Translations under genes and position numbers: made by a program
Shown here: one piece after another, positions 1 through 64,000 of the stretch
Layout: every line of letters starts with the position of its first letter
How positions within the stretch are numbered: the first letter of the stretch is position 1
Source: a virus
Direction: 5' to 3' (one strand)
Length of the DNA stretch: 64,000 nt
Virus record (IMG/VR): IMGVR_UViG_3300045988_079349
Notes under the pieces: model-generated
What the model saw: the letters and a program-made list of their open reading frames with translations, nothing else
Databases searched by the model: none
What the model was told of the DNA's origin: nothing

Positions 1-452
1 AGGAGGTTCTATATGGACTTCTCTTACAGGCAAAATAAACTTTCCTATATCTATTTGCTCATTTCTTTCTCTTGCTTCCCATAATGCTCTCCAATAAAGA
101 TATGCTTCATCATAGACAAAAGGAACTATTCCTATTCCTCCATTAGCCTTTTCAATAGAATTACCTTTTATCTCAAAAAAGTATTTTAAAGTTTTATACA
201 TTCCAGTATATGAATAATTATTATCTTTTCTAAAGGTTTCAATTTGTTTTTTAATTTTTGGAGAAATACAGTTAATTCCAAATAACTTCTTTATATAATT
301 TTCTAATAGTTGTCTATCCTTTTCTTCTTGCGTTTTATTTTCCTCGGCCGTTTGCGCACAGGTCTTATGAGCGTAACGTCTTGAATTTGGTTTAACGTAT
401 GGTGTAGTTGATGCATCAAATACTTCTCCACAGTAAAAACATTTTACCATGT
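1..452 (-). CDS. Cys-rich hypothetical protein (partial, continues past window start)
   Basis: ATG at ~452 with GGAG RBS; CxxC...HxxC zinc-binding-like N-terminus; open frame runs to position 1. Confidence 0.45.
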
Positions 453-559
453 GCTTAGCCATACATTACGCTCTCCTTTCATAACAATCTTATATAAATA
501 TTATATCATAAAATAGATAAAAAATCAAGGAAGGAGAATTTTCTCTCCTTCCTTATATT

Positions 560-1540
560 TTAATTCTTGGATAATTCCTCTAATTCATGAACAATCAAAT
601 CTAATTGTTCGGCTTGGTCTGGAGTGCAATCTCCAACCTTTTTGCCCTTGCCCAAAAATTTATCTACGATAGATGTAATTTTTCCAGCGTTAGATTGATT
701 TTTAGACATAAGATCTCCAACCAGGTCGTTAAACTTACTCATTAGTGTATCAAAGTCATAAGTTACATCCTCTGTTACAACTTGAGTTGCTTCGTTTGTA
801 ATATATTGTCCACCAGTTTCTTCTGCTTGTCTATCAATAGCATTAGAAATTGCATTTACAAGATTATCATATGTAAATTCAATAGATTCTGGTACATACT
901 TGAAACGAGAACCGGCAACATACTGCGGAGTTCCACGCATAAAGAGTCTTGTTTCTGTTCCTCCAGATTCATTAGTAACAGAACGAGAATATCCGATAAT
1001 ATCACAAGTTCTCTCACAAATTAATCTTCCTCTATTGTCAAGAGTGGGAACAATCTATGACGCAACGTCCTCTCCTTTTGCGTTCTTTTCTGTCTTTGTT
1101 TTTGCGTGAGAAATAAGAATAAGACCATAGTTAAGTTGTAGAATTTTACGAATCGCTTCGTCAAACTCTGAACTTACAAGTGCATACCCTTTTCCATAAG
1201 GAATATCACCAATAGTATCGACACCTTCTCTGCTACAAATAAACTTTTCACAGTATCCGTATGCAATGTCTGCGGTATCAATTACAATAGTTTGGAATTT
1301 TTCTTGTACCTCTGGTGTTTTTAATTCACTAAACAGTTTCTTAAATTCGCCCCAGCTATTAATTGGCTAGGCATATACTCCGGGCAACGCATTATAGCCT
1401 TTCTCAAAAGCGAGTAAAAGTGCTTTTGGAAACTTGCTCGCGATGGTGGTCTTACCACTCTTTGGGTCTCCATAAAAGAATACTGAATAACCTCTCAGAT
1501 CTCTTGATACTTCATGAGGCTTAATATCTAACAAACTCAT
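560..1540 (-). CDS. Sak4-like RecA-family ssDNA annealing ATPase (2 in-frame TAG codons read as sense)
   Basis: Walker A GDPKSGKTT; ORF track gives only the C-terminal 126 aa; extending upstream through two TAG codons yields a ~326 aa RecA-fold protein with RBS+ATG at ~1540. Confidence 0.7.
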
Positions 1541-1597
1541 TTATATTCGCTCCTTATCAAAATATTTGGGAAGAAAAGGGAGATAAACTCCCTTTTC

Positions 1598-2554
1598 TTA
1601 GAATTTATATTCTCCCTTTGCAGGAGCGGTAGTAGATGCTCCACTTAGAGCATTACCCTTTGTTGCTTGATACTCATCCTGACGCTTTTTAATCTCAGCA
1701 AGAGTAACCTCACGCGCAGCCATCTTTTCATTAAGCTCGGATACGAGAAGAGTTTCCTCATTGTCCCACTCATAAATGTCAGGCTGTGCCCAGTTAATTA
1801 CAAAATCACGCTGAGAATTACGGACTTCTTTTACTCTAGAGTCACCAAAAGCGCTCTCTTCCTCAACTTTACGAACTACAGTCTTAGATACCTGAATTCC
1901 CTGCACTCTAGTAAAGACAGGAGAGCTAGAAGTGGCTCCCAAATTCTCGAAGTAATCCAAAGCCTTTTCCGGTGCATATGGAGCATATACGCTAAACTCG
2001 ACGGGAAGAAGTGCTCCGCGGAAATCAAATACGCATCCCTTTACAGTAACCTTCTCAGGAAGATCGCGCTCTTCATCTGCTTCCGCGCGCAATACTCCGG
2101 TAATTACCATATCGACATCAAAAGTAGCACGATTCTTTTCTTCTGCCAACTCTTGAGTTATATGGACGAATCCGCCCTCATTTCTCTTGACACTTACAAG
2201 AGGATGGCCATTAGTGTTATTATCGTACCACTCATTTAGCCCAATAGCGGAATCAACGCGGATCTTTCCTGCGTTTTCCTTACCATGCTCCATTACGGAA
2301 CCAATCTTTCCATCAATGATATTCAAAAGAACTCCATAAGTTGAATTTGCTTTACCATTCTTAGTTGTCTCAGTTACATAGCTAAAATGAACATCGACAA
2401 CATTCAACATATCATCGTCTGTGGCAATTCTCAAGATACCATTAATAAATTCGGTTCCAGGATTTTTAGAGTTCTCTCCAGAAACCTTCTTTTCAAGTTT
2501 ATGTTCATAGACATACCCTTCGATGTGAGTGTTATTAATCATTTTCTTGCTCAT
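1598..2554 (-). CDS. hypothetical protein; possible ssDNA-binding/recombination partner of Sak4
   Basis: 318 aa ORF directly downstream of Sak4; acidic C-terminal tail; no recognisable motif. Confidence 0.4.
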   Translation of the reverse strand: MSKKMINNTHIEGYVYEHKLEKKVSGENSKNPGTEFINGILRIATDDDMLNVVDVHFSYVTETTKNGKANSTYGVLLNIIDGKIGSVMEHGKENAGKIRVDSAIGLNEWYDNNTNGHPLVSVKRNEGGFVHITQELAEEKNRATFDVDMVITGVLRAEADEERDLPEKVTVKGCVFDFRGALLPVEFSVYAPYAPEKALDYFENLGATSSSPVFTRVQGIQVSKTVVRKVEEESAFGDSRVKEVRNSQRDFVINWAQPDIYEWDNEETLLVSELNEKMAAREVTLAEIKKRQDEYQATKGNALSGASTTAPAKGEYKF

Positions 2555-2936
2555 TACTTAATTCTCCTTTATATTTCTCAATATCAAAGTTTTTACCTTT
2601 TTCTGTCAGGGTATAGACAACAGGGTTAGAACCAAATTTTTCTACGAAACCATCTGACACTAATTTTCTGATTGAGCCAGATACTTTTCTTGAGGAAATC
2701 TCCATTCCATCTGCAATATCCTTTGCTTTTAAGGATTTCGCCTCATGTTTTTGAAGATGTTCAAGAATTTGTAATCCAGTTTCTGTAAAGAGAGGTTTCT
2801 CAACCTGCATATCTTGCTGTGAGCGAAGAATATTATAAAATTCTTGCACTTCATCTGGAATAGTGATTGGCTCTTGGTAATTAGCTACAAGCCAATCAAA
2901 ATAATCTAAAAAGTTTTTACATTTACTCATAATCAT
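2535..2936 (-). CDS. MarR-type winged-helix transcriptional regulator
   Basis: 133 aa; wHTH pattern typical of MarR family. Confidence 0.5.
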   Translation of the reverse strand: MIMSKCKNFLDYFDWLVANYQEPITIPDEVQEFYNILRSQQDMQVEKPLFTETGLQILEHLQKHEAKSLKAKDIADGMEISSRKVSGSIRKLVSDGFVEKFGSNPVVYTLTEKGKNFDIEKYKGELSNEQEND

Positions 2937-2983
2937 TTCCTCTTTATTTTATATACATATAATAACATATAAAATAAAGATTG

Positions 2984-3610
2984 TCAATCAGGAGTAATAT
3001 CATCAAAAATTACAGGAATCTTTTCCTTGACTTTATTCAAACCGAGGATTGCAACTTCTCTCATTTGTGGATGCGCGGCTGGAGAGCAACGAAGCTTGAA
3101 GAAATGTCGCCACTCACGCAAGTCCGCAGTCATAACTACCTCAGTTTTTAAACTATTAGGCAGAACTGCTCTTGCTTCTTGTGGAGTGCAGCCTTCGAAC
3201 AAAAGCTCAAAATATTTTTTTTCAGATTCCGCACAAGACATTTCCCATAGTATATATTTTGAACTATTTGGTTCAAGATAACAAGGTTCAATTACCGTAA
3301 TTTCATTTCCAAATCCATCTTTTGAGTAATTACAATATCTCGTAGATTCCTAACAATAAGCTGCCAATCTATGGCGTACAATTTCATGACTTACGCCTCT
3401 ATCGCAAATAAATTTAAGGGTAAAAGAACAATGCTCAAGAACCGCCTCATGGCCTCTCTTGATAATATTCTATACGAATTTTACAGCGCTATCTTCTGTA
3501 ATTTTATCCTCGGATTTATAACATACTCTACCACACTATTCAATTCGTTTAAGGATTGTTTCACCATCAATAGGTGTAATAAGTTCAACATCTGGCTTAA
3601 TAATCTTCAT
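2984..3610 (-). CDS. thyX: flavin-dependent thymidylate synthase ThyX (3 in-frame TAG codons)
   Basis: ThyX signature RHRLAAYC-TAG-ESTRY, with TAG at a position where Gln is plausible; C-terminal 85 aa is the ORF-track fragment 2984..3241; continuous frame from RBS-ATG at ~3610 if TAG is sense. Confidence 0.75.
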
Positions 3611-3612
3611 AA

Positions 3613-3891
3613 TTATTCCTCACTTAAATTATATCCAATAAGTTTCATAGAAGGGTTTATCAATCGCAATAATGTTTCTGCTTCATCTATTACAATCTTA
3701 TCCTTCATTCCTCTGCTGTGATTTAAATATTCTGAATAATTCATAAATCTAAGTCCAATAATTCCATAACTTTCCGCTTTACTTCTCATTGAGTGAGGGT
3801 TACTACATACGAATATAGCATTATTATCCTTAGCGTATTGCATTAACTGATAAGTTTTTCCAGTGCATCTATCACCAATAATTCTAAACAT
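3613..3891 (-). CDS. hypothetical protein
   Basis: 92 aa ORF, ATG overlaps upstream stop (TTAATG). Confidence 0.5.
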   Translation of the reverse strand: MFRIIGDRCTGKTYQLMQYAKDNNAIFVCSNPHSMRSKAESYGIIGLRFMNYSEYLNHSRGMKDKIVIDEAETLLRLINPSMKLIGYNLSEE

Positions 3892-4802
3892 TAAGCTCCT
3901 CCTTTAGTTCCATTAAGACCTAATTCTTTAGTCTTATAGAACTCAATCCAATAGGTTTCTCTCTCGTTTAGTTTGTCTCTGGTTACTTCTTCTAAGACTT
4001 CAAACACGAAATTATGAACTCCAGATTTCTGCATAGCAGAGTATAACTTATTAGTTACCTTTCCATAGGTTAAAGCAGATTTAATATGCTATCTAAATCG
4101 TTCTTTTATATCAACCGATTGTCCAATATAGGACTTGCCTGTAGTTAAATCAGTTATTCTATAGATACCGCAATATTTAACTGCCTTGGGAAACAAATGG
4201 GCCATTAAAATATCATAAGCTGGCTTATAATATACTTCCCATATTAGTTTATCTATACTTTCTTTCTTTACAAATCTTGGTTGTAATTCGCGCAATAACG
4301 TAATATCATTAATATCTATTTCATCAAGAGCAAGACGATAATAATCTTGATTAGAGTCAATTTCTTCCTATCTCTATTTGGCCTAAATATAGGAAAGCTA
4401 CTTAGCCTATAAATCAGCTAATTTCCCGGCTTCAATAGAAATTTTCTTTAGCAAATCTTGATTTTTAGCATCAAAAGTCAAAGAAAGTTCCTATTCTTTT
4501 TCTTTGTAGGATTTTACAAGTGCGGAGACGCGTGCCTAATAGGCTTCATCAGCTTGTTTCTAAGCACTTTCCCGCATTTCTTCCTAAGATTTTAATAAAG
4601 AAGAAAGAATATCGTTCTCAAATGTTATATTATTTTTTATGTTAGATAACACTTCTCTATTATGTGCTATTTCTTTTTCTATTTCAGCGTTTTTTCTTTG
4701 ATTATCTGTGTTAATCTAAACTACTTCAAGGGTTTGCTTTTTGAGATAATAGATATAAATTATTAACCCGATTATAGCTATTAATAATAATCCTATAATC
4801 AT
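3891..4802 (-). CDS. GIY-YIG endonuclease domain fused to an N-terminal TM helix and Gln-rich coiled coil (11 TAG codons)
   Basis: Verified codon by codon: no TAA/TGA in frame from ATG 4800-4802 to TAA 3891-3893; C-terminus YRITDL...KSYIGQS...KERFRQH...NGTKGG is a GIY-YIG fold; N-terminus MIIGLLLIAIIGLIIYIYY is a TM segment. Confidence 0.6.
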
Positions 4803-4844
4803 AATTAAAAAATCGGGAAGAGTTAAAACTCTTCCCGATAGACA

Positions 4845-5111
4845 TTACTCTTGTGCGTCGGGATCTAGATCAAGACCACTCTGGGTAAGACGAAGATACT
4901 TTACCTTCTGATGGGAACCATCCTCAAGAGTTACTTCATCGGGAACGCGCTCGCCCAATCCCTTGCGCTGGAGCGCAGAAGTAAAGATACCATCAACTTG
5001 ACGCTTCTCAAGACCGAGAGCTTCAGCAACATCTGCGGCTGTCAAATTAGTATCATTGTTTTCCTTTAAATAATCTAAAACCTTACGAGTATTTTCTTTC
5101 ATAGCTGCCAT
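4845..5111 (-). CDS. hypothetical protein
   Basis: 88 aa ORF. Confidence 0.5.
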   Translation of the reverse strand: MAAMKENTRKVLDYLKENNDTNLTAADVAEALGLEKRQVDGIFTSALQRKGLGERVPDEVTLEDGSHQKVKYLRLTQSGLDLDPDAQE

Positions 5112-5418
5112 AATTAGACATTCTCCTTTAAAATATATTATTTATTGTTGTGTTGCTAAATCTTGAACCATAACATCAATTTCTAGCAAAATATTTATCC
5201 CGTCATTCAATGCCATAATCTAATTAGTGATTTGCATAATTCGATTTTCAGCCCGGGATTTTTCCTCTTTTGAGGAAGATTCATTTTGGTGAATTTGCTC
5301 ACACTAATATAGTTCTTTAGCGAGCTTTTTCATCTATTTTCGGGTCATATAATTTCTATCCTTTATCCCTGAATTACAAATATATAATACAATAATTTTA
5401 TTTTAGTGTCAAACAGAT

Positions 5419-6507
5419 TTATTTAAAAATTTCATCTATGAGACAGTCTTTAGCATCCTTATCATCCCTCATACATTTGAAAACAGGGTGTCGTAGGGTA
5501 TGATCTTTTCTATTGATGGACATACAATCAAGAGCTACTACGTGTCCAACAAAGTTTCCTGGAAACTCTGTCATTAGCCTTTTCATATCATCCGTAATAC
5601 CTGAGCTAACTGTGCCAAGATCAACTAAATTATTATCATTATCGTATGCTCCAATTTTAATAGCTGATTTCCAGCCATTATAATAGTATTTAGTTATTGG
5701 AACATACCCTTCCGTGATTAAGTCTCCTTTAGGTACAGCATCAATAAAATCACATAGCTCACCATCAGGACTTTCCCAATATGGCCATGTATCTAGCTCT
5801 TTCCCAGTGTATTCCTTTGTTGGAGGACAGAGACCTGTGCAAACTAAATCAATAGAATCCATTTGTTTGACTTTTACTGTAGACCAAGCTGGACGTTTAC
5901 CCGGAGTATATGGATAATCCTTTTTCTTTAAAACAGCTCCTTCTCCTCCAGAGTTTAAGATTTTAGAAATCTCTTCTTCAAGATTTTCAGTAATCTTTAG
6001 AGCCAATTTCAAGAAATCATATTGAGATAAATTATGTCTATTCCATACACCAGTAAGAATCTTATATCTATCTTCTGCGCCCAGATTAATTAAGTTAATT
6101 CCATCATACTCAATTATATCATGTATATAATAATGAATTGGATTATTTGCTTGTCTTTTAACAGCTAGTTCTGGTAAACATCCCATAACAGTTGTTACTG
6201 TTTTAGAAGTACACCCAGGGTAATATATTTCTCCTATTAAAATTGTATTAGGAGGCATACAATCAAGAGCTTCCATAATATGGGGAACATTAGCTCCTTT
6301 TTCGGAGAGCAGCCCTGTTGTGGTACTGGTATTTCGCGAAAAAAGATAGCTATAATTCTCTGTTTTTTCATACTCATACCAATAGCCGTCAATCTTTTCT
6401 TCTAGGAAGTAGTCTCCAGACTGGCAAATTTCTGAAAGCATAGATTCTTTTCCAGAAGGAAGTTTCCATACCTTCATTGCATCTATCATTTTAGCTTCAG
6501 GATACAT
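5419..6507 (-). CDS. ATP-dependent DNA ligase (small T7-type)
   Basis: Motif I KIDGY, motif IV EGAVLKKKD, motif V WSTVKVK; 362 aa. Confidence 0.6.
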   Translation of the reverse strand: MYPEAKMIDAMKVWKLPSGKESMLSEICQSGDYFLEEKIDGYWYEYEKTENYSYLFSRNTSTTTGLLSEKGANVPHIMEALDCMPPNTILIGEIYYPGCTSKTVTTVMGCLPELAVKRQANNPIHYYIHDIIEYDGINLINLGAEDRYKILTGVWNRHNLSQYDFLKLALKITENLEEEISKILNSGGEGAVLKKKDYPYTPGKRPAWSTVKVKQMDSIDLVCTGLCPPTKEYTGKELDTWPYWESPDGELCDFIDAVPKGDLITEGYVPITKYYYNGWKSAIKIGAYDNDNNLVDLGTVSSGITDDMKRLMTEFPGNFVGHVVALDCMSINRKDHTLRHPVFKCMRDDKDAKDCLIDEIFK

Positions 6508-6701
6508 TAATCAAACTCCTCATAATAAACATACACTCCCAAAAACGCCCCGATAGGAATTGCGTAGAGGAGTATAAACCAAACACTAACTTTAATCATT
6601 AGAATAAGTGGTAATGCAATAGAAATCATTATTACAAATAATATAACAATACCCGCTAGAGCAAAGAGAGCAATCTTTTTTAATTTATCTCTATCGTCCA
6701 T
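6507..6701 (-). CDS. small membrane protein
   Basis: 64 aa, two hydrophobic helices. Confidence 0.4.
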   Translation of the reverse strand: MDDRDKLKKIALFALAGIVILFVIMISIALPLILMIKVSVWFILLYAIPIGAFLGVYVYYEEFD

Positions 6702-6776
6702 ACTATAACCTTTCTTATTATAATATTACTTTTATTATATATAATATTATATTCTTATTAAAAATAAAAGTCAACT

Positions 6777-6809
6777 AAAGATAAGAGTAGCAAAGCTACT
6801 CTTATCTTT
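6777..6809 (-). terminator. rho-independent terminator downstream of topoisomerase A gene
   Basis: 15-bp inverted repeat aagataagagtagc/gctactcttatctt followed by T-run on minus strand. Confidence 0.5.
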
Positions 6810-9171
6810 AAATCTTAGATGTTGAAATTATTTGCTCATTATCTTTCAGCATAATATTTCCCATAGAAGTTCTATTTAACAAAGGAAAATCTGACACTTT
6901 AATAACTATAGAAGTTTTATTTCCAGAAATTAAAATCAGATCATCATCATTCACTAACTCTGCACCCGAGATAGCACCTTTATAACAGGAGATGCCCTTT
7001 CCTCCACGGTTTTGCAATGTAAATTCTTTTAACTCAACCTTTTTTCCTAATCCGTTAGAAGAAACAATAGCCAAATATTTAGATTGGTCGATAGGCAATG
7101 CTGCAATTACATAATCATCTTCTGCAACATTCATGCCCTTAACTCCTTGCGCGGTTCTGGAAGAAATTGGCATTTCCGCAGTTGGGAATCTAATAACCAT
7201 ACCATTCTTTGTAACTAACATCATTTCCTCTTGATTGATAAATGTGATTGAAGAAAGCTCGTCGTTTTCTTTTAGCTTAATAGCAACGATACCGGTTCTC
7301 TTCATTGCATCATACTCTTCTAAGGGAACCTTTTTAATAATTCCTCGTTTTGTAGCAAAGAATATAAACTTTTTATCTGTATCTCTTGCTAAAGTAGTAT
7401 AAGCAATAGGAACTTCATTATCTTCAAATTCAATAATTGCTGATAACGGAGTGCCAACAGAAGTATTAGTTCCCTCGGGAATATTATCAACAAGGACACG
7501 ATACATTTTTCCTTTTGAAGAAAAGACCATCAACATATCTTGTGTATTGGTTTTTTGTGAAAATACTGTAATATCTCCATTGGTCTTTACCCCAGTAGTA
7601 TTTCTCTTCTGAGACTTAAAATTCTTTATATCTATTCTTTTTACGGTATTCTTTTTTGTTACTATTACCATACAGTCTTTGGCTTCTACTACTACTTGCT
7701 CTTTCTCAGCCTTAGGAATATCGGTATTTAGAAGTTTTGTTCTTCTGGCATCACCATATTTATCTCGAAGTTCTTTAATTTTAGCAGTAAGTTTAAGATT
7801 TCTAACTTCTTGCTTTGTTAGAATTTCTACACATTGAGCAATAAAACTTCTCTTTTCTTGAAGCTCATTTATTAATTCATCCTTATCAATTCTTGTAAGT
7901 TTTCCTAATTTCATATCCAAGATGGCACCAGCTTGAATATCATCAACAGATAAGAACTCAATCAACTTTGCTTTCGCATCTGCCCTTCCCGCAGACTGCT
8001 TAATTAAACTGATTACTTCATCAATTTTATCAACTGCGGCGATTAGCCCTTCAAGAACGTGTGCTCTTGCTTCGGCTTTCTCTTTATCAAATTTAGTAGC
8101 GCTAATTAATACAGTCTCTTGATGTTTAATGTATTCTTTAAGCAAATCCAGCATTGAGCATAATTTAGGAGTTCCATTTACAATATAATTCATATTGTAT
8201 GATAGAGTAGATTGTAAATCAGTTAGCAGGAATAAGGTATTAAGAGCTTTAGAAACAGATACACCAGATTTTATATGGAATACTAACTTATTTTGCCCAA
8301 TATTGGATTCATCATCGAAATCATCCAATAGCTCACTAAATGTGTCTATATTCTTTTCAATTTGCTCCTTTATCTTGTTTCTGTAAGTTCGATAAGGGAT
8401 ACTTGTAAAGGTAATTGTTTGCCCATCTATCTCATAGTCGCCTTGAATTTTAAGAGAGATTTTTGATTTTCCAGTTTCAAATGCGGACTTTATATCTTTG
8501 ATATTTAGGACAGTTCCGCCAAGAGGGAAATCTGGCCCGGGCATATAAGAAAGCAATTCATCAATAGTAAGATCGCCCTTTTCGATTAGAGCAATGGCTG
8601 CGTTACATACCTCTGTTAAATTATGCGGGGCTGAATTATGCGCCATAGAAATTCCGATAGCTTGTCGTCCGTTACAGATAGCATTAGGAAATAAAGAAGG
8701 AAGAACTACAGGTTCCATAAATTCTCCATTATAAGTTTCTTTAACTGGAACGACTTCCTTCTTGTAGTCATTCATCATTAAATCAGCAAATAATGAAGGT
8801 TTAGCCTCTGTATAACGAGAGGATGAAAACATATCATTATTTTCTTGAGTTCCCAGTTGCCCCTGACCTGTAATCAGTGGGTATCTCATTAAAAATGATT
8901 GAGCCATTTTTCTCAAAACGCCATAGCAAGCTATATCACCATGGAAGTAAGATGTTGCAAGAGTAGAGCCAACAATAGCATTACACTTTTTTGTTTTACT
9001 CTTATTATCCATCTTTAAATAATCTTCCATAGTCCAAAGAATTTTTCTTTGGGCGCTTAGAAGTCCATCTTCTGCGGCTGGGATAGCTCTATCAGTAAGA
9101 ACCTCTTCTGCATAAGTTAAGAAGTTTTCTTTAGCTTCATCAAGAATATCAACTTCAGTAATTAAACTCAT
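6808..9171 (-). CDS. gyrA: type IIA DNA topoisomerase subunit A (GyrA/ParC-like); no TAG codons
   Basis: 787 aa; conserved active-site region (...AISMAHNSAPHNL...) and C-terminal beta-pinwheel repeats. Confidence 0.85.
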   Translation of the reverse strand: MSLITEVDILDEAKENFLTYAEEVLTDRAIPAAEDGLLSAQRKILWTMEDYLKMDNKSKTKKCNAIVGSTLATSYFHGDIACYGVLRKMAQSFLMRYPLITGQGQLGTQENNDMFSSSRYTEAKPSLFADLMMNDYKKEVVPVKETYNGEFMEPVVLPSLFPNAICNGRQAIGISMAHNSAPHNLTEVCNAAIALIEKGDLTIDELLSYMPGPDFPLGGTVLNIKDIKSAFETGKSKISLKIQGDYEIDGQTITFTSIPYRTYRNKIKEQIEKNIDTFSELLDDFDDESNIGQNKLVFHIKSGVSVSKALNTLFLLTDLQSTLSYNMNYIVNGTPKLCSMLDLLKEYIKHQETVLISATKFDKEKAEARAHVLEGLIAAVDKIDEVISLIKQSAGRADAKAKLIEFLSVDDIQAGAILDMKLGKLTRIDKDELINELQEKRSFIAQCVEILTKQEVRNLKLTAKIKELRDKYGDARRTKLLNTDIPKAEKEQVVVEAKDCMVIVTKKNTVKRIDIKNFKSQKRNTTGVKTNGDITVFSQKTNTQDMLMVFSSKGKMYRVLVDNIPEGTNTSVGTPLSAIIEFEDNEVPIAYTTLARDTDKKFIFFATKRGIIKKVPLEEYDAMKRTGIVAIKLKENDELSSITFINQEEMMLVTKNGMVIRFPTAEMPISSRTAQGVKGMNVAEDDYVIAALPIDQSKYLAIVSSNGLGKKVELKEFTLQNRGGKGISCYKGAISGAELVNDDDLILISGNKTSIVIKVSDFPLLNRTSMGNIMLKDNEQIISTSKI

Positions 9172-9188
9172 TATTCCACCACCATCAT

Positions 9189-11078
9189 TTAATCAAAATT
9201 AAATCCAAGCTCATTGGCATTGTCATAAATATATTGCTTTCTAGGTTCAACTGCACTACCCATAAGGACATTTAATAGCTTTGTAGCCTCTTCTGCATCA
9301 GAGATAGTGATTCTCTTATATCTTTCGTTCATGAAGCAAACTTTCTGCAAATCTTCTGGATTTAATTCTCCGAGTCCTTTTGCTCTTAAAATATCATAAG
9401 AGCCATTATGACTTTTTTTCCACTCTTCTAGCTCATCGTCAGAGTAACAGTAGTATTCGTTTCCTCTTTGGCGAACAATATATAAGGGGGTTACAGCTCG
9501 ATATAGCTTACCTGCCTCTACCAATGGACGCATATAAGTAAAAAAGAATGTAATAAGCATTAGCTCAATATCTGCTCCATCGCTATCAGCATCAGCGGTA
9601 ATAACTACTTTATCAAAGTTTATCTTTGATACATCAAAAGAAGTACCAAATCCACCACCTATAACTCTAACTACATCAGACATTTCTTGGTTAGATAAAA
9701 TCTTCTCTATGGCAGTTTTCAAGGGAGAAATAATTTTACCTCTTAGCATATAAATACAGTCTGTTTTTGGATTGCGGGCTTCTACGGCAGAAGCGCCAGC
9801 AGACAAACCCTCTACGAGAAGTAAATTTCGCTCTTTGGGATTTTTGTTTATGCAATCAATAAATTTATTACTAATTTGCATTTTTGCCTTTAGTCCATTT
9901 TCTTTTTTAGGCTTTAATCCTCTGGCTGCTTCTCTAGCTTTTCTGGCTGCTTCTCTAGCTTTACGCGCATTAAGCGCCTTGTCCGCGATTCCTTTTATAT
10001 CTTTTTCGTTTGCTGCAAACCAATATTGCAATTCCTCTGCTATTGCTTGCGTAAATGGTTTCATATCAAGTTTTGTGATTCTTGACTTAACCTGTGCGTC
10101 GTAGGCTACATTGGGGGCGGTAATATTAAAGACGAGATACATTCCTTCTTGACAGTCTTCGCCAGTAAGATTATCGTCTTTTTCTTTTAACCACCCTTTT
10201 TCACGGAAAAACTTATTCATTTCTCTTGTTAAAAGGGTTTTAATTTGCGTAATATGTGGACCTGTTTCTGTTAAACCAGTATTAACATAAGGAACAATGG
10301 TAGAAGAATAATTATTTGTATAAGTTAGAGCTAAATCCAACTTATTTTTAGCTTCGGAAAAATTAATTGATAGACGATTTTTTAAGATCTCTTTCCCTTT
10401 AACGGCCTCGTCTAGTAAATCCATTAGACCATTCTTTGAGAAGAATTCTGTTTTTTCTCCGTTGTTATCGAGCTTGATAGTTAAACCCGGACAGAGACAT
10501 ACAATAGTTTTAAACAGTTCAGTTAGAGCCTTTACATCTGGACGAGGATCAGTGAAAAACTCCTCGCTTGCTCTCCAGAATACAGAAGTTCCATGAATAT
10601 TTTTATCAACCTCAGTAGAATCTCTATCTGCGAAAACTCCCTCATTAAAAGTGATTCGCTCTCCCTGTCCATCTCTATATGTTGTAACAATTAATTCGTG
10701 ACTGAGATAAGTAGCGAGTTTACTACCGATACCAAAGCTACCTAAAGAAGTACCTTCATAAGTTCCATCTTCTCTATATTTTCCGCTTGTGTTTAAAACA
10801 CTAAAAGCAGCTTCAAGAATTGTCTTTCCATCTTCTCTAAAAGAATTTGGAATGAATCCTTGTCCCTGATCACCAACTGTGACTCTTGCTCCATGGATTT
10901 CTACTGTGATTAAATTTCCATGACCTAATCTAAATTCATCAACAGCATTAGAGACAATCTCTACAACTAACTGCGTGGAAGTAGATGTGTCTCCGCAATA
11001 AACTCCGGGTCTTAAACGAGTAAATTCAAGAGGAGAAAGAGATTCAATACTTTTTTCATCATATAATTTTCCAGCCAT
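9189..11078 (-). CDS. gyrB: type IIA DNA topoisomerase subunit B (GyrB/ParE-like); no TAG codons
   Basis: 629 aa; GHKL ATPase N-terminus, TOPRIM (EGLSAGASAV, DADSDG); internal in-frame 21-bp tandem duplication AREAARK. Confidence 0.85.
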   Translation of the reverse strand: MAGKLYDEKSIESLSPLEFTRLRPGVYCGDTSTSTQLVVEIVSNAVDEFRLGHGNLITVEIHGARVTVGDQGQGFIPNSFREDGKTILEAAFSVLNTSGKYREDGTYEGTSLGSFGIGSKLATYLSHELIVTTYRDGQGERITFNEGVFADRDSTEVDKNIHGTSVFWRASEEFFTDPRPDVKALTELFKTIVCLCPGLTIKLDNNGEKTEFFSKNGLMDLLDEAVKGKEILKNRLSINFSEAKNKLDLALTYTNNYSSTIVPYVNTGLTETGPHITQIKTLLTREMNKFFREKGWLKEKDDNLTGEDCQEGMYLVFNITAPNVAYDAQVKSRITKLDMKPFTQAIAEELQYWFAANEKDIKGIADKALNARKAREAARKAREAARGLKPKKENGLKAKMQISNKFIDCINKNPKERNLLLVEGLSAGASAVEARNPKTDCIYMLRGKIISPLKTAIEKILSNQEMSDVVRVIGGGFGTSFDVSKINFDKVVITADADSDGADIELMLITFFFTYMRPLVEAGKLYRAVTPLYIVRQRGNEYYCYSDDELEEWKKSHNGSYDILRAKGLGELNPEDLQKVCFMNERYKRITISDAEEATKLLNVLMGSAVEPRKQYIYDNANELGFNFD

Positions 11079-11540
11079 TTATTCACCATACTCTCTTAAA
11101 ATTTCTTCTTTAGTCATTCTTTCAGTGGCTAACGCGTCGGCTAGTTCATTATAAAGCTCACCATCATGACCTTTAATTTTTCTTAGATCAATCTTGTAAT
11201 CTTGTCTTAGCATATCATAAATTTTAATTAAATCAAGATTTTCAAGTTTCTTTCCGCCTGCGCGTACCCATCCATTTGCTTTCCAGCTATTTATCCATGA
11301 ATTGAAACTATTTACACAATAAGAAGAATCGCTATAGACTATTGGGACAAAGAAATCTCCCTCTTTTGCGCCATAGTGTTCTAGCGCATATATAATAGCT
11401 TTCATTTCCTCTCTATTGTTTGTAGTTTGTGGTTCACGCTCTGAGTAAGCGTCTATAACGACATCATTATCAACTACAATAACTCCAAAACCTCCTGGCC
11501 CAGGATTACCTAGGCAAGAACCATCGGTATATATAGTCAT
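11079..11540 (-). CDS. rnhA: ribonuclease HI
   Basis: MTIYTDGSCLGNPGPGGFGV... canonical RNase H start. Confidence 0.8.
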   Translation of the reverse strand: MTIYTDGSCLGNPGPGGFGVIVVDNDVVIDAYSEREPQTTNNREEMKAIIYALEHYGAKEGDFFVPIVYSDSSYCVNSFNSWINSWKANGWVRAGGKKLENLDLIKIYDMLRQDYKIDLRKIKGHDGELYNELADALATERMTKEEILREYGE

Positions 11541-11629
11541 AAGACATAAATCTCCTTTATTTTAATTCTTTTCATTTTCTGAATATATAATATCATATAT
11601 TTTAAGAAAAATCAAGCTACAAACAAATA

Positions 11630-11665
11630 AAGGCTTAATGGGATAAATACCCATTAAGCCTTTAT
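11630..11665 (-). terminator. terminator hairpin
   Basis: 14-bp perfect inverted repeat aaaggcttaatggg / cccattaagccttt downstream of 11724..12008. Confidence 0.45.
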
Positions 11666-11723
11666 ATTAAATAGGGCCATCGAGATCAATAGGAATATCA
11701 TTAGATGCCGAAAAATCTTCTGT

Positions 11724-12008
11724 CTAAACAGTATATATAGATGCGGAATTAGATTCAATTTCTTTTAAAGCTAAATCGTAGGTTATTCCACCCTTTTTAT
11801 GATCTGATTTAGCCATCGTTAGATAGAAGGAGCAAACTATACCATGAGCACTCCATGGTAAACCTATAAGAGCACTAATCCATGGCAAAGTCCCCAAATA
11901 ACCCATATAGACGCACATAAATGCTAAAAGTATTCCTGATATGGTTATAATCCACAATAGCAAGCGAATATCATTTATGAGCTTCTTAGAAAATTCTATC
12001 TTTTTCAT
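11724..12008 (-). CDS. putative holin
   Basis: 94 aa, 2-3 TM helices, charged C-terminus, immediately downstream of endolysin gene. Confidence 0.45.
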   Translation of the reverse strand: MKKIEFSKKLINDIRLLLWIITISGILLAFMCVYMGYLGTLPWISALIGLPWSAHGIVCSFYLTMAKSDHKKGGITYDLALKEIESNSASIYTV

Positions 12009-12009
12009 C

Positions 12010-13419
12010 TTAAAGTCCTAGCTTTTCCGCCAATCTTCTAATCATAGTTACTGTTTCTAATCTAGTACAGAATTTGTTTGGCATCATTCTTCCAGCGCTG
12101 TCGCCGGCCATAATTCCATTTGTCTTAGCCCATTCGAGATTATCGGAACCCCATGTCTCTTTTTCATTAGCTTTATTGGTTAGCCAAGTATTCATAAATT
12201 CAGCGAATTTTTCATCAGTCATATCTTCATCATCCTCCTAAACATTTGACATTAAATTGTAAGCATCTGTTCTTGCTGTTTCCATGCTTTTTCCAAATTT
12301 TGGAAACCAGTGGTTTACATCTGCATGATTAGAGCCTAATCCTAACTTATGGCTATCAGCATGACATAAAATAGTTGGGACGGTAATACCGTTCAAGGTA
12401 GTTGTTCCTAATGGATTTATATTATACATCTTGCATAAGTAAGCAGTAATCTAACAAGCCTCTTCATAAATCTTATTAAAATAGTCTGCATCATTTAATC
12501 CATCTTCGCAAATTTCAAATTGAATCCATCCATTATTGCAAGAGCCTTTAGTTCCAGAACCACATCCCCAAGGACGATAATTCCATGGCATTGTCTATAT
12601 TGTTGTTACTGTTCCATCTGCTAGCTTGCCAATCCAGCAATTTAGCCCAGCTTGAATAGATACATGATTCCAGTCATTTTTACTTGTATTCTTTCCTATT
12701 TTACTTATTAAAGTATTATAGTTGGGATCATTATCGCTAGGTTGAACATATCTTTTTAAATTAGGATTATTCGCGCCTGTACTATGCCATAAAATTCCTT
12801 TAACTTGCATAGTGCGTGTCTATTTATAGCAAGTGCTATTAGTCATCATGCATTGAAGTGGTTTATTGCTATCACTATATTTCATTTTATTACCTCCTTC
12901 AACTATATTTGAAATGTTAGCAAATTTATTATAATACTATTGACCATAACTTGTTCTCTTTTGTTGAACATAAACGCTCTAATCCGCAGGTTTTTCAAAC
13001 TAGAGCAGTACTGCTGTAGATGCTGCTTCAACAGAAACGACAGAAATTAAAATATTAACTAAAGAAGAAAAACTTGTAATTAGCTCCTAATATAAAAAAT
13101 CTAATTGAGTGTTTAAATCTCCAATGGATCTTCCACGATTTTGACAGAACTAAAGCAGATTTTGTTTTCTACTCCAGAATGTCCATTGAGCTAGACCATA
13201 ACCAGCCCCGTCTTTTACAAAGTTTTTGTATCTTCCATCATCAACAGCGGAGGTATATTCAGAATCAGTCATCTTTAACTTTTTTTCATATGAGTTCTAT
13301 AAATTAGTTGGACTAAGACCGCTTTCTGCGTAAAGATTGCCCATTAGACCCGCGATTCCGCAATCACTAAATCCTTTTGATTTAAAATAATTCCAAATTG
13401 TTTGTGCATTATCAGCCAC
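12010..13419 (-). CDS. endolysin: N-terminal phage tail-lysozyme-like domain + C-terminal N-acetylmuramoyl-L-alanine amidase (Amidase_2) (9 TAG codons)
   Basis: ORF-track fragments 12010..12222, 12238..12429, 12595..12810 share one frame; verified no TAA/TGA between GTG start (~13419, RBS AAAGGAGGG) and TAA at 12010; motifs GIAGLMGNLYAESGL (tail lysozyme) and WHSTGAN...CHADSH (amidase). Confidence 0.65.
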
Positions 13420-13472
13420 TCTACTCCCTCCTTTTACGCATGAAAAAAGGAAGAGAGTTTTAGCTCTCTTCC

Positions 13473-14729
13473 TTAAATATCTTCTGCAATTTTCGCAATT
13501 CTAGATCTATAAATGTTACGAAGTTCAACTTCTCCGTAAATATCATGACCTCTATAAACTTTAGAAACACGTTTCATTCCATTGTTACTTCCTGCAAAAT
13601 GAATATCATCAACTTGAGTTTTAGCATCGCCGTCTATAATGCAAACACAATCTTCGCCAACTCTTTGGAGAGCGAGTTTAATTAGTGTTCTATCAAGATT
13701 TTGTGCTTCAGAGATATAGATACCAGCCTTCATTCCAGATGTGTCATAACCTCTAATATCACTCATGGGTAGAAGGACTAACTTATCTGTCTCAATAAGT
13801 TGTTCTACCCCATCTCTACCGCCAAATTTAGAAATCAATAGATTTCCAATTTGGGAATCGAGTAACTTTTCATTGCGGGTTCCGGGTAAATAACCTAATT
13901 TAGCACTATTTGCTGTTGCTACTGTATTACAGAATACGACAATTCTGTCTAAATCTCCTCTGTCTAGTTTAGACATCAAATAAGCTAGACTAATAATTGT
14001 TTTACCAGAACCAGCGGGGCCTTTTATCAAAGTAATTCTATTATTACTTAAACTATCAAATAAAAGTTTTTGATAAACATCCTCTTTATATGGTGTAATA
14101 TTACCAAACCAAATAGAATCAAAGTTGTTATAATTAAGGTATCTATGATTTTCTCCTGTCCAGACCCTTATATCAACAATTTTCCCATCAAGGTCTCGAA
14201 TAATTAAATATTCTCCAATATGAAGATTGTAATGGTTGAAACTCGGATCTTGATAAAAAGATGCCAATGAACTATCATCTGCTTTTATTTCTACATAGCC
14301 ACTATAATCATCATTATCTGATTCAACGCTTTCTATTTCTCCGGAACCAAAGAATAAATTTGCTATCGTTTTTAGGCTTAAATCATTTGTTACAAAGACT
14401 GTTTCGTCTACTCTAACTTTATTATTATACCAAAAAGCGTCTGATAATATTCTTGTATCATCTGTTACATCAAGAGATTGCTCTTTAATTGCTTCTTCGT
14501 ACTCTAATCTATGGACAACAACATCATACATATCGGGATGTTCTTCAAGCAGATGCAATAACAAACGAGCAGAATACTTTATATCCAGATCTTTATTGCT
14601 AGCAGTTTTAATTCTTTCAAGCTCTTTAAAAGTGATTGATGAAACTACAAACTTTTCTTCTTTGTCAAATATACTTTCTCCAGCATTTAACAAAGAACAA
14701 GTATCATAGAATCGAATTTCATTACTCAT
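13473..14729 (-). CDS. phoH: PhoH-like ATPase with N-terminal PIN domain (YlaK-like)
   Basis: Walker A GPAGSGKT; PIN-like N-terminus FYDTCSLL. Confidence 0.75.
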   Translation of the reverse strand: MSNEIRFYDTCSLLNAGESIFDKEEKFVVSSITFKELERIKTASNKDLDIKYSARLLLHLLEEHPDMYDVVVHRLEYEEAIKEQSLDVTDDTRILSDAFWYNNKVRVDETVFVTNDLSLKTIANLFFGSGEIESVESDNDDYSGYVEIKADDSSLASFYQDPSFNHYNLHIGEYLIIRDLDGKIVDIRVWTGENHRYLNYNNFDSIWFGNITPYKEDVYQKLLFDSLSNNRITLIKGPAGSGKTIISLAYLMSKLDRGDLDRIVVFCNTVATANSAKLGYLPGTRNEKLLDSQIGNLLISKFGGRDGVEQLIETDKLVLLPMSDIRGYDTSGMKAGIYISEAQNLDRTLIKLALQRVGEDCVCIIDGDAKTQVDDIHFAGSNNGMKRVSKVYRGHDIYGEVELRNIYRSRIAKIAEDI

Positions 14730-14955
14730 AATCTTCTTCCTTTTCTTTGTTTGGTGTAGTGGTAAAACCTATTACTCTAGTGTGAGTATTCTGCGTACCA
14801 TCTTTTAATTCATTGATTTTTACGTTACATTCTACTATTTTCACGCTAATTTTCGCCTTTAAAAGTTCAATAATAGTAGATATAAGGTCAACTAATCTGT
14901 CTAAGACCGGCACCCCTAATATGCCAATAAGAAATCCAATTAATAAATAAAACAA
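14722..14955 (-). CDS. small membrane protein
   Basis: 77 aa, N-terminal TM helix. Confidence 0.4.
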   Translation of the reverse strand: MFYLLIGFLIGILGVPVLDRLVDLISTIIELLKAKISVKIVECNVKINELKDGTQNTHTRVIGFTTTPNKEKEEDYE

Positions 14956-15051
14956 GTTATACCACCTTCTTCTCTATATATAACAAAAGAAGAAGGAAGT
15001 TTAATTATTATTGTCCTTTCGGAGCCGTCTAACAATATTTAAAGCCTTATC

Positions 15052-15462
15052 CTAATTTCTTAAATAGGCTTTTAAATCTTTTTTCTCTTTCTTTAGGGCT
15101 GCGGAAAGCGCGTCAATTCTTTTTTCAATACGCATTATAGCTTGATAAAGATTTCCAGTAGGGTCAACTTCCGCAGGAGATAACTTCCCATACTTTGTTA
15201 CCTCTTGATACAGGTTATTTCTATGTTTTAACTCTGTTTTAGCAGACTTTAATTCATATTTTAATATAGCAATTCTTGCTTTTGATATTGCAATAGTTTT
15301 ACCTACACCTCTAGCAAAAAAACCTCTATCTTTTTCTGATAGTTGGGCACGACCGCCAAAGATAATTCCATTATATGATATATTTATTATAGTACATCCT
15401 ACAAATGGTTCTACAAGCTCATAAACTATTGGAGCATTATATATAGCTTTTACTACACTCAT
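15052..15462 (-). CDS. hypothetical protein
   Basis: 136 aa ORF; preceded by conserved 60-nt element. Confidence 0.45.
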   Translation of the reverse strand: MSVVKAIYNAPIVYELVEPFVGCTIINISYNGIIFGGRAQLSEKDRGFFARGVGKTIAISKARIAILKYELKSAKTELKHRNNLYQEVTKYGKLSPAEVDPTGNLYQAIMRIEKRIDALSAALKKEKKDLKAYLRN

Positions 15463-15536
15463 TAAATATCCCCTAATCTTTTAAATCTTTTATATTAAAA
15501 TTATACTATTTATTTATAGAAAAATCAATATTTGTA

Positions 15537-15600
15537 GTATTTTGAAAGAAAAATTTGGTGGGTACGCGCGATCGGAAACTCGGAGCAGGACGAGGCTAGC
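15537..15600 (-). promoter_or_regulatory. conserved GC-rich 60-nt element, copy A (second copy at 42230..42289)
   Basis: 57 of 60 nt identical to copy B; lies between a terminator and the next gene start on the minus strand. Confidence 0.4.
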
Positions 15601-15610
15601 CATAAAAAGA

Positions 15611-15639
15611 AACCCTCCAGATTAAGAATCTGGAGGGTT
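15611..15639 (-). terminator. rho-independent terminator after SPFH gene
   Basis: aaccctccagatt/aatctggagggtt hairpin followed by T-run on minus strand. Confidence 0.55.
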
Positions 15640-15643
15640 AAAG

Positions 15644-16540
15644 TTAGGGAGTAATCAAAATAGAAGAATCAGTTCCGGCCATAGTAGAAGGCATCTGACC
15701 ATTCCACTGTTCATACTTAATCTTCTCAATCAGCTCAGGAGTAAGAGAAGCGGCAATCTTTGCATTTGCCTCAGCTTCGGCCTGCGCCGCAATTTCAAGA
15801 GCATCGGCCTGCGCTTGAGCCTGAATTAGCGCCTGCTCGGCCTGAATCTCAGCGACTTCCTTTTCCTTCTCAGCCTGAACCTTTGCAGTCTGTGCCTCAA
15901 TATTGGCAAGCTCAAGCTCCTGCTGAGCATTTACCTTCTTCTGGATAGCCTCTGCGGTTTCAGCATCAACAGAAATATCAGTAAAGTTTACAGTATCAAT
16001 AATGATACCATACTGGTCAAACTTTTCACGCAGATAAACGTCAAGTTCAGCATTGATTGCAGTACGCTGGTCGCCAAAAATATCAGTTACAGGATAGTTA
16101 GCTGTAACTTCCTGAGTCCATGCTACAATCTTAGGCTTAATGAAGGTATCCTTAATGGTTTCGCCATCCTTACCCTTGAATAGAGTAAAGGTTTCTGCAA
16201 CACGATCTTCATCAAATCGGTAAGAGAACTCAAGGTTTACCTTTACGGTTTTGCCATCGCTAGTAGGTACGTTAAAACTCTCGTCATTAGGAGAATCGCC
16301 CTTATCTTCAGAAGTCAAATAAGACTGCTCAAGACCGATAGAATAGGTAGTTACCTTCTTGGTGGGAGAGACCAGATGCCATCCTTGGGTAAGAACCTCT
16401 CCGTCGACACCACCGCTCATATTATATACAACACCAACATAACCAGTAGGCACTCGCTCAAGACAAGTAATCGCGGTGATTAGACCAAAAATCAAAACCA
16501 GAGCAATTACAATACCGCCGATAATTCCACTCTTTTTCAT
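15644..16540 (-). CDS. SPFH/band-7 (prohibitin/HflK-like) membrane protein
   Basis: N-terminal TM, SPFH core, C-terminal Ala/Glu/Gln-rich coiled coil. Confidence 0.75.
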   Translation of the reverse strand: MKKSGIIGGIVIALVLIFGLITAITCLERVPTGYVGVVYNMSGGVDGEVLTQGWHLVSPTKKVTTYSIGLEQSYLTSEDKGDSPNDESFNVPTSDGKTVKVNLEFSYRFDEDRVAETFTLFKGKDGETIKDTFIKPKIVAWTQEVTANYPVTDIFGDQRTAINAELDVYLREKFDQYGIIIDTVNFTDISVDAETAEAIQKKVNAQQELELANIEAQTAKVQAEKEKEVAEIQAEQALIQAQAQADALEIAAQAEAEANAKIAASLTPELIEKIKYEQWNGQMPSTMAGTDSSILITP

Positions 16541-16543
16541 AAA

Positions 16544-16696
16544 TTATTTATTTTCCTTTCTTCCAATTCCTAAGTTCTTCTTGGTTTTATAATAAACTTT
16601 AATGAAGAATTTTCCAATCTTTCTAAATGTAAAATTTAACAAAAACCATAGAGCAACAAGAGCTAATACAACTAAAATCCAGAAAATAGGATTCAT
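16544..16696 (-). CDS. small membrane protein upstream partner of SPFH protein (NfeD-like?)
   Basis: 50 aa ORF ATGA-overlapping the stop of the upstream gene; one TM helix. Confidence 0.3.
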   Translation of the reverse strand: MNPIFWILVVLALVALWFLLNFTFRKIGKFFIKVYYKTKKNLGIGRKENK

Positions 16697-17256
16697 AGCA
16701 TATCAACGCACTCCTTTACCTTTAGTTTCATTTCATCAATAACTGCATCAAGAGAAACTGGATAACAGCTATGTGAATCAACTCCTACATGATACATATA
16801 GGGTCTATCCTCATAAAAATCAGATTTTTGATGCGTATGACCGTAGAGATTAAGCATCATTTCATGGAGACTCTCTTTTTCAAGATTTCCAGTTAAAGTT
16901 GGAAAATGAGACATATAGAAATGATATTTTTTGTAGTTAAGACTAAGCGCCCATGCAGTTTCAACTACATTCGGCAACTCTGCATACATTTGCCGACGTT
17001 TAGGTGTATCATGATTTCCAAAAACCACATGAAGTTTTCCATTCATAGAACTAATAAGTTCTCTGCTTTTCTCAAGGCTTTCTGCCCCACCTAAACATAA
17101 ATCTCCAAGAATATATACATCATCTTCTGAGGTTACAAGAGAGTTGTGCCGTTCAACAAGAGCACTATTCATTTCCTCAGCAGAATCAAATCCGCGAGGT
17201 TTATAGATAAACTCTTTCGAATGATTAAAGTGCCAATCTGAAGTTAGAAAAATCAT
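16693..17256 (-). CDS. calcineurin-like metallophosphoesterase
   Basis: DWHFNH...GDLCLGG...GNHD motifs. Confidence 0.7.
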   Translation of the reverse strand: MIFLTSDWHFNHSKEFIYKPRGFDSAEEMNSALVERHNSLVTSEDDVYILGDLCLGGAESLEKSRELISSMNGKLHVVFGNHDTPKRRQMYAELPNVVETAWALSLNYKKYHFYMSHFPTLTGNLEKESLHEMMLNLYGHTHQKSDFYEDRPYMYHVGVDSHSCYPVSLDAVIDEMKLKVKECVDML

Positions 17257-17262
17257 GTTTTA

Positions 17263-17784
17263 TCACTCCATTCCATGATGATTAATTCTTACTTCTTTAA
17301 ATCCGTACTTATAAAGTTCAAATTCTGCGGGAGTGGGAGATCTATAGTTTCTAGCCATCTTCCTAATTGCGGACTCTGGGACTTGAGAAAATCCTTCTCT
17401 CAAGCTATTGCGAGCGATACAGGTATCAATCCCGCAATCGCAAACTTCGAAGACAAGTCTTGTTTTTCCGTCCGGCCGCAGTCTACCCAATAGCTTTGCT
17501 CTTGATCCTTGGGAAATATGAGTTGCGTCAACAAAGACGTAATCAATTCCGATTTCGAGACATTCGTTAATCTGACGGACAAATTCTTCGAATACATCAT
17601 TCTCTTTTCCGAAGTAACTTCCATCACCAACGAAAGATTTTCTTATCTCGTCACGGGAGATAATAGCAGTATGAAAACCATCCATTTCAAGCAACTCAGC
17701 TTCTTTATGCGCCCAAGTAGATTTTCCACTACCGGGGATACCGACCATAACTTTTACTTCAATAGTCATACTGCTTTCCTCCAT
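17263..17784 (-). CDS. P-loop polynucleotide kinase-like protein (AAA_33)
   Basis: GIPGSGKST Walker A; adjacent to phosphoesterase, a CthPnkp-like kinase/phosphatase arrangement. Confidence 0.6.
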   Translation of the reverse strand: MEESSMTIEVKVMVGIPGSGKSTWAHKEAELLEMDGFHTAIISRDEIRKSFVGDGSYFGKENDVFEEFVRQINECLEIGIDYVFVDATHISQGSRAKLLGRLRPDGKTRLVFEVCDCGIDTCIARNSLREGFSQVPESAIRKMARNYRSPTPAEFELYKYGFKEVRINHHGME

Positions 17785-17785
17785 T

Positions 17786-17833
17786 CATTTAACTTTCTAT
17801 AAATATTATAATATATTTTTTATAAAATATCAA
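17786..17833 (-). promoter_or_regulatory. sigma70-like promoter with conserved downstream block (class 2)
   Basis: minus strand TTGATA-17nt-TATAAT followed by ATTTATAGAAAGTT about 25 nt before the ATG; one of about 17 similar copies. Confidence 0.5.
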
Positions 17834-17845
17834 AAGATTTTTATT

Positions 17846-18733
17846 TTAAATCTCAACTGGTTGAATTAGTTCTTCAATATAAGTCCTACCTTCATCTTTG
17901 AATAGAGGAATATTAAGGTCAATAAACCAATAGTGTTTAAAATGAATTGAGCCATCTTCTCTTTCCGTTTCTTCGCAGTCTTTTATACAACAAGAACCTC
18001 TCTTCAAATAGGTCGGTAGACTATTCCAATCTATCCCCTTTTTGGAAATAAGCATCTCTAAAATTTCACTACTGCACTTACCCTGAAGTTCACTATGAGA
18101 AAAATTTGCTTGACCAACCATTTGAATAGAATTGCGAATGGCATCTAACTGTCGCCAGTAAATGAGATTTGTTACCTCTTCTTTTGGGATATTAAAAACA
18201 CGTGCATCAAACATAGCACCTTTTGCGCTTGCCATCCGTAAAGTTTTCATATATTCTTGATGTTTCTGTCGGATTTCTACACTTTGCGGAGTTAGAGAAC
18301 ACTTCCAATCAACTTCGTATGCTTCAATCGCTCGATGAAAAGCTTTATTAAAAGCCATTGTCGCCATAGATGCTGCAACAGAGCACATCTTTTGAACTTC
18401 GTAGTCAAACCACGCTTCACTATTTAATTTCTTGTAATCAACAAGAATTAGAGTTATTTCATCACTTTGTGTATATCCAAGAACACATCCTTGAATATTT
18501 CTGCACAAATACTCTGTAGTTTCTTGCATAGCTTCAACTAACACTTCGTCAAATGGTTTTTTAAATCCTTTAGTGAAGGTATGAAATGCTTTTCCATCAA
18601 TTCTAATTGCTACTGGAGTTCTGCGCATGAGGCGAGTTTTAGGTACCTGTTCATAAAACTCCTTCATACGAGTATCAAGTTGGTCATTCATACTGTTTAT
18701 CCTCCATATCAACCATAAAAATATGCTCGTCAA
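17846..18733 (-). CDS. Thg1-like protein (tRNA-His guanylyltransferase family / tRNA 5-prime end repair)
   Basis: RIDGKAFHTF and GYTQSDEITL resemble Thg1 motifs (RLDGRNFH, AYGQSDEYS). Confidence 0.55.
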   Translation of the reverse strand: MTSIFLWLIWRINSMNDQLDTRMKEFYEQVPKTRLMRRTPVAIRIDGKAFHTFTKGFKKPFDEVLVEAMQETTEYLCRNIQGCVLGYTQSDEITLILVDYKKLNSEAWFDYEVQKMCSVAASMATMAFNKAFHRAIEAYEVDWKCSLTPQSVEIRQKHQEYMKTLRMASAKGAMFDARVFNIPKEEVTNLIYWRQLDAIRNSIQMVGQANFSHSELQGKCSSEILEMLISKKGIDWNSLPTYLKRGSCCIKDCEETEREDGSIHFKHYWFIDLNIPLFKDEGRTYIEELIQPVEI

Positions 18734-19418
18734 AGGTATCGAGATTTAAGAGAACGGTTTGTCCAGTAAAGAAACTGCCACAATCAATATTTACCTTATG
18801 GTCATTGCAGTACCAAAAAGCACCCTCAACATAAGAGTCTTCTCTCGCTCCAAAGAAATTTTTTAGACTTCCTCTATAGCCTCTAATCATACCGGGGATA
18901 GGAGTATGTCCATGAACACAGATAGTATTATTTTCATAGTAAGTATCCCAAATATGTTCTCTATCCCAGATTAAATCTCTTGTATTTGGATTAGAACCTG
19001 CTGTAAGCCCTGCATGACAAAGAGCTATTTTAACATCGTCTTTATTGCAGTATTCCATATAAGTAGGTAACTTACTTAAATAATTACACCAATCAGGGTT
19101 CGCACCATCACTTATCCAACCTTCAAAGGTGTCTTTCCCTCCATTAAAACAAAGCAAAGCACAATCTCTGTCGAAACATTCATACTTCGCATATTCTCTC
19201 ATTGCATTGACAAGCATATCTTCGTGATTACCCTTGATGTAGATAAATTGCGGATCTGCGGCAACTGCTTTAATGGTTTCCCAAGGATCAGGTCCCCGAT
19301 CGCCGCAATCGCCCAGGCAATAAACTTTATCTTCTGGTTTTAAAAATTTCTTTACCTCTTGATAAAGACATAACATACCATGAAGATCACTAATAGCGTA
19401 TACGCTCACTTTAATCAC
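18684..19418 (-). CDS. Ser/Thr phosphatase-family metallophosphoesterase
   Basis: GDCGDRGP and GNHE motifs (lambda phosphatase-like). Confidence 0.7.
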   Translation of the reverse strand: MIKVSVYAISDLHGMLCLYQEVKKFLKPEDKVYCLGDCGDRGPDPWETIKAVAADPQFIYIKGNHEDMLVNAMREYAKYECFDRDCALLCFNGGKDTFEGWISDGANPDWCNYLSKLPTYMEYCNKDDVKIALCHAGLTAGSNPNTRDLIWDREHIWDTYYENNTICVHGHTPIPGMIRGYRGSLKNFFGAREDSYVEGAFWYCNDHKVNIDCGSFFTGQTVLLNLDTFDEHIFMVDMEDKQYE

Positions 19419-19481
19419 TTCCTTTATTATATTATACCATAATAAAATATAAAAATAAAGAGAGCGTAAAGCTCTCTTTAT

Positions 19482-20204
19482 TTAAAAGAAGGGACAGATT
19501 GGCATTTCCTCTGTTTTATGTAGGTTTCTCTTGTGTCTCTGCTCAATATTTTTATATACTTCATACGGAGGAGTAATACGATATAGCAAAAAGTTATCAA
19601 GAGTTTTATAAGAAAAACCTAGATTCTCTTCATCTGAGAGTCCAGTTAATCCATCTTCTGGAACTTTTTCTATAAATTTCTCCGGTAGACCAAGTTCTAA
19701 ACCAATCTCTTTAACTTCTGTTACTGTGTAATTGTGCAGAATTGAAAAATCTCCCGCGGAATCACCAAATTTGGTTGAATAACCAACATAATTTTCACTT
19801 CTATTACAAGTGTTTGCAACTCTACCATGTCGAGCAGCCGCGATGGCATAAAGAATATTCATTCTTTCTCTTGCTGGAACGTTACTTACAACTTGAGGAA
19901 GATTACGAATATCAGAGGGTAGGGAGAAAAAAGTTGCTTTGCAAGCCTCTCCAATGTTGATATTATAATGTTCTTTAATGCCTAGATACTCAATAACTTC
20001 ATTTGAAATATCAATGTCTGATTGATACCCTTGTGGCATTTGAACTGCAATTACATTTTCTGGCCCAATAGCTTTACAAAGCAGTGCGGCAGCGACAGTA
20101 GAATCTTTTCCTCCAGAAATACCAATAACAGCTTTGCAGTCCGGGCCGTTGTCGATAAAATATTTTTTAATCCAGTTAATGATTCTTTGAACTCTTATTG
20201 TCAT
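19482..20204 (-). CDS. nadE: NH3-dependent NAD+ synthetase
   Basis: PP-loop GISGGKDST. Confidence 0.85.
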   Translation of the reverse strand: MTIRVQRIINWIKKYFIDNGPDCKAVIGISGGKDSTVAAALLCKAIGPENVIAVQMPQGYQSDIDISNEVIEYLGIKEHYNINIGEACKATFFSLPSDIRNLPQVVSNVPARERMNILYAIAAARHGRVANTCNRSENYVGYSTKFGDSAGDFSILHNYTVTEVKEIGLELGLPEKFIEKVPEDGLTGLSDEENLGFSYKTLDNFLLYRITPPYEVYKNIEQRHKRNLHKTEEMPICPFF

Positions 20205-20209
20205 AAGAT

Positions 20210-40206: not shown

Positions 40207-41271
40207 TTACTTTCCAATTACAACTTTATGATCTTCGGTTGGATCAATAGATGCAGGTTGATATACAAATACATCGTAAGGAACTGCGGTGAATCCATTT
40301 GCTCCTTCTACCTGTACTGGCTCGGATTGTTTTACATAACTAGAAGTTACGTCAGCATTTAGACTTGAAGTAATATTCGCTGCGGTTACTTTAAGTCCGG
40401 AAGATTGAGGTACAGCAATAATAATTCTCTTTGTTCCTTCTTGAGCCTTAATGCTATTGATAGTCATTGCGGCTGCTGCTTTATTGCTAGAAGTAAGAGA
40501 ACGAATAATCGCGCTAGTTAGAGCATCTGTTGAATCATTAATTCCGTAGAAGATCTAACGGTATCCAGTAATAGTTCCTGTGCTATTAGCTTTTGATCCT
40601 GCCTTAATTTGTCCATCTACATATTCTGAACCTAAATTAGTCACAGGAATAGCTCCATCAGCATAGGTAGCTGTTGCTGTAATCTTTAGATTTGTAGAAT
40701 CAGTTACTTGAATTTCAGAGAATGTGCCGCTAGCTTCAGTTTTTGATTCTTCATTAAATTGAACGTTCCAACTGCTTGCAGTAATTCCTGTATCTGGACC
40801 GTACTGATAAGAGCCTTTATTCAAGGTGGCTGTATATTTTGGAGTTACATTAGTACCAGCCTCATATGCTTTCATCTCTCCAGAAGATACACTAACTGAG
40901 GGTTGTACGATAGTTGGGTTTTTCTCTTCGGCGAAAGCATCTAGTAATAACTGATCTAAAGTTTTTCCTGTTGCTGGCACATTTACGGAACCATCTCCGC
41001 CAGGAGTATATTTACCAAAAGCATAAGTAAAGGTAAAATCATCATCAAACTTAACAATAGATGAATCGACTTCAACTATATCTTTTCCTCCAGAGTATTC
41101 TAATTGGCCCCATGTACTCTCTCCATCACCATATTTTACCTTGCCCTTATCAGGGCCATCTGTTGTTAGACAGGCCTCGCCAATAAGAGGTACAAGGGTA
41201 TCTTTTACTAATTGCCAATTTGCATCTGTGTCATGTCGAAGCTGTATTCTAGTTTTCAGTTCATTGGCCAT
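40207..41271 (-). CDS. tail fibre protein (1 TAG codon)
   Basis: Fragments 40207..40467 and 40555..41271 in one frame, separated only by TAG; N-terminal conserved motif RIQLRHDTDANW...KYGDGESTWGQLEY. Confidence 0.6.
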
Positions 41272-41288
41272 TTTTATGCCTCCTTATT

Positions 41289-41864
41289 TTAATCTGATGC
41301 TGTTCCACAATTTAATATTAAAGTGAAATCATCAACATTTACAATCTTATCAACTCCAATAGAATTAACTTCTCCAGTTCCATCCAAAAGTATTTTAATC
41401 TAATTGTCTAAATTGCTTCCTTTTATTAAACCTAGACTCTCATTTGTACCAGCAGGAATAACAACCCTATTATCTTGGACTGGAAGATCTACATCGCCAA
41501 TAGAAATAACTTTTATTAGCTAATCTAATTCTTCTTCTGATATAGGTGTATACCATTCTAGCACTCCCTCGTCATTCTTTCTAATAGATTGACCAGTTTG
41601 CGCTTCCTCAAATCCTTTTAATGAGATTTGTCCTATCCCATCAATAATAATTGACTTGTTGTCTACATCTATACTAATTAAGTTATTATTTATATAATTT
41701 AATTCTTTCCAAGCAGTTGTTCCATTTCCTATTTTTAACTTTCCGGTATCTAACTCAAATCCTGGTTCACCTTCACGAAGGACTGGATTTAGTTCTGCCC
41801 ATTTTTGCGCAGTTCCTCTTTTAAGTTGAAATATTGTCTTATAAACAACTTCTGCCAAAGTCAC
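41289..41864 (-). CDS. tail-fibre-like protein (N-terminal conserved motif); C-terminal extension through TAG uncertain
   Basis: ORF track 41520..41864; my read-through translation continues about 75 codons to a TAA near 41289. Confidence 0.45.
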
Positions 41865-41872
41865 TCCCTCCC

Positions 41873-42130
41873 TTAGCCAATTAATCCGCCATCATAAATA
41901 ATGGTTGTATCTTCTGGCGGAAGGGGCTGATCTCCGCCTCCATTAGAAGGCTACAATATCCATTCATGATTAGAATTGAAGATGTATCTATTTCCATTTT
42001 CAATTACATAGGCTGAGCTACCTGGCTTACGATTAGTAGGGAGATTAGCAACGTCACTTTGGTAGTCGCACAAAAAATGAACTGTGCCGTATAAGACTTT
42101 ATTATCTACATTCTTACCAACAGTAATCAT
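41873..42130 (-). CDS. small hypothetical beta-rich protein (1 TAG)
   Basis: about 85 aa from RBS-ATG at 42130. Confidence 0.4.
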
Positions 42131-42229
42131 ACTTATTCTCCTTTCTTTAAAGAGTAGAGAAAATTATCTCTCTTTATACTATATAACAATAATGACAAAA
42201 GGTTTTACATAAATTGTCCAAAGCATATT

Positions 42230-42289
42230 TTTGAAAGAAAAATTTGGTGGGCATGCGCGATCGGAAACTCGGAGCAGGACGAGGCTAAC
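42230..42289 (-). promoter_or_regulatory. conserved GC-rich 60-nt element, copy B
   Basis: Near-identical to 15537..15600; directly follows a terminator (42294..42322) on the minus strand and precedes gene 41873..42130 by about 95 nt. Confidence 0.4.
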
Positions 42290-42293
42290 AGAA

Positions 42294-42322
42294 AAGAGGG
42301 GCTACCTATTTGGTAGCCCCTC
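42294..42322 (-). terminator. rho-independent terminator
   Basis: gaggggctacc/ggtagcccctc hairpin followed by TTTTCTG on minus strand. Confidence 0.55.
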
Positions 42323-42406
42323 TAGGGGATTGGAATTTTGCAGAACTCCAATCATACATATTACATTTATAAATGAAATATATATAAACACCGCTGCAAC
42401 AGTGGA

Positions 42407-42482
42407 TGGTTGCAGACATGGGAGTTGAACCCATTCCTCAAGCCTTATGAGGGCTGCGACTTAACCGTTTGTCCTGTCTGCA
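42407..42482 (-). tRNA. tRNA with anticodon CAU (Met or Ile2)
   Basis: Acceptor TGCAGAC/GTCTGCA, loop CTCATAA, T-arm ATGGGTTCAACTCCCAT; anticodon stem has one mismatch. Confidence 0.45.
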
Positions 42483-42520
42483 ATATAAAAGCAGTTTTAA
42501 GACTTGCTTAGGTCTTTATG

Positions 42521-43642
42521 TTAAATGTCAACATATTTGTTGACATTATAAAATGTAACTTTAGTAAAGGTTACTCCTTCAACTCTCACGTTCTCGTTAA
42601 ATTCTTTTCTCGCTCTTTCTCTCTCTTCCTCAGAGGGATAATTCAAATCGAAAGTATCGAAGTCGCAACAAATCTCAGCGTCCATTCCCATAAGAGTTAG
42701 GGTGCCATTCACTGATTTGATATTGCTTGGAGAAAAAACAAGAATAAAATCATTCTTATCTTTTCTAAATCTAATTCGCTGCTCTTCTTTGTCATAGAGG
42801 TTAAGAGAATAGCCATACACTGTCATAGCCCAACCATTGGTTAGTCGAACACTAATATCAAAGACAGAATTTCTTTCATAGTTAATGTTCAAATCCATCA
42901 GGGTTTCCTCAAGAGGGTAGCCCTGCTTCAAATCAAAAGCAATGGCTCTCAGACTGTCATAGGTAATATCCGCGATCTGCGATAGCTTAATTACCTTTTC
43001 AATCTCCTCTTGAAATCCTGTTCCCACCGCATCAATCATATAGTCTCTTACTTCATCCGCGGTTGGGCATCCAATTTCAAAATGATAATGGAAACGACCG
43101 GGTCTGTTAATGAGGAACTCGTTCAATCTCTTAGTATCGTTGCACGTGATAACGAAAAGTTTCTTTCCATCATCAACGCCGTCAAACAAACTTAAAAGCT
43201 CTACCTGCGGATCCCAGTCATCATTTCTTGCGAAAGTCTTTTCAAACTCGTCGAAGATGATAACTACTTCCTGCTCAATAGAACTTAGAAAGTTGCTAAT
43301 TCCGGGGATTGGACAATCGACTATAATCACCGGCATATCTCGCTTAATCGCGGCTTCCGCAATCATACGAGCAAAAAGAGATTTGCCAATACCTTTCTTA
43401 CCAGAAAGAATTATGCCAAAGTTTCTTTCAGCTTTCTCAAAAGAGTTAAAAACCTTTTCTACTTTTCTTTCGTGCGAACCATAAACCTTTTCTTCTTTTA
43501 CTTGAAGGTTATTATGCAACTGAAGCCAAATTCCCATTTGAGGATGGAAGCCGATCGAATATGTACCCGCAGGCAACTCCTTATAAGTTTTTACATCATC
43601 CCCATATACTTGGAAACGGTTTCCTGTATGAACAATATTCAT
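42521..43642 (-). CDS. AAA+ ATPase
   Basis: Walker A GKKGIGKS, Walker B VIIFDEFE; 373 aa. Confidence 0.65.
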   Translation of the reverse strand: MNIVHTGNRFQVYGDDVKTYKELPAGTYSIGFHPQMGIWLQLHNNLQVKEEKVYGSHERKVEKVFNSFEKAERNFGIILSGKKGIGKSLFARMIAEAAIKRDMPVIIVDCPIPGISNFLSSIEQEVVIIFDEFEKTFARNDDWDPQVELLSLFDGVDDGKKLFVITCNDTKRLNEFLINRPGRFHYHFEIGCPTADEVRDYMIDAVGTGFQEEIEKVIKLSQIADITYDSLRAIAFDLKQGYPLEETLMDLNINYERNSVFDISVRLTNGWAMTVYGYSLNLYDKEEQRIRFRKDKNDFILVFSPSNIKSVNGTLTLMGMDAEICCDFDTFDLNYPSEEERERARKEFNENVRVEGVTFTKVTFYNVNKYVDI

Positions 43643-44215
43643 TACATACTTCCTTTCCTATTGTTTGGTGGGCCAGGAGGGAATCGCACCCACTCGAGCT
43701 CGGAAGCACCGGTTTTTGGAGTTAAATCTTAGATTCGAACTAAGTATTTACTGGTATCCAATTTACAATTTGGGGCACTGGTTGTTCTCAAAGTTATTGA
43801 TTTTACATTTCCAGCTTGAATCAAATCGTTCATTGGAATTACAAACATATTCATATCTTGATTAGCGCAAAACAACAAGTCTAAAGGATGGTTAAGTATC
43901 GAATCATAAACATTTCCTTTAGTTCCACCTGCGGATTTTAGATTAATTTCTCCAGTTTTCGATGATGTAAATTTGCACTAAACTGTTTGGAAAACTCCAT
44001 CTTTTTCAATAACTAAATCATACCATTGAGTATCATTCAGTGGGACTGATACAGTGTATCCATTAGAACCAAAGTATCCTATTGCTAAAGATAGACCAGC
44101 ATTTCCTTTCTACTGATTGTTTGTAATGACCATTAATATCCTCCTAAGTAGGAATTTAACACAGACCGGGGTGTCTACTTTATCACTTTACTGACCCATA
44201 TATAAAAGAATTGTT

Positions 44216-44302
44216 TGGTCCCGGAGACGGGACTCGAACCCGTACGAGATTGCTCTCAGGGGATTTTAAGTCCCCTGTGTCTGCCAATTCCACCACTCCG
44301 GG
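44216..44302 (-). tRNA. tRNA-Leu(UAA)
   Basis: Type II fold, anticodon loop CTTAAAA, long variable arm. Confidence 0.65.
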
Positions 44303-44387
44303 ATATTGCACATTTTTATGCTGAGTTGTGCTTCTCACCTTTCTCTTCTTCTTCCCCGGCGGATGAAAGTATCTCCGGTGTATTCGG

Positions 44388-44504
44388 CGGGGAGTGCAGG
44401 ACTCGAACCTGCGACATCGTGCACCCAAAGCAAGTTAAAGATTGCTGTTACGGTCTTTAACAAGACCAAACTATAACGCGCTCTACCAACTGAGCTAACT
44501 CCCC
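44388..44504 (-). tRNA. tRNA-like gene of about 117 nt with a roughly 40-nt insertion between D-arm and T-arm
   Basis: Perfect acceptor GGGGAGT/ACTCCCC, canonical D-arm TAGCTCAGTTGGTAGAGC and T-arm GCAGGTTCGAGTCCTGC, but the intervening region contains an extra hairpin GGTCTTgttaAAGACC. Confidence 0.4.
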
Positions 44505-44751
44505 ATATAAACGATTTTGGATAAGGTTAATCGAGAACCTCGTCAGTGTGCTACTACGCCAAAGGCGAGCCCTGCAGGTTTACTCGCCACTCTTTAAATG
44601 GTGGACGCTTTCAATCCTACATCCTGACAATAGAAGTCTTATTTACGATTTCTGTACGTATTGCTTCTATTACTGGCACCGCTTCTTCGTGTTGAACGAA
44701 AACTTCTTGGTTCAGAGCCAAGCGTGCAGACCGCTACACTAAAGCGGTATA

Positions 44752-44825
44752 TGGCAGCGGATAGAGGGGTCGAACCTCTAACAAGGGAGTCAAAGTCCCG
44801 CGTGTTACCATTACACCAATCCGCT
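44752..44825 (-). tRNA. tRNA-Gln(UUG)
   Basis: Acceptor AGCGGAT/ATCCGCT, G73, loop CTTTGAC. Confidence 0.6.
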
Positions 44826-44966
44826 ATAAATCAAGACGCATTAAAGAAAAGACTGTTTATCAGACAGTTGCGTAAACCATTCCGCCAAAATCGCTAAGCG
44901 CGATCCACAGGATTCGAACCTGCATCTTCTATTAAGAAGAATTTGCTGTATGCGTCTTTATTTTAC

Positions 44967-45164
44967 TTATATTTTAATTACACTCGCTGCTATATCGCAG
45001 TTGAACAAATCGTCATAAATCTTCTCTAAAGAAGCATCTTCATCAATGGTATATCCATTCAAAAGAGAATGTTTCTTTAGAGCTTCTTTTTCTGATTCAG
45101 CAGTAATCTTCTCTAACTTAATTTCATTTTCAAAGAAACTAAGAACTCCAACAACAAAATTCAT
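44967..45164 (-). CDS. hypothetical protein
   Basis: 65 aa ORF. Confidence 0.35.
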   Translation of the reverse strand: MNFVVGVLSFFENEIKLEKITAESEKEALKKHSLLNGYTIDEDASLEKIYDDLFNCDIAASVIKI

Positions 45165-45185
45165 AATTTTCTCCTAGACTTTAAG

Positions 45186-45261
45186 TGGTACCCGGTGACG
45201 GGCTCGAACCGCCGACCTCCGCGGTGTAAACGCGATGCTCTCCCAGCTGAGCTAACCGGGC
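45186..45261 (-). tRNA. tRNA-Val(UAC)
   Basis: Manual fold; loop TTTACAC. Confidence 0.65.
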
Positions 45262-45263
45262 AT

Positions 45264-45479
45264 TTAACTCAGAAAGATATTTTTAAATTCGTTCTCAAGC
45301 ATAAAGAAAACTTCGCTCGCGCAACCACCTTTGCCGACTTGAACATAAGCAATCATAACATCTCCAGAGTCAGCATCGAAACCACGACAAATAGTCTTAA
45401 CAAGACCATAAGGATTAGCTCGATAAAAGCAACCCATAGCAACAAAGTTATTCTTCATATTTAAGACTTCCTTTCTCAA
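45264..45479 (-). CDS. hypothetical protein
   Basis: 71 aa ORF with class-2 promoter at 45478-45510. Confidence 0.4.
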   Translation of the reverse strand: MRKEVLNMKNNFVAMGCFYRANPYGLVKTICRGFDADSGDVMIAYVQVGKGGCASEVFFMLENEFKNIFLS

Positions 45480-45727
45480 CTTTCTATAAATATTATATCA
45501 TTTATTTTTAATATTTTCAAAAGTTTCTAAAGACTAGACTCAAAAGGGCTTGCCCCATATGCTCAACATTTTCTTGGCTTCCCTTCAAAAAGAAAATGCT
45601 TCTTAGCTTTCTAAATAAGATTTATTTAGTAAAATCTTTTTATACAAGTATATTTGCATATATTTGCTGTATTGAGTCTATATATATAGGAAAGGAGTGA
45701 TACATATTCTCGCTCCCTAAGAGCGAG

Positions 45728-45804
45728 TGGTCCGAGTGGTGAGACTCAAACTCACGGCCTCGTGATCCCAAATCACGCGTTCTAATCAACTGAACTACAC
45801 CCGG
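45728..45804 (-). tRNA. tRNA-Pro(UGG)
   Basis: Manual fold; loop TTTGGGA. Confidence 0.65.
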
Positions 45805-46076
45805 ATATTAACTTAGGGTTTCTCGCACTTCCGCAGATTTCCATGCCTGGTCCTTACCGTTTCCTCTAATGCTATACGAGGCACCGACCCTGAACCCTTC
45901 TGCTCTATGCCGGTTGTGTACTGATACCGGAAAACATCTTGGGGACTTTATTTTTACCTTCGTTGCTCCAATCCTCGAAGGGTATCTCGGAATATAGCTT
46001 TCCTATTATTGGCTCGGATTTAAGGCCCTACGATTTATTCTTACTGCCTTTCGGACTTGTATGTAAGATACCAATG

Positions 46077-46164
46077 TGGCGCAGAGGGTAGGATTTGAAC
46101 CCACGGGCCTTTCGACCGCCTGCTTTCTAGGCAGGTGCCATAAACCAGACTCGGCCACCTCTGC
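46077..46164 (-). tRNA. type II tRNA, anticodon apparently AGA (Ser-like), uncertain
   Basis: Acceptor GCAGAGG, Ser-like D-arm, stem CCTGC/GCAGG with loop CTAGAAA, long variable arm, G73. Confidence 0.45.
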
Positions 46165-46167
46165 ATA

Positions 46168-46244
46168 TGGTACGCCAGAGAAGATTCGAACTCCCACAAA
46201 CCAGGGTCCGTAGCCCTGTGCACTTTCCATTATGCTACTGGCGC
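46168..46244 (-). tRNA. tRNA-Arg(ACG)
   Basis: Manual fold; loop CTACGGA. Confidence 0.65.
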
Positions 46245-46320
46245 ATATACTAGGCTCTTTTTTCTTCCCAGTTAACAGCTAGGTGCTTAATAAGCGATAT
46301 TTGCTGAATGAGCCTATAAT

Positions 46321-46776
46321 TTAGTTACGAGTGCGTAACCAATAATTCTTCATCTTATAATCTGTATTCTCAGTTACTTCGACTGCATCATCAATAGGAA
46401 GTTGGAAGCCGCGGGCCTGCTCCTCCGATTCGAATTCGACCTCTGCGTAGATAAAAGCTCCATCGTCTACTACAGAAACCGCGAGTGGATATCCGCCGCA
46501 ATTAAAGATAGAATAATCTTTCTTAATCGGAGGTTTATTCACGAACTCTTTGACTTGATTATAGAAGTTTTCAGAAATCTTTGTTTCAATCTCTTCTCTT
46601 GCTAGAGTTCCTTCGCCCTTAATTGTAATCCTAAAAGGTTCGTTGCTTGCGGGATTGTGCCTCAAGCGCACTTCAGGACTTGTTGAAACGTAGAATTGCT
46701 CTACCTGAGAATTTCTAACTAATCGAAACTCTGTTGGAACTCTTTGAAGAATCCACTTTCTTTCAATCTCCATCAT
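46321..46776 (-). CDS. CYTH-domain (triphosphate tunnel metalloenzyme) protein
   Basis: N-terminal EIERKWIL CYTH signature; 151 aa. Confidence 0.6.
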   Translation of the reverse strand: MMEIERKWILQRVPTEFRLVRNSQVEQFYVSTSPEVRLRHNPASNEPFRITIKGEGTLAREEIETKISENFYNQVKEFVNKPPIKKDYSIFNCGGYPLAVSVVDDGAFIYAEVEFESEEQARGFQLPIDDAVEVTENTDYKMKNYWLRTRN

Positions 46777-46803
46777 AAACTTCCTTTCCTCTTGTTATGT
46801 AAA

Positions 46804-47202
46804 TTATTCTATCTTGAAAAATTCTTCTTCAAATTTAAGTTTTTGCCATTTTATTTCTTCAGAATATCTTCCATTTCTAGGAGTTAAGCGTATATAGTCT
46901 TTAATTATTAACTAAGCTCTAGCTTTTTTCTTTGGTTCATTAAGATAACTGACAATCTCTTCTAATAAAGAAATAGCCTTTCTCCGCTCTATCTTCCAAA
47001 TATAAGCCTGTTTCCATTTTGGATTACGCTCATTTTTCTTGGAAATAACTCCTCCAAAATGCTCTTTAAGATATTCTACAATTTGATATGTTGTACTAGA
47101 CACTTCTAATACTGGATACCTAAACTATTTATCCTTGGTGAGAGTAATACTTCCTTCACCATCAATAATGCCAGCCAAATATCCTCTTTCTAATTCTGTC
47201 AT
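46804..47202 (-). CDS. LAGLIDADG homing endonuclease (2 TAG codons)
   Basis: RBS GGAGG-ATG; LAGIIDGEGSI motif; 399 nt in frame to TAA when both TAGs are read through; ORF-track fragments 46912..47103 and 47125..47313. Confidence 0.6.
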
Positions 47203-47721
47203 ATTAATTCCTCCACATATGTTATATATGGAGCCGAATTGGGTTTCGATTATCCACCACTTTCTTTTTAAGAGAAGAAAGAAACTCTTGGTGGAGATGA
47301 CGGAGAGTCGCACTCCGTGTCCGAAATAACTACATAACTAGAATATTATTACACGATAGTTTCACTTTAAACTTTTATAAATGGAGTTTTAGCTGAAACT
47401 ACTAATAACCATAGAGCAGTACCAGTTGTACTCTGCCTCCACCACTCTATTTAATTAAAGGCAAATAGAGAAATCCAAGGGATTAAAACAGCGAGCTATG
47501 CTCAAGCTGCGATATTACTAGAAAAATAATCGTTGTCGTTTAATTTTGTTGCCCCTTAAGGCGGTATGCCTACCCGTGTATTCTAGTTTCTCATTACCCC
47601 GTCGAACCTACGCATCCCCATATAGTGACCCTCTATCTATTGCAGAAAGAATCGAACTCTAGACTCTATAGCCATAGAGGGTCTTTTGTAATGAAATTAA
47701 AATGTCTGCCGATTTCTCGGC

Positions 47722-47796
47722 TGGTGGGTTATCGAGGACTCGAACCTCGTCCCGTAGGGCTTCAACCTACTGCTCTGCCCGTTAAGCTAACAACCC
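47722..47796 (-). tRNA. tRNA-Phe(GAA)
   Basis: Manual fold; stem GTAGG/CCTAC, loop TTGAAGC. Confidence 0.6.
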
Positions 47797-47799
47797 GTA

Positions 47800-47876
47800 T
47801 GGTACCCCGTATTGGACTCGAACCAATGACCTACCGCTTAGAAGGCGGTTGCTCTTTCCAGCTGAGCTAACGGGGC
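47800..47876 (-). tRNA. tRNA-Arg(UCU)
   Basis: Manual fold; loop CTTCTAA. Confidence 0.65.
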
Positions 47877-47879
47877 TTA

Positions 47880-48365
47880 CTAAAATCCCTTAAACTGCTT
47901 ACCTTTATATGGTAACTCTTCACAAAGAATACCATGACTCATCATCCATTCCTGTAATACTTTTCTTTCAGAACAGGGATTATTGATTGCTTCATGGACG
48001 ATAAGAACAATAATAGGTTCTCCCTCGAAATTATTAGCGGATTGGATAATTCTTGTTATTCTATCGCATCTTTCAAGAAAGTCTATAAAATCAACTTTAG
48101 ATAGTTGAGTTCTATATCTTTGTAAAAATAAACAATTATCTGGAGTTTCTGGACAAGCCATACCTTCGCATAATCCAGAACAAGAATTATCTGGATGAAG
48201 CATTTCAGCTCTTAGCCCATTGATAACTCCATTTTTATCAAAGAAAGTATAACCGTTATCCATGCCCTTATGAAACCATAAGGGGTCTCCGCAAGCAGTA
48301 GAAAGAGGTATCATATTAGGAGTAAAATTGCGGATTTGATAGAAATAAGAAGTATAAAACTTCAT
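47880..48365 (-). CDS. hypothetical protein
   Basis: 161 aa ORF, Cys-rich. Confidence 0.5.
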   Translation of the reverse strand: MKFYTSYFYQIRNFTPNMIPLSTACGDPLWFHKGMDNGYTFFDKNGVINGLRAEMLHPDNSCSGLCEGMACPETPDNCLFLQRYRTQLSKVDFIDFLERCDRITRIIQSANNFEGEPIIVLIVHEAINNPCSERKVLQEWMMSHGILCEELPYKGKQFKGF

Positions 48366-48614
48366 TCAAATCCTCCACGCTCTTGTTTCACGGAGCTGCT
48401 CTTCAATATCTTCTTGATAGTTATATACTTCCATCACTCTTTGCATACTTGAACTATTGATTTCTCCAATTTTAACAATGGCATCCTCATAGCTAACTGC
48501 ATATGTTGGATAATCCTCAAAAGAAAATCCATCGCAAGCAATAATACAATATTTATTGATACTATTGTCTCCGCGAGTTACCATATCTCTGACTTCGATA
48601 TAATTAGCAGCCAT
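48366..48614 (-). CDS. hypothetical protein
   Basis: 82 aa ORF. Confidence 0.45.
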   Translation of the reverse strand: MAANYIEVRDMVTRGDNSINKYCIIACDGFSFEDYPTYAVSYEDAIVKIGEINSSSMQRVMEVYNYQEDIEEQLRETRAWRI

Positions 48615-48639
48615 GAGTAGCCTCCTCTCATAATATTGG

Positions 48640-48712
48640 CAAGATGGGTGGGACTCGAACCCACAGTCATGGTTTTGGAGACCATTGGTTTAGCCAATTA
48701 ACCGACCACCTT
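48640..48712 (-). tRNA. tRNA-Trp(CCA), CCA not encoded
   Basis: Stem ATGGT/ACCAT, loop CTCCAAA. Confidence 0.6.
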
Positions 48713-48716
48713 ATAT

Positions 48717-48792
48717 TGGTGCAACCAGCAGGGATTGAACCTGCGACCCCAGCGTTATCAGCACTGTGCTCTACCAACTGAGCTATGGTTGC
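48717..48792 (-). tRNA. tRNA-Ile(GAU)
   Basis: Manual fold; loop CTGATAA. Confidence 0.65.
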
Positions 48793-49088
48793 ATATAATA
48801 TCCATGAGCACCACTCTTCGACAAGGATTGTGCCGCCACTCCATGTTCGTTTCAGGAAAGGCCTAACGAGCATATTTCGTCTGCCAGTCGCCGAGCTTTT
48901 CTGGTTAAGAGGTACTCGAAACCATACCTTAGTCTATTCACGGTAACTAACCGGAGCTGTTACTCTCACCCAGTCCGTCTTTAATTTGGCCACACAAGAG
49001 GGCGCGGGCTTTCCCAATGTGCGCTGGAGCAAGATACCGGATTCGAACCGGCCCTTTCAGTTTGTGGTGTCTCATATAAGATTTGAAC

Positions 49089-49834
49089 TTATATCTTTGA
49101 CCACATTTCATCAGAATATTTCTTAATATCAGACTTGCGATAAGGTAAATCGTAGGCTTTGCACCATTTTTTAATGGTGTTATCAGAAACAGAAAAATTT
49201 TTTCCTATACTCACAAAAGTTTCTGCCCTAATCATATCTTTTAAGACTTCTCTACTCGGTCTTTCACACTTTTGTTGTCTAATATGGTCACAGACAGAAC
49301 ATCTAATCGCTCCCTTGGAAATTTCTTTTCCGCAATCAACGCAATAATAATGCTATTTTGTTACATCCTTTACCTTGCGTAATGGATACTATTCACCTTC
49401 AATAGTATGATAATCACCACGATTGAGATAATAAACCATACTTAAGTCTAAACCATATTTCTCACTAATTTGTGAAAAAGATAGCTCAGATTTTTTAATA
49501 TCTTGAATAATGCTATTCAAGATTTCTGGTGTATATCTCTTAAAAACTTGGTTCTATGAACTACCGCCAGATGTAATATTATACCCATTGGGAGTAATTG
49601 AATTATACTTTTGAATATAGAATTTTTCTCTTGTATCTAAAAGATACTCTGGGCATTCTTCAATAATGGAAAAAGCAAAATTATCTTTTCCTTCTCGTTG
49701 AATTGCCTATCCAATTAGCGAATTACTACGACAATGTTCTGTAAAACGCTTTTCGATATGGAGGCTCTAACCCACATATACTTTACCATCAGTCAGATTT
49801 TCAATTTTATAAATACCAATAGACAAGTCTTTCA
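49089..49834 (-). pseudogene. GIY-YIG homing endonuclease with zinc finger + HTH C-terminus; carries a +1 frameshift near 49755 and several TAG codons
   Basis: N-terminal frame MKDLSIGIYKIDKIENLTDGKVYVGQSLHIEKRFT switches frame before EHCRSNSLIGQ...; one extra A in cgttttacaAgaacat. Both frames verified against sequence. Confidence 0.5.
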
Positions 49835-50144
49835 TCTCCTCTACTATATTTACAATTTTGAACCGACTCTTTAATGAAATGCACCCAAAATTTTTCTTAA
49901 ACTAATGAAACGAAGACTGACGTGCTAGCCGCTGACACTAATCCTGCATATTAGTGGTGGTTTTTCCCTTACAACAGGATCGAACCACCAAACCCATCAT
50001 AAGAGGTGTTCCTCATACTTTCACGCCCATAGGAACCACAAAGCCTGTGCGCCGCTTCTGCTCTTAGAGTTTACATCTTGAAACCCTGTCAAAGAAGCAG
50101 TAACCGTCCTCTAAAAGTCACCTCTACGCAAAGCGAGAGTATAG

Positions 50145-50221
50145 TGGTGCGTGTGGCGAGATTCGAACTCGCGACTCCCTGCTTAAAAGGCAGGTGCTCT
50201 AGCCTGCTGAGCTACACACGC
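50145..50221 (-). tRNA. tRNA-Lys(UUU)
   Basis: Stem CCTGC/GCAGG, loop CTTTTAA. Confidence 0.65.
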
Positions 50222-50326
50222 ATTTTGGTTGGATGTTTCGCCAACCCGAAAGGAAAAGAATATTTTTCTGGCGCGTCCTTCTCTCGTACTCGCGCACTAC
50301 AGGGTTTATAGGCTCTGTAGCCAACC

Positions 50327-50602
50327 TTAACCCTCTTCAGGCCACATATCTTCGCTGAAAAGCTCTCGATACTTATCGTCGTCAACAATTAACTGCCTAC
50401 ATTTGCGGGCCTCATGCTTTGCATCGTACCTATCAAGGAACCTAGAATCATCAGTCAAGAATCCCTGAACTAAATCTTCTTTATCCCACTCATACCCCAT
50501 TTGATATGCCTCCTCAAAGCAATCTGCATGGCGCTTCCCGCAAATAATCACGGGGTATTCGCCGAAATGGGGAAAAAATTTAATTGCAGAAGCAATAATC
50601 AT
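50327..50602 (-). CDS. hypothetical protein
   Basis: 91 aa ORF with class-2 promoter at 50620-50650. Confidence 0.5.
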   Translation of the reverse strand: MIIASAIKFFPHFGEYPVIICGKRHADCFEEAYQMGYEWDKEDLVQGFLTDDSRFLDRYDAKHEARKCRQLIVDDDKYRELFSEDMWPEEG

Positions 50603-50654
50603 TAAAACTCAAACATCCTTTCCTTAACTTTCTATATATATTATATAATAAATA

Positions 50655-64000: not shown

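Follow-up and report, generated by a model that had tools for sequence, protein, structure and literature searches.

The window, which is the whole stretch of 64,000 nucleotides analysed from the virus record IMGVR_UViG_3300045988_079349, carries a non-coding DNA element in two copies. This two-copy element is real and lineage-restricted, and its function is probably regulatory. The explanation preferred here, tentatively and as possible rather than probable, is that the element is a bipartite DNA site for a regulatory protein, which was duplicated so that two operons share control. The element falls in no described family and is, in kind, an ordinary duplicated phage intergenic control sequence.

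Detection of the two copies

The positions of the two copies in the window are as follows.
42229 to 42292, minus strand: copy B of the element, delimited by a probe, the repeat finder and the alignment of relatives; it is made of a variable 5' edge, block 1, a 19-nt spacer with a variable patch, and block 2
15540 to 15603, minus strand: copy A of the element, the ancestral copy, delimited by the probe, the repeat finder and relatives

The copies lie in direct orientation 26.7 kb apart and are identical at 58 of 64 positions, an in-register identity of 0.91; over a 61-nt core there are 3 mismatches, and the differences between copies A and B are T/C, C/T and G/A. A 44-nt probe from copy B, scanned over the whole window with up to 3 mismatches, matched only two sites, 15557-15600 and 42246-42289, while none of 100 shuffled sequences gave a match. 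The repeat finder paired 15540-15609 with 42229-42298 (family D13). No third copy of the GC-rich part of the element was found in a window scan at 55% identity or above, and neither conserved block recurs elsewhere in the window above chance.

The flanks of the two copies were compared in 100-nt bins. The two bins at lower coordinates had identities of 0.27 and 0.35, and the two at higher coordinates 0.33 and 0.21. The first-pass annotation had described copy B as the second copy of a conserved element, with flanks unrelated to copy A and hence no segmental duplication. The second copy is borne out by the probe and the repeat finder, and its coordinates were correct; the flank identities of 21-35% agree with unrelated surroundings, and a comparison of the flanks, for which a dot-plot had been suggested as the check on a segmental duplication, showed no extended homology.

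Genomic context of the two loci

The window is A/T-rich (37% GC) and comes from a large phage with genes almost all on the minus strand, the coding strand of the genome being G-rich. It carries 30 tRNA genes and a tmRNA, together with RNA-repair and NAD-salvage genes. One AAA ATPase shares 44% identity with its counterparts in Bacillus Bastille-like Herelleviridae, and the phage is, as judged from sequence comparison, distantly related to Herelleviridae. The presence of an amber-suppressor tRNA, and of many long frames interrupted by in-frame TAG, suggests that TAG is recoded.

At both loci the order along transcription is the same: upstream gene, terminator, element, 75-100 nt of A/T-rich DNA and next gene. 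The element begins 9-13 nt past the U-tract of the terminator in each case. The features around copy B are as follows.
42407 to 42482, minus strand: tRNA-Met (CAT), the gene upstream of copy B
42295 to 42323, minus strand: intrinsic terminator of the tRNA-Met unit, directly 5' of copy B, with 12 pairs of which 8 are G-C; its sequence is not common to copy A
42173 to 42178, minus strand: candidate -10 hexamer TATAAA of the gene downstream of copy B, read by eye; it is kept in clade 2 (see below) and has a poor -35
41873 to 42130, minus strand: gene downstream of copy B, 85 aa with read-through of the TAG at 41951-41953

The hairpin at 42323-42295 has its T-run on the minus strand only and therefore terminates the upstream minus-strand unit (tRNA-Met). 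It had been annotated at 42294 to 42322 as an upstream terminator; the hairpin is real, is placed here at 42295-42323, and is upstream in the sense of minus-strand transcription. The gene that had been given at 41873 to 42130 is an open frame only with read-through of the in-frame TAG at 41951-41953, which is plausible as the phage carries an amber-suppressor tRNA. This gene is followed by tail-fibre-like genes with Mtd_N domains.

The features around copy A are as follows.
15611 to 15639, minus strand: intrinsic terminator of the SPFH/Band-7 gene, 5' of copy A, unrelated to the copy-B terminator
15500 to 15528, minus strand: sigma-A-type promoter of the 136-aa / PIN-PhoH operon, TTGATT-17-TATAAT, near-invariant in five lineages; the others have TGATATAAT
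15052 to 15462, minus strand: gene downstream of copy A, 136 aa, without a family match

The 136-aa protein was predicted to fold as a three-stranded sheet with a long helical hairpin (pLDDT 86). Comparison of the model with PDB folds gave nothing significant (best E = 0.13) and no recognisable DNA-binding fold was seen, and its candidacy as a DNA-binding autoregulator was rejected on these grounds.

The promoter of copy A follows the pattern TTGATT-17-T(G)ATATAAT across lineages. In each of the five copy-A lineages, 16-17 nt separate the element sequence TTTTTCTT from the -35 hexamer downstream, and the A/T tract of copy A falls at about -63 to -47. The promoter of copy B is uncertain. If the conserved TATAAA at 42178-42173 is used, the A/T tract of copy B would fall at about -79 to -63 and the element would stand about 16 nt farther from the start than copy A. 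The alternative promoter TGGACA-17-TGTCAT, read by eye, would give a spacing like that of copy A, but its -10 T is lost in clade 2. Between copies A and B, neither the terminators nor the core promoters are related. The copy-A promoter also differs from the main promoter family of the phage, which comprises at least 14 sigma-A promoters of the type TTGAAA-17-TATAAT-ATTTATAGAAAG, and the element was absent from all of these.

Both downstream operons hold TAG-recoded genes, namely an endolysin with 10 in-frame TAGs and the tail-fibre-like genes. Recoding of this kind has reportedly been linked to late expression by Borges and co-workers in 2022, which would make it compatible with shared temporal control.

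Architecture of the element

Read along the minus strand, the element consists of a variable 5' edge (GYTRKCC...), block 1, the 19-nt spacer and block 2. The two invariant blocks are YTCCGARTTTCCG (block 1) and TTTTTCTT(T)CAAA (block 2), the full pattern of block 2 across copies being (A/T)TTTTTCTT(T)CAAA(A). The distance between the blocks is exactly 19 nt in 11 of 11 distinct copies, while the centre of the spacer varies freely. The parts of the two copies are as follows.
42262 to 42274, minus strand: block 1 of copy B, CTCCGAGTTTCCG, the same in all copies except in one lineage with TTCCGAATTTCCG
42246 to 42255, minus strand: variable patch in the copy-B spacer, CATGCCCACC, found by comparing the copies
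42229 to 42245, minus strand: block 2 of copy B with the A/T tract AAATTTTTCTTTCAAAA, identical across all clade 1 and clade 2 copies
15573 to 15585, minus strand: block 1 of copy A
15540 to 15556, minus strand: block 2 of copy A

The spacer patch reads CGTACCCACC in copy A of the window and CAGGCTCAYC, CAGGCCCACC, CAGCCACAGC or TAGGCCCAGC in relatives. Block 2 carries a 1-nt deletion in the L163/L167 lineage. No dyad symmetry was found in the element.

Distribution among related phages

In pattern scans and protein-anchored searches, the element turned up in no more than a narrow group of metagenomic phages. Clade 1 is formed by the window, IMG/VR 3300045988_075249, OGGG01000034 and OGNP01000003, with 98-99.5% DNA identity; clade 2 is formed by 081499, 084596, 080502 and others at about 80% DNA identity. 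Copies A and B occupy the same two loci in clades 1 and 2. Every contig long enough to include both loci gave exactly two element matches, which lie about 23 kb apart in contig 075249. Copy A was also present upstream of orthologues of the 136-aa gene in three lineages of greater divergence, L162, L163/L167 and L164/L165, where the neighbouring protein is 57-76% identical.

The copy-B locus gave a different picture. Relatives with an ATPase 67-69% identical have no element there, though the tRNA-Met, the terminator and the downstream gene are the same. In clade 3 (64%) the locus has a different GC-rich block, which has no nhmmer similarity to the element and occurs once according to a 19-mer scan. 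A homologous element at the distant clades' copy-B locus was thus rejected, the clade 3 block showing no detectable relation to it and the 67-69% clade having none. Since copy A occurs in five lineages and copy B in the two closest clades only, copy A is ancestral and copy B is a later insertion that arose in the ancestor shared by clades 1 and 2.

A search of a phage collection with the element returned nothing, and in a plasmid collection only the A/T-rich flank was matched, and weakly. When 185,579 species genomes were scanned for exact matches to a 20-mer and a degenerate 23-mer of the core, none was found, so the element is not an obvious host sequence or CRISPR repeat. The matches of the metagenome scan in L003-L008 were rejected as chance matches to unrelated GC-rich sequence. 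All carriers of the element belong to a single group of uncultivated Herelleviridae-like phages.

Sequence evolution of the two copies

In clade 1 both copies carry GTCCTG and CCGATCG, and in clade 2 both copies (copy A of the 081499 type) carry GTTCTG and CCGTTCG; the outgroup copies have CCGT(T/G)CG. Own-type copies A and B of one genome differ at 0-3 positions in a 53-nt core, compared with 6-7 between orthologues of the two clades. As own-type copies are more alike than their orthologues, gene conversion is pointed to; the pattern of substitutions indicates gene conversion, or co-selection, over the core. The outer 5' edge of the element follows orthology, unlike the core.

In contig 084596 a copy B of clade 2 occurs together with a copy A of the L163 type, and the two have about 12 differences. 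When this contig was compared with 081499, homology was lost over the SPFH gene and was back no farther than about 10 nt from the element's 5' edge, so that the junction at copy A reads as a mosaic junction. Around copy A, the window and L009 differ over 2.7 kb at three adjacent bases (15563-15565, TAC to CCT), and five changes at 15558-15565 are the sole differences between the window and L001 in about 1.3 kb. The substitutions cluster in the variable patch.

Between clades 1 and 2 the identity is 83-89% for the element, 78-87% for its flanks, 82-87% for neighbouring intergenic DNA and 64-85% for coding DNA. The intergenic region of copy A is better conserved (82-83%) than the coding sequence downstream, the 136-aa gene being 64% identical between these clades. 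As the element is no better conserved between clades than its flanks, the similarity of A and B alone does not prove selection; the blocks and spacing fixed over five copy-A lineages give, from the alignments, the better argument for constraint. The first-pass annotation had reasoned that conservation of the core only argues for function, and half of this reasoning is supported. The part that stands is the retention of the blocks and the 19-nt spacing in the five copy-A lineages. The other part is weakened by the between-clade identities (element 83-89%, flanks 78-87%) and by the shared clade-specific substitutions, through which gene conversion could explain the A-B likeness instead of selection. 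It is weakened further by the standing of copy B as a lineage-specific insertion: because it is absent at the locus in more distant relatives, a function of its own is not required.

Copy B could on this basis be functionless, that is, a fragment of copy A inserted by illegitimate or microhomology-mediated recombination and kept alike by gene conversion, its only effect being 60 bp of homology for recombination as in the PeSLs discussed below. This explanation is somewhat unlikely. It accords with the locus in the 67-69% clade and in clade 3, where promoters work without the element, with the clade-specific changes shared by own-type copies (GTCCTG/CGATCG in clade 1, GTTCTG/CGTTCG in clade 2), and with the element being no better conserved between clades than the flanks. 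Both ends of the repeat lie in T-rich or A-rich runs, homology between 084596 and 081499 resumes about 10 nt from the 5' edge, and PeSLs are documented exchange points (PMC4122927). However, both blocks and their exact spacing are kept in every sampled clade-1 and clade-2 genome, and close relatives show two point changes only, the 5' edge aside, where neutral DNA of this size (60 bp) in a compact intergenic region should have decayed or been lost. The duplicated piece is moreover precisely the conserved upstream blocks of copy A and not a random stretch.

Coding and RNA alternatives

The window was searched with Rfam at the gathering threshold, which returned only the tRNAs and the tmRNA. With permissive E-values, copy B and a relative's copy A gave matches only to the neighbouring terminator hairpins, leaving the core uncovered. 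RNAalifold of 11 distinct copies predicted 6 pairs on the minus strand (-3.1 kcal/mol, covariation term -0.19) and 4 pairs on the plus strand (-4.4 kcal/mol, covariation term -0.05). The low z-scores of single-sequence folding were due to the terminator hairpin alone. A structured RNA was rejected, since Rfam, the single-sequence folds and RNAalifold on both strands show only the neighbouring terminators. The paired changes G42259A and C42285T in copy B of relatives do not amount to covariation, as the neighbouring bases cannot pair. A hammerhead-like 'UGAUGAG...GAAAC' in L001 was dismissed because the required bases are missing from the window copies and Rfam gave no match.

No tRNA was found at the element by ARAGORN or Rfam, nor any T-stem pairing by inspection. 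The tRNA-like 3' end (...GCCCACCA, 'CCACCA') is part of the variable patch; a 99%-identical relative has ...GCTCATCA there. A tRNA 3' fragment serving as attachment site was likewise rejected, the T-arm, the acceptor stem and the conserved 3' CCA being absent.

A small ORF was rejected on either strand, as the frame is not conserved. The plus-strand frame starting at TTG (MKEKFGG...) has no Shine-Dalgarno, the 1-nt deletion of block 2 in L163/L167 shifts it, and most substitutions in it are non-synonymous when the frames are read by hand. By-eye comparison with promoter types (sigma-54, ECF, sigma-B, sigma-D, SPO1 middle and late, T4 MotA box) gave none that fits all copies, and the likeness to CodY, Spo0A, DnaA and Chi-like motifs is partial or lies inside the variable patch. 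The proximity of Mtd_N genes brought up a DGR repeat, which was rejected because the A-B differences T/C, C/T and G/A do not follow a template/variable pattern at adenines; the 130-nt repeat that the tail-fibre genes contain is a paralogous domain with substitutions of every type.

The boxA of Firmicute rRNA leaders is UGUUCUUUGAAAA, and block 2 (UUUUCUUUCAAAA) was likened to it. The element might act in cis as RNA on minus-strand read-through transcripts, with block 2 as a boxA-like site or a NusG pause site (TTNTTT), or with the unstructured, C-rich GC part as a Rho rut site that reinforces the terminator, which is distinctly improbable. The sense orientation of both copies, starting 9-13 nt after the terminator U-tract, would suit such a role. 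The minus-strand RNA is C-rich (about 21 C against 10 G in the 44-nt block by hand count) and predicted to be unstructured, in contrast to the G-rich coding strand of the genome, and a search of the window with a relaxed boxA pattern found the two copies and nothing else. Against this, the element follows strong terminators and, at copy A, precedes the promoter, and most neighbouring transcripts would be without it. The boxA-like match is of low complexity, lacks the conserved G of boxA and represents one independent event; chance alone would give 0.43 matches, and two or more occurred in 5 of 100 shuffles. Rut sites are, besides, normally not conserved base for base.

The paired sites nutL/nutR and putL/putR of lambdoid phages act in cis in antitermination; they lie downstream of promoters and upstream of the terminators that are overridden, and they carry hairpins (boxB, put stems). 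The element resembles them in being two short conserved non-coding copies per genome with unrelated flanks, and in the boxA-like run of block 2. It differs in lying after a terminator and, for copy A, before a promoter, and in having no conserved structure. An antitermination site of the nut/put type was rejected, as the position is wrong, no hairpin lies inside the element and the boxA-like match is not significant.

Phages are described to encode RNA anti-CRISPRs, which are solitary repeat units, and viral sgRNA/scaRNA (bioRxiv 10.64898/2026.06.01.729453). The element shares with these a short phage non-coding repeat with an invariant block beside a variable stretch; it lacks a CRISPR-repeat match in the scanned genomes, a stem, a tracrRNA tail and a promoter or terminator in the proper orientation. 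A plus-strand small RNA or RNA decoy of this kind (Racr, viral scaRNA/sgRNA), with a scaffold of about 35 nt and the patch as guide or seed, is highly improbable. The features in its favour are the variable 9-10 nt patch beside an invariant GC-rich block of about 35 nt, a strong hairpin 3' on the plus strand, the clustering of substitutions in the patch in the L009 and L001 comparisons, two conserved GGA motifs in the plus-strand RNA, and the occurrence of such RNAs in phages. However, no conserved promoter was seen on the plus strand, the hairpins are followed by T-runs on the minus strand only, and there is neither a repeat/anti-repeat stem nor a conserved structure. The exact 20-mer and 23-mer scans of the 185,579 species genomes were empty, no anti-CRISPR genes were seen among the annotated neighbours, and the window holds no complement of 11 nt or longer to the GC block as an antisense target. 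A CRISPR-repeat mimic (Racr) or scaRNA/sgRNA was rejected on the orientation of promoter and terminator, the missing stem and the empty genome scans, which would register exact matches in the sampled genomes but not a diverged repeat or a host outside them.

Replication and recombination alternatives

Long terminal repeats are a feature of Herelleviridae, and for SPO1 two origins are reported. The phage being distantly related to this family, the element could be a replication, packaging or recombination site, with the copies marking two origins, the boundary of a long terminal repeat, or the ends of a 23-27 kb segment. This is very unlikely. Consistent with it are exactly two directly oriented copies per genome (26.7 kb apart in the window, about 23 kb in 075249), an accessory island of RNA-repair, NAD-salvage and tail-fibre-like genes in the segment between them, and concerted evolution, which shows that the copies recombine. 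However, a terminal repeat of about 20% of the genome with tail-fibre genes would be unprecedented, and the copies are internal to the long contigs of relatives. The element has no iterons and no dyad, and the cumulative GC skew has no inflection at either copy; an origin signal in the skew was accordingly rejected. A pair of recombination sites (att, dif, res) was also rejected, because the patch differs at 2-4 positions between the copies of one genome, unlike matching crossover cores; inverted arms were absent from the element, and no recombinase was seen among the annotated neighbouring genes.

Comparison with known control sequences

PeSLs are composite terminator/promoter cassettes of T4-like phages (Arbiol et al. 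2010; Comeau et al. 2014, PMC4122927). The present loci are alike in being repeated intergenic DNA of a large lytic phage with a stem-loop terminator, an A/T-rich stretch, a promoter, a Shine-Dalgarno and a start codon, and may be alike in lying at junctions of module exchange between related genomes, one example having been seen (084596/081499, at the terminator/element junction of copy A). They differ in that a PeSL repeats the stem-loop and promoter in many copies, whereas the element repeats, in two copies, only the 61 bp in between, with the GC-rich block included. The closer analogue of PeSLs in this phage is the set of at least 14 sigma-A promoters without the element.

The p4 sites of phi29 are upstream activator sites of Bacillus-phage promoters. 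The UP element consensus is reportedly AAAWWTWTTTTNNNAAA, as attributed to Estrem and co-workers in 1998. The A/T tract AAATTTTTCTTTCAAAA of block 2 resembles this consensus and, for copy A, keeps a constant distance from the -35; upstream of it, in the usual place of activator binding, there is another conserved block. Unlike a UP element, the tract is about 5 nt farther upstream than canonical in copy A and probably much farther in copy B; every base of it is conserved, and a GC-rich block always accompanies it at a constant distance of 19 bp. Nothing comparable is present at the other strong promoters of the phage.

Proposed regulatory role

The bipartite recognition site would consist of block 1, YTCCGARTTTCCG, and the A/T tract of block 2, TTTTTCTTTCAAAA, separated by exactly 19 bp. 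A regulatory protein of the phage or the host may bind it, with the alpha subunit of RNA polymerase possibly helping on the A/T tract; the binding and its effect on transcription are what we infer. The site would have arisen as copy A, among the control sequences of the 136-aa / PIN-PhoH / endolysin operon, between the terminator and a strong sigma-A promoter. In the common ancestor of the two clades the 61-bp piece may have been copied to the equivalent position before the tail-fibre-like operon (copy B), which would bring both operons under the same control, and recombination between the copies would since then keep them nearly identical.

A protein-recognised DNA site fits best because primary sequence is conserved independently of sense, the distance between the two blocks is rigid, no RNA fold is seen, and the element sits after a terminator. 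The fixed distance of copy A before a conserved promoter, and the minus-strand terminator before both copies, are compatible features. Other observations count against it. The adjacent 136-aa protein lacks a recognisable DNA-binding fold; the element has no dyad symmetry and is, between clades, no more conserved than its flanks. The A/T tract of copy A lies about half a helical turn upstream of the canonical UP position, and the two copies of 084596, with their differences at about 12 positions, show that the sites need not match. If TATAAA is the -10, the copy-B element is about 16 nt farther away, and a strictly position-dependent activation, such as that by a classical UP element, could not apply to the two copies alike.

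It is also conceivable, though rather unlikely, that the two blocks with a free spacer are the site of a phage-encoded factor (an alternative sigma, an activator or an origin-binding protein) governing a two-member regulon of PhoH/endolysin and tail fibre. The copies would be matched by gene conversion, and the whole would form a small late-control circuit, confined to this lineage, in a TAG-recoded Herelleviridae-like gut phage.

Biological significance

The scope of the finding is narrow, as it concerns a handful of closely related metagenomic phages, and current understanding is not challenged. Should the element be no more than a duplicate maintained by gene conversion, it still illustrates how short stretches of intergenic homology act as exchange points in these phages. 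If it is a regulatory site, it would mark two operons of an uncultivated, stop-codon-recoded phage group as co-controlled, one with PIN-PhoH and the TAG-rich endolysin and the other with the tail-fibre-like genes, and the fixed-spacing bipartite site could be used as bait for finding the putative binding factor. It would then be a clean example of the growth of a regulon by the copying of 60 bp of upstream DNA.

Sequence variation at the two copies of the element

The two copies of the 61-nt non-coding core were compared with their counterparts in related phage contigs. At copy A, the sole differences from L009 in 2.7 kb were three adjacent substitutions at 15563-15565 (TAC to CCT), and L001 differed by five changes in 8 nt (15558-15565). 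Such tight clustering against both relatives is suggestive of a mutational event spanning several bases, or of patch conversion, and not of independent point mutations. At copy B, the loop of the terminator (42307-42311) reads TATTT in the window and AAATA in the related loci L002, L010 and L012, all with an identical stem. As the loop is inverted while the stem is unchanged among close relatives, the difference is, judged on sequence, a signature of hairpin-mediated inversion. An imperfect inverted repeat was also identified by eye.

42185-42215, minus strand, TGGACAA-N15-TTGTCAT, downstream of copy B and ahead of the candidate -10

When read by eye, its arms were found to be kept in clade 2 (about 80% identical DNA) with a different spacer, and because the arms are conserved despite the spacer change, the repeat is a possible operator peculiar to the copy-B locus. 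In the clade-3 contigs (L017-L029, ATPase 64% identical), the copy-B-equivalent position, roughly 230-330 nt downstream of the ATPase gene, is occupied by a conserved GC-rich block of different sequence, GGACCGCGCTCGGTGCAAACGCAAAGTGGCTTTAGAATTTTTCAGGCCAAAT, which follows the terminator. This block occurs once per contig and has a AATTTTTC run at its end, as does the copy-B-type element; it may be a control element analogous but unrelated to copy B.

Main promoter family

At least 14 sites of the main phage promoter family were found on the minus strand of the window, with the following examples.

17805-17833, minus strand, main-family promoter
45492-45520, minus strand, main-family promoter
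50640-50668, minus strand, main-family promoter
54875-54903, minus strand, main-family promoter
56165-56193, minus strand, main-family promoter

The layout runs from TTGAAA/TTGACA through a 17-nt A-rich spacer, (TG)nTATAAT and a conserved ATTTATAGAAAGTT box to the Shine-Dalgarno sequence and start codon, and is similar to that of the PeSL cassettes (composite terminator/promoter cassettes) of T4-like phages. The spacer of the copy-A promoter includes TTTCTATAAAT, which is the downstream box of this family in reverse complement.

RNA-repair and NAD-salvage island

The region between copy A and copy B was found to hold an island of RNA-repair and NAD-salvage genes.

16693-35111, RNA-repair and NAD-salvage island
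30773-33208, 811-aa protein carrying shoulder and repeat domains of the Major Vault Protein
33588-35111, 507-aa DUF2828/DUF7788 protein, labelled 'RNA-binding protein' in PHROGs

Its other products comprise metallophosphoesterases, a polynucleotide-kinase-like protein, a tRNA-His guanylyltransferase (Thg1-like), an RlaP nucleotidyltransferase and an RNA ligase, along with NAMPT, NAD synthetase and PRPP synthetase. A vault-like protein is unusual in a phage.

tRNA and tmRNA genes

ARAGORN placed 30 minus-strand tRNA genes between 35241 and 55153, several of which are missing from the Rfam list. The 117-nt tRNA called by Rfam at 44388-44504, absent from the ARAGORN output, possibly contains an insert.

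47289-47619, tmRNA (Rfam)
43662-43715, minus strand, GC-rich tRNA-like 3' fragment (...GTGGGTGCGATTCCCTCCTGGCCCACCAAA), a short way upstream of the ATPase start (43642)

No tRNA was called by ARAGORN or Rfam at the latter fragment; a GTTCGAATC-like piece lies about 40 nt farther upstream, and the 10-mer GCCCACCAAA that the fragment has in common with copy B is within chance expectation.

Tail-fibre repeat and probable TAG recoding

Two adjoining tail-fibre-like Mtd_N genes contain a direct repeat.

38036-38165 and 39533-39662, 130-nt direct repeat, 75% identical

A template/variable pair of a DGR was ruled out since substitutions of every type are present, and the repeat is a paralogous domain (...EGKVYNIIDEFTTT.DFVEGAG...). 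Tail-fibre-like genes are likewise among the many long minus-strand frames that are open solely with TAG read through.

36133-36207, amber-suppressor tRNA, anticodon CTA
12010-13344, minus strand, TAG-containing frame
3891-4802, minus strand, TAG-containing frame
49089-50000, minus strand, TAG-containing frame
24132-25004, minus strand, TAG-containing frame
56278-57225, minus strand, TAG-containing frame
37652-41271, minus strand, TAG-containing frames
41873-42130, minus strand, TAG-containing frame

The amidase-type endolysin has 10 in-frame TAGs, and its orthologue in the relative L164 is predicted as one 465-aa gene. Reading by eye revealed GIY-YIG motifs in two TAG-interrupted frames, Cys motifs with many repeats in two further frames (6-11 TAGs apiece), and ThyX-like and RecA-like frames; those with GIY-YIG motifs and the repeat-rich Cys-motif frames are putative homing endonucleases. 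The suppressor tRNA together with the number of frames that depend on read-through points to TAG recoding in this phage.
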